A DNA stretch of 44,582 nucleotides from a virus. Taxonomy: Duplodnaviria > Caudoviricetes. The stretch covers positions 1-44,582 of the IMG/VR virus record IMGVR_UViG_3300005805_000148. One strand, given 5' to 3'. Shown here piece after piece: positions 1 to 44,582 of the stretch. A program made the position numbers and the translations under genes. Every line of letters starts with the position of its first letter. Positions within the stretch are counted from its first letter, which is position 1. The notes below the pieces were generated by a model. That model did no database searches, had not been told where the DNA came from, and was given only the letters and a program-made list of their open reading frames with translations.

Positions 1-147
1 CCCCCGCCCCCCCTTCCCCCCGCCTGCCTCTGCCGCCCTTCGGCGCCCCGTTCCCGCAGTTGCCCTCGCAACTCGCTTCCTGGGGCTTCCTGGGGCGTCT
101 GGTAGTCCTTGGTGGTGGAGAGCCGAAGCCCTCCACCATTTTGGGAT

Positions 148-408
148 TTAGTTACGGCTTGAGAATGGCAACTCTAGGTAGCCTTTGCTCGTTGCGCCTT
201 GACGCAATTTGCTCAAGCCTTTTTTGTCGCTTACGCTTCCCCAGCCTTTTGACACTTGACAGAACTCGCCATTTGTCAATTCTGCCATCATTGTGCCGTA
301 GTGCCAGATTTGACGGTATGACTTGTCAATCTGTACTGCTCGCCACGATGAAGCCTTGACGGTTTTGCCCGTCTTGATTTCTTTAGTGATTAGGTCTTGA
401 ATTTTCAT
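148..408 (-). CDS. hypothetical early protein
   Basis: ORF with RBS GAAAGGGAAAC and own promoter (436-464). Confidence 0.8.
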   Translation of the reverse strand: MKIQDLITKEIKTGKTVKASSWRAVQIDKSYRQIWHYGTMMAELTNGEFCQVSKGWGSVSDKKGLSKLRQGATSKGYLELPFSSRN

Positions 409-435
409 TGTTTCCCTTTCGTCGTTGTTGTTATC

Positions 436-464
436 ATTGTATCACAGTTTTAGAATAATCGCAA
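436..464 (-). promoter_or_regulatory. sigma70/SigA-type promoter, exemplar of more than 20 similar minus-strand promoters in 0.4-15.4 kb
   Basis: TTGCGA-N17-TACAAT with extended TG. The same TTG-N20-TAnAnT layout recurs with the -10 near 812, 1308, 1759, 2115, 2536, 2900, 3516, 3912, 4241, 5019, 5272, 5354, 6715, 7722, 7983, 9038, 9690, 10315, 11430, 12267, 12811, 13416 and 15385. Confidence 0.85.
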
Positions 465-529
465 CCTTTTAAAGGTTTTATTTTTGTCTAATTTGGCCCG
501 CCTGCCTCTGCCCGGTGGCTGGTGGTGTC

Positions 530-549
530 GGTGGGGCTTTCGCCCCACC
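530..549 (-). terminator. 3' hairpin with GAAA loop
   Basis: GGTGGGGC-GAAA-GCCCCACC just after the stop of ORF 558-782; no U-tract. Confidence 0.55.
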
Positions 550-557
550 AGACTTAC

Positions 558-782
558 CTAGTCCAACATTGGGCGTGTTGGGCGTGCCTCGTAGGTTCGG
601 CGCTCTTGGCTCTTGCCGAACAATGGCGCTGAGGTGCGACCAAGTATCGGGTCATTGAGGGTCAAGGCGTGCCCTGTGTAGGCGTTGCGCTCACCGTTTC
701 GGGTGATTATGACTGCGCCCTTGCGGGCGTTTGCGATTAGCCAAGCCGTTTCATTGGCTGGCATTTCGTGTTGTTTTAGCAT
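558..782 (-). CDS. hypothetical protein
   Basis: Start re-assigned to ATG 782 (MLKQHE) behind RBS GAAAGGGAAAC. Confidence 0.75.
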   Translation of the reverse strand: MLKQHEMPANETAWLIANARKGAVIITRNGERNAYTGHALTLNDPILGRTSAPLFGKSQERRTYEARPTRPMLD

Positions 783-917
783 TGTGTTTCCCTTTCGTTG
801 TTGGTAATACCACTGTATCACAATATTAAACAAAAAACAACCTTAAAGCAGATATTTTTTATTTATTTTTACGCTCACTCTCCGTGTTCGTTTTTACTCT
901 CCGTGGTCGCTCGAAAA

Positions 918-931
918 CGAACACACGTTCG
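918..931. promoter_or_regulatory. LexA/SOS-type box
   Basis: CGAAC-ACAC-GTTCG matches the Gram-positive/actinobacterial consensus CGAAC-N4-GTTCG. Confidence 0.7.
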
Positions 932-952
932 CCTGCTTGCCTCTGCCCGTCT

Positions 953-1009
953 CCCAAAAATATGGTGCTGTATATATTTTGGATTTATTTTGGCGAGCGT
1001 TTTCCTTGG
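953..1009 (+). repeat. ~58-bp tripartite element, copy 1
   Basis: CCCAAAAATATGGT-N14-GGATTTATTT-N7-CGTTTTCCTTGG. Confidence 0.95.
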
Positions 1010-1037
1010 GCACCGGCCCGGTGCCGAAGTCCGAATG

Positions 1038-1072
1038 GGTCGGCAGGGAAAGGGAGGTGAACCCTGCCGACC
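1038..1072 (-). other. 3'-UTR hairpin H1 with anti-SD-like loop
   Basis: 11-bp perfect stem; loop on the transcribed strand UUCACCUCCCUUU. Confidence 0.85.
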
Positions 1073-1082
1073 ACTCTCGGTC

Positions 1083-1277
1083 TTAAATTATTTCTCTCTC
1101 CCAGAAGTCCTGAGCCTTTTCGTCTATCACGGTGAAGTATTTGTCCGTGTCCCAGACACTGTCCACCATAGGTATTCTGCCCATACGAAGCAGGTAGTCC
1201 GTGGCTTTTTCTACCCACGGGGTCTTTTCTACTTCGCTTAGTGCTTCCCAAAGTGTGTCCCATTTTGTTGTTGTCAT
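1083..1277 (-). CDS. hypothetical protein
   Basis: RBS AAGGAGAG before ATG 1277; alternative leaderless start at 1301. Confidence 0.75.
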   Translation of the reverse strand: MTTTKWDTLWEALSEVEKTPWVEKATDYLLRMGRIPMVDSVWDTDKYFTVIDEKAQDFWEREII

Positions 1278-1447
1278 TTCGCTCTCCTTGTTGTTTGTCA
1301 TAAGTTAATTATACACTACTGTTAGACATTTAGCAACTTGTCTAGCACTATTTTTTATTTATTTTTACCCCGCTTGCCTCTGCCCGGCGCCGAGTTGCCC
1401 GAGTAAGAGTTGGGGCTTTACGCCAACCCTTACTCGAACTCGCACGC

Positions 1448-1726
1448 TCAGACTAAGGCGTATATTGCTTTAGTCGTTGCGTTATTGGCATTACGGCGAG
1501 CATCGCTATCGGCAGTCTCGCCGTAGAACGCTTGCTTGTATATCTGCTTGCCATTGTCGTAGACGATTACCATTACGGCAGGGTCTACGAAGCCTTCGGG
1601 GTAAGCGATGTCAGCGTTGTAGTAGCACTGAGTAACTTCGCCGTATCCCTTTGGATACGCCTCTGAACTTGTCTCTACCCACTGACTTACTTGCTTAGCG
1701 CCTCTCGGCAGTCTCTTGTGTTCCAT
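1448..1726 (-). CDS. hypothetical protein
   Basis: RBS GAGAGGAAAA and own promoter. Confidence 0.8.
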   Translation of the reverse strand: MEHKRLPRGAKQVSQWVETSSEAYPKGYGEVTQCYYNADIAYPEGFVDPAVMVIVYDNGKQIYKQAFYGETADSDARRNANNATTKAIYALV

Positions 1727-1805
1727 TGTGTTTTCCTCTCGTTTTTTGTGTTGTTATTAGTATAACACTTTGTGGGGAGTTTCGCAACTCCCCACTAGTG
1801 ATTAT

Positions 1806-2066
1806 TTAGACATTTACTGAGTCGTTCATTTTGACTACTTGCTCGGCAGTGAAGTATGGCTTCACGGTATGAGCGAAGTAGCGACCTACTGACGCTTGAG
1901 TGAGCATTGGTGCTACTAGCGTGAGTGGGCAATTTGAGTAGGCATACTCAGCGCCACCAACGAACTGAACGAAGAGTGAGCCTTCGCCGTTGGCGCTATC
2001 TGAGTAGAACGCCCACTTGACGATAGCGGTGCTACCAGTTGTGGTTTGGTGGATAGTTAGTTTCAT
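1806..2066 (-). CDS. KTSC-domain protein
   Basis: ST.I...F...L.V.F.GG.EY.Y...P......AS.GRYF...VK pattern; ATG 2066 with RBS GGGAG. Confidence 0.75.
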   Translation of the reverse strand: MKLTIHQTTTGSTAIVKWAFYSDSANGEGSLFVQFVGGAEYAYSNCPLTLVAPMLTQASVGRYFAHTVKPYFTAEQVVKMNDSVNV

Positions 2067-2176
2067 TGTTATTCTCCCATTGTGTAGGTGAGGCTTGATT
2101 ACCTCACACTTATACTTTATCGTTTCCAAGCGTGTATGACAACCTGTAAATAAAAATACTTTAATTTATTTTTAGG

Positions 2177-2205
2177 TTGCTATTTGTTTTACAGTGTGCT
2201 ATACT
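2177..2205 (+). promoter_or_regulatory. plus-strand promoter with no downstream ORF
   Basis: TTGCTA-N17-TATACT with TG, back-to-back with a minus-strand promoter. Confidence 0.7.
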
Positions 2206-2274
2206 ATAAATAGCGGGGATAAAAGTGCGTGCCGGTCACCCGCTTGCCTCTGGGAAGGCTGCGCCGGCTCTTGT

Positions 2275-2331
2275 CCCAAAAATATGGTTATGTATAAATA
2301 ATGGATTTATTTAGCCGGTCGTTTTCCTTGG
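2275..2331 (+). repeat. ~58-bp tripartite element, copy 2
   Basis: Same three blocks; spacers 14 and 7. Confidence 0.95.
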
Positions 2332-2358
2332 GCCCGGTGGCCTCTGCCCGGGGGTTTT

Positions 2359-2508
2359 TTAGAGCCACTCCACGAGGTCTCCGTCAGAGATTTCGTCTAC
2401 GTCGAGACCCTGTTCTTCGGCGATTGCTTCCCAGATATCGGCTTCGATGTCACAGATAAGTCGCTTTGACATATCCATATCTATGTTGATTAGTGCTTTG
2501 TTTATCAT
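2359..2508 (-). CDS. small acidic hypothetical protein
   Basis: ATG 2508 with RBS AAAGGAA; own promoter. Confidence 0.7.
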   Translation of the reverse strand: MINKALINIDMDMSKRLICDIEADIWEAIAEEQGLDVDEISDGDLVEWL

Positions 2509-2584
2509 TGGGTTCCTTTTGTTTGGTGTAATTATAGTATAACACACTCTCAAGCAATTTGCAACTTGAGAGTGTGTTATTTAA

Positions 2585-2863
2585 TTATTTTACGATTGCT
2601 TTGTCGAAGTCAGTCTCGCCAATTCCAATGAGTTTGCGCTTTGCGAGAATTAGGTCTCGCACGGTCTCACGGTCAAGGCTGTCTCCGTCAAACTCAAACG
2701 CTGGGTTTGGGTTTGTCATATGCGCTATGCAAGCGTCGTGGATTTCGGTATCCGTTGCGAACGGATAAATTGCATTTTTTCGCTCTACTGAGTAAAACGA
2801 TTTGCAATAATCCCTAAACACCGCAAATGTTTTCATTGTTTCTACTGTAAACGCTGTTTCCAT
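2585..2863 (-). CDS. hypothetical protein
   Basis: RBS AGGAGA; own promoter; F.FDGDSLDRE.VRD motif. Confidence 0.8.
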   Translation of the reverse strand: METAFTVETMKTFAVFRDYCKSFYSVERKNAIYPFATDTEIHDACIAHMTNPNPAFEFDGDSLDRETVRDLILAKRKLIGIGETDFDKAIVK

Positions 2864-2953
2864 AATGTTCTCCTGTTTTGGTTGTTTCCTACATATATAA
2901 GTATAGGCTTGCTGTTAGACAACCACAACCTTATTTACAAAATAATTTAGAGG

Positions 2954-2967
2954 CGAACAAGTGTTCG
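2954..2967. promoter_or_regulatory. LexA/SOS-type box
   Basis: CGAAC-AAGT-GTTCG. Confidence 0.7.
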
Positions 2968-3056
2968 GCCCGCTTGCTCCTGCCCGGTGGCTAAATAGCC
3001 AGATGGCTGGTGGGGGTTTTACTGCCCCACCAGCCACAAGCGTATTGCTTGTCAGT

Positions 3057-3461
3057 TTATAGATAGCGAGCGACTGCGCCGTAAGACGAAGTGCGAACAT
3101 ACTCCTCATCAGAGAGTTCTAGCACTCGGATAGCGTTGCTGAGTTCGTTAATCGCTTCACGGTTTTTGTGCTCGTTAAAGTCGGTGTCTTTCTTTGGGAT
3201 AACCAACTTGTGAGAGAAAGTAACCTCTACTGTTTTCGCTTCCTCATCACGCCAACTGTATGGAAACTCAACTTTCTTTACTGTAAGTTTTCCTGACTTC
3301 ACAAGTGCGACTACCGACTTTTTAATGTCGGCAAGTTGTTGCTCGCGAGCCTTTTCTGCTTTGTCGTAATCTGCTTTTTCTTTTTCTGCTTTTGCTAGTG
3401 CTTTATTGAGAGCCGAAAGCAACTTCGCTTTTGGCACACGCACATTTACTGTTTTGCTCAT
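3057..3461 (-). CDS. hypothetical coiled-coil protein
   Basis: 134 aa; RBS GAAAGGT; own promoter. Confidence 0.8.
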   Translation of the reverse strand: MSKTVNVRVPKAKLLSALNKALAKAEKEKADYDKAEKAREQQLADIKKSVVALVKSGKLTVKKVEFPYSWRDEEAKTVEVTFSHKLVIPKKDTDFNEHKNREAINELSNAIRVLELSDEEYVRTSSYGAVARYL

Positions 3462-3608
3462 TATGTTTTATTACCTTTCCATTTAGTGGATACTTCTGTT
3501 TCTCCACTGATTATATTGTATCACAGATAAATTACTTTCGCAACCTATTTGTGAGATTTTTTAATTAAACTTTGCCCGCCTGCCTCTGCCCGGGGGCTTT
3601 CAGGTTTG

Positions 3609-3643
3609 GGCTAGTGGGGAAAGGGAGGTGAACCCCACTAGCC
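3609..3643 (-). other. 3'-UTR hairpin H2 with anti-SD-like loop
   Basis: 11-bp perfect stem; 13-nt loop identical to H1. Confidence 0.85.
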
Positions 3644-3655
3644 ACTCAGACCTGA

Positions 3656-3874
3656 CTATTTCTTTTTTCTGTTTTCCCATTCCTCAATGGTGAAGTCTTT
3701 ACGAGGTGGTTCGTTGCCACATTCGTAGTTCGCCGCTTCGTGCCAAGGCTTACAGTCGCACTTGCCACAGCGATACTCCATTACATCTACCTGAAAGAAG
3801 TCGTGAGTAGCAAAGTTAGCGTCTGCTTCTGCCTTACTTCCCTGAAACGGAATTGGTGCGTTTATTGTATTCAT
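3656..3874 (-). CDS. small Cys/His-containing hypothetical protein
   Basis: CGKCDC..H....C; RBS and promoter present. Confidence 0.75.
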   Translation of the reverse strand: MNTINAPIPFQGSKAEADANFATHDFFQVDVMEYRCGKCDCKPWHEAANYECGNEPPRKDFTIEEWENRKKK

Positions 3875-3980
3875 TATGTTTTTACCTCTTTCCTTTGTTG
3901 TTGATAATCTCAGTGTATCACATTAAATTAGGTTTCGCAACTCGGTTGGCAAAGATTATTTACCAACCGAGCCGAGCGAA

Positions 3981-4202
3981 CTAGACCCGAATTTGCTGGG
4001 TGGTTGTATTGACTACTTCCACTTCGCCGAACTTGCGGATAAGGTCAAACACTTCCTCGCCTTTGACGGCTGAGATGACAACGGTTATATCGGCAATCGT
4101 TAATTCGATATGCCCATTTTTTATACCGACCTTAATGTCATTTACGCTTGTATCCCACGACCAAAGCGTTGTGCTTTGCCGTGCCTTTATTTCTGTGCTC
4201 AT
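3981..4202 (-). CDS. hypothetical protein
   Basis: RBS AGGAGA; own promoter. Confidence 0.75.
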   Translation of the reverse strand: MSTEIKARQSTTLWSWDTSVNDIKVGIKNGHIELTIADITVVISAVKGEEVFDLIRKFGEVEVVNTTTQQIRV

Positions 4203-4302
4203 TATTTTCTCCTATTTGGTTGGATTAACTTACATACACACTATACCATTTCTAGGGCTGTATGACAACTTCTAAACTAAAATAAATAAAATTATTTTAA
4301 GG

Positions 4303-4331
4303 TTGCTTTTTGTCCTTAATTGTGCTACAAT
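4303..4331 (+). promoter_or_regulatory. plus-strand promoter with no credible downstream ORF
   Basis: TTGCTT-N17-TACAAT with TG, divergent from a minus-strand promoter. Confidence 0.7.
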
Positions 4332-4394
4332 AGTAATTAAGCGTTATGTGCCGACCGGCCCGCTTGCCCCTGAGCAGCCCTTGTTTGCTTCCGG

Positions 4395-4450
4395 CCCAAA
4401 ATATGGTGTTCCAAGATATTTGGATTTATTTAGCACGGCGTTTCCCTTGG
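4395..4450 (+). repeat. ~58-bp tripartite element, copy 3
   Basis: Spacers 14 and 7. Confidence 0.95.
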
Positions 4451-4457
4451 TAGATGA

Positions 4458-4494
4458 CACCGGTCGGGGGGAAAGGATGAAGGTCCGACCGGTG
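4458..4494 (-). other. 3'-UTR hairpin H3 with CU-rich loop
   Basis: 10-bp stem CACCGGTCGG/CCGACCGGTG; minus-strand loop ACCUUCAUCCUUUCCCC. Confidence 0.75.
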
Positions 4495-4501
4495 CCAAAT
4501 C

Positions 4502-4984
4502 TTAAGCGTCTACCAATTTAAACGGGCACTCGGCAACTTCCCCAAATACCGTTTCGTAAAGGTTGCGACCTGCTTGCCATTCTTCCCAATTGCCGTCTGA
4601 AGATATCTCAACGCACGAGCCGTAAATATGCTTGGCTCGTATGAGTATTGCCGTAACGACTGCGTCGTAAGGCTTGTAAGCCGTCTTACAAAAACTGAAA
4701 GTGGTTGGCTCGTCTTTGCGGTGCTCACTTATTGTTGGGATGCCTTCCCAATAAAAAGTTTCGTGCGCTTGGTCTCTGCCTTCAACATAGTGCGACGCGT
4801 CGCCGTTGATACTAAAAAAAGCCTCGTTGAACTCTGGCTCGTTTTCGCCTAGACCATTGCGAACTCGAATGCCGTTGGCATTTGCGTAGTCGCATAGTTT
4901 CTTGGCGTCTAGTGATAGTTTGCCAAACATATACGCCGAACCTGAGTTCTTGCGTGGTCTGCGCCAATAATGTGTGTATCCCAT
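4502..4984 (-). CDS. conserved phage hypothetical protein (MGYTHYW...FCKT.KPYD type)
   Basis: Motifs MGYTHYW, HETF, FCKTAYKPYD and SSDG, recognised from phage accessory proteins. Confidence 0.85.
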   Translation of the reverse strand: MGYTHYWRRPRKNSGSAYMFGKLSLDAKKLCDYANANGIRVRNGLGENEPEFNEAFFSINGDASHYVEGRDQAHETFYWEGIPTISEHRKDEPTTFSFCKTAYKPYDAVVTAILIRAKHIYGSCVEISSDGNWEEWQAGRNLYETVFGEVAECPFKLVDA

Positions 4985-5049
4985 TGTGTTGTTACCTTTC
5001 CATTGTGTTGTTGTTTACATTATACCAGAGATGAACCCAATAAGCAACC

Positions 5050-5265
5050 ACCAACAGTAGCCGTCGCTACCCACATATTGACACTCACGAGGTAGCAAGC
5101 CTCGCTATGTCAGTAGTCAGGAACACTGATTGACGGCTACAGCGTAGGAGGGAGACCGCATAAGTTCCTAGGAAACTTAATTAGACTATCGCTAGTGATA
5201 CAACGTATCGGGTGTATGACTTCTTATGTGTTGTCAGTAATTGCTTACTGGATTCATTTCCTTAC
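5050..5265 (-). ncRNA. candidate structured non-coding RNA
   Basis: Two tandem promoters (5272-5300, 5354-5382), no ORF of meaningful length and six nested or adjacent stems. Confidence 0.55.
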
Positions 5266-5445
5266 ATTTATAGTATAACATATCTGAACTGCTTTTGCAA
5301 CTCAGATATGAGATTCTTTTTAAATTCTTTTTGGCCTCGAAAGGCGTAATACCACTATACAGGTTTGTAGCACAAACAACAACCTGCTCAATTAAATTCT
5401 TTTTGTGGTCGCTCGACCACTCTGCGTGGCCTTTGGCTCCCGGCT

Positions 5446-5504
5446 CCCAAAAATATGGTGTTCCAAGATATTTGGGTTGATTTGATGTGCGGCGTTTTCC
5501 TTGG
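5446..5504 (+). repeat. ~58-bp tripartite element, copy 4
   Basis: Spacers 14 and 9. Confidence 0.95.
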
Positions 5505-5558
5505 CACCCGGGCGCCGGTGAAGGCCCTTGCTCCCGCGCGGTATTTTTTCTCGCGGGC

Positions 5559-5587
5559 CGAACATACGTTCGCCGAACACTTGTTCG
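5559..5587. promoter_or_regulatory. tandem LexA/SOS-type boxes
   Basis: CGAAC-ATAC-GTTCG (5559-5572) and CGAAC-ACTT-GTTCG (5574-5587), 1 bp apart. Confidence 0.75.
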
Positions 5588-5623
5588 GGCTGGGCTCTTG
5601 CGAACCCAACCCGAACTCGGTGC

Positions 5624-6670
5624 CTAGACTCCGAGCAACTCCAGAACCTTACGGTCTGACTGCTCGGTCTTGCCCATTAGGGCATTCATCATATTGCGCT
5701 CTACGCGATTGTCATTCGCGCCAACAATGTGGTGGTTGTAGGTGTTGAACGCTTGGAGAACTCCAAGAGCCGAACCTTTCCACGGAGCGACACGAGTGTC
5801 AAAGTTGTAGAGGCTGACCAGTTCGGCGCGCTTGTTTTCTGCGCGAGTCACTGAAGCCTTGTTTGACTGGTCTAATTCCATTTCTGGAATTGGGTTCAGT
5901 CGCTCTAAGACTTTTTGCCATTCGGCGTCACTCACTTTATGTGACGACAACGCGAGCACTTCTGCCACGATGTCATCTTTCATCGCGTGAACGATTCCAA
6001 GCGCGTCGCGTGCGCTCTGAATTTTCATTCCAGAGTTTTTGCTGTGGCGTGCTTTGAATTGGCTGGTCTTTTCGCCCATTGCCATAGCGTGCGTATTATC
6101 GCAAACTACGAAAGTGCTAACTGACTTGTAAGTCGTGGCAAGCATTCCGTTGTGGCTGGTTGTGGCGAGTAAGTGCGGACGCACTGAGAACCCGTCAATA
6201 ATCTCTACCGACTCAGGCAACTCAAGCGAGACGAACGCTACAGCGCCATCTTTTAGGAGTCCTGCCGAGCCAAAGTTGATGTCGTCATCAACAATGTTTG
6301 AGAGGTTCTGAACGAGCCACTCGCCATATTGGTGAGAACGATATCCGCCTTTGAAGATTTCCATTAAGCCGAGAGTGTCGTCGCGCAAGATTGCTTGACG
6401 ATTTTCTGCTTGAATGAACTTAATCGGGTTGCCTGCGTCATCAACGCCTGTAGCGTCGTCTAGCGTCGCTGGGACGCGGACAAACACTGGTGCGCTGATT
6501 GCTGACCACGAGAACAGCCTGCGGAGAATATCTGCCGTAGGGACTGCGCCTGTGTAGTGATTTGGCTCACTGCCTTGGAGGTCTTGGCGATAGTGCCAAG
6601 CGTGTCCACGCTCGTCGGTGTATCCGACAAGAATGTTGGAATTGAGCCATTCCATAGTTTCTGCTGACAT
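5624..6670 (-). CDS. DUF932/DUF945 (phage/plasmid-like TIGR03299-type) protein
   Basis: AWH, SAGLL.DG, LLATTSHNG, VVCDNT and RH...LG motifs. Confidence 0.85.
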   Translation of the reverse strand: MSAETMEWLNSNILVGYTDERGHAWHYRQDLQGSEPNHYTGAVPTADILRRLFSWSAISAPVFVRVPATLDDATGVDDAGNPIKFIQAENRQAILRDDTLGLMEIFKGGYRSHQYGEWLVQNLSNIVDDDINFGSAGLLKDGAVAFVSLELPESVEIIDGFSVRPHLLATTSHNGMLATTYKSVSTFVVCDNTHAMAMGEKTSQFKARHSKNSGMKIQSARDALGIVHAMKDDIVAEVLALSSHKVSDAEWQKVLERLNPIPEMELDQSNKASVTRAENKRAELVSLYNFDTRVAPWKGSALGVLQAFNTYNHHIVGANDNRVERNMMNALMGKTEQSDRKVLELLGV

Positions 6671-6834
6671 TGTGTTCTCTTTTCTGTTTGATTGGGTTGA
6701 TTGCTTACATTACTATTGTATCACTAAACTATCTGTTTAGCAACTCATTAGAAAACTTTTTTTGTAAGTCTTTTAATGAACTGATTTTAGGGTATCGATT
6801 AAATAGTAAAATACCAACCTCTAAATAGGTTTAT

Positions 6835-6855
6835 TTTTCCACAGCCTGTGGATAA
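6835..6855. promoter_or_regulatory. inverted pair of DnaA boxes
   Basis: TTTTCCACA-GCC-TGTGGATAA; the second is the perfect TTATCCACA on the minus strand. Confidence 0.7.
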
Positions 6856-6901
6856 CTTGCGGCCCGCTGCCCCCGCAGTAAGTATTTTTGGCCTCTGGTC
6901 T

Positions 6902-6959
6902 CACAAAATATGGTGTTCCAGGATATTTGGATTTATTCTATGCGCGGCGTTTTCCTTGG
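6902..6959 (+). repeat. ~58-bp tripartite element, copy 5
   Basis: Spacers 14 and 9; preceded by GCCTCTG. Confidence 0.95.
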
Positions 6960-6982
6960 CCCACGTGTGAGCCGGTCTGGGC

Positions 6983-7057
6983 CCGGGCGCCAGAAAGGGG
7001 TAAGAGCGCCCGGACCCACGGCCCGACGGGAGGCACAAGGAAGGGAAAGCCATCCCG
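6983..7057 (-). other. tandem 3'-UTR hairpins H4 and H5 with CU-rich loops
   Basis: Minus-strand loops UCUUACCCCUUUCUG (6991-7005) and UUUCCCUUCCUUGU (7035-7048). Confidence 0.7.
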
Positions 7058-7063
7058 CGCTAT

Positions 7064-7240
7064 TTAGATTAGCGCGTTGTCTTTATTTTGTGTTGCAACC
7101 TCGCTCACAAGAAGGTGAAGTCTTATGTCGAGTAGCAAGTCGGTCATTTCAGATGATGAGACAAGGTCTCTCCCAGATATTGCTGAGAGAGCCTGGTCTA
7201 CCAATTGTCTAATTGTCTCGTTGTTGTCTGTGGTCGTCAT
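7064..7240 (-). CDS. 58-aa hypothetical protein (not in ORF track)
   Basis: Manual translation MTTTDNNETIRQLVDQALSAISGRDLVSSSEMTDLLLDIRLHLL...; fills the operon gap. Confidence 0.7.
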   Translation of the reverse strand: MTTTDNNETIRQLVDQALSAISGRDLVSSSEMTDLLLDIRLHLLVSEVATQNKDNALI

Positions 7241-7251
7241 TGGCGCCTAGA

Positions 7252-7476
7252 TTACTCCGTAAAGAGGTTTAGGAAGCCTGTGCCGTTTCCTTCAGGGTCA
7301 GCCATAACCAACGCCAAAGTGTTGTCTGTGAACTCAATGACGCAGGTTGGGTTGCTCGACTCATACCACATCAAATCGTCCATTTCTTCTTTAGTCACTT
7401 CGCGAACTAATTTAACTGTTTTGCCGACAATCTCGCTTGCGTAGTGTTTTTTCATTTGGATAATTGGACGGCTCAT
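7252..7476 (-). CDS. hypothetical protein
   Basis: ATGA-coupled to the upstream HTH gene; D.EGNG.G motif. Confidence 0.8.
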   Translation of the reverse strand: MSRPIIQMKKHYASEIVGKTVKLVREVTKEEMDDLMWYESSNPTCVIEFTDNTLALVMADPEGNGTGFLNLFTE

Positions 7477-7691
7477 ACTTTAATGCCCTCCAAGAGTTGC
7501 ACTGGCTTGATTGATAGTCCACGACATATGCGGAGGAATGTGTCAAGCGAAGGCGAGAAGTGTCCATTCTCTATTCGGTTAATTGTCTTTCGGTCAATGC
7601 CCGCCAATTTGGCAAGCCCGTCTTGCGAAAGTTCTTTCTTGAGGCGGAGTTCTTTAATGCGAACTGCTACCACTTTTGATTGCTTTTTCAT
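7473..7691 (-). CDS. XRE/Cro-C1 family HTH regulator
   Basis: RIKELR...LSQ..LA..AGI.RKTINRIENG...PSL.T. Confidence 0.92.
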   Translation of the reverse strand: MKKQSKVVAVRIKELRLKKELSQDGLAKLAGIDRKTINRIENGHFSPSLDTFLRICRGLSIKPVQLLEGIKV

Positions 7692-7790
7692 TATTGCCTT
7701 TCATTAGGTTGATGCTATTAAGTATAACAGCAATATTGTGTTCTGTCAAATTCCCTTGGGGCTGGGGGTCCAACCCCGTCAGGACGTCAA

Positions 7791-7946
7791 TTAGCGCTTC
7801 TTGAGGTAATTCTCAATTGCGGTCTTGATTACTGCAGACTTGCTTACCTTGTCTGTCTTCGCACGTGAGGCAATGTCTTTTGCCATCTCCGACGTAAGTC
7901 GGAATGCGATGAGTGGGTATTTGGTTTCTGATTTTGTTTTTGTCAT
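7791..7946 (-). CDS. ribbon-helix-helix (CopG/Arc-like) DNA-binding protein (not in ORF track)
   Basis: Manual translation MTKTKSETKYPLIAFRLTSEMAKDIASRAKTDKVSKSAVIKTAIENYLKKR; own promoter 7983-8011. Confidence 0.8.
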   Translation of the reverse strand: MTKTKSETKYPLIAFRLTSEMAKDIASRAKTDKVSKSAVIKTAIENYLKKR

Positions 7947-8039
7947 TGTTATCTCTTTTCTTGTTAGTTTATGACACTTTCAATTATATCACATTGTATG
8001 ACCAACCACAACCTATGTGCACGCATTTTTTGCGTGCCC

Positions 8040-8289
8040 GTGGTTAAGGGACGGTTATATGACGGTTAAGGGACGGTTAGGTGTTAACAATTTCCCGGGA
8101 ATCCTTACTGGCTTTGGCTTAAACAAATTCTTATACCATTTTCGGGATGTCAGGTAGTCACCAGGGGGTGTCCAGTTGTCACCCCTGGGGTGTCCAGTTG
8201 TCACCCCTAGGTGTCTATCTGTCACCACTTGTGTCTCGCGTCACATACTATATGTAGGGGGGTGTCTAGTTGTCACCCCCTACATATAG
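8040..8289. repeat. iteron-like repeat cluster, candidate replication origin
   Basis: GACGGTTA x3 at 11-bp period; 22-mer GGGGTGTCCAGTTGTCACCCCT x2 exact (8165-8208) plus four degenerate copies; 14-bp inverted arms 8248-8261/8276-8289. Confidence 0.8.
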
Positions 8290-8295
8290 GTATTT

Positions 8296-8949
8296 TTATT
8301 TACTGGAAAGCACCTGTTTCGCCCGGCTGGTCACCTTTTCGTTCCACAAATCAAAGTATTCGGTTTGCCAGTCCATCAACTTTTCGTAGAACAAATCAGT
8401 ATCGGTTTCATTCAGTTTTACTATCTCTGCTGGTATCGCAGGGGTCTCTCCGTCTTCTGCCATCAGTTGTCCGTTGCGGAAAATTGAATAGCAGATAAAG
8501 GCGTCGCTTTCCTCAGTTGACAAAACAGCAAAGGTCAAGCCTGAGAACAGTTCCGATATCTTTCGGATAAGTCCGTCAGCAGGGCTCCAAGCGCTGTCAT
8601 ATGTCGCCGAGAGATAGGTATCGCCAGGCGATAAATCATCTTCCTCAAACTCAAAATTGTTTGCGCCCCATTTAGAACCGTAATTATCAAGAGCCCATTC
8701 ATACCAGTCCTTGTATCCATACTTTTCTAAATTAGATTTTTGTTTTGCTATTTGTTTAGCCTGTTCTTCAGTATCTCCAAACCAACCAGCAACTGTGTTT
8801 GCTAGTTCGTCGGGGATAGGGAACAGTTGATTCAACGACAGGGATTTTCCGCTTTCGTTGGTCTCTTCCGTCTTACAGGCGAGCGTGAACCTTTTGAGTT
8901 CCTCGTAGTCGCCATATATATCCATTGTGTTATGACACCAGTTTGGCAT
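8296..8949 (-). CDS. DUF1281/YubB ferredoxin-like domain protein
   Basis: MPNWC.N, WYEW..DNYGSKW and DSAWSP motifs. Confidence 0.85.
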   Translation of the reverse strand: MPNWCHNTMDIYGDYEELKRFTLACKTEETNESGKSLSLNQLFPIPDELANTVAGWFGDTEEQAKQIAKQKSNLEKYGYKDWYEWALDNYGSKWGANNFEFEEDDLSPGDTYLSATYDSAWSPADGLIRKISELFSGLTFAVLSTEESDAFICYSIFRNGQLMAEDGETPAIPAEIVKLNETDTDLFYEKLMDWQTEYFDLWNEKVTSRAKQVLSSK

Positions 8950-9068
8950 CTCGTTTTCCTTTCATTGAGTTAATAAACATAGGGTGGCGCCGACTACGAC
9001 ACTCTTACTCTTTTATCATTGAGAACCCTACATCTACATTGTATCACTTTGTTATCGTTTTGGCAACT

Positions 9069-9152
9069 TTATTTGTTGAGTTTCTTTTGCCCTACAATTA
9101 CTGCGCCTATCAACACGATAAATAAAACAAAAACTATGCTTTTATCTCTCAT
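9069..9152 (-). CDS. 27-aa single-pass membrane peptide (not in ORF track)
   Basis: MRDKSIVFVLFIVLIGAVIVGQKKLNK; RBS AGGAGAG; ATGA overlap with the upstream stop. Confidence 0.6.
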   Translation of the reverse strand: MRDKSIVFVLFIVLIGAVIVGQKKLNK

Positions 9153-9418
9153 TGTTCGTCTCTCCTATATACGAGTTCATAACTTTCTATCCAGAAGTCG
9201 TTGCCGTTGTCTTTCTTCATCAACGATTTTAATTCCGTCTCCCCGTCTGGGCAGTAATAGGCAATTTCTTGGTCTTTTACCCCGAACGGGTCGTGAGTAG
9301 CGTCATCTACCCATTGACTAAAAGAGATATACCAAACACTGAACGCGTCAGGGTCGTTATCGTCAATATATTTAACTTCGCAGGTTGCCCCGACTGGATT
9401 GTTGTTTTTAGTAATCAT
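9149..9418 (-). CDS. acidic hypothetical protein
   Basis: Start re-assigned to ATG 9418; coupled to the upstream gene. Confidence 0.75.
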   Translation of the reverse strand: MITKNNNPVGATCEVKYIDDNDPDAFSVWYISFSQWVDDATHDPFGVKDQEIAYYCPDGETELKSLMKKDNGNDFWIESYELVYRRDEQ

Positions 9419-9657
9419 TGTGTATCTACGCCTCTCGCAACTGCGTCGAGATATTTTTTTATCAATAGAGAGATTATTTCTAGACACTCGTGGTCGGTAG
9501 CCCACTCGCCATCAACATCGTGGAGTGCTGATACTCCATCATAAACCCAGCCTGCAAAGCCACCATAAGCGTCTATAATCTCTTGTAGTTTGTCATCGCT
9601 TGTGAACGGTTCTAGATATCGTTCGTGCCATTGGTCTAGCGTAATTTTTGTATCCAT
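9415..9657 (-). CDS. hypothetical protein
   Basis: RBS GAAAGGAAA before ATG 9657. Confidence 0.75.
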   Translation of the reverse strand: MDTKITLDQWHERYLEPFTSDDKLQEIIDAYGGFAGWVYDGVSALHDVDGEWATDHECLEIISLLIKKYLDAVARGVDTQ

Positions 9658-9720
9658 TCTGTTTCCTTTCATTGTGTTTGTCTTACTTCAAGTGTATCAG
9701 TTTGTATTACGATTTGCAAC

Positions 9721-9748
9721 TTGCCGTAGGGAGCACCCACTACGGCAA
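9721..9748 (-). terminator. hairpin
   Basis: TTGCCGTAG-N10-CTACGGCAA between ORF 9826 and the next promoter. Confidence 0.5.
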
Positions 9749-9825
9749 GCCGAAACATTACAGCCACCAATATTGCCGTCTGAAATTAAATTACGCGCAG
9801 ATAGAGGTGGTGTGTAATGAAACCT

Positions 9826-10275
9826 TTACCACGACGAATGATAATAAAACTCCCATTCGTCGGGAATAGTCAAACAGCGGTCAATTATCTCAACCGTGTC
9901 TTTTAATTTTTCTAAATAATAATCGTCGTATTCGGTTCCACCAAAAAAGAAACCTGCCTGCGTAGGCAATTTAGTTTCTGCTGTTTTGGGGTCAAGAATG
10001 ATTGCTTCGCAAACCTTTTTTAATTCCTCAAGTTGCTCACGCCCGACATATGCCGTCCGACAGTCATCGTTGCCATCTTGGCAGTTGTCTACAAACCATT
10101 GGTGAACGGCATTGACTTTACGCCAATACCCCATACTCACCTCAAGATTGACAAATGGAAGATACTTCTCCATTGACGCACCAATCTTAGATACATCGCT
10201 AAGTTCCTTGAACTTGTCGGCTCCGAAATTAGGTGAATGATATTTTTTTGCGGACAGATACATATCTAATCCCAT
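9826..10275 (-). CDS. conserved phage hypothetical protein (MGLDMYL / YWRK.NA.H.WF type)
   Basis: Motifs MGLDMYL, YWRKVNAVHQWF, LPTQAGFFFG and terminal YYHSSW. Confidence 0.85.
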   Translation of the reverse strand: MGLDMYLSAKKYHSPNFGADKFKELSDVSKIGASMEKYLPFVNLEVSMGYWRKVNAVHQWFVDNCQDGNDDCRTAYVGREQLEELKKVCEAIILDPKTAETKLPTQAGFFFGGTEYDDYYLEKLKDTVEIIDRCLTIPDEWEFYYHSSW

Positions 10276-10392
10276 TGTGTTTTTCCTTTCATTGAGTTAA
10301 TTGCTTACAACACCATTGTATCACGATAGATTGAGTTTTGCAACCTTCTCTTGGATTATTTTCTATATAGCGAATCCGCTATATGCCCCTGT

Positions 10393-10450
10393 CCCGAAAA
10401 TATGGTGTTCCAGAAATATAGGATTTATTTAGGCGCAATCGTTTCCTTGG
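10393..10450 (+). repeat. ~58-bp tripartite element, copy 6
   Basis: Spacers 14 and 9. Confidence 0.95.
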
Positions 10451-10472
10451 CTGGCACCCGGCCCGCCGGTGG

Positions 10473-10850
10473 CTAAACCTTTGGCTTTAATGTAAGCCCA
10501 AAGGTTTCGCACACCACGAACGATTCGTAGCAGTCGGTTGGCGTATCGCCCCACGACATACCTGCTGTTAAATAAAAAATACGATTGTCATCAATGGTGA
10601 AAGAAGCGCAGTCTCTCCTACCGGAGGCAGAATACACTTCTTCTACACATTGCTTCAAAAACGCGGAAACATCATTTTGCTCTACAGATTGTGGTTCTTC
10701 GCCATACCACCGACTAATGCCACAGTGGTCCTCTAAGACCACTAGGACGTCTTCTAGCGAGCCATTCTCAAAGAGGCGCTCCACATTACCGAGAGCCTCT
10801 TCTTTGGTCGCCTGAATCTCATTGAGTGAGAATAGGAGGTCAGCACCCAT
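10473..10850 (-). CDS. hypothetical protein
   Basis: Start MGADL at 10850, coupled; TAGMSWGD.P motif. Confidence 0.75.
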   Translation of the reverse strand: MGADLLFSLNEIQATKEEALGNVERLFENGSLEDVLVVLEDHCGISRWYGEEPQSVEQNDVSAFLKQCVEEVYSASGRRDCASFTIDDNRIFYLTAGMSWGDTPTDCYESFVVCETFGLTLKPKV

Positions 10851-11161
10851 CAGATGACCCCGCTTTCTACGGGAAGTTCTATGTGGAAGTTTGTAATTTC
10901 CACCCACTGATGCATGTCTGTTTGCTTGAAGCCGTCTTCGCCCATACGTTCCGGGTGGGCTACGACGTAGAGCGTGTTCGGCTCACCGCACATATGAAAG
11001 TTGATGTCCCAACTTTCGGTGACGCTCACTGGGAGCGAATGCCAATCGTCAAAGTTTTCATACAAATCACTTGCGGGTATGTGAGCCACATAGCCTTCTG
11101 CGAAGGCTTTAACGACTCTAAATACTTCTGGGCGCATCTCTGGCGTAATTGTGCTTTTCAC
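10850..11161 (-). CDS. hypothetical protein
   Basis: Coupled ORF in operon. Confidence 0.7.
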   Translation of the reverse strand: MKSTITPEMRPEVFRVVKAFAEGYVAHIPASDLYENFDDWHSLPVSVTESWDINFHMCGEPNTLYVVAHPERMGEDGFKQTDMHQWVEITNFHIELPVESGVI

Positions 11162-11391
11162 AAAATACCTGCGTTCATATAAACTAAAAGTTGCTGGTGG
11201 GTGAGAAAAGGTAATACTGTGCCGTCTGCTAGTGCTTCGGCGTCGTATGGCTTGTCCCAGTTAAGGTGGTCTACGCTCACAACTTTGGTCACGTCAAAAT
11301 TGCCATAAGTAAGTGCGTCTTCAAGCGTTTTCGCTTCGACCACATACGAGATGTCAATATCAACTGATTGGCTAACTAAAAATTTTGTCAT
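11158..11391 (-). CDS. hypothetical protein
   Basis: RBS AAAGGAA; own promoter. Confidence 0.75.
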   Translation of the reverse strand: MTKFLVSQSVDIDISYVVEAKTLEDALTYGNFDVTKVVSVDHLNWDKPYDAEALADGTVLPFLTHQQLLVYMNAGIL

Positions 11392-11461
11392 TGTGTTCCT
11401 TTTCTGTTGGGTTATTTGCTTACTATCACATTATAGCATACTCTAAGATGTTTGACAACCT

Positions 11462-11674
11462 TTATAAACTTATTTCTTCGTTGTCTTCGTTTACAAAGGT
11501 CAAGTCGTGCCTGCTTGCCGGTGAGCGCATATCTTCATATGCCCACTCATAGACCAAGTTGCAGACTTCTTCGAGCGAGACCTCTAGGGTCGGGTCGTTG
11601 TTGATGTCCCGAATAGAGTTCTTTACTTCTTCAATGTCGTAGGTAAAGGTTCTTTGACAAATTATTTTACTCAT
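11462..11674 (-). CDS. hypothetical protein
   Basis: TAATG-coupled start at 11674. Confidence 0.7.
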   Translation of the reverse strand: MSKIICQRTFTYDIEEVKNSIRDINNDPTLEVSLEEVCNLVYEWAYEDMRSPASRHDLTFVNEDNEEISL

Positions 11675-11880
11675 TACTTCACCGTTACCCAAGCCATTGC
11701 AACCCGCAATAAATTGTCGTAGTCGCCCATAGTGGATTGTTCTGTGTATTCGGCGATTTCTTCAGCCGATACCTTTGCAGTTTTGAGCGCTTTTCTAACT
11801 GCGCCCATAATTGCAAAAGCGTTGCCGTCGTTGCCTGTGAGTCGAACTATGACTTCTGGATATTTAATTGTTGTTTCCAT
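11674..11880 (-). CDS. conserved small phage protein (G.DGNAFAIMG type)
   Basis: LTGNDGNAFAIMGAV...GDYDNLL motif. Confidence 0.85.
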   Translation of the reverse strand: METTIKYPEVIVRLTGNDGNAFAIMGAVRKALKTAKVSAEEIAEYTEQSTMGDYDNLLRVAMAWVTVK

Positions 11881-11882
11881 TG

Positions 11883-12227
11883 TTAGTAGCCTTCGTCTTC
11901 GTCTTCGTCTTCGTCGTGGGCGCCTTGAGGAATGAGGCTAGTAAAGCCTTCGTTGGGGTCAGCCTCGTTGGTGGTCACTGATTGAATAAATTTAAGAGAG
12001 CACGAGTCCTCATACCACTCTTGTAAAAGCGCAAACATTTCTTCTGGCGTCCCTACAAAAGTTCGGTCGTCGCAACCTTCGCCGTTGTAGTTTGCTTTGA
12101 ACCACTCGGCTTGAGTGTCGTCCATCGCTAAATAAATTTTATGACAGCCGTCAAAAGAGATGGATTTTGCGTATCGCACTTCTTCTTTGACATCGTGCCA
12201 GTAATCTTGCATTGTTGTTGTAGCCAT
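11883..12227 (-). CDS. hypothetical protein with acidic tail
   Basis: RBS GAAAGGAAAA; FDGCHKIY motif; DEDEDEDE tail. Confidence 0.8.
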   Translation of the reverse strand: MATTTMQDYWHDVKEEVRYAKSISFDGCHKIYLAMDDTQAEWFKANYNGEGCDDRTFVGTPEEMFALLQEWYEDSCSLKFIQSVTTNEADPNEGFTSLIPQGAHDEDEDEDEGY

Positions 12228-12290
12228 TGTATTTTCCTTTCTATTGGGTTGTTTACATTGTATCATACTGTAGCACAAAAAGCAACTTCA

Positions 12291-12605
12291 TTACGCTAAA
12301 AGATTGATTTCGTAACCTATATTTTCTTTTGCGGGATTAGCGGTTATGAAATATCCAATTCTGTTCACAAGGTGATACCCCTCGGTTACCAGTGCGCTGT
12401 TTTTGCCGTCCATATAAGTCCAAACGTGCAAAGGCGTTGCCTTAGCGCAATTGAGAACAAAGTTGAGTTCGGGCCCGTAAGTCTCAAACATCACGCCACC
12501 ATTGCCATCGTCAAACGAGGCATAAGGGTCAATGTGGTTGATTACCGGCTGATATTCATTACACCAGTCCTCAAAACTCATTTTGATTAAGTTGTCTGTA
12601 ATCAT
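12291..12605 (-). CDS. hypothetical protein
   Basis: RBS AGGAGA; FETYG, VWT and GYHLVNRIGY motifs. Confidence 0.8.
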   Translation of the reverse strand: MITDNLIKMSFEDWCNEYQPVINHIDPYASFDDGNGGVMFETYGPELNFVLNCAKATPLHVWTYMDGKNSALVTEGYHLVNRIGYFITANPAKENIGYEINLLA

Positions 12606-12606
12606 T

Positions 12607-12804
12607 TCATTCTCCTTCTAGTGGTTGAATGTCGTGCTTTGTGCACCAGTTGTCATAGCAGTTATCGCACAGAAACGTATCTTCTTCGTAGATACGTTCC
12701 GTGTTGTCGTCATTACTTCCGATAGGCGCAAGATTCCAGTCCTCAACCATTACGGCTTCGCACATAGCGCATATTTGTTGTCTTGGTTCTTTGTTTGTGT
12801 CCAT
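12607..12804 (-). CDS. small zinc-finger-like protein, probably leaderless
   Basis: CxxC...CxxC; ATG 7 nt downstream of TATAAT. Confidence 0.7.
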   Translation of the reverse strand: MDTNKEPRQQICAMCEAVMVEDWNLAPIGSNDDNTERIYEEDTFLCDNCYDNWCTKHDIQPLEGE

Positions 12805-12846
12805 ACACACATTATAGCATACTATAGCATATATAACAACTTGAGA

Positions 12847-13161
12847 TTAGTAGTAATCCCATCGGTATTCATCATTTTTGTTGTATACATCTAGGCTACA
12901 AAGTCCCACAATTTCTAAACTATCGCTGTCGATAATTCGCCAACAGCGATGGCAGACATAGTGCTTTTCGTCCCAACCCTCATTGATTGACGGAGGAACT
13001 ATTTCACCTATCTCATTACAGGTATAGAAGCCTTCCATGTTTGGTTGGTTGCCACATTTGCATACCCACCAGTCGGTTTCCTCCTCGATAATATAATCGC
13101 GAGAAATTGCTGGGTGAACAAGCAACATATCTGTCCAGTCTGGGGTGATTTTGTCACTCAT
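12847..13161 (-). CDS. zinc-ribbon-like hypothetical protein
   Basis: CKCGN...GFY.C...CHRC. Confidence 0.75.
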   Translation of the reverse strand: MSDKITPDWTDMLLVHPAISRDYIIEEETDWWVCKCGNQPNMEGFYTCNEIGEIVPPSINEGWDEKHYVCHRCWRIIDSDSLEIVGLCSLDVYNKNDEYRWDYY

Positions 13162-13409
13162 TTTCCACGACCTTTGCTTGCCCAATACTCGGCAACTTCT
13201 TTTTCTCGGTCGTCTGTTCCGTCAGAAAGAACGACATTAAAAGTGTTAAGACCATTTACTATTTTAAATTGGTTTGCGTGTGCTTCCGTGTCCCACTTCT
13301 TGGCTGCTTCGAGTGAGCCACAAGTTCCGCCTTGCTCTCCGCCCCAATCGGCGATAAACCTTCGGTAGTCGTTTTTGTTTATTTTTTGTAGTATCCATTG
13401 TGTTGTCAT
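13158..13409 (-). CDS. hypothetical protein, probably leaderless
   Basis: ATG 13409 lies 7 nt downstream of TACAAT. Confidence 0.7.
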   Translation of the reverse strand: MTTQWILQKINKNDYRRFIADWGGEQGGTCGSLEAAKKWDTEAHANQFKIVNGLNTFNVVLSDGTDDREKEVAEYWASKGRGK

Positions 13410-13495
13410 AAGTATATTGTAGCACACAATTCACTAAAAAGCAACCTGCCGATTAATAGTTTTATTTGAGACACTTTTGAACTTTTGCCTCTGGT

Positions 13496-13555
13496 CCCAA
13501 AAATATGGTGTTCCAGAAATATCGGATTTATTTTATACGCGGCGTTTCTTTAAGG
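13496..13555 (+). repeat. ~58-bp tripartite element, copy 7
   Basis: Spacers 14 and 9; preceded by GCCTCTG. Confidence 0.95.
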
Positions 13556-13786
13556 CCGGTCAGCCTCACGGAAGGTCAACAGCGCGCCGGTTTCTCGAAT
13601 CTGTTGTCTTAATTGTTTTGTTTTATCCGCGGGGATACATATGTGAGTAGTGACAGACCAGCCATCACCAACCTTGGCTTCGTGCAGTAAGACATCAGCA
13701 GTGTCATCAAACTTACGGATAAGAGCCGCCATAGCAACGCCCTGTTGATATGTCTTAAGTAAAATAAACAACGTTTGTGGTTGCAT
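13550..13786 (-). CDS. hypothetical protein
   Basis: ORF in operon; start uncertain. Confidence 0.55.
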   Translation of the reverse strand: MQPQTLFILLKTYQQGVAMAALIRKFDDTADVLLHEAKVGDGWSVTTHICIPADKTKQLRQQIRETGALLTFREADRP

Positions 13787-13795
13787 GGTCGAACC

Positions 13796-14038
13796 CTACC
13801 CGACCCAGCGACCAAAGACGGTGTAGCCACCTTCTTCTCGGCGAACAATCCATTCCGTGCCGGGATATCTTTTTTTATATTGTTGAGCCTTTGAGTGCCC
13901 GGTACGAGCAATATTGCCGGTGCAATAAACAGCCCACTCATTAGGTTTCTTTTTTAAGTTTTCGACAAAGTTTGCGACCTGAAACGGACTTCCGTTCTTA
14001 GGTCCCGGTGGTTGTCTAAATTCAGTTTTCTTAGCCAT
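13796..14038 (-). CDS. basic hypothetical protein
   Basis: RBS AAGGA before ATG 14038. Confidence 0.7.
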   Translation of the reverse strand: MAKKTEFRQPPGPKNGSPFQVANFVENLKKKPNEWAVYCTGNIARTGHSKAQQYKKRYPGTEWIVRREEGGYTVFGRWVG

Positions 14039-14061
14039 TTTTTTTCCTTGTTTTGTAATCA

Positions 14062-14568
14062 CTATGCATTCTTTTCTCTTGCTCTATCTTCTTTGGGGTC
14101 TCTAACTTCCCATCGTCCTCTTTGGACTTTTTTAAAGTACGGAGATGTCTTGGCGTAATTTAAAACTGTTTGATTAGAAAATCCACACACTTCCATTATT
14201 TGTTCGGTGGTGACTTCTTCGTATGTATTATTTTTAGCCCAGTCTTCAAGAGTTTTCCATTTGTCGGCCCGCTTAACAGGTTTGTCGTTTAGGACCTCCA
14301 ACAACTCTTGATTACCGAGAAAGGACGCGACGAGCACGCCTATGGACTCATCAGAGACGTTGTACTCCGCCAGGAACTTGACCGGGTTGCCTTGAGTACC
14401 ACGAGCCTGCCATATCTGAAGAACATAAAGTCCGCGCACGAGTTCCCCCATGCGCTGCATCTCTTCTTCTGGGACGCGGTATTTAGACCCGTGCTTCTCT
14501 GTGGCTTCGCGCCAGAGTTCTGCTTGGTACACAAAAACTGTTTCATCGGTTATCGCGTTTGATTTCAT
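14062..14568 (-). CDS. hypothetical protein with possible C-terminal winged-HTH
   Basis: RBS AGGAGG before ATG 14568; TTEQIMEVCGFSNQTV...F.KV.RG.W. Confidence 0.75.
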   Translation of the reverse strand: MKSNAITDETVFVYQAELWREATEKHGSKYRVPEEEMQRMGELVRGLYVLQIWQARGTQGNPVKFLAEYNVSDESIGVLVASFLGNQELLEVLNDKPVKRADKWKTLEDWAKNNTYEEVTTEQIMEVCGFSNQTVLNYAKTSPYFKKVQRGRWEVRDPKEDRAREKNA

Positions 14569-14570
14569 AT

Positions 14571-14813
14571 TTAATCGCTTCCTCCTGAGTAGATTCCGGC
14601 AATCATTGCTGCTCGCCAAAGTTCTCCACCACCCATATCGCCGGTGCACATCTCACAGATGAACGCGCCTCCTTCCTGCTCAATCAGAACAGGAGAAGGC
14701 AGCGCGCATGAATCGCAAGCCGCGCCGGGCTCGTGAGCCACAGTTACGGTGTAGGTGGCGATGGGGGTCGTTTTATTCTTGTTACGACGGGACCTAATTT
14801 TACTACGGGCCAT
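14571..14813 (-). CDS. small zinc-finger-like protein
   Basis: CDSC...CEMC. Confidence 0.7.
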   Translation of the reverse strand: MARSKIRSRRNKNKTTPIATYTVTVAHEPGAACDSCALPSPVLIEQEGGAFICEMCTGDMGGGELWRAAMIAGIYSGGSD

Positions 14814-15010
14814 ATGTGCTTAAATCCTCTCCATAATTGAATTGGTGTTGGTAGATACAAAAATGTCATCCACTTGATTGTGACGTGTAGAAAAATAAAA
14901 CACGGTATTAAAACGATTAAGACCAGCGCGACCGCCATTATCTCTGGCGGGAGGTTTGGAATTCCCACGGACATAAGGGCCGCAAGCCAAACAATTGACC
15001 ATTTCTTCAT
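14744..15010 (-). CDS. membrane protein
   Basis: RBS AGGAGG; hydrophobic segments. Confidence 0.65.
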   Translation of the reverse strand: MKKWSIVWLAALMSVGIPNLPPEIMAVALVLIVLIPCFIFLHVTIKWMTFLYLPTPIQLWRGFKHIWPVVKLGPVVTRIKRPPSPPTP

Positions 15011-15044
15011 TTGCCTCCTGTATTGTGTTGATTAGCATATTCTA

Positions 15045-15359
15045 TCATACGGTCTGCTTGCTCAGAAAACAACCTGAGCACGAAAGCCTGGCCATCTCAT
15101 AGCACGCATCTTTGACTGACAGTATTTTCTTGCCGCAATCTTCGCAGCGGTCAGCATTGCAGTGAAGCCAGTGTTCTAACCATTCGCCCGCTTGTTCGTA
15201 CATCAGGCCTTCCATCATCGGGGTGTAGTCGCCGGATTTAATGTCCGGGTACTTTTCCACGATGACGGCCCAGAATGCTTCTATGGCTGCTTCAACCGCG
15301 TCTTCGCTTCTTGCCTCGTCTACCAAGTTGGTAAACCGGTCTGCAGTATCTGATGTCAT
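15045..15359 (-). CDS. hypothetical protein with C-terminal CxxC pairs
   Basis: RBS GAAAGGAA; own promoter. Confidence 0.75.
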   Translation of the reverse strand: MTSDTADRFTNLVDEARSEDAVEAAIEAFWAVIVEKYPDIKSGDYTPMMEGLMYEQAGEWLEHWLHCNADRCEDCGKKILSVKDACYEMARLSCSGCFLSKQTV

Positions 15360-15516
15360 TGAATTCCTTTCATTAGGTTGATTTCATTGTAGCATGCTTT
15401 ATCACACGTCACAACCTCCCGCAAAAAATTCTTTTGACTGGAATCCCTCCGTAAAACTATGTATACTGACCAAAGGATAAAACAAATGTATTACTTTTTT
15501 ACTACCCTGCCCCTGT

Positions 15517-15577
15517 CCAAAAAAAATGGTGTTCCAGCCACCATGGATTTATTTTCGTTGCGCCGATTCTTTAAAGG
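15517..15577 (+). repeat. ~58-bp tripartite element, copy 8
   Basis: AAATGGT-N14-GGATTTATTT-N9-CGATTCTTTAA. Confidence 0.9.
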
Positions 15578-15583
15578 CTTCCA

Positions 15584-16141
15584 GTGACCCGCGCGCGCGA
15601 TAGTCAGCGCAGTCGACTGTATGCAGCCGAGTGGGAGTGCTTTGGCTGGCCAAAGATGGAGTTCAAATCGATGGACGAACTCACGGTTTATCTGTGGAAG
15701 GTTTTATCTAACCGGCACGTACAAAATAAATACGAAGTTGCCCGCAAATTAGTAGATGGCGCTATCCCGCTAAAGATTTCAAACGGTTCTTGGGCGCGTA
15801 GGGCATGGGCCCGGACCGAAGAAGGATTTATGTGGGTGTCATTCCCTCGCAAGAGTAGAACAAAACACGTAGTACTGCACGAAATCTCACACTTACTTGC
15901 GCCGGCAGATTCTTCTCCTCACGGAAGAGAGTTCTGCCAGACATACCTTCACCTTGTAAAACTGTTTTTTGGTACGGACACGCAAAACAAATTTAAGGTC
16001 GCGATGAAGAAGCACAAATGTAAATACTCCAAGACTCACAGTCGATGGAAAACTCCTTTGTCACAAGAGGAAAAGGATGTAATGCTCGCTAGACTGATAG
16101 CAGGTAGAAAAAATGGTCAATCACAAATGGAACGTTCTTAA
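15584..16141 (+). CDS. HEXXH metallohydrolase (Rv0185/TIGR04338-like)
   Basis: RDSQRSRLYAAE, VVLHEISH and HGREF. Confidence 0.85.
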   Translation: MTRARDSQRSRLYAAEWECFGWPKMEFKSMDELTVYLWKVLSNRHVQNKYEVARKLVDGAIPLKISNGSWARRAWARTEEGFMWVSFPRKSRTKHVVLHEISHLLAPADSSPHGREFCQTYLHLVKLFFGTDTQNKFKVAMKKHKCKYSKTHSRWKTPLSQEEKDVMLARLIAGRKNGQSQMERS

Positions 16142-16448
16142 CGCAATGCGCTTTTACAATCGCATCAACAAAGAATTCAGCGGGGAAACGTACGCAGCAT
16201 TTCATTTTGGTAAGTTTGACATGTCGCAGATACTGTTAGAGATTCGCCGGCACAGACAACGCGGTCGAGTTGAGCGAAGAGGGTCCAACTTAGTGCTCAC
16301 AGAAAAAGGACACGCCGACCTGCGAGCATGGGAGAACGCACGCAGGGACAACGCAGACAAATTAAAACAAAAACACGCACTCGCTCGCGGTTACGCAAGA
16401 CCCAACATACGAAACAAGAACGGTTCATACGTAAACCGGGAAGAATAA
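16113..16448 (+). CDS. basic hypothetical protein, possible winged helix
   Basis: G.V.R.G....LTEKG motif. Confidence 0.65.
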   Translation: MVNHKWNVLNAMRFYNRINKEFSGETYAAFHFGKFDMSQILLEIRRHRQRGRVERRGSNLVLTEKGHADLRAWENARRDNADKLKQKHALARGYARPNIRNKNGSYVNREE

Positions 16449-16459
16449 CTTCGCACCAT

Positions 16460-16512
16460 CAAAAAATATGGTGTTCCGGCGATAATAAGTTTATTTTTGC
16501 GCTTTCTTTAAA
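16460..16512 (+). repeat. ~58-bp tripartite element, copy 9 (degenerate)
   Basis: AAAATATGGT-N14-AAGTTTATTT...CTTTCTTTAA. Confidence 0.8.
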
Positions 16513-16589
16513 TATTTTCGCACGCACAGCCAAGCCGTTTCTTAAGCAAAACCGCGCCAAAACATACCCTACAAACCCAAATAACAAAC

Positions 16590-17153
16590 TTACTTACCGC
16601 GTTTCCTGCTATTACCCTTCTTGCTGGTCTTTCTTTTAACGGACTTCTTACTCGCCTTACGGACTTTTGAACTTCTCGTCTGCCTATTGCGTGTGCGAGA
16701 GTATGCTACAGCATGCGACAATGTTTTGGCCTGGGTACGTACTGGGATTTTCGGCAACGTCAAATGCACAGCCATCATCTCTGCCAGTGAGTCAGTTACT
16801 CTCTCATTGACGTAATCGATTCCGGTTTTGCGTTCTGCAAATGTTTTGGGAGACAGTTCCTCTAGGTGTTCTTCTGCCAACTCATTGATTGCGTTGATGT
16901 GACAGTGCATGAGTTCGTGCGCAATGGTTGCACGTAGTAACGAAGCATTCCACTTCTTCCATCCCTTACACAATGACAGGCTTGCTGAATTTTGTGCTGG
17001 TGCGATTTGGATTTCTGCCAACGCTAGGTCTGCACAATAGTAATTCTCGAACTCAATCTTCCAGTGAGATAGTTTCATTTCTGATTGGAGTTTCAGTACA
17101 TAGAGTTTTAGCCATGCCGGATATCTGGTTTTGATTTGTTTAGTCTGGCCCAT
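16590..17153 (-). CDS. HEXXH zinc metallopeptidase-like protein with basic C-terminal tail
   Basis: TIAHELMHCH...E; K/R/S-rich tail. Confidence 0.8.
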   Translation of the reverse strand: MGQTKQIKTRYPAWLKLYVLKLQSEMKLSHWKIEFENYYCADLALAEIQIAPAQNSASLSLCKGWKKWNASLLRATIAHELMHCHINAINELAEEHLEELSPKTFAERKTGIDYVNERVTDSLAEMMAVHLTLPKIPVRTQAKTLSHAVAYSRTRNRQTRSSKVRKASKKSVKRKTSKKGNSRKRGK

Positions 17154-17242
17154 AGGGAGATAGTGTAGGCCTAGAAGTAATGTATGCTTAGGATAGTTCC
17201 GCGGGTATAGAGAACCTGTAAGAACTAGTTCTAGGGGGTTTC

Positions 17243-17836
17243 ATGAACATACCGATGACTAGTAAGAATACAAAAATTACGTCTGACGGGGTTTCGTCAT
17301 GCCTTCCGTTATTTAGTCCTGAAGAATGTATCCAAATAATCGATTGGGCTATCCGTCACGGTTCCAGCCACTACGGGCTCGTACACGCTCACCAGCAAGC
17401 CTCTAGAGCCTCTCTAAGGCGCTGTAAGGAGTATTTGATAGAACCAGCCTCCATAGCGTTCTCAGATGGCTCTAGTGTTGCTTCTAGGGTCTACAGTGCT
17501 TTCGGTTTAGGTAACATCTGGGATTTAGAGTATTCCGAGGTTCCATCTATCCGGATAATGGAATATCAGGTACGCGACGGATATGGACGCCATACGGATT
17601 GGTCTAATGGCGCGGCTAGACATCGCAAGATATCTATGACCTGTCAATTAAGTTCGCCGAAAAATTACGACGGCGGGGCGGTCACTCTTTACGCTGGTCC
17701 TGAATCCCAAGACATATCTCGACAACAGGGAGCGGCCACGCTGTGGCCGTCATGGACTCTGCACGAGGTTCAACCAATAACTCGTGGTGTTCGCTATTCG
17801 CTTACTGCTTGGGCACACGGGACTCCATACAAGTAG
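17243..17836 (+). CDS. 2OG-Fe(II) oxygenase (PKHD/prolyl-hydroxylase-like)
   Basis: HTD...RKIS...YDGG...PSW.LHEV.PIT.G.RYSL..W. Confidence 0.92.
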   Translation: MNIPMTSKNTKITSDGVSSCLPLFSPEECIQIIDWAIRHGSSHYGLVHAHQQASRASLRRCKEYLIEPASIAFSDGSSVASRVYSAFGLGNIWDLEYSEVPSIRIMEYQVRDGYGRHTDWSNGAARHRKISMTCQLSSPKNYDGGAVTLYAGPESQDISRQQGAATLWPSWTLHEVQPITRGVRYSLTAWAHGTPYK

Positions 17837-17903
17837 GGGTTGTATTTTGCTTTTTTGTTCCCTACAATAAAAACAAACCAATAACCAACCTAAAGGAAAA
17901 AAA

Positions 17904-18590
17904 ATGAAACGAATTATCTTTGTTCTGGCGTTTTTATTCACCTCAGTTTTTAACGCCGTGCCGGCGTCAGCCAAGCCTGAATATACAACTCCACCAATTG
18001 ACCCATTTGACGCAAACAGATACTGCTTTCATTCTGGATGTCCAATCATTTATCCGGGCGCAAAAATTATTGCGCTCAGAACCGACCCGATGTGGCCGAT
18101 GATGGGTACTGCGCCGTTGCATATCCCGTTTATCTATATTGCCCTAGACAACAACGATGGATATTCCAATTGGTGGGAAGCAATCGCTTTCTTGGTTTCA
18201 GAAACCGGCGTACGGATTCCATTAGGTCAAGCCGAAGCGGATGATGGGAACGAGTACAAAGCAATTAAGGTTTCCTGCGAGCCATACTGGAATCCGTGTT
18301 CTCCGTCTTTTAGTTGGTTTAGAACTATAATTCCAGCAACAGCACCAACTGGAACCTATGCACTCGAAGTTCAATTTATTAGATTTGACGGAAAACTTGA
18401 TGCAGTTCATACTTTCGGTCCAAATTTTATTGCAATAACTGCAAAGACAACCCCAACAGATATAAGCAACACCGTAAAAGATATAAGTAACACCGTTTGT
18501 AAAAATGTTGGGCGCAAAAAAAATGTTGATGGTAATTGGTATGCCTGCCTTAAAAAAGGTAAACGACTTGCTTGGCAGAGGCTTTTCTAA
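17904..18590 (+). CDS. secreted/exported protein
   Basis: Signal peptide MKRIIFVLAFLF...ASA; C-terminal C...G......C.K.GK.L.W motif. Confidence 0.8.
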   Translation: MKRIIFVLAFLFTSVFNAVPASAKPEYTTPPIDPFDANRYCFHSGCPIIYPGAKIIALRTDPMWPMMGTAPLHIPFIYIALDNNDGYSNWWEAIAFLVSETGVRIPLGQAEADDGNEYKAIKVSCEPYWNPCSPSFSWFRTIIPATAPTGTYALEVQFIRFDGKLDAVHTFGPNFIAITAKTTPTDISNTVKDISNTVCKNVGRKKNVDGNWYACLKKGKRLAWQRLF

Positions 18591-19084
18591 TGGCTTTAGT
18601 AAAGATTGAAAAATGGGAATACGAGCGGGCGCATGCTGTCGGAATTGCTAGATGTGTAGCAAGATGGGGCTCTAAAGACGCGCCGCATTATCAGGATAAG
18701 GCAAGACAAGAAGACAACCGTACGGCCGAGGTCGCTTCGGCTTTGTGTGAACTTGCTGTAGCAAAACTGACCAATAGTTATTGGCACGGGCACGTTTGGC
18801 ATTGGACCGAGCATGCAAAGCACCGAGACTTACCTGATGTCGGGAAAAATACAGAAGTACGCCGATTGCGCACGCGCGACACCGTTCCTATTCGTCGTAG
18901 ACAAAACGACAAAGAGAACCTAAAGGTTTTTGCTGCTCGGGTTATCGGACCAGAGATGGACTCAGTTGAGGTGTATGGATACATCTCGCAAAAAGAAGGC
19001 TGGGAAACAGGTTCACCCGCTGATTATGACCCGGAAAATACTAGAGTCGTGCATATTAGTCAGTTAATACATCACGAAGACTAA
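18590..19084 (+). CDS. hypothetical protein, possible PD-(D/E)xK fold
   Basis: ELAVAK...PDVG...EVR pattern; TAATG-coupled. Confidence 0.7.
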   Translation: MALVKIEKWEYERAHAVGIARCVARWGSKDAPHYQDKARQEDNRTAEVASALCELAVAKLTNSYWHGHVWHWTEHAKHRDLPDVGKNTEVRRLRTRDTVPIRRRQNDKENLKVFAARVIGPEMDSVEVYGYISQKEGWETGSPADYDPENTRVVHISQLIHHED

Positions 19085-19102
19085 AAGACGTAAACTAAAA
19101 TC

Positions 19103-19582
19103 ATGATAGTCGACACCAAACAAAACGATAAGCAAATTCATACTCGTATTGTTTTGATGGATTTGAACGTGGCTCTATCTTCAAACTTTGGCTCGATGCA
19201 TAAATACGGCTTTGAAGACTTTGTGAAGAACCACGAGAACTACAGACAATGGATGGTTGATTTGTTGCGCGACGAATATGTAATTCTTATTACCGCTCGC
19301 AATATCAAATGGGCTATCCCAACACTTAAACGGATTGCAGATAAAACAGATTGGCAGCCAAACGTGGCTTTATTTAACGACACGGAGTTTGATGGAAAAG
19401 ACGCTCCAAAGATAAAAGAACATCAAATGCTTAATCGAGTTTTCAGCACCTACGGAGATGACCCGAACATCTATCACGCGATTGAATCAAATTCAGGGAC
19501 TCGTGCAATGTATAAGCGCCTCGGCATCCCTTCCGTGCATGATTGCGCTCGATATGGGAGATGGAAGAAACTTCCTTTTTAG
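19103..19582 (+). CDS. HAD-superfamily (PNKP phosphatase-like) protein with atypical motifs
   Basis: hhhhDLN, hhhhTAR, K and hhESN in HAD motif order. Confidence 0.7.
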   Translation: MIVDTKQNDKQIHTRIVLMDLNVALSSNFGSMHKYGFEDFVKNHENYRQWMVDLLRDEYVILITARNIKWAIPTLKRIADKTDWQPNVALFNDTEFDGKDAPKIKEHQMLNRVFSTYGDDPNIYHAIESNSGTRAMYKRLGIPSVHDCARYGRWKKLPF

Positions 19583-19803
19583 GCTTTGCTTTTTTCTTCT
19601 AGTTCGTTTTTGAGTGATTTAATTAACTCAGCATAGAAGCCGGGTGTATCAGTTTTTTCATATATTTGAGCAAGAGCAATTGCAAATTCAATTTCTTCTA
19701 TTGATAATTTTTCAGGAGATATAATTTTGGCTTGCAGTTTGTGGAATTCTGCAAGTTTGCTTTCCCATGACAAATCCGAGTTTGATAAATCTAAATGTTC
19801 CAT
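19579..19803 (-). CDS. hypothetical protein
   Basis: RBS GAAAGG. Confidence 0.7.
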   Translation of the reverse strand: MEHLDLSNSDLSWESKLAEFHKLQAKIISPEKLSIEEIEFAIALAQIYEKTDTPGFYAELIKSLKNELEEKSKA

Positions 19804-19822
19804 AAATAGCCTTTCTTTTTAA

Positions 19823-20026
19823 TTATTCTTCGGACCTTTTCTTCTTTGATTTCTTTTTATCTACCGGACCACGAAGGTCGTGAGTCCTAAGAGGATTACC
19901 GGGCGAAAGACGCTGACGTTTTTTGCCGGCCTTTGTTCCAGATACGGTTTCGGTTTGCTTGGTTATCGGATTGACTCGTTCGCGCTGTTGTGAGCCCCGA
20001 GAAACTTTGCCTTTTTTCTTACCCAC
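19823..20026 (-). CDS. small highly basic protein
   Basis: K/R-rich ORF in operon. Confidence 0.7.
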   Translation of the reverse strand: MGKKKGKVSRGSQQRERVNPITKQTETVSGTKAGKKRQRLSPGNPLRTHDLRGPVDKKKSKKKRSEE

Positions 20027-20029
20027 AAC

Positions 20030-20419
20030 TTATATCCTTTGACCGGTTTTCTGAATTACAAATCCGTCTTCGCGGTCAAGCACCACATAGTTGTAATCGA
20101 TTAAGTCAAAGTACTTTTCGCACTCAGAAAGAACAACATCTACAGGCAAGGTAGAGCATGTGTACAGGTCGAATTGTACGCGGGCAGGAACTAATTCATC
20201 CCAAACATGAAACGAAATATGAGAAGTCTCAATGCATACTGTTGCAGTAATGCCACGATTGCCTTCCGCTTCAACATAGTGAGCATGAGGACCGGTCACT
20301 ATTTTCATCCCAATTTTATCAACTAACTGAGTGAGCCAGTCTTTTACTGAATCAACGTCTTGAGGCGGACGGTATGCCTGTCCATTCATCAAAAGGTGGT
20401 TGTGCAAAATTTTTGTCAT
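20030..20419 (-). CDS. speD: S-adenosylmethionine decarboxylase proenzyme
   Basis: HLL...GITA...IETSHISFH.W.E....QFDLYTC. Confidence 0.9.
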   Translation of the reverse strand: MTKILHNHLLMNGQAYRPPQDVDSVKDWLTQLVDKIGMKIVTGPHAHYVEAEGNRGITATVCIETSHISFHVWDELVPARVQFDLYTCSTLPVDVVLSECEKYFDLIDYNYVVLDREDGFVIQKTGQRI

Positions 20420-20870
20420 GAGCAACTTTCTTTATAAAATCTATGTCTTCCGGGTGGACAATATAGTCTATAATTTTCCTATACCGGAGAAAGGATGCCC
20501 TGACCGACCAAGTTCTCTTATTGGCAATACCCCAAAAAGAAGCCAGTAAGGCTCTGGTTGACTCAGAAAATCCACCCCAAATGCCGTGCGGCTCATACTC
20601 AAGAGAATAGAGCAAACACTTTTGTCTTATGGGGCAAGAACGGCAAATTTCAAAGGCTGCTTTTTGCGCAATAACGTCAACGGTTGAATATTTACCATTG
20701 TTGTGAATTGGAAAAAATAAAGATGTATCTACGCCGGAGCAAGAGCCACCTTTTGGCGTATCCATGTCCTCTCCAACTAGGTAGTTTCCGTTAGCCAAAA
20801 ACATGTCTTCGACATATGGCTTTTGGGAAGTCGGAATATCTTTTTCAGTTGAATAGTAAATATTTTTCAT
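20352..20870 (-). CDS. whiB: WhiB family transcription factor
   Basis: C...D..LFFP...IC..CP....CL...E.HGIWGG. Confidence 0.92.
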   Translation of the reverse strand: MKNIYYSTEKDIPTSQKPYVEDMFLANGNYLVGEDMDTPKGGSCSGVDTSLFFPIHNNGKYSTVDVIAQKAAFEICRSCPIRQKCLLYSLEYEPHGIWGGFSESTRALLASFWGIANKRTWSVRASFLRYRKIIDYIVHPEDIDFIKKVAHDKNFAQPPFDEWTGIPSASRR

Positions 20871-20891
20871 TAATTATTCCTTTCATTGGTT

Positions 20892-21089
20892 TTAGTGACT
20901 GTATGACCACTCATGTCTTTCCTTTAACATCAGGACCGCTATGTTGAAAACTATGTCCTCTTCAAAGGTAAAAATTCCATTAGAAGTACATATGTAATGG
21001 ATTTCTGATGTTGTAAATAAATCGCATTCGCTAGGGTCAACAGAATGTGATTGTAAGGCTTGAGTTATAACAACCGCAGAGGCGTACAT
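20892..21089 (-). CDS. hypothetical protein
   Basis: ORF in operon. Confidence 0.55.
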   Translation of the reverse strand: MYASAVVITQALQSHSVDPSECDLFTTSEIHYICTSNGIFTFEEDIVFNIAVLMLKERHEWSYSH

Positions 21090-21346
21090 GCGCTGCCAAT
21101 ACTTAGCGGTGCCGCCTTGCGTGCTAAAGGGTTAACCACCCTCTTTAAAAACAGTTCAATAACATGGTCCCAAGTTTCTTGAGACGGTGCCGGGAATCCC
21201 GCTTGCGCAGCGAGTTTCACACGATTTTTTATGTCCATGTTTTTAACCGTAAAAGGTTTTAGTCCCAACTCTTCAATTCTGTCAACAATTTTTACCGCTT
21301 TAAAAAAACGATTTTGACGCTTGTATGGATTAGGTTCAGTCTCCAA
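21065..21346 (-). CDS. hypothetical protein
   Basis: ORF in operon; A..AG..APSQETW motif. Confidence 0.7.
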   Translation of the reverse strand: METEPNPYKRQNRFFKAVKIVDRIEELGLKPFTVKNMDIKNRVKLAAQAGFPAPSQETWDHVIELFLKRVVNPLARKAAPLSIGSACTPLRLL

Positions 21347-21542
21347 ATGGAATCTCTTTTTCTGTTGTTAATGACCAAACTTTTGTTCTGGTCTTTGTGT
21401 TGTTATTTACTTTAGCGACATTATGTTCTTTCACCAACTCTTGAGCAGCGCCAAACGCCAAAGAAGTAATCATCAGTAATATAAAAAATACAAAAGCAAA
21501 CGTCCAGCCGAGTATGGCCAAAATCAAAACAAACATACTCAT
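21336..21542 (-). CDS. membrane protein
   Basis: N-terminal hydrophobic helix; ATGA-coupled. Confidence 0.7.
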   Translation of the reverse strand: MSMFVLILAILGWTFAFVFFILLMITSLAFGAAQELVKEHNVAKVNNNTKTRTKVWSLTTEKEIPFGD

Positions 21543-21823
21543 TCTATAGGGGCTCGTCCACCTGCAATTATTTTTCTAGCGAGAGCAACCATTTGCTGAA
21601 TGAGAGGTTTTGAAACTGTAAGTTCACCAGCCATTGCTGAATAAGAAAGACCGTCACCATCCAGTCCGCCAAACTCACAAGACTCTTTAATGGCCAAAGC
21701 ACGAAGTTCAATAATGTTTCTTCGAATTTCTGCAACGCTTGGTAATAGTTCGTAATGTAGAACGCGCGCCCTTTCAACAGGGTCAGTCATTTTTTGAACT
21801 TCTTTAATTTTTGACTCAATCAT
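21539..21823 (-). CDS. HTH-like protein
   Basis: GLSYSAMAGEL.VSKPLIQQMV. Confidence 0.7.
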   Translation of the reverse strand: MIESKIKEVQKMTDPVERARVLHYELLPSVAEIRRNIIELRALAIKESCEFGGLDGDGLSYSAMAGELTVSKPLIQQMVALARKIIAGGRAPIE

Positions 21824-21825
21824 AT

Positions 21826-22227
21826 TTACTCCAACTCGATAATTTCTAGCCTGGCTTTATTTTCTCCTGAGATAACTGGTGCCTCAAATACAAGTCTACG
21901 CACAGTATCCGGTCCATCTTCGATAAGGATGCCTGCGTCTACAAGCCCGTCAATCATGGCTTTTGCTACCGGGAAATGATTTCCAGTATCTGGCATACTC
22001 TGCCTGTTGCGCCTATGGGGGGTGAACCGGACTTCTACGGCCTTCATTTTGGGTATTTTTCGGGCTTTAGCGGCTACGCAAGTAGCGCTTCGCCATTCTT
22101 TAACCTTTTTACCTACAGCAAAATGATTTAATGTCCGCTCTTTATTTAGAGTCCACATTTCACCCCAAACTTCCACTACGTATGGAATATCGCTAATCGG
22201 TGGCGCTGGGTTCTTTTTTTTACTCAT
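21826..22227 (-). CDS. RusA-like Holliday junction resolvase
   Basis: D..N....KAMIDGLVDAGIL.ED motif. Confidence 0.85.
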   Translation of the reverse strand: MSKKKNPAPPISDIPYVVEVWGEMWTLNKERTLNHFAVGKKVKEWRSATCVAAKARKIPKMKAVEVRFTPHRRNRQSMPDTGNHFPVAKAMIDGLVDAGILIEDGPDTVRRLVFEAPVISGENKARLEIIELE

Positions 22228-22946
22228 TTGAACGCTACCCACCCCGCAAAATTAAGACATTGCCAAAATCTTTGTATATTTGTAAAGCCAGCGTCCTTGA
22301 GCATCGACTCATTTTCTGACGCCCTTAATGGAACCAGTACACCTTGAAGCGATTTGCGCTTTTCTTCAATTTGTTCATCGGTATATCCTTTTTCTCGCTT
22401 GAAGTCGTGATAAATGTCTACAAGTAAAGCCTGCGAAGAAGGCGTTTCACCTAGTACCTTCTCAACGATAATAAAAACCCCATCAGTAGAGAGACCTTTA
22501 TGAATCTGTTCATAGAACATTTGGCGCGCATCGAGAGGGATGAACTGCGCCGTAAGTACGCAAGTAATGACGGTATATTTGCCCGGAAAAATTTCGATAT
22601 CGACCAAATCACTTTGAACAAAATTTACATTGTTCCATCCTTGAAAAAGTTCCTGCGCTTTCGCAATCATGCTCAAAGATGAGTCAACGCCGACGCAAAC
22701 GATTTCAGAATTAGGTTCAACTGCGTCAAGTATTTCGTAAATAGTGTCTCCTCTAGAACAGCCAAGGTCCAATAAGTATTGATTGTGTCTTTCGGGAGAA
22801 AAAAAACTTTTGGCAATCCTGACTACAGAATCGCGCATTGTTCCATATCCGGGAATTGAGCGAGAAAGCATGTCAGGAAATACAGAAGTTACTGATTCAT
22901 TGAACTCCCACTTTCCGCTTGGCTTGTAATTATCTTTTTCGTTCAT
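22224..22946 (-). CDS. cmoA: carboxy-SAM synthase (CmoA-like)
   Basis: W.F.E.V..VFPDML.RSIPGY, DLGCS.G, QFI, EK, I..KR.SL and L..AGF....WQCLNF match CmoA along the full length. Confidence 0.88.
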   Translation of the reverse strand: MNEKDNYKPSGKWEFNESVTSVFPDMLSRSIPGYGTMRDSVVRIAKSFFSPERHNQYLLDLGCSRGDTIYEILDAVEPNSEIVCVGVDSSLSMIAKAQELFQGWNNVNFVQSDLVDIEIFPGKYTVITCVLTAQFIPLDARQMFYEQIHKGLSTDGVFIIVEKVLGETPSSQALLVDIYHDFKREKGYTDEQIEEKRKSLQGVLVPLRASENESMLKDAGFTNIQRFWQCLNFAGWVAFK

Positions 22947-24490
22947 AACTCAATGCCGAGTCTTTTAGAAAATGCTGCCTTAGCCTCTTGTGCCATACCT
23001 AAACGACGACCTTCTGGGTGGGGTACATTAAACTCAAATTCAAGAGCCTCTCTTAATCTGTCCGGGTTAATAGGTTTTGGGTTTTCGGCTACAGCCTGGA
23101 CACATCCACTTTTTGCAGTCATAAACGTATCTACTGTTTTGAACCCATGATGAATAAGTTCTTCGAATTCTGTTTCAGTGTGGAATTTTTGAACTTTTGG
23201 TTTTAGGGCTATATCTGACAACACAACACGAGGTTCGTAGTCAAGCGTAAATCCTCTGCTTGAAGTGTCATGGCTTTTTTTAAGGTCTCCACGGGTGTGA
23301 TTGAACCAACGGTCTGACTCGGATGAAACCGCGACAGCGTGGCATTTTGTTTGCGGGGAGGACAGGGCCGCAACAATCGTCATGATATGAAGTCTGTCTT
23401 GAAGAAATGGCACGCTGTTGAATACGTGAGAAATAAAAATACTGTCCCACTCCGTCTTGTCGGCAACACGCTCTAAAAACTTTGCGGTCAGTTTGCGTGC
23501 ACCTTCCGTGTCAATATTTTCGTTGTCCTTGCCTAGAAAGAAAGGCTCAAAAGCAACAGCATCAACACCAAGTCCATTAAGTATTTCTGTCTTATCGCAT
23601 AGTCCAGCACCAAAGTCAATGACGTGAGTGCCATAATATTTTTTCCACATCTCAATGTGCTTTTCGTTTTCCAATTGAAAAGCGCCCACTCTGTTGCCGG
23701 TGTTGATGTAATGGCGGATTAGGTCTTCTACGAAGACCGTTGAAAGAGTCGTCTGTCTTTGATTCTTTCTGCGAAAAGAGTTATACCTAAGTAGGTCTTC
23801 ATATCTTTCCTGAATGTTGTAATCCATCGTTAGTAAATTTAACATCGCTTGGATATGGCTGGCATATTTCTCATCAACAAAAACAACGTTTACCGTGTCG
23901 TAGTTTTCTTGGATTGCAAAAGTTAATCGCGCCCTACCGTTCAAGACTCTGTAATCCGGGGTGCATATCACTGGCAATTGAGGCAAGCCATTTGATTTAA
24001 TATATGAAGCCATCTGTACGGCGTGCGCTTCGGGCCACCGCTCATTAAGTTTTGCAAGTCTTAATGTTGCAACCGGCTTTTGATTTAAAATTGGATACCA
24101 TTCAGGCGTGTCAACAGGTACGTCTGGAAGTGTTTTGATTTGATTTATTTCATCAATCCGTTCAAGTAATTCATTTTTTAATTCTTTAGTTGACCGAGTT
24201 TTATACATGTCATTCGTCGCGCGATTATAGAGAACGTTGATACCCATTCTTCTATCAACTTTAAAAAAGGGCACACGAACAACCGGAACCATTTTTGCTC
24301 CAAGACGTTGAGCGATAAGATGTCTTTGATGGCCGCTAAGTATTTCACCGTTTACGTCTGCGTAAATAGGTAAAAGCCAACCAAACTTACGCAATGACAG
24401 TTCAACTAAATCAAGTCTTTCCTTATCCGCTTTACGTGGATTGTAAGCAGAAGGAGATAGGCCATCGATTGGGGTCAATACAGGCTTCAT
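22943..24490 (-). CDS. ParB/Srx-domain protein fused to a Rossmann SAM-dependent transferase
   Basis: YNPR, ILSGHQR and second LNGRAR; C-terminal IDFGAG, AFEPF and DSIFISHVFNSVPF. Confidence 0.85.
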   Translation of the reverse strand: MKPVLTPIDGLSPSAYNPRKADKERLDLVELSLRKFGWLLPIYADVNGEILSGHQRHLIAQRLGAKMVPVVRVPFFKVDRRMGINVLYNRATNDMYKTRSTKELKNELLERIDEINQIKTLPDVPVDTPEWYPILNQKPVATLRLAKLNERWPEAHAVQMASYIKSNGLPQLPVICTPDYRVLNGRARLTFAIQENYDTVNVVFVDEKYASHIQAMLNLLTMDYNIQERYEDLLRYNSFRRKNQRQTTLSTVFVEDLIRHYINTGNRVGAFQLENEKHIEMWKKYYGTHVIDFGAGLCDKTEILNGLGVDAVAFEPFFLGKDNENIDTEGARKLTAKFLERVADKTEWDSIFISHVFNSVPFLQDRLHIMTIVAALSSPQTKCHAVAVSSESDRWFNHTRGDLKKSHDTSSRGFTLDYEPRVVLSDIALKPKVQKFHTETEFEELIHHGFKTVDTFMTAKSGCVQAVAENPKPINPDRLREALEFEFNVPHPEGRRLGMAQEAKAAFSKRLGIEL

Positions 24491-24495
24491 AACAG

Positions 24496-25806
24496 TTACT
24501 CTGAGCGTCGCGGACTGCTTCTTTTTGAGTTTCGCTGACGCGTGGCGACATAAGAGTCGCTAGGTATACCCAAAAGAGAAATCATTCCTGAGCAGACCTC
24601 TTCAAGTGAGTAACCATATTCCTCAAACATTTTTTCTTCCCATTCGTCAAAGTAGTCTGGGGCCATTTTGAATTCCCATTTCCCAATTGTCGAGGTAACG
24701 TTGCGGGGTTTATCGGATACCTTTGTTGCTTTTTCTTTCATACCCCATCCAGCGACCTCATGCATTAGGTCGTCCAAATCATCGCCGGTATAACCAGAAC
24801 CCTCAAAAGCCGGAAGTGTTTGAAGTATTTCTGCTAGTTCTACGTGGTCATAAGAACCAAGGTCGGCAGTTTTGTTGTCGGCCAAAACAATCCTGGCTGC
24901 TGCCTCATCATCGGCATCAATAAAAGTTGCAGCAATTTCTTTCCAGCCCAACATTTTTGCCGCTTTCCATGTGTGATTACCAACGAGTATTGAGTTATCT
25001 CTTTTATTAACAACAATCGGTCTGAACTGTCCGTTCTTGGCTAAAGACTCAGAAATCAAACCAACGTCTCCTTGTCTGGCGTTCATCGGATAAGGAAAAA
25101 CACTGTTGATGTCAATGGTCTCCGTCGACAGCATTACTGAATGCATTTGCTGTCTGTCTATGTTTTTCTTTTTATTTTTTGGTTTAGCCCTATCTGACGG
25201 GATATAGTCCACATCAGATAGATGCAAGCGACGTTTTAGTTCTTTAATGATTTTTTCATCTGAGTCGTTAGACTTTTCAATTTCGCTTGCCCAGTCTTTG
25301 AATACGTCATCATCAACCATCGCCCTGTAAGTGCCAACACAAACTCGAATTTCGGTTCCAACCTGACCAGTCCTATCATTGTTTGGCGCAGTAAAAGCAC
25401 CTTCTCCAGATAGCAGCGTTTGTAATTGTTCTATATCTACATCCTTGAATCCCGTGCCATCTAAAGTCGGCAAAGATTCGAGCAATTCAAGGAGTTTTGA
25501 ATCATCATAAGATGACATATCCGAAGTCCTGTTGTCTGCAAGAACAATTTTTTGAGCGCCGTAGTCGTCGACATCAACATAGGTGACTGCAATATGCGTC
25601 CATCCAAGACTCCTAGCGGCACGCCAGGTGTGATTGCCTGCAAGGATTGTCGAATCACGACGATTTATTACAATTGGCTTGTATTGACCATTTACCTTTA
25701 GCGACTTTGCAATTTCTTCCACATCGCCACGTCGTGGGTTTTTAGGGTAGGGCTTAAGACTTGTTATATCTACTATTTCTGTTTCTACTTTTATGTTGTC
25801 GCTCAT
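24496..25806 (-). CDS. tandem ParB-N/Srx domain protein
   Basis: Internal duplication: NPRRGDV...GQYKPIV...AGNHTW...LADNRT and NARQGDV...GQFRPIV...VGNHTW...LADNKT. Confidence 0.92.
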   Translation of the reverse strand: MSDNIKVETEIVDITSLKPYPKNPRRGDVEEIAKSLKVNGQYKPIVINRRDSTILAGNHTWRAARSLGWTHIAVTYVDVDDYGAQKIVLADNRTSDMSSYDDSKLLELLESLPTLDGTGFKDVDIEQLQTLLSGEGAFTAPNNDRTGQVGTEIRVCVGTYRAMVDDDVFKDWASEIEKSNDSDEKIIKELKRRLHLSDVDYIPSDRAKPKNKKKNIDRQQMHSVMLSTETIDINSVFPYPMNARQGDVGLISESLAKNGQFRPIVVNKRDNSILVGNHTWKAAKMLGWKEIAATFIDADDEAAARIVLADNKTADLGSYDHVELAEILQTLPAFEGSGYTGDDLDDLMHEVAGWGMKEKATKVSDKPRNVTSTIGKWEFKMAPDYFDEWEEKMFEEYGYSLEEVCSGMISLLGIPSDSYVATRQRNSKRSSPRRSE

Positions 25807-25829
25807 ACAGGCGAGTATAGCCGATATAT

Positions 25830-26177
25830 TTAGTTCGTCTGTTTTAAAGTTTGCTTTATGCTCTTGATAATTTGAGCAATTTTTTCCTTATCTTCTTCTG
25901 TCTGTGCCGGCTCTAATTCTCTCATTTTTCGTTCTTCACGGTCTTTAGCGTCCCACAAGCGCTGCTTATGCATAGGCAGGACTACTTCCCTAAATTCAGC
26001 CCACGATGGCCAAAACCTAGAGGTTTCTTCTATTTTTTTTACTGCACGTTTCGCGTCGTCAAAATAGAACTCAGCGAGATTACCTTCCCAGCGTTTTACT
26101 TCTTCAACGACCAACTGTTTTGAGGGAAAACAAATATTCAGTTCCGCAATTATTGCGTCTGCTTCGTCTATCGTCAT
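25830..26177 (-). CDS. replicative helicase loader/inhibitor (G39P-like)
   Basis: MT..EA..II..L...FP; W...L; FWPS.AEF; downstream of the initiator. Confidence 0.7.
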   Translation of the reverse strand: MTIDEADAIIAELNICFPSKQLVVEEVKRWEGNLAEFYFDDAKRAVKKIEETSRFWPSWAEFREVVLPMHKQRLWDAKDREERKMRELEPAQTEEDKEKIAQIIKSIKQTLKQTN

Positions 26178-26485
26178 GGCGTGTGAAGAATTAGAGGGGT
26201 ACGCTCGCCAACCCAAGAACCGGCGACATTATAGTCAATCCACTCAATCGCTTCGTCTTCAGTCATGCCTTGCTTTATAAATACTGCTACGAGCAAATTG
26301 TATGAATAAACGACTACTGGGTCAAGATTGATTCTAGTTGCATATCCCATGATGGCTTCGTCGCAACCATCAAAAACAATCGCGCCTTCAGCAAATTCAT
26401 CTACGAATTCTCTAGTCGATGGAGTACCAAAGTCCCATCCTTGATAATTTTTTTCTGGGTCATAAAATGTTTCATTACCCGACAT
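26174..26485 (-). CDS. conserved phage hypothetical protein
   Basis: DG.DEAI.G...VVYSY...M..DEAIEW..YN..G.WVG..TP. Confidence 0.85.
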   Translation of the reverse strand: MSGNETFYDPEKNYQGWDFGTPSTREFVDEFAEGAIVFDGCDEAIMGYATRINLDPVVVYSYNLLVAVFIKQGMTEDEAIEWIDYNVAGSWVGERTPLILHTP

Positions 26486-27152
26486 TTAATTCTCCCATCA
26501 TTTTTGGTGAAGTTATTTCACGCTGTTCACGAGCAGCCTTGATGGCGTTCCAGCCTTGAGGCACAACACCTTTGAGGCCGTTCATATCTAGTCGGCTTGG
26601 GTCGCATTCAGACCACCTATTAACAAGAGCAGTTGGAGTCAATGTTGCCTGAGGAAACTTTTGTCTATAAGCCTGAGCACGAGCAAAAATATCATCCGGA
26701 GTTGCATTACTTTCTTTTAGAACACGAACCATTCGTCCGTATCTGCTTGCTTCCGAAGAATTAACATTATCGGGATTGACATTGCACGCAGTAAGTAGTG
26801 CGTCCCATATTGGATTTCTTTTTCGCTCAGGCTGTTGCTTGGATGGTTTTTTCGTGCTCTGATTTTCAGTACTTGGTTTTTCGTCTACGGAATTCGTGGA
26901 GGTAATAATCCTGTAGAGGCTTGATGTTCCTTGTCTTTTGACTACTGATAGTTCACCCATAGAGACTAGGTCTTGGATTTTCCTAGTTACGGTGCGCTCA
27001 GAAACGTTTGCCCGTCGAGCGATAACGCTAATTCGAGGGAAAGCGTCTTCTCCTTCACTATTGCAGTGGTCGGCAATTACTAGAAGGATAAGTCTTTCAA
27101 GTCCTTGTGCTTTGGATTTTTCAAAAACCCATTCCATAATTTTTATTGACAT
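26475..27152 (-). CDS. HTH replication initiator / replisome organiser
   Basis: MSI..M.WV, LILL.IADH.N.EG..FP....IA...N.SERTV...I..L...G. Confidence 0.85.
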   Translation of the reverse strand: MSIKIMEWVFEKSKAQGLERLILLVIADHCNSEGEDAFPRISVIARRANVSERTVTRKIQDLVSMGELSVVKRQGTSSLYRIITSTNSVDEKPSTENQSTKKPSKQQPERKRNPIWDALLTACNVNPDNVNSSEASRYGRMVRVLKESNATPDDIFARAQAYRQKFPQATLTPTALVNRWSECDPSRLDMNGLKGVVPQGWNAIKAAREQREITSPKMMGELNVG

Positions 27153-27694
27153 TATTTTTTTTGCCTTATCGAAACCCTCTCAGATTTCTCCACTTCGCAA
27201 AAATCATCTGGGTTTAAACCTGGCACCATTGCTTTTAGTGCCGTAACTCTCCATTCGCGTATTGCGGCAGCACGGGTAAGGTGCTCAACCACCGAGTCAA
27301 TAATCGGTTTGGCGTATGTACTGAGGTCAATAATCTCGCCTGTTGACGGGTCCACGACAGAAGTTGCATCTTTGGCAAGCGCTTGATTTACTACAATCTC
27401 CATAAGGACCTGATGAGACCAGTTTTTTCTAGACGAATTAAACTTTCGCTCAGCGACCATATCACCGAATTCAAGCAACTTGTCTCCAGCCATTCTCATA
27501 TGTGTTGTCAATAAAATATTAAGTCTTGTTTCGACATCTCTAACTTGAGCCTTAAGGTCAGCCAGTCCAACCAAGGCTTCAAAAACCTCTTTGTTGTCTA
27601 ACTCTTCTAAATCATTTTCTAAGCGCTCGGTGGTCTTTCCAATGCTTTCTTTTAAAAGGTCAGAAATTTCTGTTACCGCATCATAGAGTTGCAT
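27152..27694 (-). CDS. hypothetical protein (replication module)
   Basis: RBS GGAG before ATG 27694; VDP.TGE and WRVT.L motifs. Confidence 0.8.
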   Translation of the reverse strand: MQLYDAVTEISDLLKESIGKTTERLENDLEELDNKEVFEALVGLADLKAQVRDVETRLNILLTTHMRMAGDKLLEFGDMVAERKFNSSRKNWSHQVLMEIVVNQALAKDATSVVDPSTGEIIDLSTYAKPIIDSVVEHLTRAAAIREWRVTALKAMVPGLNPDDFCEVEKSERVSIRQKK

Positions 27695-28043
27695 TTTGTT
27701 GTCTCCAAACATTAATTTTCAAACCCGGTTTATTTATGTTTTCGTTTGATATCACGATGGAATCAACTTCTGCCAACCAAGTGTTTCCCTTATCGATGCT
27801 TGGAGCAAGAACCATTGCTATTAATCGCGGTAAATGACCTATCGCGACATTATTAATATCAACCCGAATTGAGTTTGTATCGTGCACATTATTTGGCTCT
27901 CGAACCAATTCGCAACGTGCTGTCTTCATTGCGACTTCTTGCGCTATGGCAAAAATGTTGTCGGGATAATTAGAAGAAAAAGAAATACCAACTATTTTTG
28001 TCAAGAATTGGGTTGGGACGTCTAATTCTTTTGCAGTAATCAC
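27681..28043 (-). CDS. HIRAN-domain protein
   Basis: IVG.SF...LVREPNN.HD.NSIRV....IGHLP. Confidence 0.88.
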   Translation of the reverse strand: MITAKELDVPTQFLTKIVGISFSSNYPDNIFAIAQEVAMKTARCELVREPNNVHDTNSIRVDINNVAIGHLPRLIAMVLAPSIDKGNTWLAEVDSIVISNENINKPGLKINVWRQQNATL

Positions 28044-28894
28044 TCGGTCTCCGAAGCAGATTCAAACACGTCTTCATAACGGTTGTACTCTTCTTCGGAT
28101 AGTTGAGGGGGCCATGTTGATGGGTCGCCAAGTTTGCTTTTTACTATGTCTTGAATGTGTGGGGACGAAAACTCATACATCGAACGGGCAACAGAGACGT
28201 CAATCATCTTGTCTCCGTCTTTGCGGTTTGCTCGAATCCCTTGCATTGTAATGATGAGATTATTCAACTCGGACTTCGCCATAGGCCACTGACGATTGTT
28301 TAATTTGTCGTGAGACTCGCGCAGTAGTTCTAATTCATCAGGAGTCAGGTCTCCGGACGTTTGCTTGAACAGACGGTGAGCCTCATCGCGCTCTGATTCT
28401 GAACGCCAATCAAACATCGGTTTAATTGGTTGTTCTTTGGACTCAATAGGAAGAGTTGGTTGGGTTAGTGATTGTCCAGCAACAACGCTTTTTGTTTCAA
28501 CCGCCACGCTTGCATTTTTTGCCTGTTCTTCATTCTTCTTTGCAGTTCCGATTGATTCACGAAACTTCATCAAAACTTTAAGGTCATTCATGTTGTCTGG
28601 ACTACCAGCCTTTTTGAGTGCTCGACCCATTGCTTTTGAACAGAGTACATTCCAGGCATCTGTGTCGCGCCCTTTAGCGTCAGCAAATGATTTGTAGCCA
28701 ATAAATGGAGTGTCGTTTTTAAATCGAACAACTGTCGCAATGCAGACCTTTTCATCTTTTTTACTAAAAGATGCTGGGATACCAGCGTCTGCTGTAGTGC
28801 CTTCAGAAAATTCAACAGTGGCATCTGGCCAATCTGCTTTAAACATTGACCACCTGAGCGAAGTGGAAATATAATCATCGAAGTTTATGGGCAT
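28040..28894 (-). CDS. putative single-strand annealing protein
   Basis: FDDY.....R...F..DWPD and A.GRAL..AG motifs; first gene of the replication module. Confidence 0.55.
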   Translation of the reverse strand: MPINFDDYISTSLRWSMFKADWPDATVEFSEGTTADAGIPASFSKKDEKVCIATVVRFKNDTPFIGYKSFADAKGRDTDAWNVLCSKAMGRALKKAGSPDNMNDLKVLMKFRESIGTAKKNEEQAKNASVAVETKSVVAGQSLTQPTLPIESKEQPIKPMFDWRSESERDEAHRLFKQTSGDLTPDELELLRESHDKLNNRQWPMAKSELNNLIITMQGIRANRKDGDKMIDVSVARSMYEFSSPHIQDIVKSKLGDPSTWPPQLSEEEYNRYEDVFESASETE

Positions 28895-28952
28895 ACGCCC
28901 TCCTAACTTATTTGTTGGTTATTTTGATTATGGGTACTATACAGCGTAAAGA

Positions 28953-29120
28953 TTAATCTTGCAACTCTCCACCATCGGTTATTTTTTCTATTTTTTTAAG
29001 TGATTGAAGTGCCTGAATGGTTGCTTTTAAAATAGCGTTTTCGCGGCTCAAATTGGCTATTTGAAGGGTTAGTTCTCCAATAACAAGATTTACGTCGGGT
29101 TGAATTTGGCCTATGGTCAT
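28953..29120 (-). CDS. 55-aa coiled-coil protein (not in ORF track)
   Basis: MTIGQIQPDVNLVIGELTLQIANLSRENAILKATIQAL...; ATGA overlap with the tail fibre stop. Confidence 0.7.
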   Translation of the reverse strand: MTIGQIQPDVNLVIGELTLQIANLSRENAILKATIQALQSLKKIEKITDGGELQD

Positions 29121-32100
29121 GATTGAGATTCTAGCAGTTTAATCCTTAGATTCAAAGATTGTACGGCTTGAAGCAAATGAGGCACTAAGCCAAGATAATT
29201 CACGGACAGAAAAGCATCTGGATTTTGTGGATTTGAAGAAGTTGCAAGATGAGGGAACGTATTAACCACTTCTTGGGCAATCAAGCCCAACCGCTTAGGT
29301 TTGATTTCAGAATTTTCTACATCAAGAGCATCAAGTGGGTTGTACTCGACAACTCGCAAATCATTTAATGTTTTAAGAATCCAATTTTCCGGTGCGTCAA
29401 TAATATTTGTTTTCATTCTTGCATCCGAAACTGTTCCAACCACGCAAGAAACAGCATTGTCAACCGCTCCGATAATGTCGGGATTGTCCCAAAGAAATCC
29501 CACATAATTTGGTGTACCAGGGCCGATATCCAGCCCTGGGTAAGAAATTCCTGCGCCGTTATTGACGCCATTATCCATAGTTATGGCGCCGAGGGCTGTT
29601 ATAGCGCCGTTGGCCATTATGTTGTTGTCAACTTGTAAGTTATTATCGACCTGCATGTTGTTGCCGACCGTTAAGTCAGTACCTACGTCGAGGTTATTGC
29701 CAGCGTATATGTTGTTGCTGGAAAAAATATCATTTGTTGCTGTGACGTCACCGTCCGATAGCGCAACATAACCACCACCACCATCACTTACTAAAAGCAA
29801 GTCGTAAAGAAGTTCAGCAAAAACTCCACCAGGTCCATCAATTCTTATTCCAGCCTTAACTGCATCTTCCCCAAAAAAGTTACTATGAACAGGCTCAAAG
29901 CCTGAGCCGTCCGGAAACAATTTACCCATATCCATTGTCCCTTGGAAATTTCCACCTGTGTGAAGTGAGTCAGGTGAATCTTGGTAGCCAATTTCAAATC
30001 CGGCAATATTGCCTGTTGTGGCGGTCAAAGAACCTGCGGCGTTGACCCTGAAAGGCGCTGCAGCAAAAGTTCCTGCACCCAAGAACATGTCTCCGTCTGC
30101 GTTGATGTGAAATGAAGATGCATCATTTCCGCCAATATCAATAACTCCGCCAGTGATTACTGGTGAAGTAATAGTTGCGTTCGCAGCAAGACTATTTGCA
30201 GTAATATTTCCTGAGATAGAAGCCGAAGAAGAAAAAAGTGCTCCAGTCGACGCGGAAATTGATGTAACAATATCTCCAGCGTTATTAAACGCGCGTAACC
30301 CAGACGAGTCAATAATGACTCTTGGGTTGACGGTGCCGCTTTGTAGCGTCGGTGCGGTGAGGGTGCCTTGTACCCAAGCACCATTACGAATAGTTACTTG
30401 ATTCAATTCTGCATTACCATCTGCTTCGATAGTCCAACCGCTTGTGTTGGTCACATAATTATTTGAACGGATTGCGCCATTAAAAACTATTTGCGCGCTG
30501 GCAGATGCGGTAAATGCAAATGGGGCTGAAGGAACTCCGGATTGCCCATCTGATGTGTAAGGCAGGATTGTAAATTGATATTCACGTCCCGGCGCACCAA
30601 GATTTTCAAAACCAGCAGAGGTTTTGCTGCTTGGCACCATAGTGGAGTGTCTTTCAACTACCCGCACGACATCTCCTGATGTGTATGTACCAGACGGGAT
30701 GTCTGGACCAACATCATCAAATGTAAAATAAGAACCAGATGCACTAGTTAAAAAAACATTAGTTCTGTCAAAATAATTATCTGTTGTGTCGTAGATATTT
30801 ATCCAATCTCCTACGCCAAAACCAGTAGAAGAACTAACTTGACAATAAGCAATATTGCCATCTCGATAGATGCTTGTAATTGGATACGTGATTGCAATCC
30901 CGATGCTGTTTTGTTCTTCGCGATAAACAATTGCTTCAAATTGTGTTGCGCTTGTATTATCTGGCGCTTCCCAATTAACAACTACACGATTGCTTAAGCC
31001 TTGTACTTCGGCTCCAACAGATGTGCCAGTTGGAGCCGATGGCTTAGACGATGTTCCGCGCAAGGTAAACGAAGGAATATCTGCAGCGGATAAACGACCA
31101 TAGTTTGCTGCGTATTTAAGGTTGGTTGCTATGTCTTCAAAAATGTCACCAAACGTAACCTCGACGGTTTCGTTGCCATTTTCATCTACAGATGCTCCTA
31201 TTGCGCTTATGATTCTTTCACCATAGACACCAGTGTCAATTTCGACAAGAACTTTGTCTCCAATGTCAAAGTCTTGCCAAGCCGTCATGCCTTGTTTTTC
31301 GGCAAACGTAGCCGTAATTTGTAGTTTGCCATCTTTTACTTTACGAACTGCTGACGATGTGATGTTTGCTACTGCTGGTGCTGTATCGGCAGTATTTTCA
31401 ATAAACATTTCACGAAAGCCATAAGTTCCAGTTCTTTCGGAGATTTGTCTATCAAGATTAAAGCCATCAGAGCCGTACACGACAGTTCTTAATTCGCTAA
31501 CAGAGGTTCTAGTTTCAACTGTCTCCAACATTGGAAGACTAAAAAGCAGCGCGGCAGAGCCGGTAGTTAAATCTTCACCAAATGGCTCATCGAAAATTAC
31601 CGTGTCAGTAACAAATGGTTTTACCGCAATGCTTACCGAGCCGCTTGGCGAAACGTGCCAATCAACACCGGTGTTCGCCGAAACCTCATTAAGAACATCA
31701 AGAACGGTTCGACCAACAGCAATATTGAAATTACCGCCATCTTTAACAACTCGACTCTTTGAGTCCGTTTTTCCTAAAGACGCATTTAGTGTAGCGTCAA
31801 GACTTAAAGGCCAATCAACTGCGTAACCTATCCCACCTCGTCCATACAGGGTTTTTATTGTTCCAAAATCTGATTTTTTAGTTGAATACTCATAGCCAGT
31901 GTCTGCTTCTTTGAATAAAATATAAAAAGCGGATATTCCAGTAAATGACCCAAGGGAAACTTGAGACCAAACTATTTCGTTTGTGCCAATTTGATTGGAG
32001 TTTGAAAGCCCACCATTTGAAGATATTTTCCAGGAAGAATAGCCGTTTACATTTCCTTCCTCTACAAATGCAGCATTGTCTACTTCTAAGTCACCAATTG

Positions 32101-32809
32101 GTGAGCCATCTGCTCGTGCTGTTCGCTGCAAAACCCATGGAGTAGATGAACTACCAACAGAGACAATCCAATAAACTCCATTCTCAAAAGTGCTTGTTTG
32201 ATTTTTTACTAAAGCGGTATCTCCAACAACAAGGTCAACTACGCCGTCGATACCAGAGTTGTTTATTGAGCCATTTGCCGTGGCTGTAAGTCTTGCTCCA
32301 GAACCAGGAACATCAACTTGGGGGCCGTTGGTATAAGTTGCTGGCAAATTTCCTGTAGTTGCTACTCGAACGTTAAATGCATATCCGGGAAATAGGCGGT
32401 CAAAAAATTTTGGTCTTTGCGTAGTGCCTGCAGTTGCTCGTGCCTGATTACTAAAATCTTCAGGCAGGACAATACCCCACTCAAGCGCTGCAGCAATGCC
32501 TCGCCCACCAATAGTTAATGGTTGACTTACTCCTGCTCTATCCACCTGTACGTCTTCAATGAAAAACGTAAAGACCGAAGTACCATCTCGACGAATCTGA
32601 AGAGCGTAGGGACCTTCAAGTAATGAATCACCTCTCTCGTCTTGAAAAGAAGCAAAAAACGGGTCGGAAAAATCATGCTCTAAAGTCGCCGAACCAACAT
32701 CGTTAAGTTGGTCTGACAGTTGAATGCTTTTCCAGCGCGGGACATAAGCAACTGTTTGACTTGGATTATTTGCTAGTACAACCCAAACGTCCCAGGTTGT
32801 TCTAGCCAT
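29117..32809 (-). CDS. tail tip/fibre protein with FN3-like domain and C-terminal peptidase S74 chaperone
   Basis: Follows Dit; V.W.AP...Y.F FN3 pattern; SDARMKTNI...GLIAQEV...VNY..L...L. Confidence 0.9.
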   Translation of the reverse strand: MARTTWDVWVVLANNPSQTVAYVPRWKSIQLSDQLNDVGSATLEHDFSDPFFASFQDERGDSLLEGPYALQIRRDGTSVFTFFIEDVQVDRAGVSQPLTIGGRGIAAALEWGIVLPEDFSNQARATAGTTQRPKFFDRLFPGYAFNVRVATTGNLPATYTNGPQVDVPGSGARLTATANGSINNSGIDGVVDLVVGDTALVKNQTSTFENGVYWIVSVGSSSTPWVLQRTARADGSPIGDLEVDNAAFVEEGNVNGYSSWKISSNGGLSNSNQIGTNEIVWSQVSLGSFTGISAFYILFKEADTGYEYSTKKSDFGTIKTLYGRGGIGYAVDWPLSLDATLNASLGKTDSKSRVVKDGGNFNIAVGRTVLDVLNEVSANTGVDWHVSPSGSVSIAVKPFVTDTVIFDEPFGEDLTTGSAALLFSLPMLETVETRTSVSELRTVVYGSDGFNLDRQISERTGTYGFREMFIENTADTAPAVANITSSAVRKVKDGKLQITATFAEKQGMTAWQDFDIGDKVLVEIDTGVYGERIISAIGASVDENGNETVEVTFGDIFEDIATNLKYAANYGRLSAADIPSFTLRGTSSKPSAPTGTSVGAEVQGLSNRVVVNWEAPDNTSATQFEAIVYREEQNSIGIAITYPITSIYRDGNIAYCQVSSSTGFGVGDWINIYDTTDNYFDRTNVFLTSASGSYFTFDDVGPDIPSGTYTSGDVVRVVERHSTMVPSSKTSAGFENLGAPGREYQFTILPYTSDGQSGVPSAPFAFTASASAQIVFNGAIRSNNYVTNTSGWTIEADGNAELNQVTIRNGAWVQGTLTAPTLQSGTVNPRVIIDSSGLRAFNNAGDIVTSISASTGALFSSSASISGNITANSLAANATITSPVITGGVIDIGGNDASSFHINADGDMFLGAGTFAAAPFRVNAAGSLTATTGNIAGFEIGYQDSPDSLHTGGNFQGTMDMGKLFPDGSGFEPVHSNFFGEDAVKAGIRIDGPGGVFAELLYDLLLVSDGGGGYVALSDGDVTATNDIFSSNNIYAGNNLDVGTDLTVGNNMQVDNNLQVDNNIMANGAITALGAITMDNGVNNGAGISYPGLDIGPGTPNYVGFLWDNPDIIGAVDNAVSCVVGTVSDARMKTNIIDAPENWILKTLNDLRVVEYNPLDALDVENSEIKPKRLGLIAQEVVNTFPHLATSSNPQNPDAFLSVNYLGLVPHLLQAVQSLNLRIKLLESQS

Positions 32810-33681
32810 TAGAAAAACGCCTTCCTATAGGAAATGACTACTGTACCAGTTCCAGAAGTTGCAGAAAAAGTTACATCATTATTTAGCGGAAACAATTCAA
32901 ACCAAGATTGACGCGAACCCGCACGATAAAGGTTGGAAATATCATTGACCCCATTTCTTGCCAGCGTCAAGCCATCAGTATCTATTATTACTGCTTGGCC
33001 GGTCGGGATTGTGCCAACATAACCTATCGAGGACAGACTCCCAATGTATGTTTCATTTGTAATTTTAGGATTTGCTAAGTTCGATGATGAAATAAATGTA
33101 ATTGTCATGTAGGTAACAGGCGCAGTACCCACAGCACTGGCTGACATTGGTACGGCAATATTCGAACCCGAAAATGAAACCGAGGCAGAGACTGATGTTG
33201 GGGAAAACCAACGCGGGTCCGGGAATTGAACCTCAACAGTGAATTCTGTGTAATTTAAATCTCGATGGTCGGAAACGTTTATCGCTCCAACAATTTCACC
33301 ATATGCTATTCGCGAAGCATATAAAGAAGAATTGTCCGGGTCCACCCTTACATGTGTGACGGTGAGTAGTTCCGGCATTTCGTTAAGCAAATTAAAAACA
33401 GTGTCATAATTTTCATTAAACTGCGAACGTCTTCCGCTCTGAGTTAAAGCAACAGAACCTGTAACTGGTTCATTGTCTGTTATCCAAATTGTCCAAGTCT
33501 CACTTCTTACGTCAAGGCGTTTTTCTCTCCATTGAGTTCCGTGCACAATTGCTGAACCGACATTGTCGCCCTTTTTGGCTGGGATACCTCTCTCTATCGA
33601 TGACAACATGTAGCCATGAGTTGCTAACTCAACGCCATTAACGGAATACCATTCAAGAACGTTTGGAAGAACTGTGGACAT
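32809..33681 (-). CDS. distal tail protein (Dit)
   Basis: Position after tape measure; PDPRW, GTAP and W..L.P..N motifs. Confidence 0.8.
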   Translation of the reverse strand: MSTVLPNVLEWYSVNGVELATHGYMLSSIERGIPAKKGDNVGSAIVHGTQWREKRLDVRSETWTIWITDNEPVTGSVALTQSGRRSQFNENYDTVFNLLNEMPELLTVTHVRVDPDNSSLYASRIAYGEIVGAINVSDHRDLNYTEFTVEVQFPDPRWFSPTSVSASVSFSGSNIAVPMSASAVGTAPVTYMTITFISSSNLANPKITNETYIGSLSSIGYVGTIPTGQAVIIDTDGLTLARNGVNDISNLYRAGSRQSWFELFPLNNDVTFSATSGTGTVVISYRKAFF

Positions 33682-33686
33682 TTATA

Positions 33687-36600
33687 TCACCCAAACATTC
33701 CACTGTTCGCCAAAACCTTCATTCGGCGAGTAATTGAATCTTGAGCCGCTTCTGGAACTGGGTTATTCACGGTCACCATAATATTGTTTGCCGCAGGCGA
33801 TTGCTGCACTTGTTCCCTATTTGGCCTTGTTCTGGTGTAGCGGTCTAGCGCCGAAGTCGTAACAATGGTTCCCGACACTTTCGGCACAAACATTTCTGGA
33901 CCACGTTCACCAACAAGGTATGGTGTCATTTCTTTAACCGGACCGCCAACGGCTCTAGTTCGCGAGCCAAGCGAACTTGTTGCGCCAGTCATTGTATTTC
34001 GAATACCTGGGACAGTTCTTGGAGTGGGAGACGGGACTGTTGGGGTGACATTCCAACTCACGCTTCCACTTCCACTCTTGGAAACTACAGCGTTTACGCT
34101 AACCGCGAGATTCAGTGGCGACGCGTCAAATGCTTCTTGCGCCCCGGTTTTGATTGCCTTCCAAATAGAAGGTCCTAGGCTTAATAAGTTTTTTTGCAAT
34201 TCGCTATCTGGGTTAAGAAGTCCAGCGCTCATATCGGTAAAGTCAGCACCGATTGATTTTGTAAGAGTGTTGACGTTCATGCCGGTTGTTTCAAGTGTTT
34301 TAAAAATGCCGCCTTCGCCAAAAAATTGAGTACTGAACGCTTGTCCAGTTATCCCTACGTTGTTACCTAGCGTAGAAACATAACCACCAACAGTAGAGGT
34401 AAATCCACCAATATTTTTTACGTCGTCGCCAAGCGTAGACAAATCCTTAGAGCCAACAACAATTTTTCCACTTGCTATTCCTGTTGCCGTCGCCAAAGTA
34501 TTGTAGACACCGGCAAGTTCCTTGTGATTATAGTACAAATCCGCTCCTGCTTCAATTACGTCAGCGTACGATTCAAGTACGTTAACTGTTGCTGCAGCAA
34601 GATTTAATGATTTATTTTCTACCTCAACGGTTGCATCAATAAAACTATTTTGCGAATTAATAACTTCCTCATTTACCTCTGTTGCTGCTGCTCGTGCTTC
34701 AAAAAGAGCAATTTCCGCATCGACAAGGTCGATATACGTCGCTCGACCCATCGCGTAATCTCGTGAAGTCTTTTCAAAATCAATTTGTAATTGGTCAATT
34801 TCTGCTTGCTCGTATCCAGTCACTTGTGCTCCGCCATCAAGCCCACGTCGAGTCTCTGAATATTGAACCTCTCTAGCGGCTTTCTTTCTTCGGTCATCAA
34901 GACCTCGTTGCATGTTAATCAACTTTGCAAGTTCTGTTTGAGCCTTACGAAAATTCAATTGCGAATTTATGTAATCGCCAAGGGAACCAATGATGTCTTT
35001 CATACGACCTATTGTCGCTTTAACAAAATCTTGAGCCGGTGTTTCTACATCTTGTTTCTTTTTCAAAAAGTCTTTAAAGAATTTAGATGCACCTTTTCTT
35101 CCTCCAGATTTATATGCAGCAGCGACGGCATTATCTAGTGATTTAGTGATTACGCTCTTAAAGGCTGGGGATTTAGCCTCTTTTGCAAAACCAACTGCAA
35201 CACCTTGGGCTGCAGGCATACCAATTTCTCTAGCCATCAACCTTGAAGGACTCTTTGTTTCAAAATAATTTTTTGCCGTTACAACAACACCCTGTAATGC
35301 CTGCACAATCGCTTGCGACATTGTCGGCGCGCCTTGAGCAAGCCCTTTTGCGATTCCATTTGTGACCTGCTCGCCAGTAGTTATTGCGGCACTATCAACT
35401 GCTTCCGATGAAGCCAAAATTGAATCTCTAAAATTATCCGCAGTAAAGCCCATGCTTTCAAGAAGATTTGCGGCGCCGACACCTGCTCCTTCTCCTCCTG
35501 CTTGAGTAGCAACACTTACGATATTCGCCATACCCTTGGCAAATACTTCTCCGGCTGCTTCTGAATCTCCTGCGGCCTCATAAGAAGCCGCCAGAGCCAC
35601 AACATCTTCTGCTGCGGCTTGAAGTTCTGCTCGCGACTTTCGACCAAGTTCTGTATTTTCTGAAAAACTACCACCACTCTTTTGCACTGCATCGCCTACG
35701 TCCTGATAGGAATCCATCAGGTCTCTATTTAGTTCTTCTTGAGTCAAGGTCATGCCTTGTAGCGCCCGAAATGCCTCTGTATATTTTTTCATTGCGCTAG
35801 TATTGGATTCGTATTCAGCAACCTGTTCTTTTAATCCATCAACATATAATTCCATACTGGCGATACTGTCAATGGTTGCTTGGTCTAGTTCTTTGGTTGT
35901 GACCGTTGCTTCACCCATTGCTTTTGCAAAAATTTTATACGACTCAGTGGCTTTATTATTACCATCAGGTATTTTGGAAATATCTTCTTTAACTTTTTGA
36001 TAAAGAACGACCGCCTTCCCAACATCAATATCGGCGGTGTTTGAAATTATTTTTAACAATTTATCTGCATTTTCGGGGTCTCCAAAAATTTTTGATAAAT
36101 CGCCAGTCTCTTCACCCTTTAAATCCAGGCCATCGGTTAGGCCTTTGAATGCCGGGCCAACTACTTTTTCTAAAGTTTGAGCATTCATTATTCCGGCTTT
36201 ATCAATTTCGTTCATAGCAACAAGAAGTGGGGCTACATTTCCTCCTGTTTCTTGAATGACGTCAGTAAAAGATTTACCAAAAGCCTTCATCGCGTTATTC
36301 GCGTCATCGGTAAAGTAGTCTGTCAGAACTGTTGAACCTTTGAGCATCTCGGTAAAAGCATCAAGATTTACCGCCCCACCCATTAACTTGTATACTTCAG
36401 TGCTTGAAGCGGCTGCGGCAGCAGAGGCCGTATAAATAAGCGCATCAGCGACAGCATCTCCGGTTTGTTTTGGGACTAAAATTGATTCCCAATCTGAAGG
36501 TTCCATTTCAAATTCTTCTTCAAATAATTTCTTGATTGCTTCTTTTGCTTCTCCTGTCATTCCGCCATAAACGCTGGTCATCAATGCAACAAGGTATGCT

Positions 36601-38405
36601 TTTCCAGATTGAGTGCCAATACCTCCAATGTCTGAAATTGTTTCGCGAAGCGCATCAAAATATCCAGGGGCTTGGTCCTCAAATTGTTTTTTTAGCCGGT
36701 CGGTTTGTACTTTTAGTTTCGATTCTTCAATACTGACGTCAACATTGAATAAGAGATTACTTTTCCCATATTTAACCTGTTCATCTAATAATTCATTAAC
36801 ATTCTCTAATGCTTTGGATGTGCCATACAATGATTCTTGTACTTCTTTGTTTTTTTTCCTAAAATGACTAATTGCAAAAGCAACACCAGCAATAACTGCT
36901 GTAATAGCAATCATCACTCCCATTGATTTCAGTAAAGCGCCAAATGAGGCCGCCAGCGAATAATTTACCGGTATCCAACCTTTTGCGGCTAAAGCAGCCG
37001 CCCTTGTCTTGTGTGACGCACTTCCAGTCGCCGCGGTGTAGCGATACACGCTGCGTGTCGCAGCATCGTACATATAACCAGTGCCGCGCAAAGCAATACT
37101 CATATTTGAAAACAGTCGAATAACCGCAGATGTTGTTTTCATTATTGACGCAAGGGCAGCGACTGCCAGTGTTATTCCCGCAGCCATTTTCAAAAAAGAA
37201 CCTACAAATGGAAGGCCTATGAAAGCCGACGATACGTTTGAAATTAAAGTAACTATATAGAGCAATCCAGTGACCACTGGCTTAATGGCATCACCTAGTT
37301 TGATTAACGCAACTTTTTGTGCAGCCATTGCTTTTTGAAATGAAGCATCAGTAGTGTTGACGTAGGCACCAAATGCATCATCAAGGTCGCCAACACTATT
37401 TTGAAGTCTTTCAAAAATTACTTGGTTTTCTGCTGCTGCAGGACCAACCAACTGAAGAACTGCTGTTAAGGCACGAACGTTGCCAAATACTTTTGCAAAC
37501 GCTTCAGCATTTTGCACTCCTCCAAGTTTTGTGGATAGGTTTTGCAATGCAACAAATAGTCCTTGCTCTTGTACTTCTTTTCTGATTTGACCAGCACTTG
37601 TACCAACCGCTTCAAGGGCTTCGCTTGCTTGTTTTGATGGCTTAAGCAATTGACTCAATGTTTGACGAACATAAATACCAGCAGTCCCAGCAGTCATACC
37701 GCTTCGAGAAAGAGCAGCAATTGCTGCAGCGACATCCTCAAATGAAGCGCCGAATGCTGCGGCAACTGGAAGAACTTTAGAGAACGCTGGAGCCATTGTG
37801 TCTGCTTCGGCTTTACCTTCTCGAACCGCAGCAACAATTACGTCGGTGGCTCTTGATGCTGAAATACTTGCAACACCGTATGCGTTAATCGCCGACGAAA
37901 CAGCATCTGCCACTGTTTTTGTTTCACCGAGTCCGGCTGCGGCTGCGCGTGCTGATGTATTCAATACGTCCATTGCGACTGCTGAGTCGCGCAAACCGGC
38001 AGAAGTAATAAAGTAAAGTGCCTCGGCCAATTCTTCCGGTCCTCGCGTTGTTTCGGTGGCCATTTCCAAAACGCCTTTTTTCATTGTCTCGATTGCGTCT
38101 GTGCTGATTCCTACAAGACCTTTGATTCGAGAAAATGACAATTCAAAATTTCTACTTGCCTGTATTGCCGCTTGACCAATGTTCATGAATGCACCAGCAA
38201 CGGTGTATTTCATCAGTGTTGCGCTTTGACGCATTGCGTCGCCAAGAGTTCTAGAAGATATGGTTCCCGCAGCAAAACCCTTACTCATTGCTTTCGATGC
38301 GCCAGTGACTGTCCTCATTCCGGACGCGGCAGCACCAACGCCGGCGGTTCTAATTTGTATTTGAACGACTAGTGGTGGTACCCCACCTGGTGTTGCGGCT
38401 GGCAT
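33687..38405 (-). CDS. tape measure protein (TP901-type core)
   Basis: 1572 aa, Ala-rich; P.ELA.ALY...SAG, SPSR.M and RA.GGPV....YLVGERGPE.FVP. Confidence 0.95.
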   Translation of the reverse strand: MPAATPGGVPPLVVQIQIRTAGVGAAASGMRTVTGASKAMSKGFAAGTISSRTLGDAMRQSATLMKYTVAGAFMNIGQAAIQASRNFELSFSRIKGLVGISTDAIETMKKGVLEMATETTRGPEELAEALYFITSAGLRDSAVAMDVLNTSARAAAAGLGETKTVADAVSSAINAYGVASISASRATDVIVAAVREGKAEADTMAPAFSKVLPVAAAFGASFEDVAAAIAALSRSGMTAGTAGIYVRQTLSQLLKPSKQASEALEAVGTSAGQIRKEVQEQGLFVALQNLSTKLGGVQNAEAFAKVFGNVRALTAVLQLVGPAAAENQVIFERLQNSVGDLDDAFGAYVNTTDASFQKAMAAQKVALIKLGDAIKPVVTGLLYIVTLISNVSSAFIGLPFVGSFLKMAAGITLAVAALASIMKTTSAVIRLFSNMSIALRGTGYMYDAATRSVYRYTAATGSASHKTRAAALAAKGWIPVNYSLAASFGALLKSMGVMIAITAVIAGVAFAISHFRKKNKEVQESLYGTSKALENVNELLDEQVKYGKSNLLFNVDVSIEESKLKVQTDRLKKQFEDQAPGYFDALRETISDIGGIGTQSGKAYLVALMTSVYGGMTGEAKEAIKKLFEEEFEMEPSDWESILVPKQTGDAVADALIYTASAAAAASSTEVYKLMGGAVNLDAFTEMLKGSTVLTDYFTDDANNAMKAFGKSFTDVIQETGGNVAPLLVAMNEIDKAGIMNAQTLEKVVGPAFKGLTDGLDLKGEETGDLSKIFGDPENADKLLKIISNTADIDVGKAVVLYQKVKEDISKIPDGNNKATESYKIFAKAMGEATVTTKELDQATIDSIASMELYVDGLKEQVAEYESNTSAMKKYTEAFRALQGMTLTQEELNRDLMDSYQDVGDAVQKSGGSFSENTELGRKSRAELQAAAEDVVALAASYEAAGDSEAAGEVFAKGMANIVSVATQAGGEGAGVGAANLLESMGFTADNFRDSILASSEAVDSAAITTGEQVTNGIAKGLAQGAPTMSQAIVQALQGVVVTAKNYFETKSPSRLMAREIGMPAAQGVAVGFAKEAKSPAFKSVITKSLDNAVAAAYKSGGRKGASKFFKDFLKKKQDVETPAQDFVKATIGRMKDIIGSLGDYINSQLNFRKAQTELAKLINMQRGLDDRRKKAAREVQYSETRRGLDGGAQVTGYEQAEIDQLQIDFEKTSRDYAMGRATYIDLVDAEIALFEARAAATEVNEEVINSQNSFIDATVEVENKSLNLAAATVNVLESYADVIEAGADLYYNHKELAGVYNTLATATGIASGKIVVGSKDLSTLGDDVKNIGGFTSTVGGYVSTLGNNVGITGQAFSTQFFGEGGIFKTLETTGMNVNTLTKSIGADFTDMSAGLLNPDSELQKNLLSLGPSIWKAIKTGAQEAFDASPLNLAVSVNAVVSKSGSGSVSWNVTPTVPSPTPRTVPGIRNTMTGATSSLGSRTRAVGGPVKEMTPYLVGERGPEMFVPKVSGTIVTTSALDRYTRTRPNREQVQQSPAANNIMVTVNNPVPEAAQDSITRRMKVLANSGMFG

Positions 38406-38454
38406 AGCCGTATTTTCTCACACGTTTGCAAATTACGCAAACGGCAGATTTTAT

Positions 38455-38635
38455 CTATTTATTGACTGTTAGTCCCATTTGGGCAGCAAACGCTGCAAGT
38501 TGGTCAGCACCTGCTCGTTTTTTCATAAAACCTTTTGCTTCGAATACGATTGCTACTTGTGCGGGGCTTAATTCCCAGAATTCTTCGAACGAGCGGCCCG
38601 TTTCGGTCCAGATTCCGAACCATTGTTTCCAAGGG
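38455..38635 (-). CDS. -1 frameshift extension of tail assembly chaperone (gpGT-like)
   Basis: Open -1 frame PWKQWFGIWTETGRSFEEFWELSPAQV...LTVNK overlapping the chaperone end. Confidence 0.75.
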
Positions 38636-39092
38636 AGGAATCTACTTTCAGGGTTTTGCTCAACTCCACGTTTAGTAGGCGTTTTTGTTCGTCGGCGAGT
38701 CCTATGCTGCTTTTTAGCATCTGACTCGCCATAATGGGGTCCACGCCGTTAGCCACCGCCCAAGCAGTACCAATGATGTTTGAATACATCATTAGTTCGC
38801 CGTCAAGCATGACATCTCCTGTTTCTACGGGAGTTTTCCTTAATGCGAATGCAAGTGTTTGACGAATAGTTGTATATGGAGTTTTTTCAAGTTGCTCTTG
38901 CCATGCTTCGAGCCCGCCAAAGTGTATTTCAATATCAGAGATTATATTGTTGGTAAATTTAATATGAAAAATTTCTTTTTCCAACTCTCCGTCTTCGTCA
39001 TAACTTTTTTCTAAAGCATCCCCAACTTTTTTCAACTTTGCGAATTCGCAAGGGATACCCTTATTTTTTAATACCATCGGTGTATAGTCCAT
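38568..39092 (-). CDS. tail assembly chaperone
   Basis: Between tail tube and tape measure genes. Confidence 0.8.
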   Translation of the reverse strand: MDYTPMVLKNKGIPCEFAKLKKVGDALEKSYDEDGELEKEIFHIKFTNNIISDIEIHFGGLEAWQEQLEKTPYTTIRQTLAFALRKTPVETGDVMLDGELMMYSNIIGTAWAVANGVDPIMASQMLKSSIGLADEQKRLLNVELSKTLKVDSSLGNNGSESGPKRAARSKNSGN

Positions 39093-39125
39093 GCAGACAG
39101 TCTACACATACACCCAGATACGCGC

Positions 39126-39169
39126 AAACGCCAGCCTTAAAGCAGTACTTTGCTCTAAGGCTGGCGTTT
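39126..39169 (-). terminator. long hairpin after tail tube gene
   Basis: AAACGCCAGCCTTA...TAAGGCTGGCGTTT. Confidence 0.7.
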
Positions 39170-39192
39170 ACACCAGCAGAACTATTTGATTA

Positions 39193-39750
39193 TTAGGCGC
39201 TAAGACCGCTTGATGCTTCGCGGAAGGTAACTGTTCCAAAACCAAGACCTGATGCGATTGGCAAAATTGCTTCTGCATCAAACGATGGTGTTGAGAAGTT
39301 GTCAGTTGAACCAGACATGATTGTTCCACCTGTGATTTGGCACTTGTTTAGCACGAACACCATTTCGGCAAGGTCTGATTCAAGGTCATTGACCAAAAAT
39401 TCAATCTTGAAGTTTGGAAGCGAGTCGCCGTCAAATTCATACGAGGCGGTTTCTGCTGAGCCCGAGCCAGAAGTGCCCACGCTTCCACCGAAGATGGTGG
39501 CGAGAACTTCAAGACTCAATTCGCTATATGTTGCAGAAAAGTTAAGACGGTCTACTTTACCTTTCTTGGCAAGAACCTTTCCATCACCTTTTAATTCAAC
39601 GCTGATGAAGTTTGGTTCTACCGAAACTTCTTGGATACCTGGGACATCGACGGCTGCGCCGTATGTAATGCCACCAGTTGCATCTGCCGTAACTGGATAA
39701 ACTTTGCAGTCATGTACGTCAAATGAGATTGTCGATGTATTTGCAGCCAT
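39193..39750 (-). CDS. major tail tube protein
   Basis: 185 aa, beta-rich, L.GD motif; upstream of chaperone and tape measure. Confidence 0.85.
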   Translation of the reverse strand: MAANTSTISFDVHDCKVYPVTADATGGITYGAAVDVPGIQEVSVEPNFISVELKGDGKVLAKKGKVDRLNFSATYSELSLEVLATIFGGSVGTSGSGSAETASYEFDGDSLPNFKIEFLVNDLESDLAEMVFVLNKCQITGGTIMSGSTDNFSTPSFDAEAILPIASGLGFGTVTFREASSGLSA

Positions 39751-39839
39751 TGTTATGACTCCTTTGTTGCTCTGCTTGGTGTGCTGATTATCAACACGCT
39801 TGAAGTCTCACAGGTTTGTGAGTATAGATAAAGTATTCT

Positions 39840-40700
39840 CTAAGGATTTATTTTCGCCCAGGTTTTGTGATTGACTACACCTGTTGGCTCAATTCCTACC
39901 TTGGACTGAAAATTCTTTACCGCTATTTCGGTATTTGCACCAAAATCTCCATCTGTTGCGCATTTAACTCCGGCTTTGTTCAAAAGTTGCTGCAGTGTCC
40001 GAACTGCGGAACCCTTTGAACCCAGTTGAAGGATTGGATTAGATGCAGCATTAGCCTTGCCGCGCTTTACTTGTTCTGCGCCGCTTGATTGTGGAACGGC
40101 AGAAGTAACTGCTGGTTTTGGGGCTGATTGAGTTGCTGGTGCCGGTGTGGCTCCGGCAACACATACTTCAGTTGGGTTTGCGGTCATCCATGCTTTGACT
40201 GCTTCAGGCACGTTATCACCTTCTGTATAACGAATATGCCATGGCTCTTCTGGTACAACTTCCCAACTAAATCCATACTTTACGCAATTTGCAATCATCC
40301 ACTGAAGGCGCGGGCCACTAGCAGTATGCACGTCAACAGCCAAGCCGCTATTATGCTGCGAGGTGCCCGGTGCCGCCAAAGGGGCCATACCTTTTTTGAG
40401 CCAATATTTCTTACCTTCAAAAGTGCGAGTTGATTGACCTGGGATTTCTGTTTCAAGGTATCGTTGCTTAAAAGCAGCAAGTTGTGAGTCGTAGGAGCGA
40501 TATAAATCGCCTGCGCTGGTGGGCTTAAGTTCAACCCCATCTGCTGCAGCAGCGGCTTTCATTGCCTTCCATGCATTTGCCGCAAGCCAATGCAGACGCC
40601 CACCATCAACTTTTGGTAGGAGAGATTCCGGTAAACGCCCTGGCTTGTGACCAGCAACGTCTGCCGGTGGGGTTAATTTTTTAATATATAGTTCAGACAT
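39840..40700 (-). CDS. endolysin: peptidase M15 plus peptidoglycan-binding domain
   Basis: YRS...Q, A.PGTS.H..GLAVD, EPWH; L..GS.G..V..LQ..L...DG.FG..T..AV..FQ. Confidence 0.92.
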   Translation of the reverse strand: MSELYIKKLTPPADVAGHKPGRLPESLLPKVDGGRLHWLAANAWKAMKAAAAADGVELKPTSAGDLYRSYDSQLAAFKQRYLETEIPGQSTRTFEGKKYWLKKGMAPLAAPGTSQHNSGLAVDVHTASGPRLQWMIANCVKYGFSWEVVPEEPWHIRYTEGDNVPEAVKAWMTANPTEVCVAGATPAPATQSAPKPAVTSAVPQSSGAEQVKRGKANAASNPILQLGSKGSAVRTLQQLLNKAGVKCATDGDFGANTEIAVKNFQSKVGIEPTGVVNHKTWAKINP

Positions 40701-40726
40701 GTTCTCTCCTAGTTTTATAAAAAATT

Positions 40727-40987
40727 TTATTGTTCAGTAGCAGGATTGTCCTGCTTTGGTTTTTGTACTTTACTAAATACGGCGTCAATTTCATCAATGC
40801 TGAGTTTGCCATCGTTCAAGAATGCCCTAGACAATCCTTCAACAACAACCGCAACACCAGCAATCCCGGCCATAAAAATTGCTTTCCAAACAGGAACACC
40901 CGCTATGGTCCCAGCGCCTATCACGCCTAAACCACTTGCGGCAAATGTCGCCAAAATGCGCAATAAAATATTTTTAATTTGTTCCAT
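40727..40987 (-). CDS. holin-like membrane protein
   Basis: Two hydrophobic helices; adjacent to the endolysin. Confidence 0.7.
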   Translation of the reverse strand: MEQIKNILLRILATFAASGLGVIGAGTIAGVPVWKAIFMAGIAGVAVVVEGLSRAFLNDGKLSIDEIDAVFSKVQKPKQDNPATEQ

Positions 40988-41003
40988 AAATTAAAACCAG
41001 AGA

Positions 41004-41037
41004 AGGCGCTCGGCGGAGTGTTTACGCACCGAGCGCC
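41004..41037 (-). terminator. hairpin
   Basis: GGCGCTCGG...CCGAGCGCC between two membrane-protein genes. Confidence 0.5.
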
Positions 41038-41056
41038 CACTCCGAGGTAGCGATAC

Positions 41057-41281
41057 CTACTTTTTGGCTGCCGCCTTTTCGCCTTCTGGTTTTTTAGCCA
41101 AAAATGAAGCAACCATTGGGTCGCCAACTTTTGTGCTGATAACAGCAAGGCCTGCGGCCGCAAGTGGCATCAGTAGGGCTGTCATTTCTGCGTCTACGTT
41201 GTATTTATCACAAACGTAAACAATCAAACCCAATGCTCCACCTTTAAGAACTTGGTCGTAACTCATCTTCTTTTTGTCCAT
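41057..41281 (-). CDS. small membrane protein (second holin-like)
   Basis: RBS AAGGAG before ATG 41281; two hydrophobic segments. Confidence 0.7.
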   Translation of the reverse strand: MDKKKMSYDQVLKGGALGLIVYVCDKYNVDAEMTALLMPLAAAGLAVISTKVGDPMVASFLAKKPEGEKAAAKK

Positions 41282-41353
41282 GACTAACTCCTTTGTTGAG
41301 GCCGGATGGCCTAACACAGTCTCAACTAAGGATTCGTATAGCCCGACTATGGT

Positions 41354-43543
41354 CTAATCATTCTTTTTAGCAAGTATCCTGTTCATTAAGTCTTTTACTA
41401 ATGATTGATGCTCGACTTCATCACCTTCCGTTACGGCATCAACGACTGAACGTTTTGAATCTACTAAATGATAAATATCTTCGTCGATTGTTCCTGAAGC
41501 AAGTAGATACCAAACCTGAACATTATTTTTTTGCCCTATTCGGTGACATCTATCTTCTGCTTGGTCATGTTCGCCGGGAGTCCAACCCATCTGAACAAAA
41601 ACAACATCGGAGCCAGCAGTCAAAGTAATACCAACACCACCAGCCTGAAGGTTGAGAACAATGACCCTTGATTTTGGGTCTGTCTGAAATGAATCAACAG
41701 CATGCTGACGCTCCTCAAGGGAATCACGTCCACTAACACGCAGGCCGCCGTATTTTCCGGCAAGATGGTCCACGACATCAACGTTGTGTGCAAAAACAAC
41801 AAGTTTCCTGTCGCATGATTCAAGGAACGAATCAATCCATTCCTCAACAGAATCCATTTTTGCCCAAGCAGCAAGACGTTTTAGAACCTGAGTACGCGCC
41901 ATATGTTCGGACGAATCTTTAGACTTGTAACCATTTTCTCGCAGGAAAAGAACAAGGTCGTCTTCTGCGGAAATGTATTCTTTTTGTCCTTTTCCACTCG
42001 GTTCTAGGTGGACTATGTTTCTACTTTTTTCTGGCAATTCTTTTAATACTTCATCTTTTGTTCTACGAATATAACAATTTTGTCTAAGTTTCGTATTGAG
42101 TTCCATTAGATTGCTTGCGCCGTTTGTATCCCAACCAAAACCGTTGTGGTAGGCAGCCGTATATCTCTTAAGGAATGCCCACTTTCCTCCAAAGCGACTT
42201 AGCATCCCCATGATTTCAAGTTGACTTACAAGTTCCGAAGGTCTATTTGTTACCGGCGTTCCGGACAATAGTAAAACACTGCCTGACTTGGGGACCTTGG
42301 AGGCTATGTCTTTTGCTGCCTTAGTTCGCTTTGATGAACCATTTTTTACATAGTGTGATTCATCAAGCACTAATCCGCTTAACCCAAGATGCTTTATTGC
42401 GTCAACGAATTTATAAAGAATGTCGTAATTAACTATGTTGACATCAGCATTCACGATGTCGGTTTTCCCGGACACGATATTGACAACTCTATGCGGCAGC
42501 CATTTATTTAGTTCACGACGCCAATTTTCTTTAAGGGATGCAGGACAAACAATGATTGCCGGAAATGCATCTCTTAACTCAAGCGTCGCTATCGCCTCGA
42601 CAGTTTTTCCTAATCCCATTTGGTCTGCAATTAAGCAACGACCAACAGAGGTTGCATAAGCAACACCTGCTTTTTGATAAGGCATAAGGGTGCCAGAAAG
42701 GTTTTGTACTTCAATATCCGAATCAACTGATGCTGATTTTTCTAGCAAATCGGCTTCTCTTTTTGCTGATTCCATAATCGCTGCACGAATCTGAGGAGGT
42801 ATTGAAAAGCCATATTTTTCTGCTATTTCAATGCCGGAAATAACTGGAGGCACCGACCAAAACTTTTTTTTCGCATCCCAAAGACGACCAGGAATTTTTT
42901 TTATTTCTGCAACAATTTCCGGTTGATATTCAAAATCGAATATTAATCTGCCGCTTTTTGATATTGTAATTTTTTTGTTGTCGTTCGCTATTGGCGAAGT
43001 AGTTATCCCCATTATGTTGATGCCTTCCGATGACGAAAATCCATAATTTTGTATAAGTTTTATAATTTCTTGCTCGCTTGAAAGCGGAGCAATCCAAACC
43101 AGCGCTTGGGTGTTCCAAAAAATGCCTGGGACTGTACGTATCTGTTCTATCAGTTGTTCATCGTATTCGCAACGGATAATAAATAGTTCACCATTTGTTG
43201 ACACGGAATTTTTTGCTTGATTAACTAATTTAATATTGCCTTTGTCAAATCCGTTATTAAAATTTAACGGACGCAAGGGTGGCGCTATTTCGTCGTAATT
43301 AATATTATTTAGCAATAATTGATTTTTATATTTAGCAAGCATCATCCATGCTTCGTAGCAAACAGAATTAGTCCAACTTGATGCTGGGGCCAAAGCAAGC
43401 ATTGTTCCGTATCGAGAATCCGCCCTGTTGAAACCAACAAAATCTTTTCCTTGGGCTCCATCGCAGGTATCGGCTAAAACCCTTACGGCCTTTACTAGCG
43501 CCGCCGGGTCGTAGATTTCTAGTTTTCCGTTACTGTCTGCCAC
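41354..43543 (-). CDS. SNF2-family helicase with HARP-like domains
   Basis: D.MGLGKT, DESH, LSGTP and QAEDR.HRIGQ; two N-terminal Y...I..I..PG..W.....W repeats. Confidence 0.95.
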   Translation of the reverse strand: MADSNGKLEIYDPAALVKAVRVLADTCDGAQGKDFVGFNRADSRYGTMLALAPASSWTNSVCYEAWMMLAKYKNQLLLNNINYDEIAPPLRPLNFNNGFDKGNIKLVNQAKNSVSTNGELFIIRCEYDEQLIEQIRTVPGIFWNTQALVWIAPLSSEQEIIKLIQNYGFSSSEGINIMGITTSPIANDNKKITISKSGRLIFDFEYQPEIVAEIKKIPGRLWDAKKKFWSVPPVISGIEIAEKYGFSIPPQIRAAIMESAKREADLLEKSASVDSDIEVQNLSGTLMPYQKAGVAYATSVGRCLIADQMGLGKTVEAIATLELRDAFPAIIVCPASLKENWRRELNKWLPHRVVNIVSGKTDIVNADVNIVNYDILYKFVDAIKHLGLSGLVLDESHYVKNGSSKRTKAAKDIASKVPKSGSVLLLSGTPVTNRPSELVSQLEIMGMLSRFGGKWAFLKRYTAAYHNGFGWDTNGASNLMELNTKLRQNCYIRRTKDEVLKELPEKSRNIVHLEPSGKGQKEYISAEDDLVLFLRENGYKSKDSSEHMARTQVLKRLAAWAKMDSVEEWIDSFLESCDRKLVVFAHNVDVVDHLAGKYGGLRVSGRDSLEERQHAVDSFQTDPKSRVIVLNLQAGGVGITLTAGSDVVFVQMGWTPGEHDQAEDRCHRIGQKNNVQVWYLLASGTIDEDIYHLVDSKRSVVDAVTEGDEVEHQSLVKDLMNRILAKKND

Positions 43544-43983
43544 AGGTAAATATCGTGTGGTTCTGCGTTGTAATCCCCTTCAAAGGAGGCGCGTTTGTGT
43601 TCGATGATTGCACGTGCAAGCCGCGCGTTTTCTTCAACTAGGTTCAATCTAGAAGAACCACTTATAATTGTTTTGACCTCTGAAAGTCTTTTACTTATGC
43701 CGTTTCTGTATCTTTGTGCTTTCCTGAACCAATCATCAAACTTAAGTTTTTCTTCATGGTAGTCATTGACATCCATCAATCCCAATTGAGAATCTTTTGC
43801 CAACATATCTATTCTGGTTTTATGAAAAACCATTTGCGAATCGGAATCAGAAAGGGCAGTAATCAAAGCGTGGCACCATGCTAAGCGATTTTCTTCATCG
43901 CAAAGCCAAGAAACTTCCTCTGCCGTAGCGTCGCCTTTACATTCGCGTTTTGCGATATCAAGGACATCTTTATCTGGGAGCAT
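43519..43983 (-). CDS. hypothetical coiled-coil protein
   Basis: RBS GAGG; upstream promoter-like TATACT. Confidence 0.8.
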   Translation of the reverse strand: MLPDKDVLDIAKRECKGDATAEEVSWLCDEENRLAWCHALITALSDSDSQMVFHKTRIDMLAKDSQLGLMDVNDYHEEKLKFDDWFRKAQRYRNGISKRLSEVKTIISGSSRLNLVEENARLARAIIEHKRASFEGDYNAEPHDIYLWQTVTEN

Positions 43984-44038
43984 TAATACCTCGTTGGGTT
44001 ATTGTGTTGAGGATTTAGTATACCAGCAAATGCTTTTA

Positions 44039-44582
44039 TTATTCGCCTTCTGGTTCTTTCATGTGCAGGTATAAAGCGCCCATAAGTGCAATAATTGAAG
44101 AGATTCCAGCAATTCTTTGAATGCTTCCAGACAGCGTTAGGTAAACAACTAAAGAGCCTGAAATTGTAAATCCTAAATTAAGGATACCGTAACTGAACTT
44201 TTTCATAAATTGACTCCAATCTAAAACTCTTACTCCATTATTGTACTTAAAAATAGATATCTTTGTTATCCACTCAACACCATCACCAGCAATTTCGCCG
44301 TTAGGCTCTTCTTCCTCTTCTTTCCTAGCCGAGTCATTAGGGCTAGATGGGCTACTTGGGCCACTTGATGGACCTCCACCACCTGATGGAGAAGCCCCAC
44401 CTAAGGCGCCAGCAGCACCTATCACGGCAGCAGCGGCTCCTACGGCAATAACTGTACGACGGTCACCAACATTGATTTCCGAACCCAAAGCAACATAGGT
44501 ATCAAACACGCCAGCGAACACATTTATCTCTTCTTCAAATGCTTCCTTTACATCAGTAGGCGCTTCCGCAAGTGCCTCGGCA
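44039..44582 (-). CDS. C-terminal part of a membrane protein (runs off window)
   Basis: Frame stays open upstream of the track start at 44521; G/S/P linker and two C-terminal hydrophobic helices. Confidence 0.75.
   Translation of the reverse strand, partial: AEALAEAPTDVKEAFEEEINVFAGVFDTYVALGSEINVGDRRTVIAVGAAAAVIGAAGALGGASPSGGGGPSSGPSSPSSPNDSARKEEEEEPNGEIAGDGVEWITKISIFKYNNGVRVLDWSQFMKKFSYGILNLGFTISGSLVVYLTLSGSIQRIAGISSIIALMGALYLHMKEPEGE

Follow-up and report, generated by a model that had tools for sequence, protein, structure and literature searches.

The five GC-rich hairpins behind small minus-strand genes in the early region of this phage raise the question of whether their loops copy the 3' tail of 16S rRNA and could act on ribosome-binding sites (RBSs). 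An earlier note on the window (the whole 44,582-nt stretch of DNA analysed here) had proposed that they are anti-RBS RNAs directed against Shine-Dalgarno (SD)-led mRNAs, an interpretation that overall has been partly supported. The source is an uncultured lake phage, likely with an actinobacterial host; relatives of its DUF932 gene in cultured phages are nearly all from actinophages.

Hairpins of the early region

The five hairpins were all confirmed, within an early region in which a promoter, a small gene, a GC hairpin and a repeat form the cassette layout and an early promoter plus stem-loop recurs between small ORFs. The features are the following:

951..1010, strand not assigned: D1 repeat, copy after H1, boxes at fixed spacing
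1038-1072, minus strand: hairpin H1, perfect 11-bp GC stem, loop UUCACCUCCCUUU, -22.6 kcal/mol, 10 nt after the stop of ORF 1083-1277/1301
1083..1301 (ORF 1083-1277/1301), minus strand: small early ORF, 64-72 aa, with H1 in its 3' UTR
3609-3643, minus strand: hairpin H2, perfect 11-bp stem, same loop UUCACCUCCCUUU as H1, -21.2 kcal/mol, 12 nt after the stop of ORF 3656-3874
3656..3874, minus strand: small early ORF, 72 aa, with H2 in its 3' UTR
4392..4451, strand not assigned: D1 copy immediately after H3
about 4455-4497 (core 4458-4494), minus strand: hairpin H3, loop ACCUUCAUCCUUUCCCC, one G.U in the stem, -18.0 kcal/mol, 4-7 nt after the stop of ORF 4502-4984
4502..4984, minus strand: early ORF, 160 aa, with H3 in its 3' UTR
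5624..6670, minus strand: DUF932 / TIGR03299 gene, own hairpin at 5583-5616 with a GCAA tetraloop and no anti-SD loop
6899..6958, strand not assigned: D1 copy immediately after the H5-H4 tandem
about 6978-7018 (core 6983-7013), minus strand: hairpin H4, 3' hairpin of the tandem, loop (U)CUUACCCCUUUCU(G), -16.8 kcal/mol
7027-7057, minus strand: hairpin H5, 5' hairpin of the tandem, bulged stem, loop UUUCCCUUCCUUGU, -11.6 kcal/mol, 6 nt after the stop of ORF 7064-7240
7064..7240, minus strand: small ORF, 58 aa, preceding the H5-H4 tandem

Placement directly behind stop codons, claimed for all five, applies to H1, H2, H3 and H5; H4, second in the tandem, lies 45-50 nt from the stop. H1 and H2 do have the same 13-nt loop on stems that differ at 5 positions, every difference being compensated, and the stem of H2 is lengthened by an outer stem (about 3600-3654). 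H5 is the weakest fold of the five. The CCUU core is predicted to be unpaired in context with probabilities of 0.95-1.0 for H1-H4 and 0.68-0.98 for H5. Nine co-oriented D1 copies were found in the window (951, 2273, 4392, 5444, 6899, 10391, 13494, 15515, 16463), and the D1 core has 9-13 copies in three relatives. Pfam and PHROG scans gave no family for ORFs 1083..1301 and 4502..4984, nor for ORF 3656..3874 (Atlas top score 0.86, the match being unnamed), which has homologues in 5/5 long relatives compared.

The hairpins probably fold as RNA on the mRNA strand, as the earlier note had assumed: G.U pairs outnumber A.C pairs there by 12 to 2 (p=0.013; 7 to 1 after merging related stems, p=0.07), and 7/7 informative adapter ends of RNA contigs share one polarity, that of minus-strand genes, given the presumed identity of the adapter. 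The same two observations disfavour the alternative that the plus strand is functional, with SD/GGA-rich antisense loops as ribosome or CsrA-type decoys. The loops read AAAGGGAGGUGAA and similar on that strand and fold nearly as well there, but no plus-strand ORF of at least 45 aa begins behind any loop and D1 lacks consistent plus-strand -35/-10 spacing, and this alternative is considered very unlikely.

The GC stem may outlast the message as a 3' end or decay fragment. The expected stable 3' hairpin fragments did not appear: contigs cross all five hairpins at ordinary depth, and Logan contigs cannot show such short RNAs. Contigs from RNA libraries bridge H1 (X1), H2 (X1, X2, X4), H3 (X6) and H4/H5 (X1, X4), a bridging contig not being equal to one single transcript. 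Because U-tracts are lacking (0/35 family hairpins have at least 5 U in the next 10 nt) and contigs read through, the hairpins do not appear to be strong intrinsic terminators. A terminator scan of the window lists none of the five; terminators without U-tracts are found in actinobacteria.

Loop likeness to the 16S tail and conservation

Compared with a 16S tail from a source other than the phage's own host, the H1/H2 loop has 8 nt in common (p=0.03), the H3 and H4 loops a 7-nt run (p=0.11 and 0.08) and the H5 loop 5 nt, the shuffle level (p=0.70). Among 32 distinct loops of the family, the mean run shared with the tail was 7.19 nt versus 4.9±0.19 in shuffles, 0/2000 of which reached it (the loops are related, not independent). 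At the level of sequence this supports a loop order that follows the tail beyond composition. Loop coverage peaks over UCCUUUC in the tail, the stretch that recognises SDs of the GAAAGGA type in this phage; the resemblance continues along the tail, through ACCUCC in class I loops and UUUCU in class II loops. CCUU is present in 32/32 distinct loops with differing run lengths, where the selection demanded CCU only.

At least 7 nt in common with the tail were found in 0.3-0.5% of random 13-17-nt minus-strand segments of the early region and in 4/16 folded hairpins, which were hand-picked. In 178 oriented related loci, strong large-loop hairpins share at least 6 nt with the tail in 42/206 cases on the gene strand versus 3/206 on the opposite one. 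Six contigs totalling 407 kb hold 24 hairpins with CCUU pyrimidine loops, and the early region accounts for 20 of these, all on the gene strand. The preference in IMG/VR is modest: with long stems, the anti-SD loop was found in 29/104 hits versus 13/101 control hits (p=0.009), or about 39 versus 30 when scaled to an estimated 140 and 230 stretches. The ordinary UUCG or GNRA loops ascribed to the other hairpins were GNRA in 3/11 other early-region hairpins folded and UUCG in none (0/11); in these 11, the overlap with the tail is 3 nt at most.

The family is conserved in related WhiB-type lake phages, in which stems vary with compensation and loops hold the CCUU core. Selection on stem plus exposed loop, as previously suggested, is backed by the class-I alignment, with both-side changes at 6/11 pairs and 92% of cells paired, and by the aligned tandem modules, in which stems vary and loop cores are invariant in 12/12 (UCU...CCUUUCUG for H4, CCUU-CCUUGUG for H5). 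The tandem follows genes of six different families and precedes D1 and the DUF932 gene in every long locus. Hairpins and loops are also kept in homologous loci: behind the H1-gene homologues of L107 and L111 the loops are UUCACCUCCUUC / AUUACCUCCUUC on another stem, and behind the H2-gene homologue an anti-SD-like loop is retained in L003, L005, L007 and L136. The first outcome that would have spoken against the earlier note, a lack of loop conservation at such loci, was therefore not observed. Since one loop occurs on unrelated stems and one stem bears many non-SD loops (24 stem-loop variants listed), the loop is preserved apart from the stem. One orthologous locus, with an anti-SD-like loop in G005 but CAGUAAAAC in the window, counts against an anti-RBS role.

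A tRNA-shaped carrier of the same loop was observed within a tRNA cluster in unrelated phages (L338).

Possible functions of the loops

The complementarity claimed between the loops and the phage's own early RBSs was recovered by sequence matching, although the third RBS quoted actually reads AAGGAAAGAGGU. Pairing of at least 7 nt would be possible for 20.5% of loop-RBS pairs with early RBSs (n=144, filtered for A-richness) versus 3.3% with other RBSs (n=128, unfiltered). The 16S tail itself gives the same early/late bias (0.347 versus 0.047), and the loop flanks contribute nothing to early-RBS pairing on top of the tail-like core (0.205 versus 0.210 with flanks shuffled); the loops thus appear to match strong early RBSs best, yet no better than the tail does. 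There is a hint of co-variation, CCCUUU loops being found in the three genomes with AAAGGG early RBSs (2/22, 1/26, 2/36) and in neither of the two without them (0/28, 0/36). Loop-RBS matches of 15 and 13 nt occur in L003 and one of 12 nt in G003, compared with a best match of only 7-8 nt in the window. Preference for the own genome was significant in 1/4 metrics only (3, 20, 24 and 47 of 120 permutations) among five genomes from about three lineages, and the top targets in the genomes compared are not orthologous.

The idea that leaderless genes escape found no support, late genes including major tail and endolysin carrying SDs. In two relatives, 59-63% of non-early genes of at least 120 aa have an SD score of -5 kcal/mol or lower versus 69-78% of early genes (best of about 2 starts per gene). 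A general SD blocker would strike SD-led late genes too, which counts against the anti-RBS reading.

We tentatively favour the reading that the loops are anti-RBS seeds on 3' hairpins resembling those of PeSL cassettes, working in a cuckoo- or 6C-like mode without belonging to either family. Early gene cassettes of this likely actinobacterial lake phage end in 3' hairpins, of which a conserved subset displays a loop copying the 16S tail. These loops may act in trans as chaperone-free seeds, pairing with strong SD sites and lowering translation initiation. Most exposed, by prediction, would be the phage's own early mRNAs, with long GAAAGG-type SDs in unstructured A/C-rich leaders, together with the mRNAs of kin that infect the same cell and host mRNAs led by an SD. 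The impact on late genes, whose SDs are shorter, would be smaller, and the effect would therefore be a dose-dependent brake on early translation rather than a leaderless/SD switch. If functional, such loops would give phages a protein-free control handle on translation initiation, and whether SD blocking is global or specific, the question of the cuckoo paper, would become testable with 35-nt RNAs.

A wider proposal, which we hold to be somewhat unlikely, is that 16S-tail mimics scattered over the 3' ends of the most highly produced early mRNAs form a distributed RNA system that titrates anti-SD readers, either out-competing ribosomes for SD-led mRNAs (host, own early or superinfecting kin) or decoying tail-cutting host toxins. 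Convergent use would then be indicated by the similar loops of unrelated phages, one of them on a carrier shaped like a tRNA.

The hairpins could instead serve PeSL-like cassettes merely as 3' stabilisers, as attenuators or as stems for recombination, with pyrimidine loops that have no role and were propagated by duplication or conversion. The cassette layout agrees with PeSLs as far as these are described in the accessible part of PMC2839356, one stem type bears many loop types, the identical H1 and H2 loops are consistent with copying, and the IMG/VR preference is slight. However, loops of 13-18 nt stabilise poorly compared with the GNRA loops of their neighbours, loop cores stay invariant despite stem turnover, and strong intrinsic termination is not in evidence; this reading is considered unlikely. 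Another possibility is that a host or phage protein recognises or cuts the loop (an RNase that opens the 3' hairpin and so times the decay of early mRNA, or a protein binding C/U), and that the anti-SD likeness reflects the preference of this protein. This would fit the universal CCUU with variable run lengths, the predicted full exposure of the loops and the lack of target-specific complementarity above the tail-like core. It seems improbable: the tail likeness exceeds the needs of a 4-mer site, Pfam/PHROG scans gave 0 RNA-binding candidates in 59 proteins, and contigs, of too low resolution for such features, show no joints or end clusters at the loops.

RNA-based counter-defence, with loops as decoy substrates absorbing host toxin endoribonucleases that cut the 16S anti-SD, is judged quite improbable; if true, it would add a counter-defence class. 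According to the accessible portions of the reports, precisely this region is cleaved by the actinobacterial toxins MazF-mt11 (at CACCU; PMC12274833), MazF-mt1 (at UCCUU; bioRxiv 10.64898/2026.10.23.761202) and RelE1 (PMC12620021). UCCUU or CACCU occurs in 24/32 loops (6.6±2.2 in shuffles) and in 4/5 in the window, the early, strongly promoted, multi-copy placement fits a decoy, and so does the L338 carrier. But the count does not discriminate, because every tail mimic has these 5-mers, and 8/32 loops lack both, among them, in two lineages, the conserved H4 type. The same sources state that mycobacterial MazF-mt1 cuts the ribosomal site only, though UCCUU is present in 796 genes (bioRxiv 10.64898/2026.10.23.761202), and that RelE1 leaves free 16S rRNA uncut (PMC12620021).

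RNAs with anti-SD loops are already known from bacterial chromosomes, and the favoured anti-RBS reading was compared with them as far as the accessible text of the cited reports allows. Like the cuckoo / CcsR sRNAs of Alphaproteobacteria (RSs0680, Rfam RF02344 ar14; PMC4615179, PMC8034643), which arise from a 3' UTR (PMC8034643), the phage hairpins combine a fixed anti-SD-like loop with stems that vary by compensated changes, and lie in a small gene's 3' UTR; the conserved H5-H4 tandem recalls the two-hairpin form (2-4 adjacent motif-loop hairpins in cuckoo RNAs), H1-H3 being single. They differ in being phage-encoded, mostly single hairpins over many cassettes with the core CCUU/ACCUCCUU/CCUUUCU. 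Membership was rejected: the cuckoo motif CCUCCUCCC is in 0/32 distinct loops, Rfam gave no match at E<=1 over the hairpins, and no DUF1127, the neighbouring gene of cuckoo/CcsR, is among the 59 window proteins. In mycobacteria, 6C RNA uses C-rich loops to repress RBSs and needs no chaperone (PMC6486639); it shares the C-rich loops, GC stems and likely actinobacterial setting, and its chaperone-free pairing to purine-rich RBSs is the mode proposed here by analogy. Unlike 6C RNA, the phage hairpins have no long C runs (at most 4 in window loops), Rfam match or own promoter, and their loops copy the 16S tail, not G-run targets; 6C membership was ruled out, there being no Rfam match and no two long-C-run loops. 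The PeSL cassettes of the T4-type phages RB49/phi1 (PMC2839356) likewise combine a repeated strong sigma70-like promoter and a G/C-run stem-loop amid small ORFans in a plastic early region. They belong to a different phage group, and here the hairpins lie upstream of the promoter boxes without overlapping them, termination is not evident, and there are anti-SD loops, which the accessible description of PeSLs does not mention. Our literature search found no phage family in which many early cassettes bear such loops on their 3' hairpins; one may be listed in catalogues of predicted phage RNAs or their supplements.

A structured RNA of about 225 nt

Within positions 1038-7057, a further element was overlooked by the earlier note:

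5032..5258, minus strand: structured non-coding RNA of about 225 nt
5272..5300, minus strand: its predicted promoter, TTGCAA-17-TATACT with extended -10, by consensus match only

The fold has a closing stem (about 5255-5233 with 5055-5035), inner hairpins and a C-rich stretch CUCCCUCCU at about 5145-5153. No Rfam family matched, and sequence similarity to cultured phages was not found. A retron ncRNA was rejected, reverse transcriptase PF00078 being found in 0/5 related records (38-79% complete) and in none of the window proteins. As far as described in the accessible text of PMC9130861, 6S / Ms1 RNA is similar in size range, abundance and a long stem uniting the 5' and 3' ends, but the phage RNA is multi-branched inside, with no rod with a central bubble; this identity was rejected on the fold and on the Rfam result. 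According to the accessible parts of PMC5712189 and PMC10986025, abundant early non-coding RNAs are made by the cluster A mycobacteriophages L5/D29/StarStuff and by Rhodococcus phage WC1; like them, the present RNA is apparently very abundant, ORF-free and of an actinophage, with a predicted early promoter, and differs in having about 225 nt with a long closing stem versus about 500 nt. Both-side changes occur at 23/45 pairs, with 98% of cells paired, over 9 distinct sequences, and a contig spanning 5051/5071-5228/5233 reached depths of 624, 675 and 1982 in X6, X7 and X11 (3/7 RNA runs), which points to covariation and, in lake samples, to an apparently very high abundance of this phage RNA.

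Phage, host and early cassettes

The window is a siphovirus-type fragment of 44.6 kb in which genes for tape measure, Dit, major tail protein, endolysin, SNF2 helicase, ParB-like proteins and WhiB were recognized (Pfam/PHROG); the record is a fragment with a completeness of 58% (CheckV), and the contig starts with a C-rich low-complexity stretch (1-60). WhiB and the DUF932 matches, which are nearly all to actinophages (533 records), point to a probable actinobacterial host. The runs containing the stretch come from metatranscriptomes of freshwater, aquatic or lake-water origin (7 of the 23 listed runs examined). No tRNA or tmRNA was found in the window, over which Rfam gave just two weak off-target matches (E 0.46 and 0.73) and PADLOC generic HTH matches only.

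Positions 1-15.4 kb constitute an array of minus-strand cassettes, each ordered as promoter (consensus TTGCNA-17-TA(C/T)A(A/C)T), short A/C-rich leader with a strong Shine-Dalgarno sequence (SD), one or a few small genes, GC hairpin and often the D1 repeat of about 60 nt. The elements discussed below are the following.

Elements of the early region (window coordinates)
1038-1072, minus strand: 3' hairpin H1
3609-3643, minus strand: 3' hairpin H2
4458-4494, minus strand: 3' hairpin H3
6983-7013, minus strand: 3' hairpin H4, in tandem with H5
7027-7057, minus strand: 3' hairpin H5
951-1010 and eight further copies up to 16509, co-oriented: D1, a repeat with fixed-spacing boxes at module junctions
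5032-5258, minus strand: conserved structured non-coding RNA of about 225 nt, with covariation, RNA contigs and a predicted promoter

The D1 core occurs in 9-13 copies in three relatives, limited to their early regions, and D1 was ruled out as a plus-strand sigma70 promoter because its spacing is not conserved. No host genome was identified with the D1 pattern in GTDB genomes (11 single matches in unrelated taxa, taken as chance) or by a 16S search of the own record, which yielded no host tail. A shorter GC-rich repeat, D5 (497-516, 1367-1386, 2969-2988, 3574-3593 and near 18-35), directly precedes the AT-rich portion of several early promoters and is similar to D1's final box. A 22-nt repeat present four times and a 14-bp inverted repeat (8165-8289), located between the genes for the RHH and Api92-like proteins, are a possible operator or origin. 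RNA contigs from four runs (X2, X4, X7, X9) end at about 6761-6765; the start site predicted for DUF932 lies some 55 nt further downstream, which suggests that there is another promoter upstream or that strains differ here.

A hairpin family with loops resembling the 16S rRNA tail

The five hairpins that the earlier note had described after minus-strand genes were all found in place with their stems and loops, and the five pairs by which the H1 and H2 stems differ are, as it had claimed, all compensated. Four of the five start 6-12 nt past the stop codon and H4 comes after H5 as a tandem, H5 being the weakest and the least similar to the 16S rRNA 3' end (16S tail). The tail used for comparison, GAUCACCUCCUUUCU, is generic and the host's own may differ; several bacteria are reported to have it (PMC6288834, Table 1), and its first 13 nt are reported as the commonest tail among 20,495 sequences (PMC6107228). 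None of eleven other early hairpins has more than 3 nt in common with this tail, and just 0.3-0.5% of random segments share at least 7 nt.

Relatives were collected through DUF932 (five, 82-88% identity) and through D1 (44 viral and 119 metagenome loci). The family proposed in the earlier note is kept in related loci: 178 oriented loci hold 498 distinct hairpins, 38 of them with pyrimidine loops. Among strong large-loop hairpins, at least 6 nt are in common with the 16S tail in 42/206 on the gene strand vs 3/206 on the other strand. The mean run shared with the tail is 7.19 nt for the 32 distinct pyrimidine loops, which are related and follow about a dozen upstream gene groups, vs 4.9±0.19 after shuffling. 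Two loop classes were distinguished, UUC(A)CCUCCUU and UUCU..CCUUUCUG / UUCCUUCCUUGUG, with CCUU in all 32 loops. Class I stems covary, with both sides changed in 6 of 11 pairs in an alignment where 2 of 12 rows are shifted by one column and were scored as unpaired. The H5-H4 tandem follows six different families of upstream genes and has invariant loop cores in 12/12 sequences, which argues that it behaves as a unit; RNAalifold missed hairpin 1 of its alignment because of gaps that shift the stems, and the stems were assigned by per-sequence pairing. GNRA and other loops are also found on one stem type, and this shows the loop to be an add-on to a generic 3' hairpin. Six contigs totalling 407 kb hold 24 hairpins with CCUU-pyrimidine loops, and 20 of these are on the gene strand of the early region. 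Of 35 family hairpins, 14 overlap an ORF of at least 60 aa from mechanical calling, and none is followed by a U-tract. Relatives have a further conserved loop class (ACGAGAAG.G) on stems of the same family, at L003:15499-15530, L005:17602-17637 and L007:19607-19642, which the window lacks.

RNA-library contigs that are 90-99% alike extend over the early region. They bridge H1 (X1), H2 (X1, X2, X4), H3 (X6) and H4/H5 (X1, X4) at depths of 2.7-12; the lack of cover for H4 in X6, X7, X9 and X11 is no proof of absence. No deep short contig lies on any hairpin, and since contigs cannot resolve RNAs so small, nor their ends or level, they neither show nor exclude accumulation of hairpin RNA.

Possible action of the loops

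Pairing of at least 7 nt was found for 20.5% of loop and early ribosome-binding site (RBS) pairs vs 3.3% for other SD-bearing starts, the two RBS sets having been filtered by different criteria; the 16S tail itself gave 34.7% vs 4.7% in the same test. Shuffled flanks caused no change in loop-RBS pairing, that is, no target-specific tuning of the flanks was detected. The like bias of the tail and the lack of a flank effect argue that the loops are tail mimics and that the best SDs are simply those of the early RBSs. Own-genome preference for RBSs was significant in only one of four metrics, and no orthologous best targets were found across genomes. Loop-RBS tuning is hinted at by the confinement of CCCUUU loops to the three genomes with AAAGGG RBSs and by matches of 15, 13 and 12 nt in L003 and G003. 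SDs are present ahead of late genes, and therefore the escape of leaderless genes put forward in the earlier note lacks support; shorter late SDs could give a graded brake.

The family is real and conserved as an RNA feature, and our best inference is that it acts in the manner of known anti-RBS loop RNAs. The loops would pair with SDs as antisense seeds, a tentative reading that we hold at slightly below even likelihood and that is drawn by analogy with 6C RNA, whose C-rich loops repress RBSs without chaperones (PMC6486639), and with cuckoo RNAs (PMC4615179, PMC8034643); the hairpins belong to neither group. We infer every step of this mechanism beyond folding. No published account of the feature was found in the literature listings searched.

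It is unlikely that the hairpins are inert, like the PeSL cassettes of the T4-type phages RB49 and phi1 (PMC2839356), and about as unlikely that the loop is a protein or RNase signal. A role as decoy for toxins that cut the anti-SD would draw on the cleavage of CACCU by MazF-mt11 and of UCCUU by MazF-mt1 in the mycobacterial 16S tail, reported in PMC12274833 and bioRxiv 10.64898/2026.10.23.761202, and CACCU or UCCUU is present in 24 of 32 loops; however, these enzymes leave other sites uncut in vivo (PMC12620021 and the same preprint) and RelE1 requires the assembled 30S (PMC12620021), and we consider this role quite doubtful. The plus-strand alternative of the earlier note, with SD/GGA loops as decoy, is highly improbable because stem mismatches are biased to G.U on the mRNA strand (12 G.U vs 2 A.C, p=0.013; 7:1, p=0.07 after collapsing; 34:24 in other hairpins) and because remnants at RNA-contig ends, which we take to be adapter, share one polarity in 7/7 informative cases, the same as at minus-strand gene ends.

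The 225-nt RNA and similar loops outside the clade

The 225-nt RNA has its own predicted promoter, no conserved ORF, and a single copy in each of three searched related contigs spanning the early region. The predicted fold combines a long closing stem with inner helices, and 23 of its 45 pairs show changes on both sides across 9 distinct sequences, a count from the same alignment as the structure. Contigs limited to 5051/5071-5228/5233 reached depths of 624, 675 and 1982 in X6, X7 and X11 (3 of 7 RNA runs), vs 49.5 for the deepest other contig listed, contig depth being a poor measure of level and these runs, of one year and habitat, possibly one campaign. It had no contig in X9 and a mean depth of 1.7-3.4 in its bin in X1, X2 and X4, which is no proof of absence. 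The contig ends (5233, 5051) fall where the closing stem terminates on its inner side, a position compatible with reverse transcriptase stopping on the intact RNA or with cleavage of the RNase III type. A C-rich stretch is left unpaired by only some of the homologues, the others having it paired; it was not counted as an anti-SD loop, and the RNA is therefore treated as separate from the hairpins.

Rfam gave one match on the wrong strand (E 3.8) and no family, and cultured phages gave no match. A conserved 17-mer of it had at least 120 matches, and among those listed none outside the clade extended to a homologue (nhmmer, covariance model; 100 sources). Five relatives with incomplete sequences were searched for a reverse transcriptase, and none was found. 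In kind, the RNA is like the abundant early RNAs that cluster A mycobacteriophages make (PMC5712189, PMC10986025).

The exact H1/H2 loop pattern gave in IMG/VR 2 unrelated matches, both without hairpin. The tandem-loop pattern gave 13 matches, 4 of them in the clade, and 3 inspected of the other 9 were not hairpin modules; cultured phages gave no match to the tandem. With a minimal GGGG-loop-CCCC pattern in IMG/VR, stems of at least 8 pairs occurred in 29/104 distinct matches with the anti-SD loop vs 13/101 with a reversed-loop control (p=0.009), an apparent excess that is weak because the control pattern was the more frequent one in total (about 230 stretches, against about 140), the counts cover 120 listed matches of each pattern and kin were counted separately. 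Long-stem hairpins with UUACCUCCUU-type loops were observed 7-25 nt past same-strand stops in unrelated viral contigs.

Hairpins with UUACCUCCUU-type loops
L336:1495-1530
L342:1495-1530
also in L440, L465, L358, L357, L434 and others

A tRNA-shaped unit, without ARAGORN or Rfam call and with a folding z of just -1.0, was also observed in unrelated phages (L338:1475-1552, plus strand; recurring in L339, L341, L344, L346 and L349); it carries the anti-SD loop UUCACCUCCUU at the place of the anticodon loop, a 7-bp acceptor-like stem, a T-arm-like hairpin and an ACCA end, and directly precedes tRNA-Glu/Leu/Gln.

Follow-up and report, generated by a model that had tools for sequence, protein, structure and literature searches.

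A CmoA homologue coupled to a ParB-fused class I transferase in a lake phage: a candidate DNA carboxymethylation module

Organisation of the locus

The window, the whole 44,582-nucleotide stretch of DNA analysed here (IMG/VR record IMGVR_UViG_3300005805_000148; estimated completeness 58%), derives from a lake phage. Three linked genes (Table 1) encode a tandem ParB protein, a ParB-fused class I transferase belonging to what we call family A, and a CmoA homologue. A sequence-only reading had described them as joined by a 5-bp gap and an ATGA overlap, and the ORF coordinates and junction letters agreed: TAA CTGTT ATG separates the tandem ParB gene from the transferase gene, and the transferase and CmoA genes overlap at ATGA. 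An independent assembly (run X4) covered positions 18500-26500 unbroken, with 294 substitutions and 0 gaps, and pN/pS was 0.10-0.24 in comparison with two relatives. The module is surrounded by replication genes in this phage, with no adjoining terminase. There were no tRNA genes in the window and no RNA holder among the matches listed, and a promoter scan found 26 sites against 26 expected. A further member of the module, a HAD gene, lies on the opposite strand 2.6 kb from the three-gene operon, beyond the span covered by the earlier reading (22224..25806).

Table 1. Features of the module, with positions in the window.
Feature	Position	Strand	Size	Basis
Tandem ParB-N-like protein gene	24496..25806	-	436 aa	Pfam PF02195, self-alignment of halves
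ParB-ParB-class I transferase gene (family A), predicted carboxymethyltransferase	22943..24490	-	515 aa	phrog_5475
Transferase lid and Rossmann domain, residues 223-474	23069..23824	-		VIA-align span 228-474, motif conservation
CmoA homologue gene, predicted carboxy-SAM synthase	22224..22946	-	240 aa	TIGR00740, phrog_4752
Capless HAD gene, T4 polynucleotide 3'-phosphatase fold	19103..19582	+		Model, fold match, neighbourhood counts

The ParB-containing proteins

The 436-aa protein is a tandem ParB-N protein, as had been proposed: ParB_N matched two stretches of it (E 1.4e-16), and alignment of its halves revealed an internal duplication of two similar repeats. GNHT replaces the usual GxxR motif, and G57-N58-H59-T60 was invariant in 26 tandem members.

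The transferase matched phrog_5475 along its length (E 3e-90). Its N-terminal ParB_N domain gave a weak Pfam match (E 3.8e-4, below the cut-off), and a second ParB-like segment is predicted at approximately residues 138-222 because of the invariant N184-G185-x-x-R188 and the structure model (pLDDT 90). The motifs by which a C-terminal Rossmann domain had been recognised were all present (DFGAG, 292-296; FEPF, 314-317; SHVFNSVPF, 354-362, with NSVPF at 358-362), together with LRYNSFRR (234-241) and PKVQK (431-435). At 50% identity, 591 clusters matched family A at E<=0.001 and 197 at 1e-30, counts that may include proteins of the sister family described below.

In the fold search that had been suggested for this ORF, the best VIA-align match to the whole 515-residue model was METTL6 (Z 13.0, rmsd 3.3, 192 aligned), a tRNA cytosine-N3 methyltransferase, tied within 1 Z with small-molecule methyltransferases. 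Trm9 (Z 11.2) and Hen1 (Z 9.8) were also among the VIA matches listed, which down to Z 9.7 were tRNA and small-molecule enzymes, most of them small-molecule methyltransferases. No DNA amino-methyltransferase was among the VIA matches listed (best 50) or the Foldseek PDB matches listed, a viral-structure search gave partial ParB or methylase matches only, and the best PDB sequence match was UbiG (E 0.005).

The sequence-only reading saw no C5-methyltransferase signature in this protein, and there was indeed no PF00145 match and no SPPC. It also took NSVPF for an amino-methyltransferase motif IV of the NPPY type, which we reject: NSVPF lies four residues beyond the end of beta-4, the segment is in register with 'MLEHVP' of UbiG, and [DNS]PP[YFW] occurred in 0 of 162 members. 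The motif argument therefore fails as a guide to the acceptor atom.

A basic residue in the cofactor pocket had been named as something to look for. Family comparison revealed family-A-specific basic residues in the transferase domain, with K432, R240 and R241 as candidate carboxylate contacts, but none was placed in the pocket. These three occurred in 81-89 of 101 members and are not invariant; K432 is Phe in the sister family, and R235 and K435 are common to that CmoA-less family. R366 was set aside as a carboxylate ligand, being in register with a generic class I Arg that CmoA itself has. In CmoB, Y200 contacts the carboxylate of carboxy-SAM (PMC4482062), and N358 aligned weakly with it (probability 21%, 69 columns, from motif I to beta-4).

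The CmoA homologue

In Synechococcus phage S-B43, CmoA, CmoX and CmoY produce 5-carboxymethylcytosine and its glycine amide (Yang et al. 2025, PMC12783734), and the CmoA of that phage (SpCmoA) is a proven synthase. The identification of the 240-aa window protein as a CmoA homologue was upheld. It scored 161 bits with TIGR00740 (cut-off 193) and 119 bits with NF011995 (cut-off 285), in each case below the cut-off of a model describing bacterial CmoA, aligned with E. coli CmoA at E 8e-33 and matched phrog_4752. The equivalents of E. coli Y39, D62, G64, S66, D89, D117, F137, E164, K198 and R199 were kept (contacts in its own numbering: R197, Y34, D60, S64, D88, D113, F135 and E162), and that of N132 is Val, with Leu in SpCmoA, to which the protein is 28% identical. 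The C-terminal KR that had been described as retained is present, K196-R197 aligning with E. coli K198-R199, but it proved a weak marker. The R199-equivalent position varied across 144 CmoA members of the family (R in 74, E in 52, A in 11), and its being Glu in SpCmoA led us to reject this Arg as a yes/no criterion for phage CmoA. The homologue very probably makes carboxy-SAM.

CmoA accompanies family A and is absent from a sister family

We analysed a first set of 164 family-A loci, many of them near-copies, of which 129 had at least 3 kb downstream. A CmoA-like neighbour was found at 125 of these 129 loci, with one further fragment, and in 25/25 clusters at 60% identity. A second scan, which reached more divergent loci and overlapped the first in part, found it at 51 of 52 loci, and the coupling extends across 30-40% identity and many groups of hosts. 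Three family-A loci had no local CmoA; a full-length match lay elsewhere in the assembly for two of them, and there was none for the third.

A sister family is homologous to family A over its full length (hhalign E 1.7e-42) and has a similar ParB layout. The neighbourhood check that had been suggested separated the two families: CmoA was present at none of 81 sister-family loci (69 of these, falling into 25 clusters, had a downstream flank of 3 kb or more), in contrast to 125/129 for family A, and no full-length CmoA was found in 32 whole sister-family records. At the end of beta-4 the sister family has an invariant Asp, whereas family A has Ser, Asn or Ala. A ParB gene occurred at 150 of the 164 family-A loci and 76 of the 81 sister-family loci, and the tandem ParB protein is likely to be a DNA-tethering partner. 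Terminase-like genes, labelled from sequence reading except in Gordonia phage Evaa, where the gene is annotated, occurred at 91/164 family-A loci. As read, the 45 commonest neighbour clusters contained no ligase or kinase.

The earlier reading had seen no CmoB in the window, and tblastn at E 0.1 found no match to CmoB, CmoX or CmoY in the 58% complete window record. A C5-methyltransferase was found in none of the 15 closest relatives (21-79% complete) and in none of the complete Evaa, HJ05 and SM1 genomes. On that basis we rejected the idea that the real partner is a CmoX encoded in another part of the genome, although the window record itself is 58% complete. C5-methyltransferases did occur in 3/28 and 1/5 family-A records, and the three that were read were ordinary (GGYPCQ, Asn). 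No other candidate user of carboxy-SAM, of the CmoX type, was found in the window or in the three complete genomes. CmoY was found neither in the window nor at the 164 first-set loci; of the 66 loci in the second scan, one had an AMP-forming amide ligase gene. A search that had no positive control detected no family-A member in five further CmoA phages.

The CmoAs of C5-methyltransferase-linked and family-A-linked phages were interleaved in one tree. A single clade for the CmoAs of five C5-methyltransferase phages was rejected (p-AU 0.0001), and the Evaa CmoA was sister to that of TurkishDelight (support 100/99), where the gene order is ParB, ParB, C5-methyltransferase, amidotransferase, CmoA, the same slot holding another transferase. 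Because of this interleaving, CmoA has likely changed partners and both transferase types likely use carboxy-SAM. The co-occurrence, the tree and the lack of a C5-methyltransferase in 15/15 relatives and three complete genomes support the earlier proposal that a CmoA homologue and a non-C5 transferase here form a carboxy-SAM system. Family A is the other frequent partner of phage CmoA, and we have high confidence that its transferase uses carboxy-SAM.

The HAD gene

The HAD model (pLDDT 93) has a capless HAD fold and matched the T4 Pnkp phosphatase (Z 14.9, rmsd 2.6, 130 aligned). Its closest folds were polynucleotide 3'-phosphatases (Z 14.9, 14.3 and 14.2; next 12.1), and the fold search also matched Pnkp1 of the Pnkp1/Rnl/Hen1 complex. 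A DxD motif I defines the T4 Pnkp-type HAD 3'-phosphatases. Here motif I is D-x-N, the second Asp being Asn in 135/140 rows, so phosphatase activity is unsure; motif IV, ESN, is atypical. The gene lay inside the flanks of 111 of the 129 family-A loci, mostly directly behind the transferase, and at 0/81 sister-family loci. It was not found in the complete SM1 and HJ05 genomes and was missing at 18 of the 52 second-scan loci, where CmoA stays. It is the fourth module member, displaced in the window phage.

Restriction-site avoidance

The window contains 0 GATC and 0 AGCT sites, against approximately 115 and 143 expected (229 and 285 when both strands are counted). In other family-A phages different palindromes are avoided, the set varying with lineage. 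Since these sites are still avoided, any mark would not shield GATC or AGCT, which argues against a blanket shield by modification. No target motif was found from k-mer bias.

Proposed mechanism and alternatives

On balance, we favour a mechanism in which the CmoA homologue would convert SAM and prephenate to carboxy-SAM, whose carboxymethyl group the adjoining transferase would place directly on a nitrogen of a base in phage DNA, at a restricted number of sites. The leading candidate is an exocyclic amine, either adenine N6 or cytosine N4. Because the fold lacks a catalytic cysteine motif, the group would move in a direct SN2 step, as with CmoB. Both the tandem ParB protein and the transferase's own ParB domains may keep the enzyme bound to DNA that is being replicated or packaged; K432 or R240/R241 would bind the carboxylate, N358 would face the transferred group, and the HAD may be an accessory phosphatase or phosphotransferase, absent from some lineages. 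A DNA base is the probable acceptor. Alkylation at N3-C or N1-A blocks base pairing, and an exocyclic amine is therefore preferred over ring nitrogens, although taken by itself this assignment is doubtful.

It is unlikely that the transferase instead adds the carboxymethyl group to an oxygen of a DNA end, the backbone or a free nucleotide, with the HAD preparing or removing a phosphate to give a capped end or modified precursor. The polynucleotide 3'-phosphatase kinship of the HAD, its restriction to family A, the unrelaxed site avoidance and a weak link to the phosphorothioation-associated TIGR04096 (4/44 family-A members, best E 7.8e-5; 6/79 sister-family members) all fit such chemistry, but CmoA is kept in SM1, HJ05 and the 18 loci that have no HAD, and the Asn in motif I makes its phosphatase activity unsure. 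Less probable again is a plain SAM methyltransferase like the sister family, with CmoA acting apart, for instance as a drain on SAM or as the supplier of a different enzyme. Near-complete coupling to CmoA at 30-40% identity across many host groups, with none in the sister family, speaks against this, as does the lack of a CmoX-type candidate user of carboxy-SAM in the window and the three complete genomes, even though N358-S359, Q434-K435, R235 and EFxLP are common to both families, no carboxylate-binding residue was located and three family-A loci have no local CmoA.

The METTL6, Trm9 and Hen1 matches, and that of the HAD to Pnkp1, would suit an RNA acceptor, through CmoB-like or METTL6-like tRNA carboxymethylation or Hen1-like RNA-end protection with the HAD. 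We consider this improbable: METTL6 is tied with small-molecule enzymes, the CmoB match is weak and short, the ParB fusions and frequent terminase neighbours indicate DNA, and neither a ligase or kinase among the commonest neighbours as read nor a tRNA gene in the window was found. A protein (the ParB partner or terminase) or a small molecule is the least probable acceptor. Most fold matches and the UbiG hit lie with small-molecule enzymes, but a generic class I fold holds little information on substrate, DNA C5-methyltransferases occupy the same gene slot in other phages, and loci that pair ParB with terminase have been predicted to modify DNA (PMC4738411).

Relation to known systems

Like S-B43, the window phage has a CmoA and, in the window, no CmoB match, with an adjoining transferase and ParB-domain neighbours, and the CmoAs share one tree. 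Unlike CmoX, a C5-methyltransferase with SPPC and R350, the partner here is a ParB-ParB-fused UbiE/METTL6-type class I domain, and the module has an extra HAD and no CmoY in the window or at the first-set loci. The bacterial CmoA-CmoB pair (PMC3663124, PMC4482062) resembles it in the CmoA fold and most cofactor contacts, R199 included, in the ATGA coupling (E. coli cmoA and cmoB overlap by 4 bp) and, weakly, in the beta-4 register. However, the likeness to CmoB is confined to motif I to beta-4, with Asn at Y200 and no full-length homology including K91, Y200 and R315, and the window proteins have ParB fusions and a phage context.

The sister family, exemplified by the uncharacterised URC09238.1 of Escherichia phage vB_EcoM-613R2 and found at phage terminase loci, shares a ParB gene directly upstream and the VLNS, QK and EFxLP motifs, but differs in having no CmoA or HAD nearby and in its beta-4-end Asp, Arg after beta-5 and Phe for K432. 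DNA amino-methyltransferases share the Rossmann class I core, a motif I preceding the beta-4 motif and an invariant Asn near the transfer site, whereas in family A the Asn comes four residues later and there is no [DNS]PP[YFW] and no Pfam DNA-methyltransferase match. TIGR04096, a putative methyltransferase family for which we found no published account of function, is the nearest named family by HMM, but family A falls far below family level and no dnd genes were among its common neighbours.

CmoX was the only carboxy-SAM DNA transferase that we found in the literature, and Yang et al. (2025, PMC12783734) state that a preliminary search for carboxymethyltransferases of adenine N6 or cytosine N4 with a link to phage CmoA gave none. 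In the literature searched, family A was not described, and neither was the chemistry of Evaa or Samunavirus DNA; Iyer et al. 2013 and the supplementary files of Yang et al. may cover such loci. The family-A/CmoA pair likely puts an undescribed carboxymethyl mark on phage DNA. More tentatively, and at somewhat less than even probability, family A may represent a second class of DNA carboxymethyltransferases that evolved independently, from ParB-fused phage methyltransferases, and that in phages of many host phyla makes either N6-carboxymethyladenine or N4-carboxymethylcytosine, or else carboxymethylates a DNA end or the backbone. If active, it would extend the range of natural DNA marks and supply a new enzyme that installs carboxylates for labelling DNA. 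The sister family, having no CmoA, offers a ready control for a methyltransferase cofactor switch. Gordonia phage Evaa and Pseudomonas phage SM1 are cultured carriers in which the modification, if true, could be read directly. A further likeness to S-B43 was seen at one related family-A locus, where an Asn_synthase-family gene lies 2.7 kb upstream in an 88% complete record with no C5-methyltransferase.

Operon structure and genomic setting

The three reading frames proposed from sequence alone, with their 5-bp gap and ATGA overlap, were all borne out, and the upstream protein is indeed a tandem one: a ParB-N-like unit is duplicated within it and carries GNHT at the usual ParB GxxR position. 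The middle protein, the transferase, matched phrog_5475 (E = 3e-90), a ParB-ParB-class I transferase family called family A here. The third matched models of CmoA, the carboxy-SAM synthase, with scores below the model cut-offs. Measured against the cofactor contacts of E. coli CmoA given in the accessible part of PMC3663124, almost every contact is conserved, including R199, part of the C-terminal KR that the sequence-only reading had described; N132 is replaced by Val. In a related contig, X6, a diverged segment of equal length covers most of cmoA between two close flanks, suggesting possible cmoA allele exchange among close relatives.

The record is linear (44,582 bases, estimated completeness 58%) and encodes siphovirus-type tail genes, WhiB, a replication initiator and RusA. 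The phage was found in lake metagenomes, and its host is probably actinobacterial, judging from WhiB. The three genes lie on the minus strand within the replication gene cluster, in a region that a second assembly covers gap-free, and are under purifying selection (pN/pS 0.10–0.24). A homologue of S-adenosylmethionine decarboxylase, a second SAM-consuming enzyme, lies 1.8 kb from cmoA (Pfam E = 2e-13); among the neighbours in more distant loci it is uncommon.

Locations of the module genes and associated features
Feature	Location	Strand	Remark
Tandem ParB-N protein	24496-25806	-	
Family-A transferase	22943-24490	-	515 aa
CmoA homologue	22224-22946	-	
Segment diverged in X6	22322-22908		
S-adenosylmethionine decarboxylase homologue	20030-20425	-	
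HAD gene	19103-19582	+	window proteins searched against 163 related loci
2OG-Fe(II) oxygenase	17243-17836	+	
Afa-NA1 CmoA-like and D12-class genes	L169:6001-6753 and 9226-10545		PV550095.1
Asn_synthase variant locus	L268:3933-10374		all genes on one strand

CmoA linkage in family A and its sister family

Gene-neighbourhood co-occurrence had been proposed as a check, and it placed a CmoA-like gene beside the transferase almost throughout family A. The transferase ORF was clustered in 161 loci, and in 129 of these the downstream flank reached 3 kb or more. A complete CmoA-like gene was present in 125 of the 129 and a fragment in one, and the remaining three lacked it. At 60% identity all 25 clusters had the gene, as did 51 of 52 loci in a second scan with divergent members, whose contigs partly overlap the first. 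Gordonia phage Evaa, Aeromonas phage HJ05 and Pseudomonas SM1-like phages are cultured phages that carry family A.

A sister family, traced from a weak match in E. coli phage vB_EcoM-613R2, is homologous to family A end to end (E = 1.7e-42). A ParB gene was present in 76 of its 81 loci, and neither a CmoA-like nor a HAD gene in any of the 81, of which 69 had enough downstream flank (25 clusters; about 20 from one phage group). As the CmoA model also matched in all 14 controls, full-length matches alone were counted in whole records; none occurred in 32 sister-family records, which gave no more than four matches, all short and weak, to generic methyltransferases. Thus, the CmoA linkage belongs to family A, not to ParB-methyltransferase loci generally. 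The phage module is real and widespread. Sister-family proteins (L170-L251) are frequent in E. coli prophages, with 806 members in a single cluster, and some records mislabel them 'nuclease'.

The HAD gene, a fourth gene of the module, usually lay directly behind the transferase gene in the 163 related loci, and fell within the flanks of 111 of the 129 with at least 3 kb downstream. Several close relatives carry it elsewhere in the genome; the complete SM1 and HJ05 genomes have none. Its model (pLDDT 93) was closest to T4 polynucleotide 3'-phosphatase (Z 14.9, rmsd 2.6, 130 aligned), and despite that fold its motifs are D-x-N and ESN.

Residues and phylogeny of the phage CmoAs

Among 144 family CmoAs, the Arg199 position holds R in 74, E in 52 and A in 11, and the preceding Lys is invariant. 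Changes at Arg199 and Asn132 are no argument against CmoA activity, because SpCmoA, the proven synthase of Synechococcus phage S-B43, has Glu and Leu there. In a tree of 39 rows (family A thinned at 62% identity, Alcaligenes phage Afa-NA1 excluded), the five CmoAs of C5-methyltransferase phages cannot be explained with fewer than three changes, and a single clade of them was rejected (p-AU 0.0001). This group had been set by gene content before the first tree, and the AU test followed a quick tree. S-B43 alone has a partner that is a proven CmoX, the C5-carboxymethyltransferase; the other four were grouped by gene content. We read the tree as a sign that CmoA has probably exchanged partners repeatedly while the product stayed common to all.

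In Afa-NA1, a CmoA-like gene and a D12-class adenine methyltransferase with DPPY lie 2.5 kb apart, and neither a C5-methyltransferase nor a family-A transferase was found in that genome. The D12-class enzyme is a possible third CmoA partner and true N6 candidate, in one genome.

The transferase and its predicted product

The transferase model (pLDDT 90, pTM 0.86) places a class I domain at 223-474, for which METTL6 (Z 13.0) shared the top structural rank with small-molecule methyltransferases. The sequence-only reading took NSVPF for an amino-methyltransferase motif IV. That argument fails, because NSVP is in register with EHVP of UbiG, the best PDB sequence match of the profile, one turn past beta-4, and [DNS]PP[YFW] occurs in none of 162 family-A members. 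The NSVPF Asn, also present in the sister family, aligns weakly with Y200 of CmoB, the bacterial tRNA partner, a carboxylate contact according to the accessible part of PMC4482062; the Asn may thus sit at the transfer site. Within this domain, R240, R241, R366, K432 and R510 are basic residues specific to family A. In the sister family K432 is replaced by Phe, and an invariant Asp occupies a position that is Ser, Asn or Ala in family A, a pattern that would fit a pocket remodelled for an anion. In one family-A protein, P0264, an intein-like insert of about 350 residues interrupts the first ParB domain at its invariant FNRA/TND motif, which suggests that this motif is functionally critical.

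A hidden CmoX could instead be the partner of these CmoAs. No C5-methyltransferase was found in the 15 closest relatives, nor in Evaa, HJ05 or SM1. One was detected in 3 of 28 family-A records, with 4 of 4 positive controls detected, and in 1 of 5 further records; three such genes, inspected by sequence, are ordinary enzymes. In its predicted working mode the module resembles CmoA-CmoX; it is not a member, its transferase coming from a different family. The available portion of PMC4738411 predicts DNA modification for ParB-terminase methyltransferase loci in general, and our searches of openly accessible papers found no publication on family A. The authors of PMC12783734 report no N6 or N4 carboxymethyltransferase candidate. 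We lean slightly towards DNA carboxymethylation by this second transferase family. An exocyclic amine as acceptor is, overall, less likely than not.

Restriction sites and variant loci

The window contains no GATC (about 115 sites expected) and no AGCT (about 143), and CTCGAG and GCTAGC are likewise missing. Of the 14 closest relatives whose sequence sufficed, 13 have neither GATC nor AGCT in their loci; some close relatives additionally lack CCGG, and other family-A carriers avoid other sites. This points to strong host restriction at the absent sites. The predicted mark, if real, would be sparse or motif-limited, with GATC and AGCT sites not covered.

At one locus, L268, an Asn_synthase-family gene and an unknown 376-aa gene accompany ParB, the family-A transferase and CmoA. 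The upstream Asn_synthase-family gene, a single case, would suit a mark whose carboxylate serves as a handle, as it does for the amide ligase CmoY, and L268 is a candidate hypermodification variant. Genes similar to the window's 2OG-Fe(II) oxygenase cluster in 20 of 164 loci, and Erwinia phage Y3 has an annotated 2OG-Fe(II) oxygenase close to CmoA.
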